The translations under genes were made by a program, and so were the position numbers. The notes under the pieces were generated by a model. That model did no database searches and was not told the DNA's origin. It saw only the letters and a list, made by a program, of their open reading frames with translations. A stretch of 60,551 nt of DNA from a virus (Duplodnaviria; Caudoviricetes): positions 1 to 60,551 of IMG/VR virus record IMGVR_UViG_3300036818_000059. One strand, 5' to 3'. Positions 1 through 60,551 of the stretch are shown piece after piece (position 1 is the first letter of the stretch; every line of letters starts with the position of its first letter).

Positions 1-237
1 CCACTCCACGGGCGAGTCCTCGGTGACCGGCTTGTCGGCGTCGAACCCGAAGATCCGGCACATCTGCTGGCCGGTCGGCACGTCGACGCCTTCGTCCCAG
101 CGGAACACGCGCACCACGAAGGGGTCGGCGTTCTCGTCGTACATGCGGACGAACTGGCCGGGACGGATGTGGATGGCCAGACGGTTGCGCCCGTGCTTCT
201 CCAGCAGGCCCAGGCGGCTCACGGTCGTGGTGCTCAT
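1..237 (-). CDS. Hypothetical protein, 5' part (MSTTTVSRLGLLEK...SPVEW), runs off position 1
   Basis: GGAGG RBS and ATG at 237, open high-GC3 frame to base 1; not in the ORF track. Confidence 0.75.
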   Translation of the reverse strand, partial: MSTTTVSRLGLLEKHGRNRLAIHIRPGQFVRMYDENADPFVVRVFRWDEGVDVPTGQQMCRIFGFDADKPVTEDSPVEW

Positions 238-282
238 GTGTCCTCCAAGGACGCAGGGGCGGGCGGGTGGTGGGTCAGCGGT

Positions 283-336
283 TCGGGACTCGTCAGGCCG
301 GTCACAATCCCGGCGACCGCTCACGCGGTTTCGTCC
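283..336 (-). ncRNA. Type II hammerhead ribozyme HHR1, canonical core, predicted cleavage between 315 and 314
   Basis: Minus strand reads GGAC-GAAA-CCGC(GUGA)GCGG-UC^GCCGG(GAUUGUGA)CCGGC-CUGACGA-GUCC-CGA: core CUGANGA, GAAA, GUC and three complete stems. Confidence 0.93.
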
Positions 337-348
337 AGGCGGGTGGGG

Positions 349-576
349 TCAGAGCGCACAGCCCGAGCAGAGCGGGAACACGTCGAACTTGGGGCCGTCC
401 GGCGTCTGGATCAGGAACGGCAGCGCCTCACCGCAGATCTCGCAGTGCCGCTGCACGAAGGCGAAGCCGGTGGCGTGCCGGGTCACAACGCCGAGTTCGA
501 GACCGGACAGGATCATCGGCGCGGGCAGCTCGTCGACCTCGTGGGCCATCAGTGCGGTGGTGGTTGCGGTGGTCAT
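349..576 (-). CDS. 75-aa protein with two CxxC motifs (putative zinc ribbon), flanked by hammerheads
   Basis: AAGGAG RBS; CEIC...CSGC. Confidence 0.8.
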   Translation of the reverse strand: MTTATTTALMAHEVDELPAPMILSGLELGVVTRHATGFAFVQRHCEICGEALPFLIQTPDGPKFDVFPLCSGCAL

Positions 577-593
577 CTCGGGCTCCTTGGCTG

Positions 594-647
594 TCGGTAC
601 TCATCGGCCGGGTCTCGATCCCCGGGACGCCTCGCGGCGTTTCGTCC
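594..647 (-). ncRNA. Type II hammerhead ribozyme HHR2, U4C core variant, predicted cleavage between 626 and 625
   Basis: GGAC-GAAA-CGCC(GCGA)GGCG-UC^CCGGG(GAUCGAGA)CCCGG-CCGAUGA-GUAC-CGA; same length as HHR1 with compensatory stem changes; one G.A mismatch in stem II. Confidence 0.82.
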
Positions 648-653
648 AGTGGT

Positions 654-812
654 TCAGCGGTCGTAGTCGGTGGGTTCGTCGTCGCGCGGGTCGGGCTCGC
701 GGTCCGCGCGGGCGGTGCGCTCGGCGAAGTCGGCGGCACGGATGCGCCGGCGGATCGCGGCCGCCGAGTCGGCGGGGGCGATGGCCTGGCGCCACTCCGC
801 GTTCGCGGACAT
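654..812 (-). CDS. 52-aa hypothetical protein (MSANAEWRQ...)
   Basis: TGATG coupling to the upstream ORF, high GC3. Confidence 0.6.
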   Translation of the reverse strand: MSANAEWRQAIAPADSAAAIRRRIRAADFAERTARADREPDPRDDEPTDYDR

Positions 813-913
813 CAGCGGCAGACGCACTTGTGGGTCAGCAGTCCGCACGACGGACAACGCTCGATCGGCTCGGCGATGTGGGCGGTCATCTTGGCCAGTG
901 TGGTGACGCTCAT
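812..913 (-). CDS. 33-aa Cys-rich peptide (MSVTTLAK...CPSCGLLTHKCVCR)
   Basis: GAGG RBS; first ORF after the predicted promoter. Confidence 0.55.
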   Translation of the reverse strand: MSVTTLAKMTAHIAEPIERCPSCGLLTHKCVCR

Positions 914-938
914 CGAGACTTCCTCTCGTTCTGTCTAT

Positions 939-1030
939 GCCACATAGTGTGGCATAGTGAGTTGGCCACGTCAAGTGGCTTCATTGGTGGGCCATCTTGT
1001 GAGGCAAAGCCGGACGTGACACCATGTGGC
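939..1030. promoter_or_regulatory. Divergent promoter region with four GCCAC-N5-GTGGC-type operators; leftward promoter TTGACG-17-CACACT
   Basis: Sites start at 939, 965, 991, 1016 (first two perfect, last two degenerate); -35 at 974-969. Confidence 0.7.
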
Positions 1031-1031
1031 C

Positions 1032-1220
1032 ATGACGCTGGAGGAGGCCGCGCGCGCATACCGTCGCGCCGAGAAGGTGCTTGAGGAGCGTCGAGCCGAC
1101 CTCGCGGCCGCGATCGTCGAGGCAGCCGCCTCCGGTCGCCCCCAGGTGGAGATCGTCAGGATCAGCGGGTATGCCCGCGAGCACGTGCGCCGCATCGTCC
1201 GCGCAGCCGAGTCCGACTGA
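1032..1220 (+). CDS. Small HTH regulator
   Basis: C-terminal QVEIVRISGYAREHVRRIV helix-turn-helix pattern. Confidence 0.75.
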   Translation: MTLEEAARAYRRAEKVLEERRADLAAAIVEAAASGRPQVEIVRISGYAREHVRRIVRAAESD

Positions 1221-1222
1221 CC

Positions 1223-1630
1223 TCACGCCGCACGCTCCGTCGCCTCAACGACGAGCCACAGCCGCCGCACGCGGAAGAACGAGCCGTGGCGCAGGTGGAG
1301 CACCGGCATCAGTTCGGTAACCCACGCCGCCGTGTCGTCGGGCACGACGCGCGCATCGACAAGGCCATCGACTGCTGGCTTCTGCGTGGCCGTGAGGTTG
1401 CTCGCGTCGCGGCGGATGGAGTCTCCAGGCGCGTAGTGCAGCTGGACCGTGATGTGATCCTGCGGCGGGATGCGGGCCTCCTTCGCTCGCCATGCCACTC
1501 CGGTGCGGATCGTGGCCACGTGACCCGCCTTGATGCGCCAGTGCAGCCGGTCGTTCGCGGACAGCGGCTGGAGCTTGCCCGTGGTTCCCGGCACGACGAG
1601 CGGGACGTCCAGTTCCCAGCGGGCGGTCAC
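1223..1630 (-). CDS. RusA-like Holliday junction resolvase
   Basis: D-x-x-N...K...DGL...DD motif (RRDASNL..KPAVDGLV...VPDD). Confidence 0.75.
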   Translation of the reverse strand: MTARWELDVPLVVPGTTGKLQPLSANDRLHWRIKAGHVATIRTGVAWRAKEARIPPQDHITVQLHYAPGDSIRRDASNLTATQKPAVDGLVDARVVPDDTAAWVTELMPVLHLRHGSFFRVRRLWLVVEATERAA

Positions 1631-1956
1631 TTGGACCACCTCTCGGCCGCCGCCGCGCGCTGCTCCTCGGTCATCTCTGGACTGCGCCACAGGCCGTCCC
1701 GCAGTTCCATGCCGTCGATGCCGGTCGGGTCGATGCAGGCGAAGCCGCGGCGGTGGCGATCGAACAGGCCAGCCGTCGCGAAGGTCCGGTGACAGTTGGG
1801 CGCCGTGCAGTGCGCCCGGCTGCTACCGGTCCATCGGGCGTCACAGCCCGAGCAGGTCGCGGTCTGAGTTCGCCGCTGCGGCTCGCTGGCCGGCTGGACA
1901 TCCGCTGACACCAGGGAGGCGGCGTTCGTGTCCTGGGCGCTCTCCTGGGCGGTCAT
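1627..1956 (-). CDS. FDXHR-type zinc-binding protein
   Basis: CxxC...HC..CHRTF...FDRHR. Confidence 0.7.
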   Translation of the reverse strand: MTAQESAQDTNAASLVSADVQPASEPQRRTQTATCSGCDARWTGSSRAHCTAPNCHRTFATAGLFDRHRRGFACIDPTGIDGMELRDGLWRSPEMTEEQRAAAAERWSK

Positions 1957-2612
1957 GCGGCACCACGAGACCTGCGCCGGTCGTCGCCCTTGAGCGTGAC
2001 GCGCTGGCACATCTCGACCAGCCTTGAGGCGACCCGCTCGCCGATCTCCTCGCGGAGCGACTTCACCGCCACGTTGCTCGTGATGATCGTCGGCAGCCGG
2101 TGCTCGTAGCGGTGGTTGATCAGCCGGTAGTTGACCTCCTCGGTCCACTCCGACGCCTTGGCCGCGCCGAGGTCGTCCAGCAGCAGCAAGCGGGCGCCGG
2201 CGAACCGCTCGAACTCCAGTTCGCTGTCCACCTTGGGCCGCGGCCGTAGGCAGGCGTACACGTCGGCTGCGGTGGTGGCCAGCCACGAGCAGTGCAAGCC
2301 GCTCACCGCGATCGCGCGGATGGCGCCGTAAGCCTGGTGCGTCTTGCCGGTCCCGGTCGGCCCGAGCAGTAGCAGCGACGGACCCTGCGTGACTGCGGGG
2401 ACGAAGCCACGCATCCTCTCCACCGTCTCGTCAGCCAGCGCACGCACCCACCTGGCAACTTCCGGGTTGTCCACGTTGGCATCCGCGTAGCGGGTCGGGA
2501 TGTCCTTCGCGCATCTCGCGGCACCACGCTCGATGGCCTCCGCGAGGTCGTGCCGGTCCAGGCCGCGGTCCGGGTAGGCGGCGGCGAGGTCGATCAGCTT
2601 CGGGTCAGTCAT
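1953..2612 (-). CDS. DnaC/IstB-like AAA+ helicase loader
   Basis: Walker A GPTGTGKT, Walker B LLLLDDLG, PTIITSN, RVASRL. Confidence 0.9.
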   Translation of the reverse strand: MTDPKLIDLAAAYPDRGLDRHDLAEAIERGAARCAKDIPTRYADANVDNPEVARWVRALADETVERMRGFVPAVTQGPSLLLLGPTGTGKTHQAYGAIRAIAVSGLHCSWLATTAADVYACLRPRPKVDSELEFERFAGARLLLLDDLGAAKASEWTEEVNYRLINHRYEHRLPTIITSNVAVKSLREEIGERVASRLVEMCQRVTLKGDDRRRSRGAA

Positions 2613-2614
2613 GG

Positions 2615-3562
2615 CTACAGGTCCTCGTCGTAGGCGTTCGCGTCAGTGGGGTTGCGGTAGGGCTGGTAGTCGCCTGCGGCGCGAGCCTGGACCACGGCGG
2701 ATTCCCAGCAGTCGCCCTTGAGCCAGCGTTCGGCGTCCTTGCGGAACTTCGGGTCTGGCGTCGCGGCGACGTACGGGCCGACAGCTCGGGCGATCAAGGC
2801 TGGATCGGCGCGCTTGATGGCCCTGGCCCACTCGCCTGCCGCTGTCCTCTTGGCGCCCTTGCGGCCGTAGGCGATCCAGAACGCCTCGAAGTCGGGGGTG
2901 TAGGCGGTCCTCGCGCGCTCCGCTGCCGTAGGCAGCGGGTGGCAGTTCAATGGCAGTTCTTCTAATGGCAGTTCAATGGCAGTTCTAGGGCTGCGACCAG
3001 CAGGTGTGACGCAGTCGACTGCGTCACGAACGCCGTCCGACGGCGTCACATGACGCTCTCCCACGGCGTCACTGACGCTCTCCCACGGCGTCACATCTCC
3101 ATTGGTGACGCCGTCCGACGGCGTCACATGACGCTCTCCCACGGCGTCACCGCTGATCTGTGTGACGCCGTGGGAGAGCGTCACCGCGCGGTTCTTGCGG
3201 AGCTTCGCCATCCGCTCCCGCGTCCCCTGACGCTTACGCTCCCGCCGGCCCACAGGGTCCTCGGCAGACTCCCGGCTGCGATCCATGATGAGCGCCCACA
3301 CCTCGCAGCCCGTCCCACCGAAGCGCCCTTCTGACTGGATCAGCCCGGCCGCGGCGAGCCGACCCAGGGCAGCGGAGACGGTCTTGTCGTCCAGCAGCGT
3401 GGCGTCCGCCAGTGTCGGCACCGACGGGCGCGCGCGGCCATCCTTGCCAGCCCACGTGGCCAACGCGAGCAGCACGTGGTGCGCGGTCGAGTCCGGCTTC
3501 CCGTCGGCACGTCGCACGACGGGAGCCGTCCTCGCCCACCGGATGGAGGCGAACGCGGTCAC
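2615..3562 (-). CDS. Replication initiator (N-terminal winged HTH) containing the origin
   Basis: PSVPTLADAT...TVSAALGRL HTH, C-terminal FEAFWIAY motif, internal iterons, precedes the loader. Confidence 0.8.
   Translation of the reverse strand: MTAFASIRWARTAPVVRRADGKPDSTAHHVLLALATWAGKDGRARPSVPTLADATLLDDKTVSAALGRLAAAGLIQSEGRFGGTGCEVWALIMDRSRESAEDPVGRRERKRQGTRERMAKLRKNRAVTLSHGVTQISGDAVGERHVTPSDGVTNGDVTPWESVSDAVGERHVTPSDGVRDAVDCVTPAGRSPRTAIELPLEELPLNCHPLPTAAERARTAYTPDFEAFWIAYGRKGAKRTAAGEWARAIKRADPALIARAVGPYVAATPDPKFRKDAERWLKGDCWESAVVQARAAGDYQPYRNPTDANAYDEDL
2940..3184. repeat. Replication origin: about seven quasi-palindromic 22-23 bp iterons plus AT-richer TGGCAGTTC repeats
   Basis: TGACGCTCTCCCACGGCGTCAC x3 plus one inverted copy, ACGCCGTCCGACGGCGTCAC x2, perfect palindrome 3006-3027; TGGCAGTTC x4 at 2940-2985. 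Confidence 0.75.
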
Positions 3563-3816
3563 GCAGCCGATCCCTTCTGCTGCTTGTGCTGGTTGGGTCG
3601 GAGTCCCAGCCGGTCGCGTATCCGCGCGACGGTGTAGGTGCTCCAGCGGGTGTGGGTGGCGATCTCGACGTCGGTCCAGCCCATGCCGTGCAGCCGGACC
3701 AACAGCCGATCACCGTCGATCGGCAGCAGTGCCTCCGCGGGGATCTCGCCGGCCAGCGCCTCGCAGTAGCGCGTCCAGTGCACCGAGGGCGCCAGCGGTG
3801 GCGGGACGGCTCTCAC
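3559..3816 (-). CDS. Small HTH protein
   Basis: GWTDVEIATHTRWSTYTVARIRDRLGL. Confidence 0.65.
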   Translation of the reverse strand: MRAVPPPLAPSVHWTRYCEALAGEIPAEALLPIDGDRLLVRLHGMGWTDVEIATHTRWSTYTVARIRDRLGLRPNQHKQQKGSAA

Positions 3817-4121
3817 GCGGCACCGTCCGCGAGCATCTCCCCGCCCAGCACCCGCCGGACCTGGTCCAGCACGTCCGGCCCTGCCTCGGCGACCAGCGCC
3901 AGTGCCAATTGCTGTCGGCGCCACAGCTCGGACTGCGACGGCCGGGCCACCCACCCGGCATCCTGCGACGTCAAATGCCAATGACCGCAGTCGGGACACT
4001 GATACGAGTGGTGCTCCATGCGGCGGCCGCCGGGCCGTGGTCGGCTCCAGATGTCCTTGAGTGCCGCGTCGGCCAGTGCCTTGGTAGGCCACGATTCCTT
4101 GCCGTAGGGGCAGGTCTTCAC
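3813..4121 (-). CDS. Zinc-finger hypothetical protein
   Basis: YQCPDCGHWHLTS. Confidence 0.65.
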   Translation of the reverse strand: MKTCPYGKESWPTKALADAALKDIWSRPRPGGRRMEHHSYQCPDCGHWHLTSQDAGWVARPSQSELWRRQQLALALVAEAGPDVLDQVRRVLGGEMLADGAA

Positions 4122-4561
4122 GCCGCCTCACCGACGTCCACATAGCCGCCCTCGTCATCGAGCAGAACCCAGCCGGGAAACCGCCACAACTGGACGCGGC
4201 TCGGGTCGGCCCTCTGTCGCACCAGCCATCCGATCAACTGTGCGCCGTCTCGGTTCGACTCGATGTTCGAGTGGCACTCGCGGCAGAGAAGCACCAGGTT
4301 GCTCGGCCTGTTGGTAGCGGGGTCGCTCGTTCCACCCATTGCGCGCGGTCGACGATGGTGGATGTCCATCGGCCCGTCGTCGCGCCTGCACAGTTCGCAA
4401 CGGTTGCCGGCGCGAGCACGCACGATGTCTCGCACCGAGCGGGTCGGCCCGGTGTCGCGGCGCTTGGCCTTGATCGGCCCACTGGATGGCAGGCGCGAGG
4501 TGCGCTCCAGCGGAGTAGTGGTGTGCAGTGGAGTGCGCCGGTTGAGACGCGAACGCTTCAC
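4118..4561 (-). CDS. HNH endonuclease
   Basis: CELC...HHRRPR.MGG...NLVLLCRECH. Confidence 0.85.
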   Translation of the reverse strand: MKRSRLNRRTPLHTTTPLERTSRLPSSGPIKAKRRDTGPTRSVRDIVRARAGNRCELCRRDDGPMDIHHRRPRAMGGTSDPATNRPSNLVLLCRECHSNIESNRDGAQLIGWLVRQRADPSRVQLWRFPGWVLLDDEGGYVDVGEAA

Positions 4562-4572
4562 GGTGCCCTCCC

Positions 4573-4692
4573 TCAGCAGATGTGGCCGCACTGGGTGCAG
4601 CGCCACACCCAGCTGTCCTTGACGCAATAGCAGCCACCAGGGCACTTCGCGGCGTGGATGCGAGCCGAGACGCGGCGCCACATGCGGCTCAT
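4573..4692 (-). CDS. Small Cys-rich protein
   Basis: Coupled ORF ending WRCTQCGHIC. Confidence 0.45.
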   Translation of the reverse strand: MSRMWRRVSARIHAAKCPGGCYCVKDSWVWRCTQCGHIC

Positions 4693-4841
4693 GGCGTCCC
4701 TCTTCGGTGCCAGATGACGTCGATCTCGTAGGCCTGCTGGTCCCGCTCGGTCCACTCCGGTCCGCGCGTCACGGCGTAGACCAGAGCCCAGAACAGGGCC
4801 CGCCTGAGACTGCGGCGCCGGTTGCCGCCTGGCTTGCTCAT
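4689..4841 (-). CDS. Small hypothetical protein
   Basis: ATGA coupling at both ends. Confidence 0.45.
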   Translation of the reverse strand: MSKPGGNRRRSLRRALFWALVYAVTRGPEWTERDQQAYEIDVIWHRRGTP

Positions 4842-5737
4842 GCCGACGCCACCGCCGGATACTCCGTCCACTCGCGCCCGTCCAGCTCGCGACCGCCAGC
4901 CTTGGGCGTGCGACCGCCAACCTGCTTGAACAGGAATGGGACGCCCGACTTCTGGCACTCGTCACGGATCTCCCGGACCCAGCGAAGGTCAACGGGCCGA
5001 GCGCCGTCTCCTGACTCGCCGCCAGCGATGACCCAGTGGACACCTGGATCTACGGCGAGCAGCGCATGCGTCGGACCGCACGCATGGCCAGGCCAAGTTC
5101 CGCCGCATTGACTGCACCGCGCGGGCCTCAGGTACGGCACTAGGTCCAGCGCGCCCAGTAGCGGTTCGCAAGACAGGAACCGCACCCGTGCTGGAGTGTT
5201 CAGCAGCGCTGGGATGCGGATGTCCGCCCACGACTGGTTCTCGACGCTGACACCCAGCCACACGTTGGGAAGCGGCCAACTGGCGATGTCGCGCGAGGAG
5301 ATCCCGTCTCGGACCTGCACACGGTCGGCGACCATCTCGACGAAGGAAGCCCGCGACAGCAGGTTCCGCATCCTCGCGTGGCGTTTGGTGAGCACCTGGA
5401 ACGTGTGCTGGTTGGCCACGGCCATCACCGCGAACACGTCCGCGATGAACTCGTCGGTCACCTTGTCGTGGAACAGGTCGGACATGGAGTTGACGAACAC
5501 CTTGCGCGGCTTGCGCCAGTGCAGCGGCGCGTCCAGCGACCCCGGGTGCACGGCGACACCGAAGCCCGGCCCGCTGGTGCGCGGGTCGCCGTCCGTCTGG
5601 TACTTCGGCGACCCCATCGCCTTGAGCCGCTTGGCGAGCGTCATGGCATAGCAGTGGTCGCAGCCAGTAGAGACTCGGTCGCAGCCGGTGGTGGGATTCC
5701 AGGTGTCCGTGGCCCACTCAATCGTTGTCTTGCCCAT
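4838..5737 (-). CDS. DUF5131 / phage Gp37-Gp68 family protein (radical-SAM-like)
   Basis: IEW..TWNP..GC..VS.GC.HCYA, FVNSMSDLFH, LTKR, WVIAGGESG. Confidence 0.9.
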   Translation of the reverse strand: MGKTTIEWATDTWNPTTGCDRVSTGCDHCYAMTLAKRLKAMGSPKYQTDGDPRTSGPGFGVAVHPGSLDAPLHWRKPRKVFVNSMSDLFHDKVTDEFIADVFAVMAVANQHTFQVLTKRHARMRNLLSRASFVEMVADRVQVRDGISSRDIASWPLPNVWLGVSVENQSWADIRIPALLNTPARVRFLSCEPLLGALDLVPYLRPARCSQCGGTWPGHACGPTHALLAVDPGVHWVIAGGESGDGARPVDLRWVREIRDECQKSGVPFLFKQVGGRTPKAGGRELDGREWTEYPAVASA

Positions 5738-6162
5738 CAGGCGGTCCTCCGTAGCATCGCGCCACACGTGGTCAGCAGAGCGGCGACGTTGCGCGACCAT
5801 TGCTCGTCGTCCTCAATAGACGCGATGACAGCGCGGTACATCTCCTCGTCGTCGGCCAGGCGAGCGCCGACCAGGCGACCGGCCCATACGACAGCGGGCG
5901 GCGTCGAGTCGGCGTCGGTGACCTCCTCGCTTCCCTCGCGCTGCCACGCGATGCCGACCGGCTTACCTTCGGGGTCGATCCCGCACTGGGAGATCGTCGA
6001 GTCGATCCACGCCAGCATCACCTGCGGGATGACCTCGAAGCCATAGACCTCGCCGAGCCGCTGAATCGCCTGCCCGGCGGGCTCGTAATCCATGTCCCGC
6101 GCCTTAGTCAGCGCGAAGGCCGCCAGCTTCCACCAGCGCGGCAACTCCTGCTTTTCGCTCAT
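5737..6162 (-). CDS. Hypothetical protein
   Basis: Coupled ORF, high GC3. Confidence 0.7.
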   Translation of the reverse strand: MSEKQELPRWWKLAAFALTKARDMDYEPAGQAIQRLGEVYGFEVIPQVMLAWIDSTISQCGIDPEGKPVGIAWQREGSEEVTDADSTPPAVVWAGRLVGARLADDEEMYRAVIASIEDDEQWSRNVAALLTTCGAMLRRTA

Positions 6163-6515
6163 CCGCCCTGTCCTCTCTCGCCCGCATACATGGCCCGGAT
6201 GGACGCGCCCACCGACTGCCACGCGCGCAGTTCCGCTTCAAGCGCGCGGGCCTGTCGCTCTGCGAACTTGAAGGCAATCTCGGTCACGTCGCGCGACTGC
6301 CGCAGTTTGTCCGTCTGAATGGCCGCCGCATACCGCTTCTCGTGTGCCGGTCCCTTGTGGTCCATGTAGGCGTGCGCGAACGCCAGGTCGAGCGCGCGGT
6401 CCGCGTCCCGGAACTTCGCCTCCGCGTTGGTTGTCGCGATCACGCCAGCGTGGATGCGGCGGGCACACTCCTGGATGGACTTCTCGATGTCGACCGGGTT
6501 CAGCACGTCGTTCAC
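6159..6515 (-). CDS. Helical hypothetical protein, possibly a recombination accessory
   Basis: Coupled coiled-coil-like ORF near the annealase. Confidence 0.65.
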   Translation of the reverse strand: MNDVLNPVDIEKSIQECARRIHAGVIATTNAEAKFRDADRALDLAFAHAYMDHKGPAHEKRYAAAIQTDKLRQSRDVTEIAFKFAERQARALEAELRAWQSVGASIRAMYAGERGQGG

Positions 6516-6685
6516 CTGCCACCCCGATCCGCGGAGTCCATCAGCCGCCACCCCTTGCAGTGCGGGCAGGGCATCACCACGGTCACGTCGGAACCCAGGA
6601 AGTGCGCGAGGACTTCGCCGTCCGTGCAGACGTCGCACGCCTCAGTGGTCGAGGCGACGACGGCGGGGAGCAGTGCGACGTTCAC
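6512..6685 (-). CDS. 57-aa CxxC...CxxC protein
   Basis: GTGA overlaps at both ends; CDVC and CPHC. Confidence 0.5.
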   Translation of the reverse strand: MNVALLPAVVASTTEACDVCTDGEVLAHFLGSDVTVVMPCPHCKGWRLMDSADRGGR

Positions 6686-7404
6686 GGGTTCGCCTGCTTC
6701 TGTAGGTACCGCTGGAACTGGTACAGGATGTTCGGGTCGGTCTCCGTCGCGATGTCGCGACCCTTCGGCTCCTCAGGCGTGGAGGACCACTGGGTGTACT
6801 CGTCCGCCAGTTCGGCTGGCGTGCCACCGCGGTTGCGCCAGATCACCATGCACTGGCCACGCAAGCCCTTGATGCGCTCCTCGGGCGTCGGCGGCTTCAC
6901 GGGCTCCTCCTCGTCGTGCTGCGAGTTGTCCGCCACCGGCGACGGCGAGTCCTTGCGCCACAGGTCCAGCGCCACACCGAAGCGCATCGCGGCGTTGCGG
7001 ATCGCGTCGCCGATGATCTCCTTGACCGCGTCGCCGCCCCGCTTGCTACCGGCGTGGCCGTATCCCAGGCGCGGCAGTCCGGACACCGTGAGCCGGATCC
7101 ACATCCCGTTGTTTCCGTCCATCGCGGGCAGCCCGGAATCGGTCAGGCCGAGCGGCTCCCAGTTCCACAGCGGGTCGACTTCCAGGAGCCGGTCCGTCAC
7201 GTCGGCGTGGCCAACGAAGTCGACGTGCATGTGCGACGTCGACACGTAGGCCTTGCACAGCGGGCAAACTGCCTTCTTGTGCTTCTCGCACTTCCGCTCC
7301 TTCGAGGAGCAGTCGCCGCACGTGACCTTCGGTAGCTTCCCGACCTTCTCGGGCGGGAACGGCTCACGCAGCGCCTTGAGTCCGTCGAAGTCGACCTCAG
7401 TCAC
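6682..7404 (-). CDS. Rad52/Rad22 (Sak)-like ssDNA annealing protein
   Basis: LREPF, FVGHADVTDRL, KEIIGDAIRNAAMRFGVALDLW. Confidence 0.8.
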   Translation of the reverse strand: MTEVDFDGLKALREPFPPEKVGKLPKVTCGDCSSKERKCEKHKKAVCPLCKAYVSTSHMHVDFVGHADVTDRLLEVDPLWNWEPLGLTDSGLPAMDGNNGMWIRLTVSGLPRLGYGHAGSKRGGDAVKEIIGDAIRNAAMRFGVALDLWRKDSPSPVADNSQHDEEEPVKPPTPEERIKGLRGQCMVIWRNRGGTPAELADEYTQWSSTPEEPKGRDIATETDPNILYQFQRYLQKQANP

Positions 7405-7966
7405 CGGACGCCTCCAGTTGTGGCAGCACGGTTCCGTCCAGCGCGACACGGCCGGAGCGCACCAGTTCGTAGACGCTGAGCAAGGCATCCTCGGTCGGCT
7501 TACACGCCACATAGCCCTCTGTCTGGCGGACTTCCACGCCAGGAACGTCGACCTCGCCGCCCGGACCGACCGGCTGGCCGATCCGCACGGCCTCGGTCAT
7601 CAGTTCCTTGCGGGCCTCGGTGGTGAGCCGGGTCGTGCGCTTCAGCAGTCGCGGCGCGTGCTGGAACAGGATGTCGATCACCTCGGCATCGGAGCCGACG
7701 ATCTGGTACGAGGACTCGACTCGCGTCGGATACGTCGTGGACATCCAGTCCGTCAGCGCCTTCTCGTCCGTGATCGCCGCGACCGGCTTCGGGTCGGTCA
7801 TGTAGACCGCGCCCAGCTTCGTGCCGTCCAGCGGCGAGCGGACGATCCTGCGATCACCCTGGCCCAGCTCGGCCAGCGCCTCATCGCGCGCCTGCTCGTA
7901 GCGCTCCTTCGTGTGCGCGGACAGCACCTTGAGGACAGCGACGGTGAGCATCACGTCGGCGTTCAC
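7397..7966 (-). CDS. Hypothetical phage protein
   Basis: Coupled ORF upstream of the annealase. Confidence 0.7.
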   Translation of the reverse strand: MNADVMLTVAVLKVLSAHTKERYEQARDEALAELGQGDRRIVRSPLDGTKLGAVYMTDPKPVAAITDEKALTDWMSTTYPTRVESSYQIVGSDAEVIDILFQHAPRLLKRTTRLTTEARKELMTEAVRIGQPVGPGGEVDVPGVEVRQTEGYVACKPTEDALLSVYELVRSGRVALDGTVLPQLEASGD

Positions 7967-8277
7967 GCGGCATCACCGCCGTGCTTGGCGACCCACGCGG
8001 CCAACAGTTCAGGACGGCGTTCACGCAGCGCGGGCAACTCCCGTTCCCGTACGCGCGCCGGGTGAGTGGCCAGTGCGTGAGCAGCGGCCAGAGGCGCCGG
8101 CTTGGCGTCCGCCAGTAGGTCGCAGATCGCGAGCGCGAGATCGGCCGCCTGGTCGGAGGTCAGTGCGTGGAACCAGACGCGGCCCGGCTGCTCCTCGTCC
8201 TCGAAGAACAGCCTGAACTCACCGCCCAGCTTGTCCACGCGGACATCGCCCACCTCGAAGGTGCGCTGCCCGGTCAC
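7963..8277 (-). CDS. Hypothetical protein
   Basis: GTGA coupling, high GC3. Confidence 0.6.
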   Translation of the reverse strand: MTGQRTFEVGDVRVDKLGGEFRLFFEDEEQPGRVWFHALTSDQAADLALAICDLLADAKPAPLAAAHALATHPARVRERELPALRERRPELLAAWVAKHGGDAA

Positions 8278-8450
8278 GAGAAGTCCCGATCGGAACCCTT
8301 GGCCTCGCGGCGGTACATCACGATGGAGACCGTGGTGGACGCCACGAAGACGACCGCGCAGCCGACGGTCAGCCACAGGAGGACCGGGCCGTGGGTGAAC
8401 GGCTCCGTGGCCAACTGTCCGAGCCGGTCGAACAGGTTGTACTGCTTCAC
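8274..8450 (-). CDS. Small membrane protein
   Basis: One hydrophobic helix. Confidence 0.55.
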   Translation of the reverse strand: MKQYNLFDRLGQLATEPFTHGPVLLWLTVGCAVVFVASTTVSIVMYRREAKGSDRDFS

Positions 8451-8662
8451 GACTTTCCCCTCAAGATTCCACGGTGGAACGCGATAGCCACTAGGTGAGC
8501 GTTGTTCTTGGCGCCCATCTGGATGCGCAGCGACGACAGGTGGTTCTTCGCCGTCTTGGCGCTGACGTGCAGCAGATGGGCGATGGCGTCGTAGGTCATC
8601 CCGGCGGCCACGAACTTGACGAGGTGCATGTCCAGCTCGGACAGCTCGGTTGGGGCCGTCAC
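8447..8662 (-). CDS. LuxR-type HTH protein
   Basis: LSELD...VAAGMTYDAIAHLLHVSAKTAKNHL. Confidence 0.8.
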   Translation of the reverse strand: MTAPTELSELDMHLVKFVAAGMTYDAIAHLLHVSAKTAKNHLSSLRIQMGAKNNAHLVAIAFHRGILRGKS

Positions 8663-8781
8663 CGGAACCACCGCCTGTTCCGCCACACGCGCTGCGAGAT
8701 GAGCTGGCCGACGATCGCCAGTAGCGCACCGGCTCCGAGGCCGCCGACGATGGCAAGTGCGTACTGCTGGGAGATCGTCAC
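8659..8781 (-). CDS. Small membrane peptide
   Basis: Hydrophobic 40-aa coupled ORF. Confidence 0.5.
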   Translation of the reverse strand: MTISQQYALAIVGGLGAGALLAIVGQLISQRVWRNRRWFR

Positions 8782-9158
8782 GACCCACCGCCCAGCAGTC
8801 CGCTCTGGTAGCCCAGGGCCACGGCGTGCGCACGGTCGCGGGCACCCAGGTTCTTGAACAGCGCGCGTGCGTGTGCCTTGACCGTGTCCTCGGCGAGGCC
8901 ACCCATCAGTGCGCCGATCTCCTTGTTGCTGCGGCCCTGCGCCATCAGCGCCAGCACCTGCATCTCGCGCCTGGTCAGCGCTCCGTTGCGCTTGTTCTTC
9001 GTGACCTCGGGCGAGGTGACGTGGAAGCGGCGCATCTGCTGCGGCGCCACAGCGACAGCCGATAGGCGCAGGCCGTGGTCCTCGATGGCCGAGCGCACGA
9101 TCCGCCACAGCTCGCCGGGCACCGTCAGTGCCGTGGAAGTTTCAACGTTGGCGGTCAT
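8778..9158 (-). CDS. LuxR-type HTH regulator
   Basis: LTRREMQVLALMAQGRSNKEIG...EDTVKAH...RDRAHAV. Confidence 0.88.
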   Translation of the reverse strand: MTANVETSTALTVPGELWRIVRSAIEDHGLRLSAVAVAPQQMRRFHVTSPEVTKNKRNGALTRREMQVLALMAQGRSNKEIGALMGGLAEDTVKAHARALFKNLGARDRAHAVALGYQSGLLGGGS

Positions 9159-9288
9159 GATCTGCCCCGCTTCCCGGCTTCGATCACGGCCATGGCCTCG
9201 CCGGTGGAGATGCCAGGTTCGATTGGCGTAGCGCGCACGTCGTGCGCCCACACGATCAGCAGGCCAAGCAGGTCCAGGTCGACGGACG

Positions 9289-9573
9289 TCATAGCGCACC
9301 GCCGTTCCACGGGCCGCACAGCAGACCGAAAGCGGCGTCCGTCGACAGTCCGGCGCGCATCGTCGCCAGTTCGTCGGCGTACAGGTCATCGGCGCCGAAC
9401 TCCTCGCGCTCGTAGCGCGGGATGCCGATCAGGTGGTCCGGGTGCACTGGGGGCAGCAGGCCGAACCAGCGCAGCAGCGAGGCCACCAGCGCGGCCAGTT
9501 CCGTCCAGGACCACAGGGCCAGGTCAACGGGACTGGCCTGCCGGACCGGGTTGGGGACCAACAACGTGCTCAT
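9289..9573 (-). CDS. Hypothetical protein
   Basis: Coupled ORF. Confidence 0.55.
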   Translation of the reverse strand: MSTLLVPNPVRQASPVDLALWSWTELAALVASLLRWFGLLPPVHPDHLIGIPRYEREEFGADDLYADELATMRAGLSTDAAFGLLCGPWNGGAL

Positions 9574-9830
9574 GCCGGCACCCCCGTGGGTTCCTCGGCC
9601 CGCGCCAAGCTCTTACGTGCCGACTCCCGGTACTGCGCGGCGATCTGCGCATCCCTCGGCCGAGCTTCCGGGAGGTGGGCGCGGATGCCGTACAGGCGTC
9701 CCAGGCGGACGTCGTGCGTGGCAGCGGTGAGCCAGAAGCCCGGCCACGACGCCGGAGTCTGGGTGAGGTCACCCCAGAAGGCGTCATGCTCCGCCGCGAT
9801 CCGCTGGTCGATCAGAGCGAGGAAGGTCAT
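9570..9830 (-). CDS. Hypothetical protein
   Basis: Coupled ORF. Confidence 0.6.
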   Translation of the reverse strand: MTFLALIDQRIAAEHDAFWGDLTQTPASWPGFWLTAATHDVRLGRLYGIRAHLPEARPRDAQIAAQYRESARKSLARAEEPTGVPA

Positions 9831-10036
9831 CGCACGCCGCCCAAGTAGTGCTCGCCCAACCTGATGTCGAGCAGGGCCTGCGTGAAGGCCGACAGAGCCG
9901 GCAGGACCATGTCCTTGCGGTGGCGGTCGATCACACCGTTGACGAGCGACGCGGCTGCCGCGAGGTCGTCATGGTCCTTTCCGGCGAACGTCTGGACCGT
10001 GGGTCTGTCTGGTATGGGATCATTGATGATGGACAC
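9827..10036 (-). CDS. Hypothetical protein
   Basis: RBS, coupled to the next gene. Confidence 0.6.
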   Translation of the reverse strand: MSIINDPIPDRPTVQTFAGKDHDDLAAAASLVNGVIDRHRKDMVLPALSAFTQALLDIRLGEHYLGGVR

Positions 10037-10060
10037 GAGAGCCTTCTCTCTTGTGGCCGA

Positions 10061-10090
10061 GCGGGTCGTCCGTTCGCGCGGGCGGCCCGC
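10061..10090 (-). terminator. GC-rich hairpin after the antirepressor
   Basis: GCGGGTCGTCCG / CGGGCGGCCCGC imperfect inverted repeat. Confidence 0.5.
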
Positions 10091-10106
10091 GTCCTGTTGG
10101 TGTGGA

Positions 10107-10865
10107 TCAGGTGACGGGCGCTATCGAGCGCCAGACGGTGTCGAACAGTGGCCGATGCCGCTCTGTGTAGACAGCGACGGGACGCATCGCGCCGTCCACG
10201 AATCGGTCCTGCACGGTGGGTACGCGGTCGTAGCGGTCCACGTACTCCGCCTTCACGCGCTTGCCGAACGACCCGGCCAGCGACCGCAGCGCCTTTCCGG
10301 TTATGCCCTTCGTCTCCAGGTACTCGGAGACGGTCAGCGGCCGGGTCATCGGATCGATCTCGGGTTCCTCGCCGAGCGCACGGGCGGCGAGGTGGCGACC
10401 CTTCGCGTCCAGCCAGCCCTTGTCGACCACACCCTTGAGCGCGGACAGCACCTTGGCTTGCTGCTCCAGTTGGCGGCCGAGCGCGACGAGCTGGTCCTCG
10501 GTGGCGCGCGGATTGATCGCTCCGCCCTGCGTCCAGTACGCCTCGATCGCGTCGGCGACCTCAGACTGGTAGGCGATCAGCTTCGGCCGCACGTGCTCCG
10601 CGACCCGGTTCTCGTCGATGGTCGCCAGCAGCATCAGGAAGGTGCGCACGTCGACAGTCGTCACGTTCCGCACTCGACCGTCACTCTGACGTACGGGCGT
10701 CAGACCCGTGCGCGCCCACGACTTGCCGCTGAGCTTGCGGCGCTGCGTCTCGACTTCTACGCCGAGCGCGTCGAGCGCCTCCTTGAGGACGATGTGCGGC
10801 TTGCCATCGACGTCGACCAGAAGCAGCTCGTCGTCGTGGAACTTGAACGGGATGAGCTCGCTCAT
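10107..10865 (-). CDS. Phage antirepressor (P22 Ant N-terminal type)
   Basis: IPFKFH...GKPHIVLK..LDALGV..QRRKL...L..YQ.EVADAI..YW. Confidence 0.85.
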   Translation of the reverse strand: MSELIPFKFHDDELLLVDVDGKPHIVLKEALDALGVEVETQRRKLSGKSWARTGLTPVRQSDGRVRNVTTVDVRTFLMLLATIDENRVAEHVRPKLIAYQSEVADAIEAYWTQGGAINPRATEDQLVALGRQLEQQAKVLSALKGVVDKGWLDAKGRHLAARALGEEPEIDPMTRPLTVSEYLETKGITGKALRSLAGSFGKRVKAEYVDRYDRVPTVQDRFVDGAMRPVAVYTERHRPLFDTVWRSIAPVT

Positions 10866-11019
10866 GCCGCCTCACTCCCCCGCTGCGCGGTGGGCGCGGT
10901 GGGCGCGGGCCAGATCTGGTCCCGCTCGTCGGCGGTGAGCGGCTGCGCTGTGGTGACGACGCGGGCGATGAACGCGTCGAGCGACTCGCCGGGCTCGGCT
11001 CTGATCACGGTGGGCTCGG

Positions 11020-11292
11020 TCATGCCGCACCCACGAATCGGGCGTAGACGTCAACGTCACGTTGTTCGATCTCGAAGGCGCCGGGCTCCAGGTAGAAGTG
11101 CCGCGGCTTCCCCCATCCTCGTGACGCTCCCCATCGAAGCTCGCAGGCCATGGTTCCTGCTGATCCCACCGAACCTCGGCGACCGACGAGCGCCCACTCG
11201 TGTGGCTGGGCGCGCAGTTCGCGGTCGACTTCAGCCCAGTTGATGCGCTTGTTCGTCGCTCGCGGCGCAGGCCTCTTCCAGGTGATGGTCAT
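11020..11292 (-). CDS. Hypothetical protein
   Basis: ATGA coupling; LRAQPHEWALV, VYARFVG. Confidence 0.65.
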   Translation of the reverse strand: MTITWKRPAPRATNKRINWAEVDRELRAQPHEWALVGRRGSVGSAGTMACELRWGASRGWGKPRHFYLEPGAFEIEQRDVDVYARFVGAA

Positions 11293-11564
11293 GCCGCGCT
11301 CCCGGACTGATCGCGCCGACGAGCAGCGGTCTGCACTCGGCGCAGCCTTAGCTGTGCGAAGTACGCCAGCCGAAGGTTCTCGGCGCGCCGGGCACGCTCC
11401 GGCAGGGGCAGCACGCAGTCCGGGTCTGCCTCGCGCTCGAACTTCGAGGCGAACGCGGCCCGCGCCTTCTCCGTGGCAGCGCTTCGGTCCGGCTCCTTGG
11501 CCCACCGGCGGTTGGCGCCGATCTGACCGCCGAGAGACTTCGCGGCCCGCTCTGCGGGGGTCAT
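11289..11564 (-). CDS. Hypothetical protein
   Basis: Coupled to Cro; FEREADPD..LP..ERARRA motif. Confidence 0.7.
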   Translation of the reverse strand: MTPAERAAKSLGGQIGANRRWAKEPDRSAATEKARAAFASKFEREADPDCVLPLPERARRAENLRLAYFAQLRLRRVQTAARRRDQSGSAA

Positions 11565-11887
11565 GCCGCGCTCGCCTGGTCACGCGCGCGCTTGGGGCCC
11601 TTGTTCTCGCGCTCCTTCTCCTGGCGGCGAGGCGGCCCCTTCGGTCCTTCCGGCTGCGCTGGCGGCTCGTCCGGCACGCCGTCGTTGCCGTCGGCGGTGA
11701 TCTCCTGGACGGACAGGTGCAGCGCGCGGGCGATGCGGTGGACACGGCCGAGACGGATCTGGTCGTAGCCGCTGACCGCGTTGCGGAGCGTGCCCTTGGT
11801 CATCCCGACGACGCCGGCGAGCTCCTCCAGCGAGACGTCCAGGACGGCCATCCGCGCCCGGACTCGGTCACTTCGCAACTTCGGCAT
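11561..11887 (-). CDS. Cro-like XRE HTH protein
   Basis: SLEELAGVVGMTKGTLRNAVSG; divergent from the repressor. Confidence 0.85.
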   Translation of the reverse strand: MPKLRSDRVRARMAVLDVSLEELAGVVGMTKGTLRNAVSGYDQIRLGRVHRIARALHLSVQEITADGNDGVPDEPPAQPEGPKGPPRRQEKERENKGPKRARDQASAA

Positions 11888-11894
11888 AGATCAC

Positions 11895-12083
11895 AGTCTG
11901 CTCGACTCTGCGTGATTGGTCAAGCAGAGTCGCGCAGCAAAGTTGGCGTATCCCCTTTACGGGCGATAGGACTCTGCGTTAGTCTGCGTGACTATGAGGA
12001 CCGTTTCGGGGCGGTATCGAGGCAGGCGACGTCACCGTGTGGGTGCACGGGAGTTGGCAGTCTGCGTAACTCTGCGGCATGAT
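11895..12083. promoter_or_regulatory. Immunity switch: divergent leaderless promoters and A(G/C)TCTGC tandem-repeat operators
   Basis: Leftward TTGACC-17-CAGACT 7 nt before the Cro ATG; rightward TTGGCA-18-CATGAT 6 nt before the repressor GTG; 10-bp repeat pairs at 11895, 11971, 12059 and inverted at 11921-11940. Confidence 0.7.
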
Positions 12084-12089
12084 AGGTGC

Positions 12090-12509
12090 GTGAGCACGCA
12101 GAGAAAGCAGCTCAGCACGCTCGGCTACTCACAGGAAGCACGCGACCGGCTCGCGGATGCAGTGAACAAGGCGCGCCTGGCCGCTGGCTACCGCTGGCGC
12201 ACGAATCTGGCCAAGGCGGCCGGGGTGAGCGTCCGGAGTGTGACCGCACTGGAGCGTGCCGAGCCAGGAGTAGGGCAGGCGAACCTGTACGCGATCGCGC
12301 GAGTGTTGCCCGGCTGGACCGAGGACACCATGAAGCTTGTCCTCGACGGCGGCGACCCGCCCGCGATCGATTCCGGAGGTCGGGTGGAGATACTGCTGCT
12401 CGACGACAGCGAGAGGCAGCTCTGGGCACTCGACATGCCCGACGACGTCAAATGGGGCTGGATCTACCAGTATCGGGCATTACGGTCGCAATCCCAAACC
12501 GGCCAATAG
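12090..12509 (+). CDS. Immunity repressor (CI-like XRE HTH)
   Basis: RTNLAKAAGVSVRSVTALERA; lies between Cro and integrase. Confidence 0.8.
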   Translation: MSTQRKQLSTLGYSQEARDRLADAVNKARLAAGYRWRTNLAKAAGVSVRSVTALERAEPGVGQANLYAIARVLPGWTEDTMKLVLDGGDPPAIDSGGRVEILLLDDSERQLWALDMPDDVKWGWIYQYRALRSQSQTGQ

Positions 12510-12573
12510 GCCGAACGGGTCAACTGCATCCAGTCTACTTTCGCGTAAACCAGTTGCGGAGTAGTCAGGATCA

Positions 12574-13302
12574 ATGCCCACGACAACCCTGATTGTCCTG
12601 GTAGCAGTGCTGCTAACCGGAGCACTGGTGCCCGGATTAATCGCGATCAGAATGGCGAGGCGGCTCCGGCACCGACTTGATCAGAACGATCAGGCGATGG
12701 CGATACTGAACTCGGTCCAACGTCCACCGCCGGATGGCGGCAGCCGCCGCCGCCTGCGGATCGCGGCGCTCTGGATGCCGTTCGTTGCCGGCCTCGGCTG
12801 GCTGGCCACGAAGGTTCGCCGCCATCCCGGTGTCGGCGCTGCGGTCGCACTTACCGCTGCCACGGCAACCATCGCCACGCTGGTCATCACCACGCCGAGC
12901 AGTCCGACCGACGACCTCGGGCTGCCGCCCACGCCGCCGCACCCGCGCGTCAGACGCACGCCCGGCGCGACGACACCCGATCGGCCACCGACTGGCACGA
13001 CCGGACTGAGTTCCACCAGTGCGGCCACCTCCATGCCCAGCCTGCCGCCGGCGCCGACGCCGGTGACCATGACCGGGCGACCATCGAGCAGACCACCGGT
13101 GCCGTCACCGCCGCTGCCCACGACGAGCACCACGACCACGACCGGCAGCACCCGACCGCCAGTCCCGACAACCACCGCAGGCATGACGACCATGACGACG
13201 CCACCGACGCAGCCGCCAGCGCCGCTGCTGTGCCTGGACCTGGACGTCCCGCTCGTCGCGATCCTTGACCTCGACGTCGGCGACTGTCCCATCCAGGACT
13301 GA
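12574..13302 (+). CDS. Membrane protein with Pro/Thr-rich tail
   Basis: Two to three hydrophobic segments followed by a P/T-rich region. Confidence 0.6.
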   Translation: MPTTTLIVLVAVLLTGALVPGLIAIRMARRLRHRLDQNDQAMAILNSVQRPPPDGGSRRRLRIAALWMPFVAGLGWLATKVRRHPGVGAAVALTAATATIATLVITTPSSPTDDLGLPPTPPHPRVRRTPGATTPDRPPTGTTGLSSTSAATSMPSLPPAPTPVTMTGRPSSRPPVPSPPLPTTSTTTTTGSTRPPVPTTTAGMTTMTTPPTQPPAPLLCLDLDVPLVAILDLDVGDCPIQD

Positions 13303-13349
13303 CCAGGTTGCCCCGCCGGTCTCCTCCGACTCCGCCGGCACGGGCAGCG

Positions 13350-14249
13350 TCACAGATCACCCAGGTTCAGCCGCCTGGCCTCCTCTGCCGCACGCCGCGA
13401 GGCAGTGGCCTTCACGTAGCGGTGCAGCATCGCCGGTGTTGTCCACCCGGCCACGGCCATCAGCCCGTCCTGACTGCCGCCCGCCTCCAGCCAGCGCGTC
13501 GCCATGGTGTTGCGCATCCGGTGCGGATGGAAGTTGCGAACCTGAGCGATCCGCGCCCGGCGTTGCAGCGCCCGCCATAGCCCGTGGTAGGAGAACCCCT
13601 GGTTGCCGCCGCCCAGCCACAGCGCGTCCGTCTCGGCCAGCCGGTGCCTGCGGCGCATCCGCAGGTAGCGGTCCAGGGCCATCCCGGTGTGGGGCGAGAA
13701 GGGCACGACGCGGCCCTTGCCACCCTTGCCGCGGCGGATCACCGCGGTGCCGGCACGGGCATCGGTCTCCGACAGCAGCAGCTCGGCCGCCTCGGACCGC
13801 CGTGCACCGGTCTCGAGCATGAAGCGCAGCACGGCCTCGTCCCGGACGTCGATGAACGACTTGCCCTTGCAGGCCCGGATCAGCGCGCTGATCTCCTCGG
13901 TGGACAGCGGCACCACGACCTTCTCATCCAGGCGGGGTGGCTTCGCGCCCAGCAGTTCGTCGCGCTCGATCTCCTCGACCTCGGGGCTGGCCAACCAGGC
14001 GGAGAAGTAGCGGACCGCCATGTGCCTCGCCCGTGCGGTCGCCGCCTCCGCTCCGGCATCGAGCAGGTGGGCGGTGAACGCGTCCAGCGTGGGGATCGTC
14101 AGCAGCGGCGCCCGGCCCTCCCGGGCGCAGTAGGCCAGGAACTGGCGCACGCCGGTGCGGTAGGAGTCCAGGGTCTGCTTGGACTTGCGCTGCGCGCGGA
14201 GACTGAGCTGCCAGGACTCCAGCAGGTCAGGAAGATCAAGATCGGCCAT
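13350..14249 (-). CDS. int: Tyrosine integrase
   Basis: TGARRSE, GKGGKGR, HPHRMRN, GW, RY catalytic pattern. Confidence 0.93.
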   Translation of the reverse strand: MADLDLPDLLESWQLSLRAQRKSKQTLDSYRTGVRQFLAYCAREGRAPLLTIPTLDAFTAHLLDAGAEAATARARHMAVRYFSAWLASPEVEEIERDELLGAKPPRLDEKVVVPLSTEEISALIRACKGKSFIDVRDEAVLRFMLETGARRSEAAELLLSETDARAGTAVIRRGKGGKGRVVPFSPHTGMALDRYLRMRRRHRLAETDALWLGGGNQGFSYHGLWRALQRRARIAQVRNFHPHRMRNTMATRWLEAGGSQDGLMAVAGWTTPAMLHRYVKATASRRAAEEARRLNLGDL

Positions 14250-14259
14250 ACGTATATCT

Positions 14260-14390
14260 TGACACGCCCTGCTGTAGCTGTCTAATATCCTATACCTGAC
14301 CAGGTTATCCGCTGGTCAGACCGATGATAGGCCCGGCCAGCCGCTCGACGTACTTCGCGACTACTCACGCCCTGTCGCTGTAGCTGCACC
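14260..14390. other. Candidate attP region
   Basis: Non-coding DNA 5' of int with direct repeats CACGCCCT(GTC)GCTGTAGCTG at 14263 and 14366 and inverted repeat TGACCAG-N8-CTGGTCA. Confidence 0.5.
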
Positions 14391-14498
14391 TGGTCTTCGC
14401 ACGTCACGACCGACTGTAGATGACGAAATATCGTCGAACTACTCCGATAGCCACATCATGCTGATCGCCGACCGCACGGTAACACTGGGGGACCCGAC

Positions 14499-14867
14499 AT
14501 GGACCGCACGTCCACCGACACCACGCCGCCCACCGACACGCTCGCCGAGTTCGCCGCACGCGACCAGGCCGTCCGCGACCGCATCAGGACCGTCCAGCAC
14601 CGGTCCTACACCCACCCGTCCTACTACTCGACCTACCTCGCCGAGGCCATCGACTGTGTCGAGGCTCAGCGCGCCCTCTACGACCTGATCCTGGACATGC
14701 AGTGCTCGGGCCTGGCTACCGGCGTGCTGGGCCGCGTCCTCGCCGACGCTTCCGTCTCCGCGTGCACCCAGTTGCGCGAGGACGAGAAGCACCTGGCCAG
14801 TCTGCAGCAGCACGCGCAGACCGCGGCGTACGTCTCCTACCGCGACAACCTGGCCGTGGCGTCGTGA
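14499..14867 (+). CDS. Hypothetical protein
   Basis: RBS, high GC3. Confidence 0.65.
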   Translation: MDRTSTDTTPPTDTLAEFAARDQAVRDRIRTVQHRSYTHPSYYSTYLAEAIDCVEAQRALYDLILDMQCSGLATGVLGRVLADASVSACTQLREDEKHLASLQQHAQTAAYVSYRDNLAVAS

Positions 14868-15121
14868 GCCCCGCGACCCGCGCGATCCACCGCCGCGCCA
14901 CCCGCATCGAGATCGGCGCCGCGCTCGCCCTCGTCGTGCTGTTCGCAGTGCTGGCCGCGGTGTCCGGCGTCGACTGGCCCCGTCTCGCCTCGGCCACCCC
15001 GGTGCAGATGCCGTCGCCGGGTTGGGTCGCGGTGACGGTAGCGGTCGCTGTGGTGTGTGTGCTCGCCGCGGCGGTCGTCGTGTCCGCTCGGGCGCAGCGC
15101 GGAGGTGGGCAGCGTGGCTGA
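14864..15121 (+). CDS. Small two-helix membrane protein
   Basis: GTGA coupling, hydrophobic. Confidence 0.6.
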   Translation: MSPATRAIHRRATRIEIGAALALVVLFAVLAAVSGVDWPRLASATPVQMPSPGWVAVTVAVAVVCVLAAAVVVSARAQRGGGQRG

Positions 15122-15479
15122 CCTCGACAGTGAGATCCGGCATCACCTCGACGGCTACGAGCAAGGCGATCCATTCATCGCGCACGACGACGCGATCCGA
15201 GCCGTATTGGACCTGCACCCGCCGGAGCCGCTGAGCGCGGGCGTGCTGGCCGAGAGGTTCGGCGAGGGCCACTGCGCCTTCTGCCATCTGGGCGAGCCAC
15301 TGCGTGTCTACGAGGGCGAACTGCACTACCGGCCGGGCGAGAAGCTGACCATGCACGACCACGCCAACCCCGTGCCGTGGTGCGAGACATGCAACGGCGA
15401 CGACGCGGACTCCAGCCAGCCGTGGCCCTGCCCGACCGTCCTCGCGATCGCCCGCGCTCTCGGCGTGATCCGAGAGTAA
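15114..15479 (+). CDS. Cys-motif hypothetical protein
   Basis: GGAGG RBS; CAFC, CETC, WPCPT. Confidence 0.7.
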   Translation: MADLDSEIRHHLDGYEQGDPFIAHDDAIRAVLDLHPPEPLSAGVLAERFGEGHCAFCHLGEPLRVYEGELHYRPGEKLTMHDHANPVPWCETCNGDDADSSQPWPCPTVLAIARALGVIRE

Positions 15480-15491
15480 GCCACCCCTGAC

Positions 15492-15644
15492 GGTCAGTGT
15501 CGTGGCGTGGCGACGCTGACCCCGATCCGGCGGCCGGGTGGCCGATAGCTCCGCGAGAGTTGCAGCCCGCGTCGAGCACATCCCCCGAGCCGGCCCAGCG
15601 CTGTAACGCTGCGCCCCGGCCGCCGGATCACCACGCCCACGGAC
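15492..15644 (+). ncRNA. Candidate structured leader RNA
   Basis: 11-bp hairpin, perfect 15-bp stem 15524-15538/15615-15629 with internal hairpins, loop complementary to 15631-15637. Confidence 0.4.
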
Positions 15645-15666
15645 AAGAAGACGACAGGAAGGTGAC

Positions 15667-16893
15667 ATGAACAGCGAAGCCTCGATCGGCGCGGCACAGT
15701 CCCCGGCCCGGGCCGCGCTCGTCCGCGCCAACACCTGGTACGCGATGGCGGCCAGTCTCGTCGAGGTCGGGAAGGTGGCGCGAAACCGCTGGCGCGAATG
15801 GCACAACTACACGGTGTCGATCACCAGCGAGGACTCGCGCTACCAGGACGTGCACGACTGGCTGCTGCAAGCCATGCCCGCCACGAAGCTGCGGGCGCTG
15901 GCCGTGCGCTCAGACGAGGAGATCGGTCACATCGCACTGTTGTCGGACGACGAGCCGACGACGCCAGACCGCCTGTTCACGACCTACGACTCGGCGCAAG
16001 AGCAGACGATCGACATCGGCAGCTATTCGGTGCGCATCACCGTCGAGCACGGAGCCGACGATGGCCAGAGCCGACGCGCTCCCCGTGACAAGATCGTGTT
16101 TCGGTGCACGAGCCAGGAGGGTCAGCAGGCCGTGGTCGCGCAACTGCGGACGCTGATCGGCACGCACGAGAAGCGCATCCGGCCACCCCAGCTGTGGATG
16201 CTGTCGAACTGGGGAACCTGGCAGCGCCGCTCCGATCTGCCCCGCCGGACGCCGGAGTCGGTGGTACTGCGCGACGGGCAAATGGAGTCGCTCACCGCCG
16301 ACCTGTCCGCGTTCCTGGACCGTGAGGCCGGCTATGTACGGCGCGGGATTCCGTGGCATCGCGGCTACCTACTGCAGGGTCCGCCGGGGACCGGCAAGAC
16401 GAGCGTCGCGAAGGCACTGGCCACGCAGTTCAGCTTGGACCTGTGGTACGCGCCGCTGGGTGACCTGTCCAAGGACGCCAACCTGCTGTCGCTGCTCTCG
16501 GAGGTACGGCCGAGGTCGCTGTTGCTGCTGGAGGACATCGACATCTACCACGCGGCCACGACGCGGGAGGCCGAGTCCGGCCGGGTCACGCTGTCCGGGC
16601 TGCTGAACGCGTTGGACGGTGTCGCCACTCCGCACGGTCTGATCACTGTGCTGACCAGTAACGAGCCGAAGGCGCTGGACGATGCGCTGGTGCGGCCCGG
16701 TCGTGTGGATCGGGTCGAGGACATCGACTACGTCACCGAGGAGCAGGCCCGCAGGCTGTTCGGCTATTTCTACGGCCAGCCACCGACGGCCCAGTGGCGC
16801 GTGGACGTGCAGACGTCGACCGCGGACTTGACCGAGGTCTTCAAGCGGCACATGGACGACCCGGACGGCGCCGAACGGGCGCTCAAGTCGTGA
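15667..16893 (+). CDS. BCS1-like AAA+ ATPase
   Basis: GIPWHRGYLLQGPPGTGKTS, LLLEDID, VTLSGLLNALDGV, LDDALVRPGRVD. Confidence 0.9.
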   Translation: MNSEASIGAAQSPARAALVRANTWYAMAASLVEVGKVARNRWREWHNYTVSITSEDSRYQDVHDWLLQAMPATKLRALAVRSDEEIGHIALLSDDEPTTPDRLFTTYDSAQEQTIDIGSYSVRITVEHGADDGQSRRAPRDKIVFRCTSQEGQQAVVAQLRTLIGTHEKRIRPPQLWMLSNWGTWQRRSDLPRRTPESVVLRDGQMESLTADLSAFLDREAGYVRRGIPWHRGYLLQGPPGTGKTSVAKALATQFSLDLWYAPLGDLSKDANLLSLLSEVRPRSLLLLEDIDIYHAATTREAESGRVTLSGLLNALDGVATPHGLITVLTSNEPKALDDALVRPGRVDRVEDIDYVTEEQARRLFGYFYGQPPTAQWRVDVQTSTADLTEVFKRHMDDPDGAERALKS

Positions 16894-16930
16894 CCGACGT
16901 CCCAGGGAACTCCGCAGGCTGACCACTTCG

Positions 16931-16971
16931 GGTCGGGTGGCTTGTCTCACGGGGTGCGGCAGCCACCCGAC
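16931..16971 (+). terminator. Hairpin terminator
   Basis: GGTCGGGTGGCT / AGCCACCCGACC 12-bp stem. Confidence 0.6.
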
Positions 16972-17040
16972 CTGGACCGGTAACCATCCGCAAGATCGGC
17001 ACGATCAGTGAACAGGACTAGGAGGACTGGGGTGTCATCC

Positions 17041-17568
17041 ATGACGGAGCAGCAGGTCGAGCCACGGACCAGGCGAGGGCCACGGGGGATAGTCGTCGCA
17101 TCAGCGGCGGTCGCGGTCATCGCGGTCGCAGCCTTGGCCTACGTGCTGATCGGTCGGCACGGGTCGAATAGCCAGCCGCCTGCGCCTGCCGCCCCGCCGC
17201 CGGCCAGCTCGCCGAGCGTCCCGCAGGCGCCGGCGTTCACGATGACGGGCGCGTTCGACATCATCGTCGAATCGTCGCCACTGAAGGACGGTCAGGAGTG
17301 CCAGGGCACCGGTCCGAGCGGGGAGCGCATCGGGCTGGAAACGCCGGTCCGCGTGTTCGATCAGAATGGCAAGCAGATCGCGCTCGGCGGTCTCGGGCAG
17401 GGCGCGACGGTCAAGGTGCTCGACTCGACAGTGTGCAAGTTCTCGATCAGCGTGGACGACGTCCCGGACGGCCTGCCAACCTACGGCGTCGAGATCGCGT
17501 CATACGGTGTCCAGCAGGTCAGTTCGGGCGAGGCGCACAGCAACGTCTTCTTGTCCGAAGGCCCATGA
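17041..17568 (+). CDS. Membrane-anchored exported protein
   Basis: N-terminal TM helix, Pro linker, two Cys in a beta-rich domain. Confidence 0.7.
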   Translation: MTEQQVEPRTRRGPRGIVVASAAVAVIAVAALAYVLIGRHGSNSQPPAPAAPPPASSPSVPQAPAFTMTGAFDIIVESSPLKDGQECQGTGPSGERIGLETPVRVFDQNGKQIALGGLGQGATVKVLDSTVCKFSISVDDVPDGLPTYGVEIASYGVQQVSSGEAHSNVFLSEGP

Positions 17569-17867
17569 GGAGAAGATCTGACGTGCGAATCCCGTGGGCC
17601 AGCTTAGGCAGCCACGACCGCTTCGAGGACGACGTGACGGAGCTTTTCTCCGGATTCGACGACGACCTCGAAGTAGCCCGGCTGTCTCGAATGTGGCGGG
17701 ACGAGATCAATGCGAACCTTTCCGAGACGGGCATCACGCTGCAAGGCAGCCAGTTCGTCATCCAGGAGTCAGCTCCGGCCGACTACCGGTCGCTGATCGA
17801 ACAGGCGCTAGCGGACGTGGACGTCGACACCCTGCTGAAGCGGTTCGCAAAATCGTCGGGGTCGTAG
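17565..17867 (+). CDS. Hypothetical protein
   Basis: ATGA coupling. Confidence 0.6.
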   Translation: MRRRSDVRIPWASLGSHDRFEDDVTELFSGFDDDLEVARLSRMWRDEINANLSETGITLQGSQFVIQESAPADYRSLIEQALADVDVDTLLKRFAKSSGS

Positions 17868-17940
17868 GCTGCGAACCCTGCGGGTCGGTCCAGCACTGGT
17901 GTGCACAATGGTGCGCAACCCGCGCACATGTCACCCTGGC

Positions 17941-18216
17941 GTGATGCTGGACCGCACCGATCCGCGCACCCTGCCGCCGTACCCGTTCACGGTGCTTCGT
18001 GACGGGGCGGCGACTGCGGCCTACCGCAACCGGCACCTCGCGGAACTGCACGCGGCGCCGCTGGAGGACGCTCGGGTGCGGTGCGACCGTGGCACCGGGC
18101 TGGTGCTGCCGCCGCCGCACCGTCGTTGGCGGCTGGACGCGGCTGTGCGCGAGCAGGACCGGCAGATCGTGGAGGCGCTGGGCGAGGCGTGGTTGCACGG
18201 GTGCAACCGCTACTGA
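17941..18216 (+). CDS. Hypothetical protein
   Basis: High GC3 ORF. Confidence 0.55.
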   Translation: MMLDRTDPRTLPPYPFTVLRDGAATAAYRNRHLAELHAAPLEDARVRCDRGTGLVLPPPHRRWRLDAAVREQDRQIVEALGEAWLHGCNRY

Positions 18217-18231
18217 CCGGTCTCTGTCTCG

Positions 18232-18276
18232 TGTAGATGTAGACAGCTCTACAGCAGACGTGTAGAGTTCTCTACA
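18232..18276 (+). promoter_or_regulatory. Leaderless promoter overlapped by two TGTAGA-N4-TCTACA operators
   Basis: Palindromes 18238-18253 and 18261-18276; TAGACA-17-TAGAGT, 7 nt before the ATG. Confidence 0.7.
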
Positions 18277-18605
18277 TGATGCAGATGGAGATCACCCGGC
18301 GGGACGGCGACTACTACGGCGACGCCACCCGCAACCACATCTGGGAGATCACCGACGCGCAGGGCGTCGCCGCCGAGCTCTACGTCTCCATCGAGCGCCA
18401 CGAGATCATGAACGTCTGGGTCCGCGAGGACTCGCGCGGCGAGGGCCTGGCCCGGCGCCTGCATGAGGCCGCCAGCCGCGAGATGGACATCTACCACGCG
18501 CCGGTCGCGCACCGCACCGAAGAGGGCAACGCCTTCGCCGAGGCTGTCGGCGGCGACACCGCCGAGTACGAGTGCGACTGCTACGCCTGCACCCTGGAGG
18601 ACTGA
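18276..18605 (+). CDS. Minimal GNAT-family acetyltransferase
   Basis: Motif A VWVREDSRGEGLARRL, then TEEGNAF. Confidence 0.7.
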   Translation: MMQMEITRRDGDYYGDATRNHIWEITDAQGVAAELYVSIERHEIMNVWVREDSRGEGLARRLHEAASREMDIYHAPVAHRTEEGNAFAEAVGGDTAEYECDCYACTLED

Positions 18606-18608
18606 CCG

Positions 18609-18788
18609 ATGCCGTGGCGCGACTGGATCAGCGAGCCAATCGACGCTGTACGCGAGCTCTGGGGCGCTGCCGGAGGCCCGAAAGGGCCTAGCCGGACGAC
18701 CGCCCGCGTCATCATCTGTTGCTTCACGGCAGGGTTCATCATCGGCCTCGCGACCGTCGCATGGCTGACCACGCACGGAGGTGTCTGA
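18609..18788 (+). CDS. Small membrane protein
   Basis: 59 aa with C-terminal hydrophobic helix. Confidence 0.45.
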   Translation: MPWRDWISEPIDAVRELWGAAGGPKGPSRTTARVIICCFTAGFIIGLATVAWLTTHGGV

Positions 18789-18791
18789 CCG

Positions 18792-19172
18792 ATGCAGCGC
18801 TACGAACTGGACGCCTGGCTGGGCGACGACCACGGGCTGACCGAGGACCAGATCACCTGCCTGTTGGCCACGGCCGACGAGATCGCCGCACGCTACCCGG
18901 ACCCCGACGACGGCGACGACCGCGAGCAGGCGTTCGTCATCGCCTACCGCGTGCTCGTGGAACCGGCCGAGGACGTCGTAGCCGAACTGGCCGTTGCCCT
19001 GTCGCGGGCCCGTCGGTTCGAGCACGCCGCCAAGGTCGCGTTGCGGCAGGCAGCCGCGTCCCTGATCGAACCGGACGCAAGGAAGGGCGATGGGGTGCGC
19101 AGCGAGGCCGGGTTCGCAGAGGCGGCAGGCGTGGACCGGCAGGCTGTGCGCTCCTGGCTCGGGAAGCGCTGA
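18792..19172 (+). CDS. C-terminal HTH regulator
   Basis: SEAGFAEAAGVDRQAVRSWLGK. Confidence 0.75.
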   Translation: MQRYELDAWLGDDHGLTEDQITCLLATADEIAARYPDPDDGDDREQAFVIAYRVLVEPAEDVVAELAVALSRARRFEHAAKVALRQAAASLIEPDARKGDGVRSEAGFAEAAGVDRQAVRSWLGKR

Positions 19173-19190
19173 CCCGCGAGGCGGCGGCGA

Positions 19191-19457
19191 TCAGGAGTGA
19201 CCGCCGCCGCCTGCCCGCTGGCCGAGCACGAACGTGCCCTTGACTGGCACCGTCTGCACCAGTCCGCGCTCCCGTAGTTCCTCGACCGCGCGGCGAGCCG
19301 TCTGCAGGCTAACGCGGTACTCGTCGGCCATCTCCCGCTCCGCCGCCAACCGTGCCCCTGGCGGCAGTTCGCCCGATTCGATACGCGCGGCGACATGATC
19401 GGCTACCTGCACGTACAGGTAGACCGGGCTCGCCGGATCGGGCTCGAAGTCGGGCAT
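19191..19457 (-). CDS. GntR-family winged-HTH regulator
   Basis: YVQVADHV..RI.SGEL.PGARL..ERE...VS..TARRA..L...G.V....KGTFV. Confidence 0.9.
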   Translation of the reverse strand: MPDFEPDPASPVYLYVQVADHVAARIESGELPPGARLAAEREMADEYRVSLQTARRAVEELRERGLVQTVPVKGTFVLGQRAGGGGHS

Positions 19458-19586
19458 AGAGATCACTCTAAGCACCGCTGACCTGCACAAACCACACGAG
19501 CGCGTATGTGTGCTATGCATCGCACTGCACTGCGTCGTATGCTCGACACTCTCCGGCCGCCACCACACTCCCCAGGGAGGGGCCAA

Positions 19587-19772
19587 ATGTCCCTGGACCG
19601 CACTACGCTGCGCTTCCCGAGCCCACGTGCCGCTGAACGCTGGTTCGACCAGCTACGGGAGCAGTGGGTGGTGACCGGCACCCAGGTTGAGCCCGATCCG
19701 GTGGTTGGCGGCGTCCAGGCGACGGCCGAGTTCGCAACCGCCAACGGCGCGCTGGTCCCCGCCGATGTCTGA
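19587..19772 (+). CDS. Small hypothetical protein
   Basis: GGAGG RBS, divergent from GntR. Confidence 0.55.
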   Translation: MSLDRTTLRFPSPRAAERWFDQLREQWVVTGTQVEPDPVVGGVQATAEFATANGALVPADV

Positions 19773-19986
19773 CCAGGTGGCCCGGACACGCTGGGCGAAG
19801 GCGAACGCCGACGGCCCGTCGCACGCGTGGCCAGCCGGGCAGGACGGCGTGCTGTCCGCGCTGTGCGGTGTCGAGGCCGAGGCGGGCGAGCTGGTGGACA
19901 CGCGCGATGACGGCTGCCATCGGTGCCTGCTCGCGCACGGCACGACGCTGGCCGACCGGTCGCCGGTCTCCCGGTGGAGTTTCTGA
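19765..19986 (+). CDS. Small zinc-finger protein
   Basis: H...ALCG...CHRC. Confidence 0.6.
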   Translation: MSDQVARTRWAKANADGPSHAWPAGQDGVLSALCGVEAEAGELVDTRDDGCHRCLLAHGTTLADRSPVSRWSF

Positions 19987-20106
19987 CTCGCGCGCCGGGC
20001 GGGTGCCCCCACCTGCTGGCGCGCGGTGAGGGGCCCCCGCTGTCCCCGTGGAGTCCCGAGTCGGAGGAGACGGAGACACGCGGGGGTCCCGCTGGTACGA
20101 CGAAAG

Positions 20107-20148
20107 CGGCCCCACGCTCAACCTGCCGAAACAGGGAGCGTGGGGCCG
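20107..20148. terminator. Terminator between convergent operons
   Basis: CGGCCCCACGCTC / GAGCGTGGGGCCG 13-bp stem. Confidence 0.65.
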
Positions 20149-20189
20149 TGGCCACCGCTGGGGGTCGGCGGCCGCTCGTGGGGTGAGCG

Positions 20190-22568
20190 CTAGGGCATCA
20201 TCAGCGCGAAGAAGCCGCCACTGCCGCCGGCCGAGGGCACGGTGAGGCCGTAGGCCGTGGCGACGCCGTTCCGGCCGCCGACGGGCGCACCCACCGACGG
20301 ATCGGTGGGTGCCGTGTCCGCGCCGGGCTGTAGCGCGGTCAGCGTCTGCGGCGCGATGCCCAGGTCATACAGCAGCGCGAGTAAGGCGTTCTGGATGGTC
20401 AGGGATACGTTCGTGACCGGGCTGGAGCCCTGCCACCGCGCGGCCGACCACCAGGCCCGCCAGTTGCCCGAGTTGAACACGAGCGCGCCCGAACTGGCCC
20501 TGTAGAGCGACCAGGTAGCCGAGACTGTCGTGCTGGTGGTGTACACGGCCCCGGCCGCGTCGCTTCCTGTCGTGACCGCGACCGAGGTACTGGCCACGAT
20601 CACCAGGTCGGATGGCTGCCCGGTTGCTCCGTTCGCCGAGTCCACCTCGAAGCCGACCGAGTTGGAGATGTCGGTGACGTGGTTGCCCGTGGTGAGCGCC
20701 TGCACCGCGGACGAGTTGCGCCACAGCGGCTTGGTCTTCACCGCGAAGTCGATCAGCAGCGGAGTCAGTATCGGACCGGACGCCACGAACTGTTGGCCGG
20801 TGAGGGAGTTCTCCAAGCGCTTGTCGTGGTTCGAGGCGTCAGCGTCGCGCCACGTGCCCGTCGGGCCGTTCGTGCCGTCCGGGTCGACGCCGGTGCCGGT
20901 GAAGCCAGCCGAGACGAGGCGCGTTCCGGTGTCCTTGTAGCAGATGGCCGTCCGGAAGCTCGTGTCGGCCGAGTCGAAGCGGACCCGCCAGCCGGCCGTG
21001 TTGCTGCTGTAGACGAACAGGTTCACGCCAGCGGCGATCGCGTTCTGCCATGCGGTGAAGACGTTAGCCGTCAGGTACTCGTGGTGGCCCAGCATGACCG
21101 CTAGCGCCGCGTCGCTGAGCAGGCTCGTGCTGGCGTGCAGGTCCATGTCGGACAGGTACGTCAGGTCGTAGCCCTGCGCCTCTGCCCAGACGATCCACCC
21201 GAATTGCGAGTCGAAGAGGTAGGTGGACGCCGTCGTGGACTGCGTCGAGTAGGGCCGGTCCAGGCACACCGCGTAGCTGCGGTGCGCGAAGTTCGGCGTG
21301 GCGCCATCGGCACCGGACTGGTAGAGCGAGCGGCCAGTCCACGTACCGGTGGCCAGGTCGCCGTGGTCGGTGGTCGCACCCCAGCAGTTGTAGGCGTGAT
21401 GGGTCAGGTCCGGGATCACCACGGCCGTCTTGCCCGTCACTGCCGATGCCCGCACCACGAAGTGGGTGGAGGCGACATGCGTGGTGATGTCGGTGCGCCG
21501 GAACAGCGCGTAGTAGACCCCTGGTACAGCGTCGCTGGGGACCGACCACGATGCGTTGGAAGTCCACGCGGCACAGGAGGTCGAGCCGAGCGTGCTGTCC
21601 ACTGTGGGCGTCGGCTGCGTGACGATCGTGCCCGCCAGGTACCCACCCTGGTTGCCCAGCACGTTGCGGGCACCCATGGTGTCGTAGCCGTACCAGCCAA
21701 GCCGGTAGATCTCCACCCTGAACGGGTTGCCGGACGAGTCCACCTTGAACGAGACTGTGCCGCCCGGCTGGACGCTCGGCGCCGTCGGGAAGCCCGCGAT
21801 GGTCGAGTCAGTGCCGGCCGTGTTCACGTACCAGTTGCCGTTGTCCGTGCCCGGCAAGCTGTTCTCGCGGACGATCGGATTGGGCCACGTCACGGTGGCC
21901 ACGCCGCTCGTGTCGGTGAAAACAGCCTGCGAGGCGAACGCTGTGCCCGGTGACGCACCGAGGTAGACGGACGTCGCGGCGTAGGAGCCCGCGGCGGACT
22001 GCGCTGGGTAGGAGTGCGTGGCGTCCACATCGGCGATACCCACGGCGAAGATGGCAGCAAAGCCGCTCGGGTCCTGTGCTGCGCCCGTGGTGACCAGCTT
22101 GCCGGCCGGACCCATCTGCCTGTAGGAGTTGTTGAGGCTGAACGCGCTCGACTGGTTGATCGACCATAGGCCGATGACGAGGGACTGCGCGGACACGGAG
22201 GCGCCGGCCGGTGCGACCTGGAAGTCGGCGGCGGAGCTGATCGTGGTGCCGTGCCCGTTGTTCGTGCCCGTGTTGTAGGTCAGGGAGCCGCTGAACTCCA
22301 GCACGGTGCCGCCGCAGTTCTCGCTGCCGCCCAGCGACACCGAGACCGCGGTCTCGGATCCGGTGGCTGCCTTGTACCAGATCGAGACGTCCTGGTCGCC
22401 ACCGCCGTAGGCCGGGCCGCGCGTGAATCCGCTCGGGGTGGCGATGACGCCACCGGCGCAGCAGAAGATCAGCGTGTGCCCAGCGGTGGGCGTGGGGATG
22501 GCGATGGTGACCGACGCGCCCGCCGAGTGGGCATGAGTCCAGTCGGTCTGCGCGACGAGCGTGGCCAC
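20190..22568 (-). CDS. Tail-associated protein with N,N-dimethylformamidase beta-subunit-like (DUF6605-type) domain
   Basis: IVRENSLPG, VSFKV, IYRLGWYG, AYNCWG, DRPY, GYDLTYLSDMDLH, GHHEY, WRVRF. Confidence 0.75.
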   Translation of the reverse strand: MATLVAQTDWTHAHSAGASVTIAIPTPTAGHTLIFCCAGGVIATPSGFTRGPAYGGGDQDVSIWYKAATGSETAVSVSLGGSENCGGTVLEFSGSLTYNTGTNNGHGTTISSAADFQVAPAGASVSAQSLVIGLWSINQSSAFSLNNSYRQMGPAGKLVTTGAAQDPSGFAAIFAVGIADVDATHSYPAQSAAGSYAATSVYLGASPGTAFASQAVFTDTSGVATVTWPNPIVRENSLPGTDNGNWYVNTAGTDSTIAGFPTAPSVQPGGTVSFKVDSSGNPFRVEIYRLGWYGYDTMGARNVLGNQGGYLAGTIVTQPTPTVDSTLGSTSCAAWTSNASWSVPSDAVPGVYYALFRRTDITTHVASTHFVVRASAVTGKTAVVIPDLTHHAYNCWGATTDHGDLATGTWTGRSLYQSGADGATPNFAHRSYAVCLDRPYSTQSTTASTYLFDSQFGWIVWAEAQGYDLTYLSDMDLHASTSLLSDAALAVMLGHHEYLTANVFTAWQNAIAAGVNLFVYSSNTAGWRVRFDSADTSFRTAICYKDTGTRLVSAGFTGTGVDPDGTNGPTGTWRDADASNHDKRLENSLTGQQFVASGPILTPLLIDFAVKTKPLWRNSSAVQALTTGNHVTDISNSVGFEVDSANGATGQPSDLVIVASTSVAVTTGSDAAGAVYTTSTTVSATWSLYRASSGALVFNSGNWRAWWSAARWQGSSPVTNVSLTIQNALLALLYDLGIAPQTLTALQPGADTAPTDPSVGAPVGGRNGVATAYGLTVPSAGGSGGFFALMMP

Positions 22569-22569
22569 G

Positions 22570-23646
22570 TCAGTAGCCCGGGCCGAAGGCGAGAACGTCC
22601 CACTTGGACGCGGCGGACCGGTACTTCGCCAGCAGGTAGTCGACCTTCCCCGCGCCGGTCGACAGCGTCACCGTGACCGGGCCGACGTTGAACGCGCTGC
22701 CCAGCGTCAGGGTGCGGCTACCGGTGCCGTCCTGGGTGAGCTGGAAGCAGATGACCTGCCCGTCCGTGGGGTTGGTCGGGTTGCCCAGCGTCAGGTTTCC
22801 GGTCAGCGTGATGTGCCACTCGCTGCCCGTCGAGGCGTCCACGGCGATGGTGGACGTGAAGCTGGGCGAGTTGATCTGCGGGATGAGCGGTGCGCGAGAC
22901 GGCGTGATCCGGCTATCGGAGCCCAGTCCGGCGTAGCCGTTGCCGGCGTTCTTGTTGGACGTCTGCTCAGCGCCAGTGATCCGGCTGTCGTCTCCGGCTG
23001 CCACGGTGCCCGTGGTGGTGCCCACGGCCTTGGTAGCCGCGTTGCCCAAGCCGAGGTTGGTACGCGCGGTCGCAGCGGTGCCGAGGTCCGACAGGTTGTT
23101 CGCCGCTTGCAGTGCGCCCGCAATCCGCCCGTCGCTGCCCTGCGCCACCGTCCCCACGGTCGTGCCGAAGTCGACCGCCAGCGTGCGGTCAGCGGAAAGG
23201 TCCCCGCCACCGGTCAGGCCGGTACCGGCGATGACCTGACGTGTGGATAGCACGACGCCCTCGGTCGTCCCACCGGTCGGTGGCACAGGCGCGAGAGTGG
23301 AAAGCCGCACCGGGTCCACCGACGTGGGAACGGTGATAGCGAAGGGAGGCGGCGTCAGATGCAGTGTGCCGACGGTCAGGTTCAGCGTGACGTTGTACGT
23401 GAACCCGGTCGGACTCAGGTCAGTGTCATCGGCCGCCAGCAGTTCAACCGAGAAGGTGCCACTGGCGTCCAGTGTGGCCACGATCGGCGAAGGAGGGAAG
23501 ACGGCATTCCCCGGGTCGCTGACGTAGATGTCATCCGAGACCTCGAAGGTCGCCGTGCCTGAAGCTGGAGTGCCGGTCGACGTCCCGTCCTGCCCGATGT
23601 ACGTCTCTGTGATCGTCGTCAGGCTGGCATTGGCCGGGATCGCCAT
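22570..23646 (-). CDS. Tail fiber / minor tail protein
   Basis: AGTGLTGGG, NNLSDL..AATARTNLGLG, QDGTGSRTLT motifs. Confidence 0.8.
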   Translation of the reverse strand: MAIPANASLTTITETYIGQDGTSTGTPASGTATFEVSDDIYVSDPGNAVFPPSPIVATLDASGTFSVELLAADDTDLSPTGFTYNVTLNLTVGTLHLTPPPFAITVPTSVDPVRLSTLAPVPPTGGTTEGVVLSTRQVIAGTGLTGGGDLSADRTLAVDFGTTVGTVAQGSDGRIAGALQAANNLSDLGTAATARTNLGLGNAATKAVGTTTGTVAAGDDSRITGAEQTSNKNAGNGYAGLGSDSRITPSRAPLIPQINSPSFTSTIAVDASTGSEWHITLTGNLTLGNPTNPTDGQVICFQLTQDGTGSRTLTLGSAFNVGPVTVTLSTGAGKVDYLLAKYRSAASKWDVLAFGPGY

Positions 23647-23674
23647 CGTCGCTCCTCCGCTTGTGTGACATGGC

Positions 23675-23709
23675 CGAGCCCCGGCCTGTGCACGGCAGAC
23701 CGGGGCTCG
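23675..23709 (-). terminator. Hairpin after the holin
   Basis: CGAGCCCCGG / CCGGGGCTCG. Confidence 0.55.
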
Positions 23710-23721
23710 ACGTTGGTGGGA

Positions 23722-24108
23722 TCAGGCTGCGGCGCGGTACACGCCGTCCGGCCCAGGCTTGAGCTTGACCGTGACCTTGGGCGTGACGTTGGGCCGCAGC
23801 AGCAGGCCGAGCAGCGTGCCGACGACGGAGATCGCAGCGGTGACCACGGCCGGGTCGAGATGCAGCCCGAAGTAGCCGACGTATGTGGCGATCGTCGCCA
23901 GCGCACCGGTGATGACGGAGACGGAGACCGGGCGCGCCATGAAGGCGGTGTAGATCGTGGCCAGCGCGCCCGTGACGACCGTGATGGCACCGGTCTGGCC
24001 GGCGGACAGCGGCGTCAGGTAGCCGATGACCAGCGCGATGCCGCCGTTGACGGCCCACGCGAGGACGGCCGGCTCGTACTGGAGCAGACCCTTCAGTCTC
24101 TGGAGCAT
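23722..24108 (-). CDS. Holin
   Basis: EPA start, about four TM helices, R..VTP end; follows the endolysin. Confidence 0.75.
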   Translation of the reverse strand: MLQRLKGLLQYEPAVLAWAVNGGIALVIGYLTPLSAGQTGAITVVTGALATIYTAFMARPVSVSVITGALATIATYVGYFGLHLDPAVVTAAISVVGTLLGLLLRPNVTPKVTVKLKPGPDGVYRAAA

Positions 24109-24126
24109 GACGGTTCCCCAGCTTTC

Positions 24127-25074
24127 TCAGGCCGAAGCCTGGTCGAATACCTGTCGGAGCGCGGCGACGAGCTGCGCTCCCTCGTTCTGGTTGAGCAGCG
24201 GCGCGAGCGCGGAGGCAAGCGCGCCAACATCTACCGGCAGACCCGGCTGCGTGTGGACCGCGGCGAGGATGGCCGCCTGTTCGTTGCTCAGCGCGCCGGA
24301 CAGCGCGGTGATCTGCATCTTGAGCGCCGTCACACCCTGCAGCGCCGCAGTGGCGTTCTGCCAGTGCTGGTGCGCATCGACGTCTGCGGGCTGATTGGCG
24401 TTGGAGTATCCGGCCACCGCGAGAGCGACCGCCTTCAAGTCGTCGGCGTCGAGAGTCGCCATTGTCGAGTTCCAATCCTTGCGGAGCACGATGTCCACGT
24501 CCCCAAGCACCCCAGAGACGGTGACAGTGGTTGGTATGCCAGCAGGTTGCGAGCCTTGGCACTGGTAGAGGTGCAGCCACGGCAACGCCTGCTGCACAGC
24601 GGATATCGAGGCGCCCGGGAAGTGCCCGGTGAGCCAGGACCGTCGCGAGTGGCCGCCCACGTGGGCGGAAGTCAGTTCGTCCGTGAAGGCGTACAGGTCG
24701 GGCTTCCACCCGAACACCTGCGCGGCGGCGTCCAGGCAGGCGTTCGTGGCGGCATCCGTGATGGTGTTCGCGTCGTCGGCGAAGTACAGCGACGACGGTG
24801 TCCATCCGACTGTGCGGAACTGACCGAGCAGATAGGTGGCCGCCTGCTTCCCGGCTGCCGCGCCGCCGGACATCCAGCCCGCAGCCGAGTCTTCATAGAT
24901 GGTGCCCAGCGGGACGGCAGCCGAGCGGTAGCGGTCAATCTCAACTGCGGTCAGACCGACTACCGTGCTAGACCCGTGCTGCTTCGACCAATACCGCAGC
25001 GCACCCGAGAGACCCTTGGGAGCGAGCGCGGTGGGGTCGACCGGCTTACGGAAGTCGCCGATGAGTGTCGCCAC
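24127..25074 (-). CDS. Endolysin, DUF1906 (Rv2525c-like) glycoside hydrolase
   Basis: ALRY, LT..E, IYE, YFADD, LYQ, DVD pattern. Confidence 0.7.
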   Translation of the reverse strand: MATLIGDFRKPVDPTALAPKGLSGALRYWSKQHGSSTVVGLTAVEIDRYRSAAVPLGTIYEDSAAGWMSGGAAAGKQAATYLLGQFRTVGWTPSSLYFADDANTITDAATNACLDAAAQVFGWKPDLYAFTDELTSAHVGGHSRRSWLTGHFPGASISAVQQALPWLHLYQCQGSQPAGIPTTVTVSGVLGDVDIVLRKDWNSTMATLDADDLKAVALAVAGYSNANQPADVDAHQHWQNATAALQGVTALKMQITALSGALSNEQAAILAAVHTQPGLPVDVGALASALAPLLNQNEGAQLVAALRQVFDQASA

Positions 25075-25087
25075 TAGCCGCCCCCCA

Positions 25088-26182
25088 TCACTTGCCGTCC
25101 AGCGGCGGCTGTGGCACGAGCTGACTCGTCAGCGTCCGGTTGGCGTCCATGAACACGTTCCCGGTCCATCGGCCACCGCCCGCCGGGTTGTACGCCCTTC
25201 CCGGTGCGAACTCGCCGACGTTCGGGAAGTACAGCCGCCAGAACACGTTGTCCATGAACGACACGTTGTCCGCCGGCGCGGGCTTACCAGAGTTGTCGGA
25301 CGCGCCATCACCGCAGTAGCACGTGTACCCGCCACCGGCGAGCAGGTTGTCCCGCACGAGGATGCTGTGGTTCGAGCCGAACTCCGTGAACAGCGAGAGC
25401 ACTGACGTCTGGCCGTTCGGGTTGAGCATCGTGTTGTGCTCGATCGTCAGGCCAGTCGTCCCGTCGTCGAGGACGTCCTCGTTGTGGTCACCCCGCAGCG
25501 TCGGAGCGAGTTCGACGTAGCTGTCCTGGATGACGTCCCCGCCGCCCACGGTGATGCCGAGCTGCTGCCCGATCGCCTTGAGCGAGGTGATGTGCTGTGT
25601 GGAGCCGAACGAGTCCCGCACTGCCTCGGTGGCGTACCGACCGGCCGGAGTGGACACGGTGACGTGGTCCAGCGTCGTCGTGCACTTCTCGTCGGCCTTG
25701 TTCCAGATCGCGAACACGTCGGGCGTGCTGTTGACCGGACTGGCCAGCTTCACCCCAGCGTCCACCTCGACGTTGCGGATGGTCACTCCGCAGCCCAGGA
25801 CGGTCAGGGTGCCGTGGATCCGCTTGTCGCTGAACACGGTGCCGGTGCCGTCCACGATCTGCTCACCGCTGGCCGGCGTCACGTCGGTCAGCGGACCCGT
25901 GGCGCCCGTGTCGTCTGCGGTCGGGAAGTCTCCCGGCGTAGGGGTCGCACTCGTGGTCGTGGTCGGCGGCGGTGAAGTCGTGGTGGTCGGCGGGACCGTG
26001 CTCGTGGTCGGGCTGGTCGTCGTCGGCGGAGGCGTGGCCGTGGTCGTCGTCACCGGCGGCTTGGTGGTCGTGGTGGGTGGCGCGGGAGGTGTTGGAACAT
26101 GGCAGGCGCCGAGCAGCAGCGCGATTGCCGCGAAGCCGCAGGCGATCAGCGGCCGCCTGCGGCCACCACGTCTGGCGGCCAT
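25088..26182 (-). CDS. Lipoprotein with parallel beta-helix (pectate-lyase-like) domain
   Basis: Signal peptide with lipobox LGAC, P/T linker, VTIRNV/IEHNT/VRDNLLAGGGY repeats. Confidence 0.75.
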   Translation of the reverse strand: MAARRGGRRRPLIACGFAAIALLLGACHVPTPPAPPTTTTKPPVTTTTATPPPTTTSPTTSTVPPTTTTSPPPTTTTSATPTPGDFPTADDTGATGPLTDVTPASGEQIVDGTGTVFSDKRIHGTLTVLGCGVTIRNVEVDAGVKLASPVNSTPDVFAIWNKADEKCTTTLDHVTVSTPAGRYATEAVRDSFGSTQHITSLKAIGQQLGITVGGGDVIQDSYVELAPTLRGDHNEDVLDDGTTGLTIEHNTMLNPNGQTSVLSLFTEFGSNHSILVRDNLLAGGGYTCYCGDGASDNSGKPAPADNVSFMDNVFWRLYFPNVGEFAPGRAYNPAGGGRWTGNVFMDANRTLTSQLVPQPPLDGK

Positions 26183-27270
26183 CAGGTACCGGCCTGCTTG
26201 GTCTTCAGCCACGCGTCCACCGCGCGCACGGCCTTCTCGTTGGCGCCGACGTGGCGCTCGTTCAGCCACGGTCGCAGCGCCTGCGCGAGCGTCACGTCCG
26301 CCGAGTCCATGTGGACGTCGGGCGTCGGGGCCGGAGTCGGCGGAACAGGGACCGGCACAGGAGTCGGAGACGGAGCAGGAGGCGCCGGAGTGGGCACGGG
26401 CTCCGGAAACGGGTTCGGCTCACCGGTCATCACGGCGAACTCCTCACCCAGCGCGCCGGCCGCCTCCCCGTTCGGGTCCACGCCGTTCGCCGCGAACCAA
26501 TCCCGCGTGATCACGAAGAACAACTGGTCGGTGTACTTCTGGTCCCAACCGTCGGACACCTTCTGCACCGCGCCCCACGTCACGTCCTGCGACGACATCG
26601 CGGTCGGAGCCGACGGGTCACCGGTCAGCGCGTACTGCGCCTTCAGGATGGCGTGACCCTCGTCCGGTTCCGGGCCGGGCACGACCGCCCACTCCTCGCC
26701 GTTGTTGAACTGGTCCATCGCCGCGTCCGGGAACAGGACGGCCTGCATGCCCGGCCCGAACAACTCGATGCAGTCGGCGACCAGTTCGCGGTCGGTGTGA
26801 TCCACCTCGGCGTAGGCGAGGATCTTGTCCTTCGTGCCGTCCGGCTTGGCGATGCCGGTCTTGCGCCAGTAGCTCATGGCGTCGGCCATGTTGGTGCCCT
26901 GGTCGGTTGGGTTCGACCCGTCGGGTCGTTCCTGGTGCGGGTCGTAGCCGGTGACGTCCGAGTAGCCCTTGATCAGTGCGGGTGCGGTCACCTCGACCTC
27001 GGAGCGGAGACCGAGCAGGGTCTGCACCTGGATGGCGTGGCCCACCATGGCCCACACGCAGCACCCGAGACGGTCATTGTCGTACATGGGGTAGCCGTCA
27101 CCCTGGGCGGCGACCTGCGAAATGTCGTCCACGCTCGCGCGGGGGGTAGGTATCTTCGTGCGGGCTGCCTTCAGCGCCGCGACGTGCGCCCGCGTCAGGC
27201 GTAGCGTCGGCCGGTCACGGTCGCGCCTTACTAGGCCCCGCTTGCCAGCCTGTCGAATCGAAACTGTCAT
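26182..27270 (-). CDS. Papain-like cysteine peptidase (lysis cassette)
   Basis: NDRLGCCVWA, GHAI, VTWG; Pro-rich linker. Confidence 0.7.
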   Translation of the reverse strand: MTVSIRQAGKRGLVRRDRDRPTLRLTRAHVAALKAARTKIPTPRASVDDISQVAAQGDGYPMYDNDRLGCCVWAMVGHAIQVQTLLGLRSEVEVTAPALIKGYSDVTGYDPHQERPDGSNPTDQGTNMADAMSYWRKTGIAKPDGTKDKILAYAEVDHTDRELVADCIELFGPGMQAVLFPDAAMDQFNNGEEWAVVPGPEPDEGHAILKAQYALTGDPSAPTAMSSQDVTWGAVQKVSDGWDQKYTDQLFFVITRDWFAANGVDPNGEAAGALGEEFAVMTGEPNPFPEPVPTPAPPAPSPTPVPVPVPPTPAPTPDVHMDSADVTLAQALRPWLNERHVGANEKAVRAVDAWLKTKQAGT

Positions 27271-27668
27271 GCTGCCGGTCTCCTTGCTGCGCGGTATCTT
27301 CGCGCGTTGTCGCGGGTGCAAGTCCTGCAGTGGCGCTTGCCCGCTGGCGTGATGTACAGGTTTCCGCCCAAGTACGGATGGCCGTGCGCGCAGTGAGTCT
27401 TCTGTTGCTCCGCGCCGCGACCCCGGCAGATCATGTCGGCGACGTTTTCCTTCTGCGTACCCTCGTACAAGTGATCAGGATTGATGCACAACTTGACGTC
27501 GCAGTGGTGATTGGCCTGGAATCCGGAACGGATAGGACGCTCTAGCTTGTCTTCGAGCGCGACGCGATGGGCAGATTTGCCACGATTCGCGCCGTGTCTG
27601 ACCTGTCCGTACCCAGTTTTCTTATCCCAAGAGCCTTGCCACAGAACACATTCACCATTCGGAGACAT
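27267..27668 (-). CDS. HNH homing endonuclease
   Basis: GYG, AHRV, HHCDVKLCINPDHL..GT.KEN..D, KTHC.HGH; lower GC than flanks. Confidence 0.88.
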   Translation of the reverse strand: MSPNGECVLWQGSWDKKTGYGQVRHGANRGKSAHRVALEDKLERPIRSGFQANHHCDVKLCINPDHLYEGTQKENVADMICRGRGAEQQKTHCAHGHPYLGGNLYITPAGKRHCRTCTRDNARRYRAARRPAA

Positions 27669-27788
27669 GCTCCATCATACCGTGCCAATACCATTCGGAC
27701 GGCCCGGCGCGGGTGCGTTCTTCGGCGCCCTGCGGCCCTTCTTGCCGGGCACACGGATCGGAGTGGTCATGTGTTCGTGATCCCCATT

Positions 27789-28145
27789 TCACTTCTCGGC
27801 ACGCTCGTCGAAAGCGTGCTGGTAGTAGTCGGCTCGCCGGTTGGCGGCCTCAAGCTTCACCGTGAGTTCGTTGCTGACCGACCGCTGATGTTCCAGTTCG
27901 GCCGACAATTCCTTCAGTTGCTTGCGTGTCTCCGCCAACTCTTGCTGCGTCTCCGCCAGCGCTTCCTTGACGGGCTTGAGGAGCTGAACGGCGGTCGCCG
28001 AGACGATCTTTATGTCCTCGGTCTCCAGGTGGGATGCCTCGGCCTTGAGACGGCGGACCTTTGCCCTGCCTGCCATCGCGTCCCCCAGGAACGTGAGGAA
28101 GCCGCCGCCCATCACCACTTCCAGCACCGTCTCGGTCGTGCTCAC
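27789..28145 (-). CDS. Membrane-anchored coiled-coil protein (lysis region)
   Basis: N-terminal hydrophobic stretch, heptads. Confidence 0.7.
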   Translation of the reverse strand: MSTTETVLEVVMGGGFLTFLGDAMAGRAKVRRLKAEASHLETEDIKIVSATAVQLLKPVKEALAETQQELAETRKQLKELSAELEHQRSVSNELTVKLEAANRRADYYQHAFDERAEK

Positions 28146-28150
28146 GAGCG

Positions 28151-28585
28151 TCAGTCCTCTCTGTCGTGGGCCGAGTGGTCGCGCAGTTCCCGCTCGACCT
28201 CGCGTAGGTCGCTGCGGATCTGGATGACTCGCCACAGTCCGGCACCGGCCAGGGCGAGGAAGAACACAGCGGTGATCAGGCCGCGCAGACCTACGAAGTC
28301 GAGCGTGAATCCGCTGTAGACGACCAGGAGGATCGACAGGCCCGTGAGTCCCGCGCGTTCGAGCAGCGGGCCGGTGATAGTGCGCAGTGCCAGGCCGACG
28401 AGCGTGAGCACGCCACCGATCAACAATCCCGTACCGAGGATCACCGTGATCGCGGCGGGCAGCGAGGTCGATAGCGTGGTGCCGAGCCGCTGCCTCAGCA
28501 ACAGCAGCGCCGCGCCTCCAATGACCGCCGCCGTCATGATCATGACCTCATACGGGCTCGGCTTCGCGCGCACGCTGATCGACAT
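28151..28585 (-). CDS. Four-TM membrane protein
   Basis: Hydrophobic helices. Confidence 0.7.
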   Translation of the reverse strand: MSISVRAKPSPYEVMIMTAAVIGGAALLLLRQRLGTTLSTSLPAAITVILGTGLLIGGVLTLVGLALRTITGPLLERAGLTGLSILLVVYSGFTLDFVGLRGLITAVFFLALAGAGLWRVIQIRSDLREVERELRDHSAHDRED

Positions 28586-28612
28586 CAGTGCTCCCGTCGT
28601 TGGACTTCCTGC

Positions 28613-29125
28613 TCATCCGAAGACGCCGTTGACCGGCATCTGGCGTAGATACATCCCGAGCGGCTGGCACAGCAGCCGATCCGTCGCCGCCGCCGTGCCG
28701 ATGTCCGAGATGGACAACTGCACCTGAAGGTCGGACTGCTCCAGCACGGGCCGCAGATCGAATAGGTGCTTGGCCGTCTGCTGCCCGGTCGCCTGCCACG
28801 TGTAGCTCAGGACGCCGATGACGACCCGGTAGGTGATCGTCGGGGCCATCAGGTCCAGGTCGCCCCATACGCCGTCGATGGACAGGCAAGGGTGCGAGCC
28901 GTAGTCGACGCGACCCTCCCACAGCGTGGCCATGCCGATCGCGCTGGACGCGGGGACAGTGGAGTAGGCGCTCGCCGTGTTGGTCTGCAGTGCCGGCGAC
29001 CACAGCCGGTACAGCGGGACCGCGAGGTGCGGCAGGGACGGGACGCGGCCGGTCAGCGTCGCGAGTTGCGACTCTACCCGCGTCAGCCGGGATCCGAGGT
29101 CGCGCGGCTGAGGACTGATGCCCAT
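28613..29125 (-). CDS. Minor tail protein
   Basis: N-terminal short coiled coil, position in the tail block. Confidence 0.65.
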   Translation of the reverse strand: MGISPQPRDLGSRLTRVESQLATLTGRVPSLPHLAVPLYRLWSPALQTNTASAYSTVPASSAIGMATLWEGRVDYGSHPCLSIDGVWGDLDLMAPTITYRVVIGVLSYTWQATGQQTAKHLFDLRPVLEQSDLQVQLSISDIGTAAATDRLLCQPLGMYLRQMPVNGVFG

Positions 29126-30267
29126 CAGGCCGCCCCCTGCATCGCCTGGATGATGTGCTTGATCTCGCCGTCGTTCGAGCCGCTGGACATTCCCAGCAGG
29201 CGCTGCGTGTACCGGCCGGGCGGTATCCAGGGGTGACACGTGAAGTTGTAGTCGGCACGCACGCCGGGCCCGTAGGTCCCAAGCGCGTGCGGTCCGTCGA
29301 TGCGCGCGGTCGCGTCCCAGGTCTCGACCGGCTTACCGTTCAGCCCTTGATCGGCAGTGGCGATCGCGTTCAGCGTGGTCTGGTCGGTGACATCGGAGTG
29401 GTTCGTGTCCACCATCTCCAGCAAGAGCTTGCCGCCCGTGATGGCCGCGACGTCCTGCGCGAAGGCCCACGCGATCGCGGCCTCGGTCCCGTTGCCCTTC
29501 ACGAAGGTGCGCAGGGCACGCTTCGTGCCATCCGCGGTGGGTAGGCACTGCACCAGGTTCGAGCCGTGGTCGAACAGGAGTGGGTTACCTGTGTTGGTGA
29601 TCGTCGGGTTGCCGATGACCGCTTCCCAGCGGATCACGTTGGCCGCGGCGAAGTACGGCCGGAAGTAGATGTCCGGCCCGCCGTCGAGCTGGGTCAGCTC
29701 CTGCAGGCGTTGGCCAGCCGATATCAGGTCGAACCCGTTGTAGGTCATCGACTGCGTACCACCGGCCAGTGGCGGAACGTCGATCGGCAGCGCGCCACGA
29801 GCGACGGCGTTGGAGATAATCTGGCACGCGATGTCGTGGTAGCTGCCCGTATAGGTGGCGATCGAGCGCGAGTCGGCCAGCCCCATGCTGGTGGTCCACG
29901 TCGAGGGGATCTGGACACGAGCGTTGAGCACCGACCACATGCCCGCACCGCTGATCTTCAGCATCGCCGGGTTCTCGGACAGCAGCTGAGTCGTCCAGTT
30001 TGGACCACCCTGTGCGATGTGGTCCGACGCCGTGCCAGTGCCGTAGCACATCGCCGCGCCGAAGTCCCCCGGCGTGACAACCGTTCTCAGCGTCTGCGCG
30101 CTGAGCCCTCCCTTGTGTCCGACTGGCGTGGTGAAGCCGATCGAGCACTGCTGATTGATCTGCTGATCCCACGTCGGAGAGGGCTGGTCAGTGTGTGGCA
30201 GGTCGGCGCCGATCACCTTTCCGGTGGTCAGGTTGACCAGCTTCACGTACCACTTCGAGGTGGCCAC
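29125..30267 (-). CDS. Minor tail protein (hub/Tal-like)
   Basis: RLQELTQLDGGPD motif, position. Confidence 0.75.
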   Translation of the reverse strand: MATSKWYVKLVNLTTGKVIGADLPHTDQPSPTWDQQINQQCSIGFTTPVGHKGGLSAQTLRTVVTPGDFGAAMCYGTGTASDHIAQGGPNWTTQLLSENPAMLKISGAGMWSVLNARVQIPSTWTTSMGLADSRSIATYTGSYHDIACQIISNAVARGALPIDVPPLAGGTQSMTYNGFDLISAGQRLQELTQLDGGPDIYFRPYFAAANVIRWEAVIGNPTITNTGNPLLFDHGSNLVQCLPTADGTKRALRTFVKGNGTEAAIAWAFAQDVAAITGGKLLLEMVDTNHSDVTDQTTLNAIATADQGLNGKPVETWDATARIDGPHALGTYGPGVRADYNFTCHPWIPPGRYTQRLLGMSSGSNDGEIKHIIQAMQGAA

Positions 30268-30270
30268 GGC

Positions 30271-31407
30271 TCACCCGCGCAGCAGTGCGGCCCGGAAACG
30301 GCTCGTGACCGTCTGGGTGGATCCGGTCTGCTGCACCACAATCACCGACCACTGCGTGCCCGCGGTGATACGCACCGGGCCGCCGTCGGAGGTCTGGGTG
30401 TTGCTGCCCGACCCGAAGATGATCGTGCCGGTGTCGGTGGGCGCGCGGACTCGGAAGGCTGTTGTGTTGACCGGGCTGGACGGTGGCGGGCAGTCGATCG
30501 AGACGTTGACCTGCCACAGGCCGCTGCGGTTGAAGGTGATCACGCCGCTGGCAACCGTGTCCGGGCCGCCAGCGGACAGCGTTACGTCCTGGCTGGACTG
30601 GGTGACGGTGCCCCAGCCCATCGCGTGCGGATGGTTCGTGGGGATGCTGGCCGTGCTGGCGAAGTCGACCTCATGTAGACCTGCCAGCGGGGTTTCCAGT
30701 TCCCATGCGCCAGACGCGGCGTTCCAGCGGTCCAGGGTGCCGCCGCCCTGCGCGGGCGAGAACAGGCCAGTGTCGCGCCACTCTCCCGAGTCGAAACCAG
30801 GATCGGAGAGCGCGTCACCTTCGAGCAGCAGGCGGATCGCGCCGCGAAGCGCAGTGGACTTGCGGGCTGGCGTCCACGTGGCCGCGAAGAGGGTCGCCGC
30901 GTTCGCCGGGATAGTCCACCAGCCCAGCGGGGTCGTACCGGCTGGCGCAGTCGGCACGCCGGCGCCTGGCGTGCCCTGTGTGACTTTGACGCTCGTCTTG
31001 GATGTGCCGCCGTTGTCGCCCAGCGCGCCATCCAGGACCTGGACATCCAAGCGGTCCACGCGGATCTGACTCGGATCTGACGTCGCGAGCGCCCCGTTGC
31101 CCACAGCGGTGGACTGGACGAAGTACGGGCCGACGAGTGACGAGCGCTCGACGACCGCGCAGAAGGGCTGCACTGCCCAGCCCAGGCCGCTGGTAGCGGT
31201 GACCATTCCCGCGCCGGGAAGCTGGGAGCCACTGGTGCCCGGCGCGCCGACGAGGATGCCGGTGCGCGCCTTCGAGAAGACGTTGCCTGATCCCGCCGCA
31301 CCCTCCTGCACGAACATGAGGTCGTGGTAGCGGCCCGTCTTCGCGGTGTTGGAGCTCTGGATGCTCCACGTGCCCCCGTTGGGTGACGCGATGGTGTAGT
31401 CAGTCAC
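30271..31407 (-). CDS. Minor tail protein
   Basis: RVDRL...VKVTQGTPG..PTAP motif. Confidence 0.75.
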   Translation of the reverse strand: MTDYTIASPNGGTWSIQSSNTAKTGRYHDLMFVQEGAAGSGNVFSKARTGILVGAPGTSGSQLPGAGMVTATSGLGWAVQPFCAVVERSSLVGPYFVQSTAVGNGALATSDPSQIRVDRLDVQVLDGALGDNGGTSKTSVKVTQGTPGAGVPTAPAGTTPLGWWTIPANAATLFAATWTPARKSTALRGAIRLLLEGDALSDPGFDSGEWRDTGLFSPAQGGGTLDRWNAASGAWELETPLAGLHEVDFASTASIPTNHPHAMGWGTVTQSSQDVTLSAGGPDTVASGVITFNRSGLWQVNVSIDCPPPSSPVNTTAFRVRAPTDTGTIIFGSGSNTQTSDGGPVRITAGTQWSVIVVQQTGSTQTVTSRFRAALLRG

Positions 31408-31419
31408 GACACCCTCTCC

Positions 31420-32322
31420 CTAGAAGTACGCGTCCATGGCGGACGCCACGAGCAGCGGTGTGGTCGAGCCGGTTGAGCCCTGGAACTGCAACCTGACCTG
31501 ACCTCCGGCCGGTACCTGGAACCACTGCGACGTCGTCAGTCCGCTCCACACGTCCGAGAAGCCGTTGAGCGTCACCGAGCGCGTGGCGGGATTGGTGTCG
31601 ATGACGAGCACGTCCCCGATGCCCAGCAGGCCGCTATAGGCAATCACTGAGCCGGTGTCCATGTCGGTGATCGAGAAGCCGGCCAGCGAGCCGATGTCGG
31701 ACGGACCGCTCACCGTGAAGACCGGCCAGGACGGCGCGGTCCCGCGGTTCACCAGGCCCGTGGTGCCGTCGGAGATGAACGTTCCCCAGTCCAGCGTTGC
31801 CGTGGGCGACCACGGAAGACCACCGCCGGTCGACCAGTCCAGACCGCCCACCGCCTCCGCCAAAAGCGTGTTCGCGGAGACGACGTTCGGGTTGTACTTC
31901 AGCGGGTCCGGTGCGGTCAGGGAGAGCGAGAACGCGGTGGAGTTCGGCGCGTTCGGCTTGACCAGTACGGCGTCGGAGCGCTGAACGTTGGCGATCAGCG
32001 TCCCGAAGTCGTCCACCACCCGGAGCTCGTACAGCTGGCTCGGGTCAGGACAGATCGCCGCCAGCTGCTGCTGGACAGCGAGCAAACCCAGAGAGTCCGC
32101 CTGCGCCAGGGTGCCGGACACAGCGATCACCCGCACGTCTTCCTCGGCGAGCGGTGACCACCACGACCCGGCGTAGGCCGTGCGCGGGGTGAAGGTGTTC
32201 TTCGGCTTCGGCGAGCCGTACCAGCCCTGCAGGCCGTCCTCGTCCAGTTCGTAGCCAGTGCCGTCCAGTGCGGGCGGGTGGAGCTGGACACCGTTGAGAG
32301 TGACGACGGGTTCCATGCTCAC
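31420..32322 (-). CDS. Distal tail protein (Dit)
   Basis: Follows the TMP; LQGW, LTAPDP, NRGTAPSWP. Confidence 0.8.
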   Translation of the reverse strand: MSMEPVVTLNGVQLHPPALDGTGYELDEDGLQGWYGSPKPKNTFTPRTAYAGSWWSPLAEEDVRVIAVSGTLAQADSLGLLAVQQQLAAICPDPSQLYELRVVDDFGTLIANVQRSDAVLVKPNAPNSTAFSLSLTAPDPLKYNPNVVSANTLLAEAVGGLDWSTGGGLPWSPTATLDWGTFISDGTTGLVNRGTAPSWPVFTVSGPSDIGSLAGFSITDMDTGSVIAYSGLLGIGDVLVIDTNPATRSVTLNGFSDVWSGLTTSQWFQVPAGGQVRLQFQGSTGSTTPLLVASAMDAYF

Positions 32323-35300
32323 CGCCCGTGGAATTCGAGCCGACGCATGACTTCGGACGTGAGCTGGTCGACCGAGTGCTGCGGCGCACCGTTCACCGTG
32401 AAGTGCGGGAGCTTCTCAATGTTGGCGTTGAGCTTCTGCAGTTCGGCCAGCAGAGCGTCTTCCTGCGGACCGGTCCGGGTCCGCTCACGCTCGCCGGTTC
32501 CGTTGTGGATCAGCGTGTAACCGGGGTCGATGTAGCCGCCGCCGTCCAACGTCTTGGGCGGATTGACTGCGATCGGACGCACGGGGCCACCGTCGCGATA
32601 CCAGTTGAACGCACGCTCGTGGGCCGCCGCGCCGAGCGGGTCGTGGTACCGGGCCCCGATGTAGCGCCCACCGGCGACGTCCTGCAGGCGTGCGTCCGAG
32701 GTCTTCGGGATGCCATACCCGGCCCACGTGCTGTCCAGGAACTGGAACTGGCCGAACGCGGTCGACGTCGGGTTCTGCGCGAGGTTGTTGAACCCGGACT
32801 CGCGCATCATCAGGTACTCGGTGGCGTTCCACTCGCTGCCGGTCCAGCCGAACATCGACGCCCAGATCTGCTTCATCAGTGCCGCGTTGGCCGCGTGGCT
32901 GGTGCGCACGCCGCCGACGAACCCGAAGTCCAGTGCGGGCGGTACGTAGGCGGGCAGAAGCGGCCAGCCCTTCTTGCCCTGCAGCGTCTCGGCTTCGGCT
33001 GCTGCCTGGTACTTCGACCCGAGACCGGAGAAGAAGACGTTCTGGCCGACCAGTCCACCGCTGGCGAGCTTCCTGGGAAGCCGCTTCTGGCGGATCGCCT
33101 CCATGAACGACACGCCGTAGTAGTCCACCGAGGAGACCGGCTGGACGTACTCCCGGTTGGACAGCATCGCCGGGATCTTGTCGTCACGGGGGCCGCCAGG
33201 ACCGAAGATCTGGCCACCAGTAGCCGCGGTGATGTGCCCCCCGGTGCCGGGCAGCGAGATCGCCCGCAGCTTCGTGAGGTCGACATCGGCGACCGAGGTG
33301 ATGTTGAACTTGAACGGCTTCTTCGTGAGCAAGCCGAGGCTCGTCAACAGCGTGCGCGCCTTGCCGTTCGAGATGCCGAACAGCGTCGCTGTGTCCTTGA
33401 TGAGGTCGTTCTGTGCCTGCTGTGGCGCCTCGTTCGCGAACAGCTGGTCAGCGATCTGCTTGAGCATCCCGAAGTTCCGGGCGCCCGCCGCGGTGTTGAT
33501 ATCCATCGAGTGCGACGCGTTGTCCCGCGCCGTCGTCAATGCGGTTTGCGCGGAGGACACGCCAGCGAGCGCCTTGGCCTCGTTATCCTCGGCAGTCTTG
33601 ATCGCGTCGCGGGCCTTGCCCTCGTTGTACTCGGCGTCCGTGACTGCCTGGTGCGCCTTCTGCTCGTTGTAGAGCGCGTCTGAAACACCCTGCTCGGCCT
33701 TGACCACGCCGGCGCGTGCATCCGCCACTGCCTGGTGCGCCTTGAGCAGCGCCTGCTCGGCGGAGACGACCTGCTGCTGGGCGCTGGCGATCTGCTGCTC
33801 AGCCTGGATCACCTGAGAAGACCCGGCGACCCCGGCCTTGTCTGCCGCTGTCACCTGGTTGCGCAGGTTGGTCCCGGTGTTCAAGGTGTCGTTCAGGCTG
33901 TTCTCGGCCTGCAGGAGCGCGATGGCGGCCTTGACCCGGTCCTCATTGGACGAGGTGACCTTCTGGTTTGCGATCTGCTGAGCGTTGCCCGCGTTGACTC
34001 CTAGCGCTGCGCCAGCGGTCTGCGCGTCGAAGAGGCTCACTCGGGCTGATTGCTCCGAAGTGACCTGGTCGGCCAGCTGGAGGTGCAGTTGCTTCAGCTG
34101 CTCCGTCGCCGCCGCCTCGGCGGCGGTTAGGCTGAGCTGCGCCTGCCTCTTCGCGTCGATCGCCTTGGTGACATTGGCCTGTGCCGACGTCTCACTCTGG
34201 ACAGCATCGGTCACCGCTCGCTGCGCGGTCACGACACCCTGCTGGGCCGTGACAACTGCCTGCTGCGCCTGGGCTTCCGAGTGTTGGGCGTCTGCTACGG
34301 CCTGGACCGACTGGGTATACGAGTGCTGCGCGTCAGCTACCGCCGTGATCGACTGCCTGTACGACTGGCTGGCGTCCGCGACTGCGGTCTTCGCCTGGGC
34401 AAGCTGCTGGTCGGCCTGCTTGAAGTAGTCGGACACCGTGCTATTTGCCGTGTGCACCGCGAGCACCTGACCGAGGATCGCGTCACTCGACTGCTGCGTC
34501 GCGGACATCGCGAATGTCTGACCAGTGGCGAGTCCGTTGTAGGCGGCCGTCGCCTCACCGATGCTGATGCCGAGGACGCTGGCAATACCCGCAGCCTGTT
34601 GCTGCGTGGTATTCGACTGGGTCGTGACAGCGTTGACTGCCGACTGCTGCGTGCTCAGATCGCCCTGCGTGGTATTCAGTTGGCCGACCACGCTATTCAG
34701 GTTGTTGTAGTTGGTTACCTGCTTCCTCAGTGCGGGGTCGAGCAGGTTGATGTCCCTTGTACCATTGCTGGTCTCGTCGGCCAACTGCTTGAGGGTTTCT
34801 ACTACTTGTCCGGCAGCCAGGCTGCTCTGGTGAAAGATATTGTCTGATCCACTCCTAAATCCGATCTTCGTATTTCCGAGGCTGTCAGCCGCCTTCTTCG
34901 TGTCGTCGGCGAACTCCTTCAGTGGGCCCGCGCCGCCTTGGATTGCCTTCAGCATCGCCGTGACGTTGACGCCGCTGCCCTTAGCATTGTTGATCAAGTC
35001 CTGAAGCTGCTTGTTGTTGTCCAGCACGCCTGCGGCAGCGCCGGGAGCGGCCTGCGCCAGCTGGACCAAGTCGCTGGTCAGGTCCTGGGTCGCTGCGCTC
35101 GCTTTGTTGGAGTTCGTGATGAACGGCAACGTCAGGAGTGCTGCGGCGCCCAGCGCAATGCCCAGCGGGCCGAAGGCGAACGACGCCTCCTCGCTGGTGG
35201 CTGCGAGCGTGGCCTCGGCCTTAGCCGCATTGGCGGCAGCGGCAGCTTGCGCTTCCTGCGCGGCGACAAGGGCTATGGCGTTCTTCTCAGATTTCTCGGC

Positions 35301-36440
35301 CGCGAACGCCTGCTCGGCCTCTGCGACTGCCACATCGGACTCGGCCTTCGCCAGTTCCGCAGCCACGGACGCCTCGGCGGCTTGCTCGGCGGTGGCCTTG
35401 TTGGTGGCGGCCGATGTGATGCCGATCTTCTGGCCGAGCGAGTCCATCGTGCCCGAGAAGTCGGTGAACAGCGGCTTGATCCTGCTCGCCGCGCCACCGA
35501 AGTCCGTCCAGCTTCCCGTGAGCAGTCTCGTGGCTACCGCAGCTGCGGCAATCGGCGGAGCGAACGCGGTGATGTCGGGGCCCAGGAAGGACACGACAGA
35601 CGCCACGGCATTCAGGGCTGGCGTCAATTCCTCAGCTGCGTCCGCTGTGGACTTCATCGCTGGTCCCGCAACGCCGAGTAGGGCGTTGCCGAGCGGGACG
35701 ACCTCCGACACCAGTTGGCCGACCTCCGGCAGAAGCGCCGCAAGGTCATCGCCCAGGATCGAGAGTCCCTGTGCGGCCTCGCCCGTGTCCAGATTCTTGA
35801 GCAGGCCGACCGTTCCCTGCTCGATCTTCACGAGGTCGTCGCCAGCAGCCTGAACCACAGGGCGCAGGCTGCCAATGATCGAGATGCTGCCGCCGACACC
35901 CTGCTGCGTGGCCTTGAGCAGGTCCGTGCCCAGGATGGACACGAGCGGGGCGGCAGCGGCCGATCCGGCTTCCAGTTCCGGCTTGATCTCCCCGAGCGAC
36001 GTCTTCGCCTGGCTCGCGAACCCGACCAGGGCGGGGACCAGCGGGAGGAAGCCCTCCTCGGCGGTCTCCTTGGCCGACTGCTTCAGGTCGGTGAAGGACG
36101 CGACTACCTGTGGGTTGCTCTTCTCCGCAGCGATCCCGATAGCAGCGATGGCCACGGGGATCGCGAGGAGCGCGCCACCCGACACGGCGCCAGCGGCGAG
36201 AGCGCCGCCGAGCGCGATCAGCTTCGCCTGGCCCGTCTGGGAGAAGGCGTCGATACCCTTCTGGGACGTGGCGATCTTGCGGTCGAAGTTCGAGGTGTCG
36301 AGGTCGACCTTGGGGTTGGCCCGCTTGTGGTCCAGCGAGTCCAGGCGCTGCCCGATCAGGTCTACCTTGCCGGCCAGGTTGACGAATGTGGCGCTGGCCC
36401 TGTCCAACGCTGCGATGTTGAAGGTCAGGTCAGTCGCCAC
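32319..36440 (-). CDS. Tape measure protein with C-terminal lytic transglycosylase domain
   Basis: 1373 aa, Ala/Gln-rich; RESGFN..AQNPTSTAFGQFQFL. Confidence 0.93.
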   Translation of the reverse strand: MATDLTFNIAALDRASATFVNLAGKVDLIGQRLDSLDHKRANPKVDLDTSNFDRKIATSQKGIDAFSQTGQAKLIALGGALAAGAVSGGALLAIPVAIAAIGIAAEKSNPQVVASFTDLKQSAKETAEEGFLPLVPALVGFASQAKTSLGEIKPELEAGSAAAAPLVSILGTDLLKATQQGVGGSISIIGSLRPVVQAAGDDLVKIEQGTVGLLKNLDTGEAAQGLSILGDDLAALLPEVGQLVSEVVPLGNALLGVAGPAMKSTADAAEELTPALNAVASVVSFLGPDITAFAPPIAAAAVATRLLTGSWTDFGGAASRIKPLFTDFSGTMDSLGQKIGITSAATNKATAEQAAEASVAAELAKAESDVAVAEAEQAFAAEKSEKNAIALVAAQEAQAAAAANAAKAEATLAATSEEASFAFGPLGIALGAAALLTLPFITNSNKASAATQDLTSDLVQLAQAAPGAAAGVLDNNKQLQDLINNAKGSGVNVTAMLKAIQGGAGPLKEFADDTKKAADSLGNTKIGFRSGSDNIFHQSSLAAGQVVETLKQLADETSNGTRDINLLDPALRKQVTNYNNLNSVVGQLNTTQGDLSTQQSAVNAVTTQSNTTQQQAAGIASVLGISIGEATAAYNGLATGQTFAMSATQQSSDAILGQVLAVHTANSTVSDYFKQADQQLAQAKTAVADASQSYRQSITAVADAQHSYTQSVQAVADAQHSEAQAQQAVVTAQQGVVTAQRAVTDAVQSETSAQANVTKAIDAKRQAQLSLTAAEAAATEQLKQLHLQLADQVTSEQSARVSLFDAQTAGAALGVNAGNAQQIANQKVTSSNEDRVKAAIALLQAENSLNDTLNTGTNLRNQVTAADKAGVAGSSQVIQAEQQIASAQQQVVSAEQALLKAHQAVADARAGVVKAEQGVSDALYNEQKAHQAVTDAEYNEGKARDAIKTAEDNEAKALAGVSSAQTALTTARDNASHSMDINTAAGARNFGMLKQIADQLFANEAPQQAQNDLIKDTATLFGISNGKARTLLTSLGLLTKKPFKFNITSVADVDLTKLRAISLPGTGGHITAATGGQIFGPGGPRDDKIPAMLSNREYVQPVSSVDYYGVSFMEAIRQKRLPRKLASGGLVGQNVFFSGLGSKYQAAAEAETLQGKKGWPLLPAYVPPALDFGFVGGVRTSHAANAALMKQIWASMFGWTGSEWNATEYLMMRESGFNNLAQNPTSTAFGQFQFLDSTWAGYGIPKTSDARLQDVAGGRYIGARYHDPLGAAAHERAFNWYRDGGPVRPIAVNPPKTLDGGGYIDPGYTLIHNGTGERERTRTGPQEDALLAELQKLNANIEKLPHFTVNGAPQHSVDQLTSEVMRRLEFHGR

Positions 36441-36443
36441 GAC

Positions 36444-36599
36444 TCACCCCCTGGCCTTGTCGATCGCGTCGGCGTAGTGGATGAACTCGAAGATCGTGAG
36501 GCGCTTGATGTCCGCAGGTCTCAGCGAGAAGTTGACGCCGAACGGGATGAGGTAGCGGTAGTACGCGCCTTTCGGGTCCGCCCACCGCTCGAAGTAGGG
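36444..36599 (-). CDS. Tail assembly chaperone frameshift extension (gpT-like)
   Basis: -1 frame PYFERWADPKG...LTIFEFIHYADAIDKARG*, high GC3, no own start. Confidence 0.7.
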   Translation of the reverse strand, partial: PYFERWADPKGAYYRYLIPFGVNFSLRPADIKRLTIFEFIHYADAIDKARG

Positions 36600-36919
36600 T
36601 CCGCTGCCTTCCGCGATGGCGCGGTGCTGTCCTTGGCTGGCTCAGCGGGCTGCTGCTTGCTCTGCTGGGCCACCTTGAACGGGCTCATCGACTTGAGGTC
36701 CGCGAATCGGCATGCTTCACCTGCACCCTGCTTGCCCAGCCACAGCATGGTATGGATGAAGCGCGCATCGCCGCGCCGGCCGCCGCCGTTGGCCATCTCG
36801 AAGAACTCGCCCAGCGTCAGGTCGACTTCCTTCTGGATGGTCATGGCCTGCTCGAAGGTGATGTCCTCGAGGTCGAAGGCGTACTGCTTGCCCTCGTACT
36901 CGAACTCGAAGTCGCTCAT
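36521..36919 (-). CDS. Tail assembly chaperone (gpG-like)
   Basis: Position before the TMP. Confidence 0.75.
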   Translation of the reverse strand: MSDFEFEYEGKQYAFDLEDITFEQAMTIQKEVDLTLGEFFEMANGGGRRGDARFIHTMLWLGKQGAGEACRFADLKSMSPFKVAQQSKQQPAEPAKDSTAPSRKAADPTSSGGRTRKARTTATSSRSASTSR

Positions 36920-36935
36920 CTGTCCCCAGTTCCTA

Positions 36936-37541
36936 CTACTTCTCGATCGCGTCCCGAGTGAGTTCCATCGCGTCCACAACGGCCGCGCGGAAGTCAGGCG
37001 CGTACTTCTGGATGGTGGCGCCGAACCACGGCTTGCCCTTCTCGGTCACCCACACCTCGCGGTTGCCGAACACCGGGTGGCGCCATCCCTTCGGCGAGTC
37101 CAACCGCTTCGGCAGCGTCTGCTGCTTCTGCGGCATGGCCTTCGAGTCGGAGATGATCTGGATGCCGCGCGTGGTGACCTTCAGCTTCACCGTGCGGGCC
37201 GCCGCCTCGCGGAGACTGCCGCCGCGCTTCAGCGCCCGCTGCCGGGCATTCTCGGTGCGAGCCTTGGACGCCTTGTGCTCGCGCCGCTGCTTTTGGCCGC
37301 CACCGCGGCTGTTCGTCGGCACACGGAAGTCGCCAGCGAAGGCTCCCGTGCCCTCCGAGGTGATCGGGATGGTGCGCACCGCATCCTGCGTTGCCTGCAC
37401 GACTGGCTTTCCGGCCTCCCGGATGGCCTTGACGAGGTTCCTGCGGAGATCCGTCTGCCCGGTCTGTCGAAGCTTCTTCGACAGCGCGCGGAACTGCGCG
37501 CCCGCCTGGCCAGAGGACAGCCGGATCTCCGCGTCGACCAT
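36936..37541 (-). CDS. Tail/neck protein (HK97 gp10-like)
   Basis: RHPVFG...KPWF motif. Confidence 0.6.
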   Translation of the reverse strand: MVDAEIRLSSGQAGAQFRALSKKLRQTGQTDLRRNLVKAIREAGKPVVQATQDAVRTIPITSEGTGAFAGDFRVPTNSRGGGQKQRREHKASKARTENARQRALKRGGSLREAAARTVKLKVTTRGIQIISDSKAMPQKQQTLPKRLDSPKGWRHPVFGNREVWVTEKGKPWFGATIQKYAPDFRAAVVDAMELTRDAIEK

Positions 37542-38575
37542 CAGAGAGTGGCTTCGTCCGAGACCAGCTTCACCTGCAGCACCGGGTCGATCTCGTTGCT
37601 GTAGCACTCGAAGGTGGTCGACATCTGCACGATGTCCGGGCCACTCACGTTCGGCGGCGCGGTCTTCAGCTTCAGTGCCGGGATGATGAAGGACAGCAGG
37701 TAGTGGTCCGAGCCTGTACCCACGCCAGCGCCCGTGAAGTCCAATTGCAGGGCAGTCGTGGTGTTGTTCGTCAAGAGGTCGTACAGCTCGGCCTTGTTGA
37801 ACTCGGCGGTGAGCTTGCCGGTGATCGTGGGGCTGTCGTTCTCCAGTTGCTGTGCCTTGAGGCCCGCGTTGCCGAGGCCGAAGCGGTCGGTGGCCAGCGG
37901 GCTCGCACCGGTCAGCGTGAACTCTGTGATGATCGTCGATACGGTGACACCACCGCTGATGGTGGTCTCGCCGCTGGCCGTGGTCGGGGTGCCGCCGAGC
38001 TTCAGCGTGGTCTGGGAGAAGTCGAACACCGACGATCCGGTCAGGAATGCGGGCGTGGCCAGGGCGACAGTGGTGTCCTCCTGCTTGCCGTCGACCGTGA
38101 CCTTGAAGGTCGGGACCGCGTTGTCCTTGCAGTCGAACTCCCAGCCGGTCACCTTGCAGCCCGAATAGGTGAACGGCTTGACCACGCCATCACTGGGCTG
38201 CGGGCGTCCCACCTGGACGGTCATACCCAGGCCGAACAGGCCGCCCGGCGTGTGGATCTGCTTGAACGCGCCGCTGGTGGCGATCTGCGTCGGCGTCGTG
38301 ATGGTCGCGCCCAGGGCGTGCTTCCACCACAGGCCCATGCCCTTGGTCGCGTGCTCGAACGTCAGGTCGCCGGACACGGACTTGCGGGACACCCGGACTC
38401 GGCTGGCCCGCTTGAACTTGGTGCCGACACGCAGACCGGTCGGCTCCAAGAACGTCGGGTCGAACGACAGCGACTCGGAGTCAAACTCCAGCGAATGCGT
38501 CGCGGTGACCGCCGTGCTCCACGTGGTCTCGGGAGCGAACATCAGTTGGGCATCGAGGCCCGTACCGGTGGGCAT
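37541..38575 (-). CDS. Major tail (tube) protein
   Basis: Size, position, FTYSGCKV motif. Confidence 0.85.
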   Translation of the reverse strand: MPTGTGLDAQLMFAPETTWSTAVTATHSLEFDSESLSFDPTFLEPTGLRVGTKFKRASRVRVSRKSVSGDLTFEHATKGMGLWWKHALGATITTPTQIATSGAFKQIHTPGGLFGLGMTVQVGRPQPSDGVVKPFTYSGCKVTGWEFDCKDNAVPTFKVTVDGKQEDTTVALATPAFLTGSSVFDFSQTTLKLGGTPTTASGETTISGGVTVSTIITEFTLTGASPLATDRFGLGNAGLKAQQLENDSPTITGKLTAEFNKAELYDLLTNNTTTALQLDFTGAGVGTGSDHYLLSFIIPALKLKTAPPNVSGPDIVQMSTTFECYSNEIDPVLQVKLVSDEATL

Positions 38576-38859
38576 CAGTTCGTCCCCTCACTCGAACCCG
38601 CGGCCGCGGAGCTCGTGTCGGCCGACGTGCTGTCGGACTTCCTGCTGGATGACTTGGCGGGCGCGGCCTTCAACTGCCACCGGACCTTCGCCCACGAACG
38701 CGCGTCGTCGCCCTCGCCGACGATGTAGGCGTCGTCGAGTTCGGCGGTGATCTCGCCGGGGACGGTGATGGTCTGGCCGGCCTTGACGTGCAGCGAATCC
38801 GCCTCGCCAGCGGGCCGGTACACGTCGACCGCGGGGCCGAGGTTGACGAAGTCGGGCAT
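38575..38859 (-). CDS. Hypothetical structural-region protein
   Basis: Coupled ORF. Confidence 0.6.
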   Translation of the reverse strand: MPDFVNLGPAVDVYRPAGEADSLHVKAGQTITVPGEITAELDDAYIVGEGDDARSWAKVRWQLKAAPAKSSSRKSDSTSADTSSAAAGSSEGTN

Positions 38860-38869
38860 TCCTTGCTCC

Positions 38870-39322
38870 CTACACGCGGGCGATTTCGATATCGATGGTG
38901 AACACGATCCGGCTCTGCAGGCCGGCATCGCCTTGCTCCAGGAACAGGTCGTTGCTGTTCATCGCAGCGACAAACGGGGGCGGCTGGCCGAGCGACGGGT
39001 CCGCGCGCAGCGCGTCCTCAACGCCGGCCAGCAGGCTGTAGGCGTTCTCGCGACTTCCCTGGACGTCGCCGCTGTCGCCCACCAGGGCCACGACGGCGCA
39101 GAAGATGGTGAACCGCTCGTTGCGCCGCTTGGCGCCCAGCCCTGCCCAGGACTGCGTGCCGCTGGCCGACTGGAACTCGCCTTCCGGGTTGCCGTCGTAG
39201 CCGATGTAGACGGCATCCCCGTAGTCGCCCGTGATGACCGGGCCGTCCCACACCTTCAAGCCCGCGTTGCGCAGTGTCGTCACGACGGCATTGATGGTCG
39301 CCGGGATCCGCGAGGTGGCCAT
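38870..39322 (-). CDS. Tail terminator-like protein
   Basis: VWDGP, ALRADPSLG. Confidence 0.7.
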   Translation of the reverse strand: MATSRIPATINAVVTTLRNAGLKVWDGPVITGDYGDAVYIGYDGNPEGEFQSASGTQSWAGLGAKRRNERFTIFCAVVALVGDSGDVQGSRENAYSLLAGVEDALRADPSLGQPPPFVAAMNSNDLFLEQGDAGLQSRIVFTIDIEIARV

Positions 39323-40128
39323 CAGAAGACGCCCGGCATGCCGAGCCCGAGCAGCTCGATCGCGCGGTTCGGCACAGCGAACCCGAGGCCGCGCGGCATC
39401 ATCGTGTCCTCAAGGCCACCGGGCAGCGCCGCACCCCGAGAGCCGCGCTTGGTCTGCCACAGGTGCTCGATGATGATGCTGGCGGCGAGTTGCACATTGG
39501 CCGCGATGACAGCCGGGCCCGCCACGTAGGTCGCCGTCACGTGCCGCTCCCACCGACCGAGCCACGGGCGGATGTGCACAACACCCGCCTGGGATGGGTG
39601 CAGTTGCGACACATCCCAGGTGCGTAGCCCGTCGATGCTCGCCAGAGAGGTGAGCGACACGACGGGCGACCGCTTGAGCACCAGCGTGCCGGCGGCGATC
39701 TCGTTGGTTTCGGTGATGGTCCGGCGCACGGCGACCTCGCCCGTCAGATCCTCGACCACGTAGGTCGCGGACTCGACGTACAGCCGCAGTTCGTCATCCG
39801 CCGACGCGTCGGTGATGTTGAGCTGCTTCTTGGCTGCGGCCAGCGAGATCAGGTACGGCGGGTCCGTCGAGGCGACATCGAAGACACTCGCGTCGGCACC
39901 AGGGTTTGTGCCGGTTCCGACCCAGCGCGCGACATGCAGTCCGGACTGGACCGTGAGGTAGTCGTACTGGTAGACGCCGGGCGAGATCGGATCGACCGGC
40001 GTCACCGTGGTCACGGTCTGGTCGGGCAGCGTGATGGTCAGCGTCATCACATCGGCGCTGACCGGCGTCCCGTCAGGATCGTTCAGTGTGAAGGACAGCC
40101 GGTAGAGGTCGCCAAGGTCGACAGCCAC
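39322..40128 (-). CDS. Head-tail adaptor with N-terminal Ig-like extension
   Basis: ISLAAAKKQLNI..DDEL. Confidence 0.75.
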   Translation of the reverse strand: MAVDLGDLYRLSFTLNDPDGTPVSADVMTLTITLPDQTVTTVTPVDPISPGVYQYDYLTVQSGLHVARWVGTGTNPGADASVFDVASTDPPYLISLAAAKKQLNITDASADDELRLYVESATYVVEDLTGEVAVRRTITETNEIAAGTLVLKRSPVVSLTSLASIDGLRTWDVSQLHPSQAGVVHIRPWLGRWERHVTATYVAGPAVIAANVQLAASIIIEHLWQTKRGSRGAALPGGLEDTMMPRGLGFAVPNRAIELLGLGMPGVF

Positions 40129-40184
40129 TGTTCGCCCCCTCTGGTCCAGATGAAGTGGAGTGGGGCGTGCCGGGTTGGCCTCGG

Positions 40185-40517
40185 TCAGGGCTTGCTGGTG
40201 TCCTTCGAGTCCGCAGCTGGAGGGTCGCCGCTATCCGCGTCAGGCACGGCATCGCCGGCCTTGCCTCGGCTGCCGCCGCGTACCGAGCGCTTCTCGCCCG
40301 GCACAGAGGTGGCCTCCTCGACGCCGGCAGCCTGGCGGCGCTTGCTCTCCTGGCCGGCGACGTACACGTCGACATCCTCGAAGTGCTCCGCCGTGCCCTT
40401 GGTGTAGGCCGGGTCCGAGGTGGAGACGATCTGGCCAGCACTGACGACCCGGATCATGCCGTCGATGGTCGTGGCGAACGGCGTCTTGCAGCGCTTCACG
40501 TCAGCCACAGTGATCAC
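40185..40517 (-). CDS. Hypothetical protein
   Basis: VEEAT..PGEKR motif seen in post-capsid genes. Confidence 0.65.
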   Translation of the reverse strand: MITVADVKRCKTPFATTIDGMIRVVSAGQIVSTSDPAYTKGTAEHFEDVDVYVAGQESKRRQAAGVEEATSVPGEKRSVRGGSRGKAGDAVPDADSGDPPAADSKDTSKP

Positions 40518-40921
40518 CGGTCCCTTCGGGTTCCGTACAGCACTGCCGCTGCGGAGTAGACGCCACCCGTGGTGGCACCCGAGACGGCCACCTGCAGGCG
40601 GGCGTACCGCTTCGCGCCGTTGTAGCCGACGTCGAACACAGCGTTGCTGTTGGTGGAGGTGATGGTCGGTGCGGTGCCCTGCACGTCGCCCGCGTTCGGC
40701 GTACCCCAGGAGGTGCCGTCGTCCGAGTCCTGGACAGTGAAGACGTGTGAGCCATCGGTCACGGTCGCCGTGCTGATGACGAACATCAGCGTGCGGTACT
40801 CGACCACGCCCGCCTGGTAACGGTCGACCGTGGCGCCCGCGAACGGGGTTCCGGTGTTGTTGCGGGCGGCCGACGTGAGCGCGACCACCGACCTGGACTT
40901 GTGGTAGATGCTGGTGCGCAT
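40514..40921 (-). CDS. Putative capsid decoration protein
   Basis: VQDSDDG..W, YNGAKRYAR. Confidence 0.65.
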   Translation of the reverse strand: MRTSIYHKSRSVVALTSAARNNTGTPFAGATVDRYQAGVVEYRTLMFVISTATVTDGSHVFTVQDSDDGTSWGTPNAGDVQGTAPTITSTNSNAVFDVGYNGAKRYARLQVAVSGATTGGVYSAAAVLYGTRRDR

Positions 40922-40945
40922 GGTCGCGCCGTCCTCCCTGTCGGG

Positions 40946-40990
40946 CACGTCAAGCCAGGCGACGCACGCGATGTCGCCTGGCTTGACGTG
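40946..40990 (-). terminator. 18-bp hairpin after the major capsid gene
   Basis: CACGTCAAGCCAGGCGAC / GTCGCCTGGCTTGACGTG. Confidence 0.75.
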
Positions 40991-41005
40991 TGTTCCGTGG
41001 TTGTG

Positions 41006-42463
41006 TCAGCCGACCTTGTTCATGCGGAAGGCGCCGTCGTTCACCGAGTCGGCACCGATGCGGCAGTAGGCGTACCAGCCGCGCTGACCGGTCGGGCGCC
41101 GGTTCGTGCCCACCAGGTGAGGGATGAACTCCACCGTCATGCCGATGCGGTCGGTGATGACGTAGTTGGAGAAGTCCCCGTAGATGAGGTTCCGCGAACC
41201 GGTGGTGATGGTGCCCACCATGGCCTCGGCCTCATACGCGGCCCGGCCGATCAGCTGCGGCGGGGTGTCCTGCTGCAGCTGGACCCACAGGCCGGCACCG
41301 CCCGCGGTGTCGAACTGGCGGACCACGTTGTAGATGGACCGCTGTGCCAGCCAGGACGCACGTCGCCGGTAGCGGGCCGGCAGCCCGTTGTCCAGCCCGT
41401 AGACCGAGGTGAGCGGCATGGCCGCGGTGCCCTGGGTCAGTTCCGAGGCGGTACCGGTCAGCGCGGTGACGATGCCGGTCGGCTCGCCCGTACCCGTGCC
41501 GTTGACCAGCTTCACGGCTTCCAGGTCATCCCGACCGAAGGCCAGCAGTTCCGCGACCGCCGTGGTGACGTTCGCCTCGTCCTGCAGTGCCTCGATGGAG
41601 ATCGGCACGAAGCCGTCCATCTTGTAGTTCGGAATGGCCGGGCCAGCGAACGTCGGCGAACCGTCGGTCGCTTCCGTGGCCTCAGCCTGGAAGGCCCACG
41701 TGACCTCGCCTGCCGAAACACCGTTCCACACATCGCCGGTCGCGACGACAGAGCGTGCGGCCTGCCGAATCTCGTTGAGCGAGCCGTTGGCGGTGATGAT
41801 GACCGTCGGGTCCAACTGGAACGGGACCAGGTAGCCACCAGCCGAGTCGGTCAGCGACATCGCACGTTCGACGGCGCGCTGCTCCTCCGGAGACATCAGG
41901 TTGCCGCGACCCATGGCCAGCTTGCTCCACGCGCGCAGGTACTCCGGCGAGGACGTGGCCAGGACCATCTTCGACAGCGGGGATTCCTTCCCGTCGAAGC
42001 GCTCGATGATGTCGTTCGCCGCGGCGCGGACCTTGTCGTTCGCGCCGGACATCTTCTCGATCGCCGAAAGGGCGCGGGCGCGCAGTTCCTCGCCGACCTG
42101 CTCCTTGGAGCGGTCGAAGGTCCGCACCTCGGAGAGGTCCCACGGGTTGCGGAACCGCTTGTCGGCGACCGAATCCGGGTGCAGGATCGGGTCGGTGTCG
42201 TAGTCGTCCCGGTTGTAGGCGCCGGACTCGATCTTCGTGGAGGCGGGCTTGCGCTCGGTCGCCGTGGTCGCGGCACGGACCCGCTCCAGCGCGGACTTGC
42301 GCTCCAACTGGCGGCGGTGGCTGTCGACGTCGGCGAACTCGCGGGTGAGTTCGTCGAAGTTGCGCTCGTCGTCGGCGGTCAGGTCGGTCTTCTCGCCGAG
42401 CCGTTCCAGCTCGGCCGAGATGTCCTGCAGGCGCAGTACCGCCTGCGGGTGCGAGAGTTCCAT
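41006..42463 (-). CDS. Major capsid protein, HK97 family with delta domain
   Basis: GGYLVP, ISIEALQD, NGTGTGEPTGI, YGDFSNY. Confidence 0.95.
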   Translation of the reverse strand: MELSHPQAVLRLQDISAELERLGEKTDLTADDERNFDELTREFADVDSHRRQLERKSALERVRAATTATERKPASTKIESGAYNRDDYDTDPILHPDSVADKRFRNPWDLSEVRTFDRSKEQVGEELRARALSAIEKMSGANDKVRAAANDIIERFDGKESPLSKMVLATSSPEYLRAWSKLAMGRGNLMSPEEQRAVERAMSLTDSAGGYLVPFQLDPTVIITANGSLNEIRQAARSVVATGDVWNGVSAGEVTWAFQAEATEATDGSPTFAGPAIPNYKMDGFVPISIEALQDEANVTTAVAELLAFGRDDLEAVKLVNGTGTGEPTGIVTALTGTASELTQGTAAMPLTSVYGLDNGLPARYRRRASWLAQRSIYNVVRQFDTAGGAGLWVQLQQDTPPQLIGRAAYEAEAMVGTITTGSRNLIYGDFSNYVITDRIGMTVEFIPHLVGTNRRPTGQRGWYAYCRIGADSVNDGAFRMNKVG

Positions 42464-42464
42464 T

Positions 42465-43406
42465 TCAGGCTCCGGTAATGGTTTCGAGCCGTTCCTTCAT
42501 GAGCGCGCTGATCTCGCGGATCTGCTCACGAAGGGGTGCGGCTGACGGGGTGGCTGATCCCGACGGGTGCCCATCACCGGGCGGCGCGTCGATCGTGGTG
42601 TCCTCGGCCGGGTGCCCCTCGCGGGACGGCGCGTCCTCGGACGTGTCTTCAGTGGTGCCGGACGGGTGCTCGTCGAGCGGCGCGTCCGTGGTCTGGGTGC
42701 CGAACAGCAGCGCGCGTGCTACCTCGCGGCGCAGGTTCGGGTTGTCGAGGTCGGCGACCTCGGGGCTTGTGTGGCGCACGAGGGTTGCGCGCACCTGGCG
42801 GCGCATGTCGTCATCGCGCTCGATCAGGGCGGCCACCGAGCGGGCCCTGACACCGACCGAGGTCTCGGCGTAGGCGGGGAACACCACGGGGCCCGCCTCG
42901 GGGCACTTCACCTCGACCAGTTCGCGGTTGAGCGGACCTCGGTCGCCGGGGTTCCACAGGAGCATGTCCAGGTCGGCCGGGCTGATCTGCTTGCCCGCGT
43001 TGTCGGTCCACAGATCGCGGACCACCATGAACCGGAACGACATGCCGTCCACGGAGCCGTCAGCGATGGCACTGCGGACCGGCTCAATCAGCCAGTTGTC
43101 CGACAGTCGGCCAACGACGTGCAGGCCCTGATCGTCCTCGGACAGATCGGAGTACACGCCGATCGGGATGGACCCGATCAGTGGGTGGTGTCCGTGGTCG
43201 AACTGCATGACGGGCGTGGTCTCGCGCAGAGTCTTCTTGAACGCGCCCTGCCGGATCGACTCGTAGAAACATCCCTCCCAGGAGTCGATCAGCGTGGGCG
43301 TGTTCCACACCGCGGCATAGCCGTCGAGGGTGAGCCCGTCGCCGGACTCCTGGGTGTCGTCGCGGAGCTTGAATGGGACCGACCGCTGCAGCAGAGTGCC
43401 GTTCAC
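42465..43406 (-). CDS. HK97 prohead protease
   Basis: GYAAVWN, FDH, GMSFRF, VVFPAY. Confidence 0.92.
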   Translation of the reverse strand: MNGTLLQRSVPFKLRDDTQESGDGLTLDGYAAVWNTPTLIDSWEGCFYESIRQGAFKKTLRETTPVMQFDHGHHPLIGSIPIGVYSDLSEDDQGLHVVGRLSDNWLIEPVRSAIADGSVDGMSFRFMVVRDLWTDNAGKQISPADLDMLLWNPGDRGPLNRELVEVKCPEAGPVVFPAYAETSVGVRARSVAALIERDDDMRRQVRATLVRHTSPEVADLDNPNLRREVARALLFGTQTTDAPLDEHPSGTTEDTSEDAPSREGHPAEDTTIDAPPGDGHPSGSATPSAAPLREQIREISALMKERLETITGA

Positions 43407-44767
43407 TGGCCGTCCTCCTTTTCGGACGCTTTCAGCCCTGTTGTATCGGTCGCCGCCGGGTCATCTGCTCCCGCTGGCCGCAACTGGACACTGAACAGTC
43501 CGGTGTGCTCCAGCAGGCTCCAGTCGTTCGCATCCACCGCTGCGCTCACCGTCGCCGGTTTGTATCCGGCGTCGATCAGCATCTTGATGGTGCTGGCCTG
43601 CTTGTTCTGGATGTTGGCCTCGTCGGCCTTGTCCTCGCGAAGGAACGGGACATCGCGCGCGTCGTACCACAGCCGCACACCGGTCGGTGCGCTCGGCATC
43701 ACCGTCGCGATCGAACCGGCCGCGTCCTGCCACAGCGGGTGCATGGTGCCGTCGGCGAACCGCCGGCGGGCCTGTGCGTAGTTCGAGTAGGTAGCCGCTT
43801 CCAGGCCCTCGGACAGGCCGACGATGACAGGCGGCACACCGCCCGCCGCAGCGATCCGCGTCTCGCCATGACCCTGCACGACCTTGAAGTCCATCTGCTG
43901 GAAGTCCGAGCCGATGACCTTCACGTCAGCGCCGCCACCGAGGTACAGGGTCTTGTAGGCGTTCTCGACGCCCTTCGTCTTCGCGTTCATCTTCTCGGCG
44001 AAGGTCATGAACTTGTCCATCGGAATCGACTTGTCCAGCGATGCCACCAAGTTCGGGGTCGCGCCGTTCTCGAAGAACTTGCTCTTATGCCGGTTCATCG
44101 CCTTGTCGTTGGTGATCTCGCGCAGCACCGGAGTCAGCCACGACATCCCCCGGTAGGTCGCGAGCGGATCCGGCGTCGGGGCGAAGTGGATGATCTCCTG
44201 CGGCAGGAACACTGCCGGCTCCGAGGTGCCACCCATTCCGCCCTCGAAGTAGGCGTAGCCCAGCCGCTTCCAGCCGACCTGGCCGGTCGCCATCATGCGC
44301 TTCTCCAGCACGATCTGAACCCAGTCCGGGCGCATCCGCACCAGCTCGTCGCCGTCGTTCACCCAGTAGCTGTTCCCGGCCAGGTCGGCGTCCTGGATCA
44401 TCCGGGTGAGCAGGCCCTGCGTGGTACCACCAACCCAGGGCTTCTCCAGCCGCGCCAAATCGGGTCGGCCGAACATTGTGGATGGCCGGCCACCTGACAT
44501 CTGCTGCCACTGGAAGCGGATCGCCGAGAACACCGCCATGCGCACAGCCATGACGGCGAACACGATGCCGTTCGCGGCGTACGCCGACGTGGCGAAGCCC
44601 TGCAGGTCGTTGCCGATCCGCTCGACAGCCTGACCCTGTGTCCCGGTCTGCTGGATGCCGCCGAAGCCGTAGACGTTGCCGTTGTAGATGAGCTCGTTCA
44701 GCGCGGCGGCGTAGTCGTCCAGCGTGGTGATCGACCGTTCACGCATGGAGCGCAGCAGGCTAGCCAC
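43403..44767 (-). CDS. Portal protein, HK97 family
   Basis: GNSY, IIHF, GMS, FENGATP, GVPP.IVG, YSNY. Confidence 0.92.
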   Translation of the reverse strand: MASLLRSMRERSITTLDDYAAALNELIYNGNVYGFGGIQQTGTQGQAVERIGNDLQGFATSAYAANGIVFAVMAVRMAVFSAIRFQWQQMSGGRPSTMFGRPDLARLEKPWVGGTTQGLLTRMIQDADLAGNSYWVNDGDELVRMRPDWVQIVLEKRMMATGQVGWKRLGYAYFEGGMGGTSEPAVFLPQEIIHFAPTPDPLATYRGMSWLTPVLREITNDKAMNRHKSKFFENGATPNLVASLDKSIPMDKFMTFAEKMNAKTKGVENAYKTLYLGGGADVKVIGSDFQQMDFKVVQGHGETRIAAAGGVPPVIVGLSEGLEAATYSNYAQARRRFADGTMHPLWQDAAGSIATVMPSAPTGVRLWYDARDVPFLREDKADEANIQNKQASTIKMLIDAGYKPATVSAAVDANDWSLLEHTGLFSVQLRPAGADDPAATDTTGLKASEKEDGQ

Positions 44768-44951
44768 GTGCCGGCCTCCGCTTCGCATCCACGTCGATCA
44801 GCAGCAGTCCGACCGCCACCGCCGAGACCCCGCCGACCATCAAGGCGATGGCCAGACTCCACAGCAGGTAGACGCCCGCGATCACCGCGCAGCCGCCGCC
44901 GAGCACCACCAGGCGTGCCGCCAGGTGAGCGTTCAGACGAACACGGCCCAC
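44760..44951 (-). CDS. Small membrane protein between terminase and portal (start uncertain)
   Basis: Two hydrophobic helices. Confidence 0.55.
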   Translation of the reverse strand: MGRVRLNAHLAARLVVLGGGCAVIAGVYLLWSLAIALMVGGVSAVAVGLLLIDVDAKRRPARG

Positions 44952-46477
44952 GGTTCGACCTCCTCGACGTTGTCGACCAGATGGGCCCAGGATTGGTAGG
45001 TGAGGCGCGCGATGCTGATCGCCACCAGCGGGCTGATGTCGGCATCTGCGTCCTTGCGGGACCAGGCGACCGTGTCGCCCGTCTCGCGTGTCTTCGCCCC
45101 GGCGACCGCGGCATCTAGCTCGGGCTGTCCGATGTGACGGACGGCGCCCTGCCGGATCGCATCCAGCGCCTGGCCAGTTGCGGCGGTCATCTGCGAGGCC
45201 GAGGTGACGAGCAGGTCACCGCGAGCCGGTTGCTCGGACTCCTCCGGCGGCGTGATGCCCACCTTCGCCAGCTCGACCGCTAGGGACGCACCCGTCGCCC
45301 GGCCCATGCCGATGCCGACCGGATCGAGTCCTTCGCGCAGGTCCACGATCCGGTCGACTAGCCAGTTCGTGCCCGGCCGGTAGTCGATGATCTGCCAGTG
45401 GCCCAGGCCATCCTCGCGGGGACCGAACATGCCGATCGCCGCGTAGTCGCGCTGAGGCGAGATGTCCACGCCCAGCGCCAGGAAGCCGTCCCGCTTCGAC
45501 AGGCCGTCCAGGAGCTTCGCCCACTGCGCCATGTCGATCGCGCCTCCGCCTTCACGGCGCTTAGGCCACAGCCCGAGCACCTCGCGGGCGAAACCTGCAC
45601 CGCCGTTCGCGGTCATCGACCGGCGCATCCGCTCGATCGTCTCCACGGTGACCCGTCCGAGACCCAAGGCCGGATTGGACTGTGCCCACAGTCGCCGGTC
45701 GTCCAGGTCGACCTTCGCCAGGTCATCCAGGTGCCCGTCCAGGCCCCAGTCGCGGTAGCCCAGCGAGTCATCCCCGCCGGACTCGGCCCTCTCCTTGAGC
45801 GCGTACATCACGGCGCCCGTGTCGCCGGTGAGCGGCGGCGAGGACAGGTACACGATCTGTGCGTTCGGACGGGCGATCAGCGTCGGCATCAGGGCGTCCT
45901 GCTGGTCGGTCGTGTAGGCGAACGCCTCGTCGATGACGTTCACGTCACCGGAGAAGCCTCGGCCGGACCCCTTGGACCGGGCGATGAACTTCAGCCGCTG
46001 GCCGGTGTCGAGGCGTTCGAAGCCTTCTTCACCGTTGGTGTTCGAGATCTTCACCAGGACGCCGTCGCCCAGATCCACCATGGTCTCGCTGATCGGCTTG
46101 CCGAGCGCCCGGATCAACGTCCGGACCCGCCGGAACGCCTCCATAGCCGTCTTGTACTCGTGCGCCGACCACAGCAGCAGTTCCTCGTCCAACACGAACA
46201 GCCCGGTCAGGACTCTGGCCTCGCCGAGGCCGCCCTTGCCGTTCTGGCGGGCCACCCACTCCGCGTACTCGTAGCAGGCCCACTTCGTATCGGCACGCGT
46301 GGACAGCATCAGTTCCATGCCGTCGCCCTGCCACGGCTCCAGCGGCTTACCGGCCGCGGCCATCAGGTCGACGGAGAGATAGCCGTACGAGCCTGTGATG
46401 ATCGACGGTCGGACATCAACTCGCGGGTAGCGGGCCCCGAGCAGCACGCCGGGCGGCGAGGTCAGCAAGGACGCCAC
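44933..46477 (-). CDS. terL: Terminase large subunit
   Basis: LEPWQ, RQNGKG, VIDEA, YLSS, GVDISP, DISPLVA. Confidence 0.95.
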   Translation of the reverse strand: MASLLTSPPGVLLGARYPRVDVRPSIITGSYGYLSVDLMAAAGKPLEPWQGDGMELMLSTRADTKWACYEYAEWVARQNGKGGLGEARVLTGLFVLDEELLLWSAHEYKTAMEAFRRVRTLIRALGKPISETMVDLGDGVLVKISNTNGEEGFERLDTGQRLKFIARSKGSGRGFSGDVNVIDEAFAYTTDQQDALMPTLIARPNAQIVYLSSPPLTGDTGAVMYALKERAESGGDDSLGYRDWGLDGHLDDLAKVDLDDRRLWAQSNPALGLGRVTVETIERMRRSMTANGGAGFAREVLGLWPKRREGGGAIDMAQWAKLLDGLSKRDGFLALGVDISPQRDYAAIGMFGPREDGLGHWQIIDYRPGTNWLVDRIVDLREGLDPVGIGMGRATGASLAVELAKVGITPPEESEQPARGDLLVTSASQMTAATGQALDAIRQGAVRHIGQPELDAAVAGAKTRETGDTVAWSRKDADADISPLVAISIARLTYQSWAHLVDNVEEVEPWAVFV

Positions 46478-46922
46478 CGCCCTTCTTCTCCGGCGCCGGC
46501 GCCTTCCCCATGACGCGATCGAGGTCGGCCACGATCCCCTTCAGCGCGACCGCCTGCTCCCGCTCCTCTGACAGCACCCGGTCCACGTAGACCGTGACCT
46601 CGGCGCCCGACTCGTCGTGGCGGAAACGCAACCAGTCCTGGCCGTGCAACTGCCGGTCCAGCATTTCCAGCCGGTCGATAATCCGACACGCCTGCACCAG
46701 CAGAGGCGCTTGCGTCACCCGCACCGGCCCGAGCGCGGTGACCGCATCCCAGTACCGCTGGCCTGCCTCACCCAGTTCCACCTGCGACGGCCGTGACGCC
46801 GTCACGGGCAACGTCACGGCGCCGTCCGTGACGGCGTGGCACCGACCAGGCGTGCAAAGCGAGTGATCACCAGCTTTGTGACGCCGATGCCGGCGAGCAC
46901 GCTCGGCGTCCGTCGAGGCCAT
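46416..46922 (-). CDS. terS: Terminase small subunit
   Basis: ACRIIDRL, E.REQ, DLAARRAAR; directly upstream of terL. Confidence 0.8.
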   Translation of the reverse strand: MASTDAERARRHRRHKAGDHSLCTPGRCHAVTDGAVTLPVTASRPSQVELGEAGQRYWDAVTALGPVRVTQAPLLVQACRIIDRLEMLDRQLHGQDWLRFRHDESGAEVTVYVDRVLSEEREQAVALKGIVADLDRVMGKAPAPEKKGGGVLADLAARRAARGPLPAS

Positions 46923-47001
46923 CACGAACCTCCGAGGACGCATCGGGGGGAGAAAAAGGGCGCCGTGGGAGCGAGGTCAACGACGTTGATCGTTCTCGAT
47001 C

Positions 47002-47108
47002 AGGACATACCCCCCCATGTCGGACATGTCCGATTAGGTCGGTTCCTGATATGTCCGAATCTGTATGTCCGGTTCGACCCATGTCGTCTGTGTACGCTAT
47101 GTCCGATT
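47002..47108. other. Candidate cos/packaging site with ATGTCCG repeats
   Basis: GACAT-ACCCCCCC-ATGTC at 47004-47021 and four ATGTCCG copies between the HNH gene and terS. Confidence 0.45.
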
Positions 47109-47273
47109 GCACGCATCTCGACCTAACCAGCATGTCTCAGGCTCGGTCACGTATGTGGATCACGCATCGTGCTTCCTGCTGGCGCTGAGTCGGGCGTAGC
47201 GGCACGGTGGCAGCCTGACGGCTAGCAAGCTACGTGCTGGTCTCGGCACGCTCAGCGGCCATCTCAGCCATGA

Positions 47274-47633
47274 TCACAGCAAGTCGAGGCTCAGCGCCAC
47301 GTAGCCGCGCTTGGCCTCAGGGTTGAGCACCGAGCACGGCAGGCCGAGGGAGCAGGCGCAGCGTTCGACTGGCAGGCCGCGCAGGCGGTTGGAGCGGGCG
47401 GTGTTGCAGGCGCAGTGGGCGAGGCGCAGTCCCTCACGCCTGGTCGGATGTCCGCCGTGCTGGAGCTGGATCAGGTGGTCAGCAGTCCGTGCCATCCGGT
47501 CCTTGGGGTGCAGGCTCGGGTCCACCCAGTGACCACACAGCCAGCAGTGTGTCTCCTCGCGGTAGACGCGGGCACTGACCTCACGCCAGGCTCGGCCTGT
47601 CCGACCGGCTGCCGTAGCCGCCGTGCGGGACAT
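47274..47633 (-). CDS. Terminase-associated HNH endonuclease
   Basis: CWLCG, TADH..GG, LAHCACN..R. Confidence 0.85.
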   Translation of the reverse strand: MSRTAATAAGRTGRAWREVSARVYREETHCWLCGHWVDPSLHPKDRMARTADHLIQLQHGGHPTRREGLRLAHCACNTARSNRLRGLPVERCACSLGLPCSVLNPEAKRGYVALSLDLL

Positions 47634-47635
47634 GG

Positions 47636-48166
47636 TCAGGCGCGGACCAACTGCGGGTTGCTCACCGAGGCCATGACCGGCATGAGCTGCGCCTGCTGCT
47701 CGTGCGTCCAGTGGTCCGACTCCTGGACGATCAGCGTGTCGCAGGTCATCCCTCGGTGGTTGGCCCTGTGGCCAGTGAACCTGACCTCAGCCGCCGTGCT
47801 GGTCCGATAGACCCGTTCGCGGCCGTTGCCTCTGCACGCCGTCAGGTCGGCTGGAGCATGGCCTGCATCGCCGATGCGGTGCAGCAGGTGAGTGAAGTGG
47901 TCGAAGGCGCAGCGGTAGGTGATGGGCCTGTACGCCGTCCACAGGATGCGCTCATCGAACAGCAGTAGCCCAGCGAGCGCCCGGACGGTCAGGACCTGCT
48001 CGGCGTCCCGGCCTAGCGCGACGGCCACGTCGGACGTAGCCCACCTGTTGTCCTCGCGCACCGCGAGCATGGCGGCGAGGCACTCCCCCTGGTCGTCGCT
48101 CAGGTCCAGTCCGGCCACGTCCGCCAGATCGAAGGCTGCGTGGACCGGAGCGTCGGTGTTGATCAC
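47636..48166 (-). CDS. Degenerate stand-alone paralog of the terminase ATPase domain
   Basis: Colinear by eye with the TerL N-terminal half; Walker A and B substituted. Confidence 0.75.
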   Translation of the reverse strand: MINTDAPVHAAFDLADVAGLDLSDDQGECLAAMLAVREDNRWATSDVAVALGRDAEQVLTVRALAGLLLFDERILWTAYRPITYRCAFDHFTHLLHRIGDAGHAPADLTACRGNGRERVYRTSTAAEVRFTGHRANHRGMTCDTLIVQESDHWTHEQQAQLMPVMASVSNPQLVRA

Positions 48167-48179
48167 GTGCTCTCGCCTC

Positions 48180-48677
48180 CTACTCTGCCGGCTGAGGTGG
48201 CTGGGTTGCGGGACACGGTAGGCGCGGGTCGCAGGAGTAGGCCAGTAGTTCGCCGCTGTCCGGATCGTGGAGCGGCTCGACCTGCCATGGCTCTAGCAGG
48301 AAGGGCGACAGCGAAGCCTCAGGCCATCCATCTCGGCCGCCACGCACCAACAGCGGCATCCGGTTGGCTCGCTCGATCTCGATGCCCGGGTAGTCGTCGG
48401 GCCACACCTGCTCGGGCGTGGCGCCCTGCCGCTCCCGCTTGCGCCGTGCCCTGCGGCTCTCACGCTTCCACTCCAGTGAGTGGACAGAGTGGCCGTTCGG
48501 AAGGCTGCGCCGGACCGCGCCGCGTGACACCCACGTGCGGTCGCAGTCGCACCGCCAGACGGTGCCTGCCGGGTAGTCGCGGTCAGCGCCGACCGGCAAG
48601 GTGTCCGAGCCGCCATCGGGTGGCGTGCAGATATGGTCGCTGGGCCGCTCGGGGCGGTACACGACGTGGCCGCTCAT
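48180..48677 (-). CDS. Hypothetical protein
   Basis: HIC.PP, GTVWRCDC motif. Confidence 0.55.
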   Translation of the reverse strand: MSGHVVYRPERPSDHICTPPDGGSDTLPVGADRDYPAGTVWRCDCDRTWVSRGAVRRSLPNGHSVHSLEWKRESRRARRKRERQGATPEQVWPDDYPGIEIERANRMPLLVRGGRDGWPEASLSPFLLEPWQVEPLHDPDSGELLAYSCDPRLPCPATQPPQPAE

Positions 48678-48892
48678 CGGATGCGCTCGAAGACGTCGGC
48701 GTGCTGGTCGTGCGCACGGAGCCTGCGGTAGCGGTACTCGCCTGCGGTGTCCAGCTTGAGCACGCCGTCCACGTAGTGGCCGGTCTCGGCGAGCAGGTCG
48801 GTGGACACGAGGATCACGTCGTCGGCGCGTTCGACGGTGATCGTGCCGTCGTCGTGGCGCCGGAGGGCGGCCGTGCCGTAATGGTCGGTCAC
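48674..48892 (-). CDS. Hypothetical protein
   Basis: Coupled ORF, high GC3. Confidence 0.6.
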   Translation of the reverse strand: MTDHYGTAALRRHDDGTITVERADDVILVSTDLLAETGHYVDGVLKLDTAGEYRYRRLRAHDQHADVFERIR

Positions 48893-49116
48893 CGGATCAC
48901 CATCGGCACGTTCATGTCCGAGTACCGCGACCGGATCACCGAAGCGCGCTCGGCGAGCTGCGAGGCCGAGCCGCACGCGCCCTGCTTGGCCAGCCACTCA
49001 CCCGCGCGCTCGCGGCTCGGGAAGCCAGGCTTGACGATGGGCTTGGCCGCGAAGCCGAACGCGGGCAGCTCGACCGACCAGCCGTCGTCGGCCTTGAAGA
49101 TGCGGGGCTTGGCCAT
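48889..49116 (-). CDS. Hypothetical protein
   Basis: Coupled ORF. Confidence 0.6.
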   Translation of the reverse strand: MAKPRIFKADDGWSVELPAFGFAAKPIVKPGFPSRERAGEWLAKQGACGSASQLAERASVIRSRYSDMNVPMVIR

Positions 49117-49619
49117 CAGCGGTCGCCCTGCTCGCGCAGCCGCCGAGCCTCGACTGTCAGGCCGAGCGCTTCGGCGTGGTCCGGGTCGGTGATCGGGCCA
49201 CCATGAGACAGGAAGGCAGGGATCGAGTCGTCGCCCGTCTCCGTGCCAGGTCCGTGCACGAGGCCGCCGCGTGCGTAGTCGCCCGGCTGCATCGGTCCGC
49301 CAGGGCTCCATTCGCCGGGGTGTGGTGGCTGCTGCAGGCGGTCGTAGTAGCGCTGCATGTGGCGTTTGCCGGCCGCCACCTGCTCCGCGAGGCTCCAATC
49401 CGCATACCAGCCACTGCCAGTCCGCAGGGCTCGGTAAGCACTGGATGGCGAAGCGTGACCGGTCTGGACGTGGCCCAACGCAGTCTCGACGCTCTCGTGG
49501 TTGCAGCCGTGGAAGTCGAACGACACGGGCCGGATCGCGTCGTCGGCAACGACCTGCCACTGGCCGACGTCGGCAGGCGTGCGGCGGAACAGTCGGCGGA
49601 TGAAGTTGATGATGCGCAT
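49116..49619 (-). CDS. Hypothetical protein with a tape-measure-type GG-GPG-DxIPAxLS motif
   Basis: GGGAG RBS; YARGGLVHGPGTETGDDSIPAFLS. Confidence 0.6.
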   Translation of the reverse strand: MRIINFIRRLFRRTPADVGQWQVVADDAIRPVSFDFHGCNHESVETALGHVQTGHASPSSAYRALRTGSGWYADWSLAEQVAAGKRHMQRYYDRLQQPPHPGEWSPGGPMQPGDYARGGLVHGPGTETGDDSIPAFLSHGGPITDPDHAEALGLTVEARRLREQGDR

Positions 49620-49772
49620 GCCGACTCCCCAGTCAGTCAGGTCACTCTGTGTTGTTCAGGATTTGCAAGTGCGAGTGTTACCCCGGTGATCCCGGGCAAG
49701 TTCGATCTACGTTCGATCACGCAGCGTGCAGTGCGTTCGCGGTATGCTGGTGTCGGCAGCATGTCCGGTCCA

Positions 49773-49865
49773 GCCGTCAGCGGGTCGCCGCAGGCGGTAG
49801 GTACGCGCCTCGCAAGTGCCGGACGATCCGGGTTCGAATCCCGGCAGCAACCGCAAGTGGACGGC
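49773..49865 (+). ncRNA. tRNA-like RNA (D and T arms, no canonical anticodon arm)
   Basis: T arm CCGGG-TTCGAAT-CCCGG, D arm GGCG-GTAGGTACG-CGCC, extended closing stem, upstream TATGCT -10. Confidence 0.5.
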
Positions 49866-49895
49866 GGCCGAGTGTGGTGCAAGCCCGACGGGGCG

Positions 49896-50417
49896 TCAGC
49901 GCCGCACGAGCGCCGTGGCCGGAACCCACATGCCACGCTCGCCGACACCCACCACATAGCCCGCCACCGGCTCGCCGTCCTCGCCGGGCATCCGGGCCGA
50001 CTCCCACACGGTGGCGTCCACATCGGCCGCTGCCTCGCCCTCCACGCTGCCGTGGAAGGCCACCTCGTCACCCGCCAGGTAGACGCTGCTGCGTGCGGCG
50101 TCCGGGTCCGGGTGCTCGATGCGCACCGCCCAGCGCTGGGCGTCGTGGTCCGGGTCGTGGGCGTCGTGGCGCAGGTCCCGCTCGTGCACGTTGGTCAGCA
50201 GACCGTGCGGATCGCAGGTGACGCACGCGGTGGCGAAGTGGAACTCGGGCTGCGGAGGCGCGGGCGCGAGGCCGACCTCGGGCCAGTCGGTAATCTGCTC
50301 GGGGATCAGGACGTGCACCTCGTAGCCGATGCCGTCGATCCAAACGATGGTCACCCAGTCGCCGCTGAACATCCGCTGGGCGAGTTGGCCCGTCTGCGGG
50401 TTGACGCGCAGTCTCAT
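49896..50417 (-). CDS. Hypothetical protein
   Basis: ATGA coupling. Confidence 0.6.
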   Translation of the reverse strand: MRLRVNPQTGQLAQRMFSGDWVTIVWIDGIGYEVHVLIPEQITDWPEVGLAPAPPQPEFHFATACVTCDPHGLLTNVHERDLRHDAHDPDHDAQRWAVRIEHPDPDAARSSVYLAGDEVAFHGSVEGEAAADVDATVWESARMPGEDGEPVAGYVVGVGERGMWVPATALVRR

Positions 50418-50746
50418 GCGTCCACCCATCGTCCGTCGCGGATGAAGCCGTGGCTCGGGCAGTGACGGCACGCCAGGCTCGGCGAGAGTGTCAGGTGCTC
50501 CTCGTCGCCGGGTCCACCGGCCACGAGATGATGGTTCGCCTTCCACGCCGTGGGCACAGCCTGCTCGGCCTCCGGCACCCAGGCGACGTAGCCGCCGCAA
50601 TACAGCGCGCCGGGCAGCGCGTCGGGTCCCTTCGGGTGGTGCTCGATCAGCCCGACGGTCTGGCCCGCCGAGTTCTGGAGCCACACGAAGGAGTGGCCGG
50701 TGCCGAGGTCGTGCTGGTCCTCGCGGCCCTCGTAGGTCGTTGGCAT
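50414..50746 (-). CDS. DUF6527-like small protein
   Basis: LTLSPSL.C..C..HGFIRDGRW. Confidence 0.65.
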   Translation of the reverse strand: MPTTYEGREDQHDLGTGHSFVWLQNSAGQTVGLIEHHPKGPDALPGALYCGGYVAWVPEAEQAVPTAWKANHHLVAGGPGDEEHLTLSPSLACRHCPSHGFIRDGRWVDA

Positions 50747-50749
50747 CGC

Positions 50750-50923
50750 TCACTCTCCCCCAGCGTCGAGTCGGTCGGCCACGATGCCCAGCACCAGGCC
50801 GCCAGCGAGCAGTCCGAGCGAGACGGACCACGAGTGTCGGGCGAGAAGCAGAGAGGCCAGGACGAGGATGCAGGCGGTCAGGAGGACGACCACGGCGGCA
50901 GGTCTCGGACGGCGTCGGGTCAT
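50750..50923 (-). CDS. Small membrane protein
   Basis: Two hydrophobic helices. Confidence 0.55.
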   Translation of the reverse strand: MTRRRPRPAAVVVLLTACILVLASLLLARHSWSVSLGLLAGGLVLGIVADRLDAGGE

Positions 50924-51069
50924 CGGCCGAGCAGCACGAGCACGAGGTCCACGCCAGCCAGGATGGCCGCCGCGATGAGGAGGACCCGACCGGCGTTGCC
51001 GCCCACCAGTGCGCCGAGCATGCCCAGCAGGACCGCGAGGGGCAGCAGGATCGCCGGGAACAGGGTCAC
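50920..51069 (-). CDS. Small membrane protein
   Basis: GGAGG RBS, hydrophobic. Confidence 0.55.
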   Translation of the reverse strand: MTLFPAILLPLAVLLGMLGALVGGNAGRVLLIAAAILAGVDLVLVLLGR

Positions 51070-51199
51070 GGCCACCTCCCTGCACGACGAAGGCCGCCAG
51101 TCCCGGAAGAATGGCGGCCCGATCGCGGGCGTCCGAGTCACCATTTTGGTGACACTGAGTCCACTATGATCGGGAGCGTTGCACGTTGATCCCCACGAG

Positions 51200-51388
51200 T
51201 CAAGCTGCGCGTACCGGCGTGGCGCGTGCGTCCCTCATCCTCAGTAGGTCGGCGCGGTCGTAGAGCGGTCGGTAGCGCTCGTCCAGGCCGAAGGACCAGA
51301 CCTGACGACGTCGAGCCCACGAGCGCACTGTGGCCGCTGGGATGCCGAGGATGCGCTCCGCTTCCGCTGCGCTGAACAGGTGCCTCAC
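51200..51388 (-). CDS. MerR-like HTH protein, possible late regulator
   Basis: AAEAERILGIPAATVRSWARR...YDRADL; last gene before the late region. Confidence 0.75.
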   Translation of the reverse strand: MRHLFSAAEAERILGIPAATVRSWARRRQVWSFGLDERYRPLYDRADLLRMRDARATPVRAA

Positions 51389-51479
51389 CGGTCGTGCGCC
51401 TTGTCGAGGTGGGCCAGCGCCATCAGGTCGACAAACCGCTGCGCTTCGTCGTCGGTCAGCCCTGATCGGACGTGGCCAG

Positions 51480-52139
51480 TCATGACGCCTCCAAAATGGT
51501 CCCCAGTCGCAACCATTCTGCCCGAGGCCACTGCCTTGAGCAGGCGCGACACTGAATCGTATCGCCGTTGATCGGAGCGAATAGCGCCGTGTTGCACAGC
51601 CCGCTCGGCTGGCCCTGCTCGTCCACCAGCACGGTCGGGCACCGGCCGATAGGACGCGGTCGTGGCTCCCCCGTCACGGGCCGCAGCGCTGCCACGAGCT
51701 CGTGTAGCTCCCGGGAGTACTCGTCCACCCACGGCTGCGAGGTGATGTGCGCGTGCAGCCTCAGCAGGTAGGCCACCAGTCCGGCCACGCTCGGGTCCGT
51801 GTACTCGATGCCCGTGTCCTCGGCCAGCATCCGCACCCACGTACCCAGTGTCGCGGGCGGGGCGTAGGCGCGTCCGTCCGTCGTGGATCGCGGGTCCATC
51901 ATCGACAGCACGTGGTCGTTGGCCGGGCTCTTGGATCGCGGCACCGAGCGGACACTGGAGCCCTCCCCCGCTTGGCTCGCTGGGCGGATGTCGAGTCGGG
52001 CGTAGCGGTCCCGGATCTCGGCGAGGTCGTCCCGGATGTCCATCGAGCAGGTGTCGCACGTGGTGTAGCCGGGCGTGGCTGGCCTGCTGCGGCCACGTGA
52101 TCCGCAGGGCAGGCAACGGTCTGCGGTGGTCACATCCAC
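51480..52139 (-). CDS. Zinc-binding hypothetical protein
   Basis: CxxC pairs, IGRCP...C...CRAC..W. Confidence 0.7.
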   Translation of the reverse strand: MDVTTADRCLPCGSRGRSRPATPGYTTCDTCSMDIRDDLAEIRDRYARLDIRPASQAGEGSSVRSVPRSKSPANDHVLSMMDPRSTTDGRAYAPPATLGTWVRMLAEDTGIEYTDPSVAGLVAYLLRLHAHITSQPWVDEYSRELHELVAALRPVTGEPRPRPIGRCPTVLVDEQGQPSGLCNTALFAPINGDTIQCRACSRQWPRAEWLRLGTILEAS

Positions 52140-52434
52140 CTCCTCGACGCCCTCAGTACGAGCACGCCGTCTACTTCACGGACGGGGTGAAACAGCGGCA
52201 GTCGTAGCCCTAGCCTTCGGGCGGTGCCGCGCCTGATGCGAGTGGTCATGCCAATCCTCCGAACCGGAACCTGACGCCCTCGATGTGTGCGCCGCGGCCA
52301 TCCTCGGTGTAGATCGTCAAGGTCCTCACGGACTCGTGAGCAGCGTTCGTTGCGAGCTTGAATGGGAGGTCTTTGACGCCCACCCGCTTACGATGCCAGG
52401 CCGATTGGCACACCTCGGAGCAGAAGTATGGTGG

Positions 52435-53055
52435 TCACGGCTGGCTCGCCTGGATCAACTGCCGGGCCTGGTCGTAGCGCTCCCACAGCGACGAGTCGCC
52501 GCCGTTGCGGTCCGGGTGGAGCGCTGAGGCCGCAGTGCGTAGCAGGAGCTTCGTGCTCAGCCCCTCGCTGCCCGGCACGTCCACGACGGTGCGCAGCCAC
52601 CGGATGGCCTCGTCCGCGCTCGCGAACGTCGCCGGAGCACCCGAACCGATGGCACGCCAGCCCACGTACTGCTCGCCGGACTTCGACACGCCGTACCGGT
52701 CGACAGCGCGCAGGGCTTGCAGGCTCAGCGCGATCGCGCGGACGTTGGCCTGCCAGTAGTCGTAGGCGTCCGTGGCGTACGACAGGGGCCCGTAGCGGGA
52801 CTGAAACGACACCACGACGCCTGGGAAGCCAGCGGTCGCCCTGGCGTAGAGCTTGCCGTCCTGGCGGATGTCGCCACGCTGCACGTCCACCCGGACCGCG
52901 ATCACGCCGCGCAGGCCCAGCTTGCTGATCTCAGAGGTGAGCATGCTCATCGTGTCGGTCCACGAAGCGGTGAACCGGCTGCGCGGTGCCCGGTGTTTGG
53001 TGACCTTCCGTCCCCAGTCGCCCAGCGGTTCGATCTGCCATGCCACGTCGCTCAC
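52435..53055 (-). CDS. Phage protein with C-terminal J-domain-like HPD motif
   Basis: PGVVVSF, NVRAIALSL.ALRAVDRYGV, LHPDRNGG. Confidence 0.75.
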   Translation of the reverse strand: MSDVAWQIEPLGDWGRKVTKHRAPRSRFTASWTDTMSMLTSEISKLGLRGVIAVRVDVQRGDIRQDGKLYARATAGFPGVVVSFQSRYGPLSYATDAYDYWQANVRAIALSLQALRAVDRYGVSKSGEQYVGWRAIGSGAPATFASADEAIRWLRTVVDVPGSEGLSTKLLLRTAASALHPDRNGGDSSLWERYDQARQLIQASQP

Positions 53056-53360
53056 GTCTCGCCCTCCTTTCGCTCGCCGGCCACACGGGCTGCCTTCAGT
53101 ACACGTCGAGCGTCCTGGGTGTAGTTGCCGCCTATGAACGCCGACCGCCACATCGCCCGCCATGCGGCCCGGAACTCGGTGTCCGTCAGTTCGATCCCTG
53201 CTTCGTCCATGCAGATCCGGGTGAAGGCGCGCCAGGAGTCGGCTATGGAGATTTCGGCGACGTCCTCGTCGTGGGCGTGCAGCCGGATCGCCGTCGCCAG
53301 TCGACGCACTTCGTCGTCGTCCAGCCGTTCCCGGATCGCCCGGTCGAGGTCACTCGGCAC
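53052..53360 (-). CDS. Hypothetical protein
   Basis: Coupled ORF. Confidence 0.55.
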   Translation of the reverse strand: MPSDLDRAIRERLDDDEVRRLATAIRLHAHDEDVAEISIADSWRAFTRICMDEAGIELTDTEFRAAWRAMWRSAFIGGNYTQDARRVLKAARVAGERKEGET

Positions 53361-53595
53361 GTCCACCACGCTCCACCTCGTCGGCCAGGGCCGTGAGTTC
53401 CACGGTGCCCCACACCGCAAGCGGCTGCTCGGGTGCGTGCTGGATGAGCCACGCTAGGACGACGTCCACGGCATCGCGGGCGTCCGGCAGGTACTCGCCT
53501 GTCCGCTGCGTGTCCTCGGGTGACCCGGGTCGCGGCCCGTCGCCGTGCGCCATCCTGTCGGCCAGGGTCCACGCGAGGTCATCCGCGAGCGACAT
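53350..53595 (-). CDS. Hypothetical protein
   Basis: RBS, high GC3. Confidence 0.6.
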   Translation of the reverse strand: MSLADDLAWTLADRMAHGDGPRPGSPEDTQRTGEYLPDARDAVDVVLAWLIQHAPEQPLAVWGTVELTALADEVERGGRAE

Positions 53596-54310
53596 GGCCG
53601 TCCCCTTCCTCGTTCTGCTCGGCGGTGAGTGTCGGCAGGTCAGCGCGCTTGAGTCGGTCGATCTCGGCGGCGATCAGTGCACCTGCCTTGCTCAACTCGC
53701 GGACGCGATCATCGTCGCTGGGCTTGAAGTCGTCCGGGTGCCACGGCCAACCCACGGGCGTACGGACATAGCGATCGCCGCGGTCGTCGCCCGCTCCGGC
53801 GGCCAGCCGGGGTTCCATTGGCCTGAGTCCTCGCGGGAACGCGTAGCACATCGCTGCACGCACCAACTGGTGCTCGCGATAGGCGTCGTCATGCTGAGCC
53901 GTCATCCTTTCGGCCTCGACCTGCCGGCGTCGTTCGGCTGCGATGAGCGTCGCCCCGTCCAGTTCGGTCGGCAGGCGCAGACCACGGGCGAGCAGGGCGT
54001 CCACATCCTCCGCTGCGTCGTCGGCGAAGTTGCGCCATGTGAGGTGGTCGGCCTGGTACTGGCTCTCGTAGCGGCGCAGGTGGTTCGCCGCGACCGCCTC
54101 GATCAGCGCCTCCCGGTCCACTGGAGGGACAGGCGCGGGCAGCTGGGCCTTGGTGCGGCGCGTGTCCATTAGCTTGGCCAGCGCCTCGCTCTGCCGCTCG
54201 TAGGCCGGGCAGTCGAAGGCGTGCATGCCGTTGGGGTCGCCGTTCATCGCCATCTCGCCTACGCAACAGTCCTCGGGCTCGGCTGCTGCGGTGAGGTCGT
54301 CACTGGCCAT
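53579..54310 (-). CDS. Mosaic protein with AERxRQ...WPW...KAGALIAAEIDRL phage domain
   Basis: Recognisable phage motif of unknown function. Confidence 0.7.
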   Translation of the reverse strand: MASDDLTAAAEPEDCCVGEMAMNGDPNGMHAFDCPAYERQSEALAKLMDTRRTKAQLPAPVPPVDREALIEAVAANHLRRYESQYQADHLTWRNFADDAAEDVDALLARGLRLPTELDGATLIAAERRRQVEAERMTAQHDDAYREHQLVRAAMCYAFPRGLRPMEPRLAAGAGDDRGDRYVRTPVGWPWHPDDFKPSDDDRVRELSKAGALIAAEIDRLKRADLPTLTAEQNEEGDGHVARG

Positions 54311-54578
54311 CGGTGTCCGCCTTTCCATGTCGGGCATTCCACGAGATCAGGACGCGCTGCCCCTCGTCCGTCAGGGCCAGCGGAGCCCGGTAGTCGCCTA
54401 CGATGCGCGCGAGGCCGGCGTGCACGAGGCTCGTCACGGCCCGCTCGGCGTGTCCGTAGGACCCCGGGACCGTGGCGTTGATCCACCATCCGCTCACGCC
54501 CAGTCCGCGCGCGACCAGTTCGACCTCGACGCAGCGGAGCATGGCGTGGCGCAGGGCCGTCCACTTCAGCTCAGCCAT
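54300..54578 (-). CDS. Small wHTH-like hypothetical protein
   Basis: AAGGAG RBS; L..AGL...LTDEG. Confidence 0.6.
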   Translation of the reverse strand: MAELKWTALRHAMLRCVEVELVARGLGVSGWWINATVPGSYGHAERAVTSLVHAGLARIVGDYRAPLALTDEGQRVLISWNARHGKADTDGQ

Positions 54579-55827
54579 CGGTGGGCTCCTTGGGGTCGTG
54601 TGCCTCCGTACCGGTCCCGGACGAGGAAGCGGGATAGGCGGCGTTGCTGTCCGAGACACGGCCGAAGCAGGCGGCGTGACCCATCTGTCCGCTCGGCTTC
54701 CCGCACCGGCCGCAGTGCCAGTGGCTGCCCGTGGTGACCGTCCGGCAGCGCTCGCACCAGCCGCCATTCGCTGCCCGCAGAAGGGCGTACGGCTGCTCCT
54801 GTGGTTCGGGTTGGGCGGCAGGCGCGGGGGCATGTTGAAGCGGGCTTGCATTCTCGGCGGCTGGCGCGATCTTGTGGCTGGGGATCGGCATGTGGTAGCC
54901 GATGCACACGCCACCGACCGTTGGACACTCGACGTGGACGTTCTCGTACCGGCCTTCCGGGCAGTCGCAGGAGCGGGCGTCGGCGTCATGCCGGGTGCAC
55001 CACGGAATGATCTCCGGGTCCTCGCGCTCAGCCTCGGCGTGCACGTCCTGCGTGAGGTGTTCCCACGAGCGGAGCACGGACGGCAGCGCGCGCGGCGGCT
55101 CGGCGGGTTGGGTGGCCGGAGCGGGCCAGTGGCCGGGCACGTCGCAGCGGCCATCGAACAGCTCGCCGTAGATGTGATGTGATCCCTGCTCGGTGCACGG
55201 GCCGAACGCCCGCATCGCGAAGTCGGGGCTCGGCGGTTCGGCGGGTTGGGTGGCCACACCCCGCCACGTGCGAATAGCGTCCGCCCACTCCTCGTAGGTC
55301 GAGTTGTCCGGTGCCAGACCTTCGAGCGCGTCGAGGACCGTGAGCACGCCATCGTGGTAGGTGCTGGCCAGATTGGCTGTGTCGTCCACCTCGGCCTCCA
55401 GGGCATCCACACGGGCACGGGCAGCGGCCAGGTCGGAGGTCAACTTGACGCAGTAGTCGTTGTACTCCTCGGTGTGTTCCCGCGCCTCGTCCCGCTCGGC
55501 CAGCAGCTCGTCCAGCTCGCGTCGGTCCTCGGCACTGTCGATCAGCAGGGCGTCCCACTCGGACCGCAGCTCCGCTACCCACTCGATCAGCTCGTCCATC
55601 GTCTTGTCGTGGCCAGCGAGCAGAACGGTCGCCAGCTTGATCCGCTGCGCCTCCTGCTCGCGGTCCCGCTCGGCCAGCAGCGGCGACACCACGGCCTCGT
55701 CCACAATGCGCGCGATCTCCGCGTAGTCGATGTCCAACGTGTCGTTGACCGGATCGATGGTCGTGAACTCGCTCGGGCACTCCTGCAACGCCAGCACGAT
55801 CGCGTCGCGTGTTTCGTCGGTTGTCAC
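54571..55827 (-). CDS. Mosaic coiled-coil/zinc-finger protein
   Basis: GGAGG RBS and GTG at 55827 inside the 766-aa track ORF. Confidence 0.65.
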   Translation of the reverse strand: MTTDETRDAIVLALQECPSEFTTIDPVNDTLDIDYAEIARIVDEAVVSPLLAERDREQEAQRIKLATVLLAGHDKTMDELIEWVAELRSEWDALLIDSAEDRRELDELLAERDEAREHTEEYNDYCVKLTSDLAAARARVDALEAEVDDTANLASTYHDGVLTVLDALEGLAPDNSTYEEWADAIRTWRGVATQPAEPPSPDFAMRAFGPCTEQGSHHIYGELFDGRCDVPGHWPAPATQPAEPPRALPSVLRSWEHLTQDVHAEAEREDPEIIPWCTRHDADARSCDCPEGRYENVHVECPTVGGVCIGYHMPIPSHKIAPAAENASPLQHAPAPAAQPEPQEQPYALLRAANGGWCERCRTVTTGSHWHCGRCGKPSGQMGHAACFGRVSDSNAAYPASSSGTGTEAHDPKEPTDG

Positions 55828-56718
55828 CGGCCAGCCTCCCCAGGATCGTTCGCCAGCATCTTCTCTACATCGCGAGGCCAGACACCCGCGTCTTCCTCCG
55901 CCTTGCGCCGACCCGACAGCCTCGTCAGCCAGTCGATGTAGCCGTCCAGCTTCCGTCTCGCGGCCAAGGCGTCCTTCAGTTCGCACTCGATCGCCTCCGG
56001 GGCCGCGTAGACATCGAAGCGGCATTCCTTCGTAGCTGATCGCAGCCTCTACGAACGCCACGGGAAGGTGGCCCGCGTCGTGCGTGGCGTCGTATCCCTC
56101 GGCCTCGATCTGCCTCTGCCGCTCGGCCGCGATCAGTTCGGCTCCCGTCAGTGCGGCCTCGTCGTCCGGCTGTGCCGCGATCTCCACCATCAGCGGCGGC
56201 GCGAAGTTGCCGAGGTACTTCACGGTGCCGTCGATGCGGCGTCGACCCTCATGGACAGTGACGGCATCGCCAGCATGAAGTGCGCCCGCGATCCACCGGC
56301 GCCGGATGCGTTCCGCCACGGCCCGCATGAGGGTCTTGTTCTGCTCGGGCACGTCCGCCCAGGGCTTCGCCGACGCCTCCCGCGTCTTGTATCCGAAGTC
56401 GGGAGCCAGGCGTTCGTAGGTCTCGTGGAACGCGCGGGCCACGTCCTCAGCGGTCGGCGTCTCGTCCGAGGCCGGCACTGTGGAACGCAGCTCGGCCACG
56501 CGCGAGTCCGGCTGTGCCGCTGGGGCAGCGGCAGGCTCGTCGTCGTAGCCACCCACCGCGTCCAACAGCTCGTGGTAGCCGGGCAGGGCCTGGTCGTGGT
56601 CGCCGTCGTACAGGTACGTCTCGGCGATGTCCCGGATCTTGTCGCGGTCCACGGGCTGTGCCTCCGCTCGTTCGGTTGGGTTGGGGTTGGCGGTGGGGCC
56701 AGCCGGGTCGGGGATCAT
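55824..56718 (-). pseudogene. Mosaic gene truncated near 56030 and joined out of frame to another gene's 3' end
   Basis: The high-GC3 frame switches after AAISY; the other frame ends at a TGA overlapping the next GTG. Confidence 0.55.
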
Positions 56719-57890
56719 GCCGCGGTCCTCTCGATCAGTTCGGGCAACATCGCCCGGTACGCCAACAGGGCTTGGGCCGGCACGACGCCGTTGCCCAGCA
56801 GATGCAGTTGCTCGTTGCGGGACAGGCCGGCGACTTCGGTGACCCATCCGGCGGGCAGGCCCATCAGCCACTCCACGAACACGGGGTTCAACTGGCGTCC
56901 GCCTCGTCGTCCCACAACGACAGGGTCAGGTGCGGGTCGACCGAGGACGAGCTCCCAGCGGCGGACGGCGGGCCCGTACGGTCCCCATGCCAGCTCGGGG
57001 GCAGCTCGTCCCAGCTCGTGAACTCCCTCGGCAGGATGCCGTTCGCGATCTCCACCGCTTGGTCCAGCGACGGCGACGAGCGACTGGTCGGACTGAGCGC
57101 CGCACCGCGACTGGTCCGGGTCGCCGACACTCGATGGGTTGGCAACAGAGGGTCGGCCGGCACTGCGGTCCCATCCCAGACCTCCCGGGCGATCCCCGTC
57201 AGCAGCAGCTCGTCCGAGCGGGCCCCGCCCCGTGCCGCTCTCGTCCCATCCGCATCGGCCACCGTCGTGGTCGGCAGGAGTTTCGCGATCGCGTCGTCGA
57301 GGTTCCGCTTGCCCTGCGCAAAACGCTTCGCCGCCGTCTTGCTCGACATGCTCCTCGATGAGTGATCCCCATCCCTCGCCTGCGCGGTCGGCAGCAACGG
57401 CGAGGATGAAGCACCGCTCGCGACGGTGGGGAGCACCAGCGTCGGACGCTCGTACACAGCGCCATTCCGCATCGAACCCCAGCGCGGCCAGGTCACCGGC
57501 GGCTCGGGCAAGCTCTCCGGCCACAACGATGCGACTGACGTTTTCCAGGAGCACGATGCGGGGTCGTAGGTCGCGAATGGCTCGCGCGACCGCGGGCCAG
57601 ATAGCTCGCTCATCCTCGGTTCCCTTCTGCTTGCCGGCTGAGCTGAATGGCTGGCAGGGCCATCCCGCGGTGAGCCAGTCGATCCGCCCGGCCCACGGCG
57701 CCCAGTCGGCTGTGGTGATGTCTCCGACGTTCGGCACGCCGGGCCAGTGGGCGTCGAGGACGCGGCAGGCGGGCTGGTACTGCTCGCCGTGCACGACGAC
57801 GTCTCCGCCGAGCAGCTCGCGTGCCGCCCGATCGAGGCCGCCGTAGCCACTGCAGAGCGACGCGCCGGCGAGGGTGTCGCTGTCGCTCAT
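56715..57890 (-). CDS. DNA (cytosine-5) methyltransferase
   Basis: LCSGYGG, GWPCQPFS, ENV, HRRER, LNPVFVEWLMG, GNGVV. Confidence 0.92.
   Translation of the reverse strand: MSDSDTLAGASLCSGYGGLDRAARELLGGDVVVHGEQYQPACRVLDAHWPGVPNVGDITTADWAPWAGRIDWLTAGWPCQPFSSAGKQKGTEDERAIWPAVARAIRDLRPRIVLLENVSRIVVAGELARAAGDLAALGFDAEWRCVRASDAGAPHRRERCFILAVAADRAGEGWGSLIEEHVEQDGGEAFCAGQAEPRRRDRETPADHDGGRCGWDESGTGRGPLGRAAADGDRPGGLGWDRSAGRPSVANPSSVGDPDQSRCGAQSDQSLVAVAGPSGGDRERHPAEGVHELGRAAPELAWGPYGPAVRRWELVLGRPAPDPVVVGRRGGRQLNPVFVEWLMGLPAGWVTEVAGLSRNEQLHLLGNGVVPAQALLAYRAMLPELIERTAA
56888..57613 (-). CDS. Nested alternative-frame ORF inside the methyltransferase gene
   Basis: GAGG RBS and ATG; TWPRWGSMRNG and three LLPT repeats. 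Confidence 0.65.
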   Translation of the reverse strand: MSELSGPRSREPFATYDPASCSWKTSVASLWPESLPEPPVTWPRWGSMRNGAVYERPTLVLPTVASGASSSPLLPTAQARDGDHSSRSMSSKTAAKRFAQGKRNLDDAIAKLLPTTTVADADGTRAARGGARSDELLLTGIAREVWDGTAVPADPLLPTHRVSATRTSRGAALSPTSRSSPSLDQAVEIANGILPREFTSWDELPPSWHGDRTGPPSAAGSSSSVDPHLTLSLWDDEADAS

Positions 57891-57891
57891 C

Positions 57892-57950
57892 GGTCCTCCA
57901 GGTCCCGGGGTGTCCCGGCTCGGGGGTGGCGAGCCGGGACGGGCGGGGGG
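57892..57950 (-). repeat. Intergenic hairpin plus RBS repeat, copy 1 (copy 2 near 59240-59297)
   Basis: GTCCCGGCTCG-CCACCCC-CGAGCCGGGAC followed by CCTGGAGGA. Confidence 0.85.
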
Positions 57951-58271
57951 TCAGGAGGTGGGCTCGGCGCGCAGTTGGCCAGCGGTGCGTTCGAGGTCGC
58001 CGATGATCTCCTCGACGTCCTGCGGCAGGTGGATGCCCAGATCCGCGAGCCGGTTGTCCAGGGCTCGCAGGCTGTCCGCCAAGCGCAGACGGTCGGCCGC
58101 GACGATCAGCGGGGCCGCTACGCGCACGGCCTCCATGATCAGACCCGAGACGTTGTCGTCCTCCAGCACGGATGCGTGGTAGTCGGCCTTGACCGCGGCG
58201 GCAATCCGGGCCAGCGGGATCGCCTCGGCGATCGCGCGCCCTGCCTCGTCCGGGATGGTGATCTCGCTCAT
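57951..58271 (-). CDS. Hypothetical protein
   Basis: GAGGA RBS. Confidence 0.65.
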   Translation of the reverse strand: MSEITIPDEAGRAIAEAIPLARIAAAVKADYHASVLEDDNVSGLIMEAVRVAAPLIVAADRLRLADSLRALDNRLADLGIHLPQDVEEIIGDLERTAGQLRAEPTS

Positions 58272-58300
58272 CGGTCCTCGTTTCGGTCGGGGTGCCGCGC

Positions 58301-58684
58301 TCAGGCAGCGAGGAGAGCATTGGCCAGTTCGCGGCAGCCGGTCGGCACCATGTCCGCTCCGTCGTGCCACTTGCGCCGCATCCGGGCGATCAGACGCCCG
58401 TACGGCACCGAGCAGTAGCCCTCCCGCCAGTGCTCGACCAGTTCGTCCAGCAGGTCACCGAGCGGCCATCCGTGACACATCACGGACATCACCTCGGAGG
58501 CGGCGTCGCAGTGCTGGCAGATCTTGTGTTCCTCCCACCTGCCGCCGCAGTGGCCCTTGATCCGCAGGTAGGGCTCGCCGGTCTGGATCGTGCGGCCACA
58601 CTCGGTGCAGCAGTGGCTCTTGTGAGCGAGGGGCCTCGTCTCGGTGACCACGTCCCACGGATCGCAGTCCTCTACTCGACACAT
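58301..58684 (-). CDS. Zinc-binding hypothetical protein
   Basis: CTECGRTI..GE.Y, CQHC. Confidence 0.7.
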   Translation of the reverse strand: MCRVEDCDPWDVVTETRPLAHKSHCCTECGRTIQTGEPYLRIKGHCGGRWEEHKICQHCDAASEVMSVMCHGWPLGDLLDELVEHWREGYCSVPYGRLIARMRRKWHDGADMVPTGCRELANALLAA

Positions 58685-58700
58685 GATCGGGTTCCTTTCG

Positions 58701-58885
58701 CGGGGTGCCGCGCTCAGCGGTCGGCGGGGTGCCTCGTGCCCGGGGGAAGTCGGGCACGAGGCGGGTCGGTCACTTGCGCTTCGGGTCCTGCTTCTCCTGC
58801 TGCTTGCGGTTCCATTCCTGGGCGCCGCGCACGATGCCGTCGAACATCGGGTCGGGCTTGTCTTGCTTGGCCATGTCGGTCTCCT
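58701..58885 (-). repeat. 185-bp direct repeat, copy 1
   Basis: Matches 59640-59824 with three mismatches. Confidence 0.92.
58770..58874 (-). CDS. 34-aa peptide MAKQDKPDPMFDGIVRGAQEWNRKQQEKQDPKRK
   Basis: AGGAG RBS, high GC3, duplicated. Confidence 0.7.
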   Translation of the reverse strand: MAKQDKPDPMFDGIVRGAQEWNRKQQEKQDPKRK

Positions 58886-59008
58886 CGGTGTGTCGTGCTC
58901 TGCGTTCGTTGAGCGGTCGGTCTCGGTGGGTGGCCACGGGTCATCAGGGCCAGGAGATGTCGAGCCACAGCAGACGGCCGTGCGCGGACGACTGGTGGGC
59001 GGACATGC

Positions 59009-59197
59009 TCACGGCAGGACGGTCACGTCGGCGCGGTCGAGGTCGGCCACGGTCTCGGTGGTCCAGTCCTCCGGGTCGCGCGGCGAGGCGAACCGGACGC
59101 GCCGCTGGGATTCGTCGCCCACGTCGCAGTTCGGGTGGTGCCCGGCCTGAGGCGCACCCTCGTACGGGTACTCGCAGGTGCACTCGGGCTCGGTCAC
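59009..59197 (-). CDS. Small hypothetical protein, possibly 5'-damaged
   Basis: High GC3; the RBS-linked ATG at 59231 is out of frame with it. Confidence 0.45.
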   Translation of the reverse strand: MTEPECTCEYPYEGAPQAGHHPNCDVGDESQRRVRFASPRDPEDWTTETVADLDRADVTVLP

Positions 59198-59239
59198 GGC
59201 GGTGATGCGGTAGACGTGCCACTGTGGTCATTCGGTCGA

Positions 59240-59297
59240 TCCTCCAGGTCTCGGGGTGTCCCGGCTCGGGGGTGGCGAGCCGGGACGGGCAGGGGGT
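59240..59297 (-). repeat. Intergenic hairpin plus RBS repeat, copy 2
   Basis: Near-identical to 57892-57950. Confidence 0.85.
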
Positions 59298-59611
59298 CAG
59301 GGGGTGGCGGGCGTGATGGTCGACTTCCAATGAGGCATCGCGGCGTGGCGTCCGTCCCACAGGACGTAGGCCATGTCGTCCTTGAATCTGGTGATCGTTC
59401 CGATCGCGGTGGTCTGCCCGACGTGCGTGACTCGGTCTCCGACCGCCAGCTCGCGCGGGGTGTCGTTGTCGATGTGCGGTTTGTCGGCGCCCTCGCCGCC
59501 GCCCAGCAGGCCCTCGTCGCGCAGTGCTTGAGCGATGTCCTGCGCCAGTCCGTCGTGGCTCGGCATATAGGTCTCGATGATGCGTGCGGCCTTGTCGGTG
59601 TTGTCGGTCAT
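59297..59611 (-). CDS. Hypothetical protein with SH3-like C-terminus
   Basis: GAGGA RBS; VGDRVTH...GTI...V.WD. Confidence 0.65.
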   Translation of the reverse strand: MTDNTDKAARIIETYMPSHDGLAQDIAQALRDEGLLGGGEGADKPHIDNDTPRELAVGDRVTHVGQTTAIGTITRFKDDMAYVLWDGRHAAMPHWKSTITPATP

Positions 59612-59639
59612 CGGGGTGTCCTCTCGGGTCGGCAGGGTT

Positions 59640-59824
59640 CGGGGTGCCGCGCTCAGCGGGCGGCGGGGTGCCTCGTGCCCGGGGGAAGTCAGGCACGAGG
59701 CGGGTCGGTCACTTGCGCTTCGGGTCCTGCTTCTCCTGCTGCTTGCGGTTCCATTCCTGGGCGCCGCGCACGATGCCGTCGAACATCGGGTCGGGCTTGT
59801 CTTCCTTGGCCATGTCGGTCTCCT
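59640..59824 (-). repeat. 185-bp direct repeat, copy 2
   Basis: Matches 58701-58885. Confidence 0.92.
59709..59813 (-). CDS. 34-aa peptide MAKEDKPDPMFDGIVRGAQEWNRKQQEKQDPKRK
   Basis: AAGGAG RBS, second copy. Confidence 0.7.
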   Translation of the reverse strand: MAKEDKPDPMFDGIVRGAQEWNRKQQEKQDPKRK

Positions 59825-59935
59825 TCGGCTACTTCGTGGTGCGTGTCGGGGGTGGCTGGGCACCCGGTCCGATGGGGGGTGAGCCCGGGTGCCCAGCCGT
59901 GCCGGGAGTCGGCGGACTCCAGCGGCGGAGGGAGG

Positions 59936-60148
59936 TCAGGAAGGCTCCAGTTCGCTCGGCTCTGGCATGCCCGGCTCGGTCTCCCACTCGCGGCGCTGGA
60001 TCGACGTGTCGACCTGGTACAGAGCTGAGTCGATGTCGTTCCACGCACCGGACGAGCCGAAGCCGACGTCCTGCCAGTCCTCGTTGCCCGTGTTGCGCTG
60101 GATCGTGAACTCGATCCGGTACTCGGCAGTCTCGGTGGTGGCGCTCAT
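59936..60148 (-). CDS. Hypothetical protein
   Basis: GAGGAG RBS. Confidence 0.7.
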   Translation of the reverse strand: MSATTETAEYRIEFTIQRNTGNEDWQDVGFGSSGAWNDIDSALYQVDTSIQRREWETEPGMPEPSELEPS

Positions 60149-60156
60149 GTCTCTCC

Positions 60157-60393
60157 TCAGTGGTCGGTCGGGTCGTAGGGGACGCCGAGCTGTTCGAACT
60201 CGCGCTTCAGGGCGTCTTCCTGGTGCCGTGCGCCCGCGCTGCCAGCGTCGAACCGGTCGGAGTAGGCGTCGTCGCTGATCCAGCCGCAGTCGCACACGGC
60301 CTCGTGGCGGCGACCGACCGGTCGCGTGGACACCTTGTGCTGGTCGTAGACGCTCAGCGCCGCGACCTCTCGCAGGGTTGAGTCGGATACCAC
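60157..60393 (-). CDS. Small zinc-binding hypothetical protein
   Basis: GAGGAG RBS; AVCDCGW...H. Confidence 0.65.
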   Translation of the reverse strand: MVSDSTLREVAALSVYDQHKVSTRPVGRRHEAVCDCGWISDDAYSDRFDAGSAGARHQEDALKREFEQLGVPYDPTDH

Positions 60394-60475
60394 GGGTCTC
60401 TCCTCAGCGGTCGGTGTGCGGGTCGGTCGGACTGCCAGGGCCGTGCCCGTCACACTCGGGCACGACGCCAAGCGG

Positions 60476-60550
60476 TCAGGGGGTTTCGGTCAGGCCGCAG
60501 CGCTTCGCGTCACGGGCCGAGATCGACAGGACCGTCTCGCCGGCCGGGAC
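60476..60550 (-). CDS. 3' end of a gene entering from the window edge (VPAGETVLSISARDAKRCGLTETP*)
   Basis: High GC3 frame; probable continuation of the 1-237 ORF. Confidence 0.55.
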   Translation of the reverse strand, partial: VPAGETVLSISARDAKRCGLTETP

Positions 60551-60551
60551 C

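Follow-up and report, generated by a model that had tools for sequence, protein, structure and literature searches.

Two predicted type II hammerhead ribozymes bracket one small gene on the minus strand of the window, by which we mean the whole 60,551-nt viral sequence that was analysed. The window is an entire contig with a 23-nt terminal repeat, which points to a circular assembly of about 60.56 kb. PHROG matches comprise an integrase, a repressor, an anti-repressor, an annealing protein and a replication initiator, together with a DnaC-like loader, RusA, terminase, portal, protease, capsid, tape measure and holin. As judged by its sequence, the contig is the complete genome, assembled as a circle, of a temperate siphovirus-like phage that infects a high-GC actinobacterium, a soil bacterium.

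Gene organization around the hammerhead pair

The pair sits in a minus-strand operon of small genes just past RusA and near the replication module. In the order of transcription, the operon consists of a 33-aa gene (913..812), a 52-aa gene (812..654; stop TGA 656–654), the 75-aa gene (349..576; ATG at 576, stop TGA 351–349) and a gene that crosses the contig junction (1..237; RBS GGAGGA 246–241, ATG at 237), whose reading frame continues into the 23-nt terminal repeat. The 33-aa and 52-aa genes have no family matches in Pfam or PHROG. The upstream hammerhead (594..649, minus strand) begins 5 nt after the TGA of the 52-aa gene, and the motif occupies the entire spacer from that stop codon to the next RBS; the downstream hammerhead (284..338, minus strand) follows the 75-aa gene. 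On the other side the operon is divergent from a plus-strand gene for a 64-aa HTH protein (1026–1220; HTH_28 match, E 5.1e-5). A sigma-70 consensus scan returned no promoter upstream of the small-gene operon. We infer that its promoter lies in the divergent control region (914..1025), where a perfect 10-bp inverted repeat at 925–947 may be an operator.

The predicted cleavage sites would release an RNA of 311 nt (315..625, minus strand). The sequence-only reading of this stretch had placed one RBS and one complete 75-aa CxxC..CxxC gene between the two hammerheads, and the sequence confirms this arrangement for the 311 nt from 625 to 315. The RBS, AAGGAG (583..588, minus strand), is separated by a 6-nt spacer from the ATG at 576, and the reading frame has a GC3 of 0.91. 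Nine other proteins match the product at E ≤ 0.001 among 1.84 billion representatives. The protein carries the motifs C45xxC48 and C70xxC73, and in a seven-member family alignment C45, C48 and C70 are invariant, with C or H as the fourth ligand. Neither Pfam nor PHROG has a family for it. Its AlphaFold model has a mean pLDDT of 87.5 and matches no PDB fold at E ≤ 0.001; the highest-ranking weak matches are to Zn(Cys)4 domains in regulators of the Fur/PerR type. A protein query of the viral contigs found no relatives, and a word-based protein search gave the self-match only. Searching 301 family genomes gave two marginal matches beyond the own genome, one of which (in G129) contains three in-frame TGA codons. 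From codon usage, homologues and the ligand pattern, the ORF is judged to be a real gene, and its product a small zinc-binding protein of the type CxxC...CxxC/H.

The two hammerheads and their subclass

Both copies follow the type II permutation, with stem II open and stems I and III closed by loops. The upstream copy reads, from its 5' side: the stem II 5' strand GGAC (647–644) and GAAA (643–640); stem III, CGCC/GGCG with a GCGA loop (639–628); U627 and C626; the predicted cut between C626 and C625; stem I, CCGGG/CCCGG with the loop GAUCGAGA (625–608); the core CCGAUGA (607–601), in which C replaces U at position 4 (U4C); and the stem II 3' strand GUACC (600–596), which forms an A·G mismatch against GGAC. 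The downstream copy reads: GGAC (336–333) and GAAA (332–329); stem III, CCGC/GCGG with a GUGA loop (328–317); U316 and C315; the predicted cut between C315 and G314; stem I, GCCGG/CCGGC with the loop GAUUGUGA (314–297); the canonical core CUGACGA (296–290); and GUCC (289–286), which closes a 4-bp stem II, GGAC/GUCC. In each copy a GNRA loop thus closes the 4-bp stem III and a loop of 8 nt closes the 5-bp stem I, and stem II comprises 4 bp in the downstream copy and 2 bp, A·G and 1 bp in the upstream copy. Measured against the core positions C3 U4 G5 A6 N7 G8 A9, G12 A13 A14, A15.1–U16.1 and H17, the downstream copy fits throughout (CUGACGA, GAAA, A329–U316, C315) and the upstream copy fits everywhere except at position 4. 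The sequences of stems I and III differ between the copies by compensatory changes. Both motifs are predicted to cleave themselves site-specifically, after C626 and after C315.

We evaluated whether motifs of this kind could arise by chance. At the gathering score an Rfam search of the window gave no matches, and the same search of 14 control genomes also gave none; against RF02276 (clan CL00010; gathering 37 bits) the downstream copy scores 20.1 bits (E 0.35) and the upstream copy 15.9 bits (E 4.4). A loose sequence pattern matches twice in the window where 0.75 matches are expected, and at least two matches occur in 13 of 100 shuffles. The pattern for the type I/III permutations has no match in the window. 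Folded alone with nearest-neighbour energies, the downstream motif does not return the hammerhead fold. On the plus strand, a match to Twister-P5 (15.7 bits, E 2.3) overlaps the complement of a hammerhead and was rejected as chance.

A covariance model, here called R1, was built from a seed of 25 viral-contig hammerheads of one length class, none from the own genome, taken from a pattern scan of viral contigs that yielded at least 141 stretches. On the window R1 gives 37.6 bits (E 2.9e-9) for the downstream copy and 23.5 bits (E 6.8e-5) for the upstream copy, with no further match below E 0.2; when the whole genome is searched, the E value of the upstream copy is 0.01. Across the 9.08-Mb assembly, R1 and a pairing descriptor agree on four sites, two of which lie 311 nt apart. 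Both hairpins form in 132 of the 147 unique sequence-pattern matches listed from the viral contigs, compared with 14 of 2940 shuffled controls. Two-sided changes are present in 13 of the 16 pairs of the R1 seed, a number reached by none of 500 shuffles; the seed was pre-filtered for pairing, so that its 100% pairing is partly built in. Based on pairing and covariation, we identify the two motifs as genuine type II hammerhead ribozymes.

Comparison with other genomes places the two copies in an actinobacterial and actinophage subclass. Megablast of positions 1–3000 of the window against phages gave no match, and in a distant-mode search of the first kilobase the sole match in the phage database is the downstream hammerhead, in Saccharomonospora phage PIS 136. 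The downstream copy shares 81–84% identity with two hammerheads of that phage, whose stems I and III differ in sequence yet still pair, and which flank one unrelated gene of 110 aa, PIS_068. When 29 distinct copies from actinobacteria and actinophages are aligned by structure, CUGGAC...GUCCC frames stem II, stem I has 5 bp and the 8-nt loop I is conserved as RANNGWGA. Type II hammerheads usually have a tertiary contact in the form of a pseudoknot that joins loop I to the nucleotides 3' of stem II; inspection by eye revealed no such pairing of at least 4 bp common to the subclass. The low Rfam scores are probably explained by this departure from the published consensus. The subclass escapes the curated Rfam model, so ribozymes are probably under-reported in phages that infect high-GC hosts.

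R1 matches are present in 10 of 151 genomes of the host's family, and one related genome carries seven hammerheads within 5 kb. Unpaired hammerheads of the same subclass occur on two other contigs of the own genome and in the genomes of six relatives. Their position, behind a homologous gene of ~120 aa, is conserved (the protein is present in seven of nine other loci tested), and in the two own-genome loci this gene adjoins a gene for a GntR-family regulator. The conserved position of these single hammerheads suggests that the class works without a partner.

Whether the upstream copy is still active bears directly on the existence of a 311-nt product. It departs from the subclass consensus twice, by U4C and by GUACC in place of GUCCC, and its 23.5 bits are the lowest of the subclass set, although two copies in the array of a related genome score lower (20.8 bits). 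Its closest relative, L209, is 87% identical and also carries U4C, but has a perfect GUCCC strand. In its treatment of phage hammerheads, Perreault 2011 (PMC3088659) states that U4C “considerably decreases activity in vitro”. These features would fit a reading in which only the downstream hammerhead is active and the upstream copy is a relic decaying through U4C and the stem II mismatch; the cut after C315 would then separate a three-gene 5' mRNA (33, 52 and 75 aa) from the later genes, and no 311-nt unit would form.

Against this stands the state of the rest of the motif. Its stems I and III are intact and have changed in a compensatory manner relative to the downstream copy, and the motif still fills the spacer between the stop codon and the next RBS. 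The U4C core itself recurs in otherwise perfect phage hammerheads: both hairpins form in 22 of the 58 unique pattern matches with C4, compared with 2 of 1160 shuffles, many C4 sites score 30–62 bits with R1, and a C4 copy is present in 10 of the 68 neighbouring pairs among the matches listed. The same account of Perreault 2011 (PMC3088659) notes that natural hammerheads function with a 2-bp or even a 1-bp stem II, and that a viroid hammerhead with U4C suffices in vivo (its ref. 30). The viroid ribozyme is of type III, whereas the substitution occurs here in a phage type II ribozyme. We conclude from its recurrence that U4C is a natural hammerhead variant, and its presence in otherwise intact phage hammerheads argues for ribozymes that are tuned rather than broken. 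The upstream ribozyme is accordingly taken to be a good candidate for an active ribozyme, though probably a slower one than its downstream partner, and we regard the relic reading as unlikely.

Predicted fate of the released RNA

Paired hammerheads around a small gene are a recurrent arrangement. The sequence-only reading had proposed a survey of relatives for other genes between paired hammerheads; our scan of viral contigs found 67 adjacent pairs among the matches listed, mostly with one ORF between them. For the 50 unique adjacent pairs that were measured (80 viral loci, among the matches listed) the spacing ranges from 224 to 1610 nt and is under 400 nt in 21; a single ORF of at least 40 aa is enclosed by 37 of the 50. 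The hammerheads are all on one strand in each of the 79 viral loci with hits. In the passages of Perreault 2011 that concern prophages (PMC3088659), clustered hammerheads are described as often flanking single genes or short gene blocks, the identity of the flanked genes varies, and three prophage arrays cleaved in vitro; the clustering is taken to imply long phage transcripts processed into single-gene mRNAs. Six years later, phage hammerheads are discussed in de la Pena 2017 (PMC6155905) as flanking small non-conserved ORFs, with their role at that time open. No later literature that settles the role was found; the supplements of the 2011 paper, which lay outside the search, may list similar actinobacterial copies or U4C variants. 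The layout at this locus is thus not new, having already been described for many phages.

Based on these observations, we consider it likely that the ribozymes divide the transcript of an early phage operon into linear mRNAs of one gene each, with a hairpin at either end. Each ribozyme would fold during transcription of the operon and cut itself after C17, so that the polycistronic RNA would fall into pieces, the middle piece being a linear 311-nt mRNA for the 75-aa zinc-binding protein. Hammerhead cleavage leaves a 5'-OH on the downstream product and a 2',3'-cyclic phosphate on the upstream product. Because stem II is the open stem, (i) downstream products would have the stem I hairpin at their very start and carry a 5'-OH, and (ii) upstream products would run 2 nt beyond the stem III hairpin and carry a terminal 2',3'-cyclic phosphate. 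The predicted 311-nt fragment accordingly has its 5' end, C625, directly at the stem I hairpin, and at its 3' end the stem III hairpin followed by UC, ending at C315. Ends capped in this way may uncouple the stability and translation of neighbouring genes, and the slower upstream ribozyme would leave a share of the transcripts in which the two upstream genes remain joined to the 75-aa gene. The sequence-only reading had offered tuning of mRNA stability by the ends as its fallback, and we infer that this is to be favoured over a circle. A stabilising role would have its basis in the behaviour of 5'-terminal hairpins and in the action of RNase J on 5'-OH ends, as in the glmS case; the 5'-OH could equally mark the product for decay.

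The motifs could instead matter mainly as DNA, namely as the 56-bp boundaries of a mobile cassette of ribozyme, RBS and small gene that phages exchange by recombination, RNA cleavage being incidental. The enclosed genes are indeed not conserved, an orphan of 75 aa here as opposed to the 110-aa PIS_068, in keeping with the inconstant identity of flanked genes in the prophage part of Perreault 2011 (PMC3088659). The two copies form a 56-nt direct repeat of 75% identity, and a 13-nt near-repeat lies just outside both ribozymes. However, 75% identity over 56 bp makes a poor substrate for homologous recombination, and the 13-nt repeat does not stand out from two further repeats, both at chance level, within those 561 nt. 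Covariation keeps the RNA helices while the primary sequence of the stems drifts, which indicates selection on RNA and not on DNA repeats. A role as DNA boundaries does not conflict with RNA processing, but as the main meaning of the motifs we hold it to be highly improbable.

The principal claim of the sequence-only reading was that end-to-end joining could turn the 311-nt fragment into a circular mRNA that can be translated. Joining could proceed by the reverse reaction of a chimeric hammerhead, to which the upstream copy would contribute stem I and the U4C core and the downstream copy stem III, or a host ligase could seal the ends. The geometry permits the former. The rebuilt junction, in which ...GCGGUC meets CCGGGG..., would carry the upstream U4C core, in agreement with what had been claimed; the stem II 5' strands (CUGGAC) are identical in the two copies, which would give the chimeric ribozyme the same pairing as the upstream one, and a circle would retain the RBS and the entire ORF. 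As for a ligase, hammerhead ends are described as RtcB substrates, and retrozyme circles as forming in this manner, in the corresponding part of PMC7229834. The host has two homologues of the 2H-phosphoesterase (“2'-5' RNA ligase”) family above the Pfam cut-off, which leaves some room for an enzymatic route.

The evidence from the enzymes, from stem II, from folding and from the coding frame nevertheless points the other way. First, the 95%-complete assembly contains no match to RtcB (PF01139), the control being positive in 10 of 14 genomes, and its RNA_ligase match is sub-threshold (25.6 bits, cut-off 27). That the phage itself encodes no recognisable RtcB or reverse transcriptase had been noted from the sequence, and comparing its 65 ORFs with PHROG, together with the RtcB search of the assembly, likewise brought up neither.

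Second, we compared the stem II that each ribozyme forms by itself with the chimeric stem that a circle would form, in which the 3' strand of the upstream stem II pairs with the 5' strand of the downstream stem II. Across the 67 neighbouring pairs among the matches listed, 121 of the 134 ribozymes form a stem II of 4 bp by themselves. In 24 of these pairs stem II differs between the members; there the own stems have 4 bp in 35 of 48 cases, but the chimeric stem has 1 bp in 15 pairs, 2 bp in three, 3 bp in two and 4 bp in four. Both members have GGAC/GUCC in the other 43 pairs, a sequence that the search pattern demanded of at least one member. Own stems are thus kept and chimeric stems are not, which argues that compensation and selection act within each ribozyme and not on the rebuilt junction. 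At the locus itself, the rebuilt stem II would consist of 2 bp, a mismatch and 1 bp, formed across ~250 nt. The comparison is a cheap computational test, and its outcome weighs against circularisation by way of a rebuilt hammerhead being the function for which such pairs are selected.

Third, all 100 shuffled sequences fold more stably than the 311-nt fragment (z = +2.34), which sets it apart from viroid-like or retrozyme circles, and folding the fragment as a circle gains nothing (−106.1 versus −110.6 kcal/mol). Fourth, an endless coding frame occurs in none of the 68 inter-hammerhead fragments among the matches listed; the single stop-free frame found in these fragments was rejected as non-coding (GC3 0.57), the coding frame of the same fragment having a GC3 of 0.86 and three stops. 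Finally, most members of this hammerhead subclass occur singly in related genomes, and spliced or circular products of prophage arrays, raised as an alternative in the discussion of Perreault 2011 (PMC3088659), were sought by its authors and none detected (“data not shown”).

The claim of a circular coding RNA is unsupported rather than disproved, with nothing in its favour beyond geometry, and we judge end-to-end joining of the fragment very improbable. That a circular, ribosome-loadable mRNA forms in infection, by way of the chimeric U4C ribozyme or of a host enzyme other than RtcB such as a 2H-family ligase, has in our estimate only the slimmest of chances. If true, it would mean that a small phage protein is made from an exonuclease-proof template, and it would be the first natural ribozyme-made coding circRNA in a bacterium.

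Comparison with known systems

The locus had been called retrozyme-like, and the likeness lies in two hammerheads in direct orientation that excise a unit-length RNA with 5'-OH and 2',3'-cyclic phosphate ends, the halves of which can in principle rebuild one hammerhead. Retrozymes are eukaryotic non-autonomous retroelements whose hammerheads lie in longer direct repeats and are of type III in plants and of type I in animals; their inserts are non-coding, highly self-paired, circular RNAs, and they depend on tRNA ligase or RtcB and on the reverse transcriptase of a retrotransposon. Here, in contrast, both copies are of type II and lie in the operon of a DNA phage, the sole repeat is the 56-nt ribozyme itself (direct, 75% identity between the copies) with no longer direct repeats, and the insert is a protein-coding mRNA with a fold at z = +2.34. 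None of the 65 phage ORFs carries a PHROG annotation as reverse transcriptase or RNA ligase at E ≤ 1e-5. In hammerhead type, in the nature of the insert and in its lack of structure, the layout thus departs from that of retrozymes, and the comparison does not hold.

Among engineered systems, circRNA vectors flanked by twister or hammerhead ribozymes contain added long complementary ligation stems and need RtcB, whereas at this locus the ends could be held together by nothing more than a stem II of 4 positions, one of them mismatched, and the search of the assembly gave no RtcB. In RiboJ-type insulators, self-cleaving ribozymes define mRNA ends independently of promoter and neighbours, and engineered ribozyme-flanked units leave a terminal hairpin and 5'-OH/cyclic phosphate ends.

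Relative to published phage type II clusters, the present pair differs in its loop I (RANNGWGA), in the CUGGAC...GUCCC strands, in having no evident loop I pseudoknot, in scoring below the Rfam threshold and in the U4C core of one of its members. In other respects it resembles the clusters described in the prophage part of Perreault 2011 (PMC3088659): type II hammerheads in intergenic spacers, on the coding strand of a phage operon, bracketing a single small non-conserved ORF. The finding is therefore best viewed as routine annotation, adding two hammerheads missed by Rfam in a complete temperate actinophage, in the usual phage arrangement.

Genome ends and repeats flanking the ribozyme unit

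A 23-nt direct repeat is present at both termini of contig C11 (window 1–60,551), which shows that the contig closes into a circle and represents the complete genome, about 60.56 kb long, of a temperate phage. The assembly that contains it comprises 287 contigs.

At 925–947 the sequence has two 10-bp arms, CTATGCCACA and TGTGGCATAG, which are perfect inverted copies of each other separated by the spacer tag. This inverted repeat falls in the interval that separates the small-gene operon from the divergently oriented 64-aa HTH gene (1026–1220) and may be the operator of the HTH protein. The whole ribozyme unit is further bracketed by the two copies of a 13-nt near-repeat (12/13 identical), one directly 5′ of the upstream ribozyme (649–661) and the other a few nucleotides 3′ of the downstream ribozyme (270–282). 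Since the same 561 nt also hold two further repeats of similar quality, the near-repeat may be due to chance.

Structural features of the ribozymes

As judged by eye, the RBS of the gene 3′ of the downstream ribozyme lies within a small minus-strand hairpin, GUCC-UUGGA-GGAC (240–252), the arms of which are identical in sequence to the two stem II strands of that ribozyme; alternative pairing between the RBS hairpin and stem II is therefore conceivable.

In the structural alignment of the actinobacterial subclass (alignment A3; window 297–314 and 608–625, together with relatives), loop I is a conserved 8-mer, RANNGWGA, possibly forming tandem G·A pairs that close a tetraloop. No conserved pseudoknot partner for this loop is evident in the alignment.

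Related hammerheads in other contexts

Single hammerheads of the same subclass as the window pair occur elsewhere in the same assembly, on contigs C156 (L228:1501–1555) and C102 (L229:1501–1555), and unpaired hammerheads of this subclass are also found in relatives (loci L235, L236, L237, L239, L240 and L242). Directly 5′ of each unpaired hammerhead is a gene of about 116–126 aa that is homologous among the loci; its product is without a Pfam family and is present in seven of the nine other loci tested. At L228, the adjoining divergent gene encodes a GntR-HD regulator. The unpaired hammerhead and the ~116–126-aa gene look like a conserved operon of a different mobile element.

One related genome carries at least seven hammerheads on one strand within 5 kb (G077:C1:4252419–4257358; loci L241 and L243–L248), with additional ones appearing under laxer filters. 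Two members of this array are spaced by just 128 nt, which leaves no room for a gene between them.

The U4C (C4) core with intact helices is recurrent among phage hammerheads (viral-contig loci L143–L226): 22 unique C4 hammerheads were found in viral contigs by descriptor, many scoring 30–62 bits, and some adjoin one another (L148/L150 and L188/L189). This recurrence in phage contigs, with helices intact, suggests that U4C is a tuned, not a broken, variant of the hammerhead core.

Follow-up and report, generated by a model that had tools for sequence, protein, structure and literature searches.

According to the available part of a 2011 survey, type II hammerhead ribozymes are common in bacteria and are often situated near prophage genes (Perreault 2011, PMC3088659). 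The same part of the survey reports that "on many occasions" prophages have single genes or short runs of genes bordered by several hammerheads, that the identity of these genes is not constant, and that the ribozymes are proposed to cut long phage transcripts down to mRNAs of gene length. Clustered prophage hammerheads from three arrangements or species cleaved in vitro, and one did so in E. coli; of the consensus hammerheads tested 14 of 18 were active and 4 of 18 inactive (Perreault 2011, PMC3088659). In the published type II consensus, loop I pairs with the tail immediately 3′ of stem II to form a pseudoknot, which matters for the speed of cleavage (Perreault 2011, PMC3088659, available part). 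The arrangement treated below and the hypothesis that it serves to cut mRNA were already described in 2011 and are not new. A 2019 review states that additional work is needed to define the purpose of phage hammerheads.

The window, that is, the whole stretch of 60,551 nt that was analysed, is nearly all of a 60.6-kb contig (C11). It encodes an integrase, an anti-repressor, a single-strand annealing protein, a replication initiator, a DnaC-like loader and RusA, as well as terminase subunits, a portal, a major head protein and a tape measure protein; the phage is a temperate siphophage. Near its first end lie two hammerhead elements, HHR1 and HHR2, on the minus strand, which is the coding strand of the co-oriented small genes that separate them. 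The features of this region are as follows.

Positions 336-286, minus strand: HHR1, type II hammerhead with canonical core, 51 nt, a match to the strict descriptor
Positions 647-597, minus strand: HHR2, variant of the hammerhead in which position 4 is C (U4C, C606) and stem II is weak, with A598 mismatched or bulged
Positions 1..237, minus strand: ORF downstream of HHR1, running off the window; GC3 0.96
Positions 349..576, minus strand: 75-aa ORF between the two elements, with CxxC...CxxC motifs; GC3 0.89
Positions 654..812, minus strand: 52-aa ORF that stops 6 nt ahead of HHR2 and whose ATG overlaps the stop of the upstream 33-aa ORF; GC3 0.94
Positions 812..913, minus strand: 33-aa ORF, first of the small-gene unit; GC3 0.85
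Positions 935..957: perfect inverted repeat of 10 nt around a spacer of 3 nt, with the small-gene unit on one side and the divergent HTH gene on the other
Positions 1026..1220, plus strand: divergent gene for a 64-aa HTH protein (Pfam HTH_28, E 5.1e-5, just below the cut-off); GC3 0.86

The initial annotation had placed the two elements 311 nt apart, each after a stop codon and before the next ribosome-binding site, and this proved accurate. The start-to-start distance is 311 nt, and the stop codons at 351-349 and 656-654 precede stem II by 12 nt in HHR1 and by 6 nt in HHR2. Downstream of HHR1 there is GGAGGA at 246-241 with an ATG at 237, and downstream of HHR2 AAGGAG at 588-583 with an ATG at 576. 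Since GC3 is 0.85-0.96 in a genome of 68% GC, we read the four small ORFs as coding. ARAGORN called a 97-nt tRNA-Pro(CGG) at 678-774 on the plus strand, opposite the 52-aa ORF with its high GC3; because of this overlap and its unusual length the call looks false.

Both elements have the topology of type II hammerheads, in which stems I and III are closed by loops and stem II is open at the 5′ and 3′ ends. From 5′ to 3′ they consist of GGAC, GAAA, A, a 4-bp hairpin with a GNRA loop, U, C, a 5-bp hairpin with an 8-nt loop, the 7-nt core strand and the partner of stem II. Read from the sequence, HHR1 has stem II GGAC/GUCC followed by GAAA, stem III CCGC-GUGA-GCGG, stem I GCCGG and CCGGC around the 8-nt loop GAUUGUGA, and the core strand CUGACGA. 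It fits the hammerhead core as defined in the Methods of Perreault 2011 (C3 U4 G5 A6 N7 G8 A9, G12 A13 A14 A15.1, U16.1 H17) at every position and obeys the helix rules given there, so the complete core claimed for it (CUGACGA, GAAA, UC) is indeed present. HHR2 has stem II GGAC/GUAC, stem III CGCC-GCGA-GGCG, stem I CCGGG and CCCGG around the loop GAUCGAGA, and the core strand CCGAUGA; it departs from the core at position 4, where it has C instead of U (U4C), and fits the remaining positions. The three helices and the standard pairs beside the core (10.1-11.1, 1.1-2.1 and 15.1-16.1) are present in both elements, with a mismatch or bulge at the third position of stem II in HHR2. Cleavage is predicted between C315 and G314 in HHR1, after U316 C315, and between C626 and C625 in HHR2, after U627 C626, which agrees with the first bases of the 3′ products (314 and 625) predicted earlier.

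In isolation, the minimum-free-energy fold of a 58-nt HHR1 RNA is the hammerhead three-way junction, at -22.2 kcal/mol. With longer context the optimum for HHR1 is not the hammerhead, and co-transcriptional folding of the local hairpins would favour the hammerhead despite this optimum. HHR1 is very probably an active hammerhead, as predicted from its sequence. In the minimum-free-energy fold of HHR2, stems I and III are retained, A598 is bulged out, and three further pairs (G-C, G-C and U.G) are made with the 3′ tail. Thus the U4C change noted in the initial annotation stands, but the G.A mismatch in stem II is only one register and the optimal fold has a bulge there instead. HHR2 aligns with HHR1 and the other copies of its own genome at 86% mean column identity; we take it to be a hammerhead by descent whose catalytic competence is uncertain.

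How often would such elements arise by chance? The strict type II descriptor, comprising the full core and all three helices, was run over both strands of the 9.08-Mb genome and gave three matches, namely HHR1 and the related 51-nt elements on contigs C102 and C156. On ten Markov-1 genomes of the same size it gave 4, 1, 0, 0, 0, 1, 0, 1, 0 and 0 matches (mean 0.7), an expectation of about 0.005 per window when scaled to 60 kb. A relaxed descriptor allowing U4C and one mismatch in stem II adds HHR2 and three long-looped, chance-like matches, where the simulations gave 1-3.

The Rfam type II model, by which the elements were to have been checked, did not recover them. At the gathering score Rfam gave no match in the window and none over the cut-off in the genome. 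RF02276 (Hammerhead_II), whose gathering score is 37, scored 20.1 bits for HHR1 (E 0.44 in 1.5 kb) and 15.9 bits for HHR2 (E 5.5), and over the whole genome it returned only unrelated matches at 20.1-22 bits. Rfam therefore cannot separate this subfamily from noise. The model shares the permutation and the core with HHR1 and HHR2 and aligns end to end with both, but it is built for a stem I that is longer than theirs and has a short loop, a stem II of 2 bp and a tail that is conserved. It misses this subfamily, including the copies in isolated phages described below, and so such ribozymes go unannotated.

Relatives were sought by other means. A covariance model built from four copies of the same genome found a fifth own copy at C13:629-687 (locus L018), which has a 1-nt insertion after A6, and matched 10 of the 151 related genomes, counting the window's own, and four of six other genomes of the same genus. 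One of the related genomes (G002) has a tandem pair 245 nt apart around a single small gene, with G8A in the upstream copy. The copy on C13 sits upstream of an integrase gene. Two other own-genome copies, C102:85412-85462 and C156:28304-28354 (L001, L002), come after a conserved gene of 116-126 aa; their element carries a DUF2637 protein and no phage structural genes are nearby, so these elements may be conjugative or integrative.

Independently of that model, we searched with a pattern that specifies the core and the GGAC/GUCC stem II but leaves stems I and III free to pair or not. Genome contigs gave 56 stretches from many phyla with 55 distinct matches; both stems form, with at least 4 contiguous bp, in 45 of the 55, and the other 10 look chance-like. 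Viral contigs gave at least 157 matches on at least 119 stretches, and 149 of the 157 matches listed form both stems; among the matches listed, clusters of 2-5 copies occur on 21 of 113 viral locus-strands, at spacings of 250-2586 nt. The position of the members is constant, with a stop codon 2-20 nt upstream, and many have a Shine-Dalgarno site and a start about 10-35 nt downstream.

The initial annotation had proposed covariation from the two copies, and it extends to the relatives. In 53 distinct aligned sequences 99.5% of cells pair in stems I and III. Changes on both sides of a pair occur in 155 cells, against 42 in shuffles and at most 29 in slid registers, and they affect 8 of the 10 pairs of these stems. 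The covariation score is 0.597, against 0.111 for shuffled and at most 0.059 for slid alignments; the sequences had been aligned by fitting them to the model, and since the search pattern sets stem II, that helix is uninformative here. The open stem II, the consensus helices and the covarying relatives support the assignment of both HHR1 and HHR2 to the type II hammerhead lineage, in agreement with the first reading of the sequence.

Two isolated phages carry close parallels. In Saccharomonospora phage PIS 136 (JX006077.1) there is an unannotated pair of the same subfamily, scoring 63.5 and 62.8 bits with the own-copy model. The two copies are 414 nt apart and flank a single small gene, PIS_068, in the same order of stop codon, ribozyme and start as in the window; they differ in a longer stem III. 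Streptomyces phage Wentworth (MH019216.1) has five unannotated hits on one strand, again in the layout of stop codon, ribozyme and start. The proteins flanked in PIS 136 and Wentworth are unrelated to those of the window. The HHphage ribozyme of the haloviruses HF1 and HF2 is similar as a core-variant hammerhead in an early polycistronic phage transcript, 13 nt before a start codon, and a 5′ end has been mapped no more than 3 nt from its cut site; it differs as a ribozyme of an archaeal virus, tuned to high salt and present in single copy (Perreault 2011, available part).

With the clusters in the available part of Perreault 2011 the present elements share the type II topology, the consensus core, copies on one strand flanking single genes or blocks, and non-conserved neighbours. 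They differ from these in loop I and its surroundings. Most published type II hammerheads have a loop I/tail pseudoknot of at least 4 bp, whereas in this subfamily there is none above chance level; unlike most of those in the available part of the survey, its members conserve an 8-nt loop I and the flanks 5′-CU and 3′-C and have a stem II of 4 bp. The named carriers of the 8-nt loop I subfamily belong to Pseudonocardiaceae: Saccharopolyspora, Lentzea, Sciscionella and Actinophytocola. A search of the literature on actinophage hammerheads and on alternative type II structures gave nothing relevant beyond Perreault 2011, and the subfamily may already be among the supplementary alignments of that work, of which we refer to the available part. 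The window presents a clean unannotated case of hammerheads clustered in the genome of a high-GC actinomycete phage.

A contact between loop I and the CGA tail had been suggested for both copies, and it was rejected. The pairing amounts to only 3 bp in HHR1 and in HHR2, short of the 4 bp that define the pseudoknot. Across 19 members of the subfamily the longest loop-tail helix averages 3.47 bp, compared with 3.49 for shuffled and 3.64 for swapped tails, and the CGA tail is also found with loops that are unable to pair with it. What is conserved instead is the 8-nt loop I, of the form purine-A-N-N-G-A/U-G-A, together with 5′-CU before stem II and 3′-C after it, both flanks being present in all members with the 8-nt loop I. 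It is tempting to suppose that the actinomycete subfamily relies on some tertiary contact different from the published pseudoknot, with loop I, 5′-CU and 3′-C as candidate partners, but we hold this proposal to be tentative and rather doubtful.

How should the defects of HHR2 be understood? U4 is kept in 17 of the 19 subfamily members, the exceptions being HHR2 and a viral copy (L044), and GUCC is kept in 18, the exception being HHR2; since both are nearly constant, we read U4C and the change in stem II of HHR2 as derived. The substitution itself is a recurrent natural core variant. It occurs in 5 of the 45 well-folded genome matches and in 3 of the 149 well-folded viral matches among those listed. 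Among 136 distinct viral hits of the model (150 of 158 hits aligned) it accounts for two of the three core variants, the third being A13G. On one viral contig (L112) a U4C copy lies 486 nt from a canonical one. The same substitution as in HHR2 is known from a viroid, although there it belongs to a replication ribozyme and not to a phage mRNA element; its activity was considerably lower in vitro and sufficient in vivo for viroid infectivity (Ambros and Flores 1998, cited in the available part of Perreault 2011, PMC3088659). The filter criteria in the available Methods of that survey would reject HHR2 for its C at position 4, and the corresponding Discussion suggests that slower phage variants might respond to conditions (Perreault 2011, PMC3088659). 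HHR2 may thus be slow, conditional or dead. By analogy with the viroid variant, different cleavage rates for HHR1 and HHR2, as proposed at the outset, are plausible.

The genes around the ribozymes are not conserved among ribozyme-bearing loci. Comparison of 11 related loci revealed nothing in common but the ribozymes, with the exception of a contig-end segment shared by C11 and C13 in L018. The 75-aa ORF and the ORF downstream of HHR1 had no match in Pfam or PHROG, their proteins had no tblastn match in the phage collection, and positions 1-3000 had no megablast match in that collection. No further hammerhead relics were found in the window, which holds two one-mismatch matches to the 5′ motif without a matching 3′ half.

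The ribozymes lie past RusA, beyond the divergent HTH gene at 1026-1220 on the plus strand and the palindrome at 935-957. This position suggests that they are probably in a regulated small-gene unit of their own, and the description of the locus as an early operon becomes uncertain, with the HTH gene and the palindrome lying between. The unit is probably controlled separately, situated between the replication module and the late genes and running toward the latter. The inverted repeat is likely an operator, with the product of the HTH gene as the putative regulator of the ribozyme-bearing transcript. Scans of the minus strand from 1 to 1400 for sigma-70 promoters and terminators found none, such scans being uninformative for actinomycetes.

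The ends of C11 overlap by 23 nt, and the ORF at 1..237 continues in frame across this overlap to a stop at 60478-60476. A related phage contig, C13 (75.8 kb), shares the first 141 nt of C11 at 100% identity and its last 292 nt at 98%; the ends of C11 compared with it are positions 1-290 and 60411-60551 of the window. The overlap makes circularity of C11 plausible but, since C13 shares both ends, not certain, and the two contigs break in one common gene. The common segment begins about 8 nt past the 3′ end of HHR1, as if there were a module boundary at the ribozyme. In C13 the common gene precedes a hammerhead, and in C11 the hammerhead precedes the gene.

From the motif, strand, position, conservation and covariation observed here we infer transcription, cleavage and an effect on expression. 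In the reading that we prefer, with a probability of about 0.65, both elements are type II hammerheads on the mRNA of the small-gene unit and would cut themselves, separating the cistrons. As RNA polymerase passes, stem III and then stem I would fold as local hairpins, and stem II would close last, bringing together the CUGANGA and GAAA strands. HHR1 would then cut itself after C315, leaving a 2′,3′-cyclic phosphate on the upstream piece and a 5′-OH on G314; HHR2, handicapped by U4C and a weak stem II, would do so after C626 more slowly or only in part. The upstream piece of mRNA would end in the GNRA-capped hairpin of stem III, and the downstream piece would begin with a 5′-OH and the hairpin of stem I a few nucleotides ahead of the ribosome-binding site. 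Neighbouring cistrons would in this way be separated, and their stability and translation uncoupled. The locus, in which a single small gene is enclosed by a canonical copy and, 311 nt away, one with U4C, would make a convenient natural system for studying the function of phage hammerheads. A switch acting on the ribosome-binding site was also considered and was dropped, the unpaired probabilities being the same in cut and uncut RNA.

The main point at which this reading might fail is HHR2. If it is a decaying copy with no useful rate of cleavage, only HHR1 works and the mRNA is cut once. Such decay is suggested by its two derived defects, U4C in the core and C10.3A in stem II, and by the core damage seen in other copies, namely G8A in the upstream copy of G002 and the 1-nt insertion after A6 on C13, a kind of insertion that had low activity in published tests (Perreault 2011, PMC3088659, available part). 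However, U4C recurs in well-folded hammerheads of unrelated lineages and, in the viroid work cited in the available part of the same survey (PMC3088659), retains enough activity in vivo for infectivity, while stems I and III of HHR2 are intact and covary with those of HHR1. We consider a single working copy unlikely, though with a real chance of being right. That neither element is catalytic in vivo, both being intercistronic hairpin modules such as binding sites for RNases or proteins or stabilisers of mRNA, is very improbable. Stable hairpins and repeats without a hammerhead core do occur in other intergenic gaps on the same strand (60480-57890), but a plain hairpin role leaves unexplained the strict conservation of the single-stranded core across phyla, together with covarying helices.

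Excision of the RNA between the two cuts gives rise to a further alternative. The 311-nt RNA 625-315 would be released with a 5′-OH and a 2′,3′-cyclic phosphate, its ends would rebuild a chimeric hammerhead, with the stem III side from HHR1 and stem I and the core side from HHR2, and ligation would close it into a circular mRNA encoding the 75-aa protein. Because both copies have GGAC as one strand of stem II, the excised ends can pair as HHR2 does, and circularisation has been raised in print for tandem phage hammerheads; the same work sought spliced or circular products and, in its available part, reports none (Perreault 2011, PMC3088659). The rebuilt chimeric core would moreover have U4C, and a gene for the RtcB ligase was not found in the 95%-complete genome. 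Such a circle, if it existed, would be a phage-encoded circular mRNA of a zinc-ribbon-like 75-aa protein made in the manner of viroid-like RNAs, but it is scarcely to be expected here. Self-cutting of the mRNA by both copies remains the reading that we favour.

Several minor observations concern the genes downstream and the wider family. On the minus strand between 57890 and 60000 several intergenic gaps of the downstream genes contain a strong hairpin; the hairpin-rich gaps in 57000-60551 gave no Rfam match at E up to 1 and no other ribozyme class. There is a 72-nt repeat (57890-57961 and 59236-59307, 94%) and a 185-nt repeat (58701-58885 and 59640-59824, 98%), the latter including a duplicated 55-aa ORF.

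Another genome of the same family has seven type II hammerheads of the pseudoknot type in about 3 kb on the minus strand (G082:C1:4254360-4257361; L009, L015). In Lentzea cavernae (L061:7297-7349) half a hammerhead, consisting of the stem II strand, GAAA and stem III and followed by a long GC hairpin, lies about 360 nt downstream of a complete copy.

In 46 of the 185 distinct well-folded type II hammerheads with GGAC/GUCC among those listed, the 3′ tail contains a perfect 5-nt complement of core positions C3-N7. Shuffled tails gave a mean of 3.9 (maximum 11) and the 5′ flank gave 2; no alternative partner for the complement was found in the 5′ flanks. A helix between tail and core would exclude the active core and may act as a lock on the 3′ product after cleavage. 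Neither the available part of Perreault 2011 nor a literature search yielded a mention of this complement. It was seen in genome contigs and in viral contigs (L019-L193), and within the window's own genome in C102:85412-85480 and C156:28304-28370, not in HHR1 or HHR2. In 31 of the 46 cases it stands directly after stem II, and its base opposite N7 covaries with the core, being C with G in 17 of 20 cases and U with A in 29 of 34.
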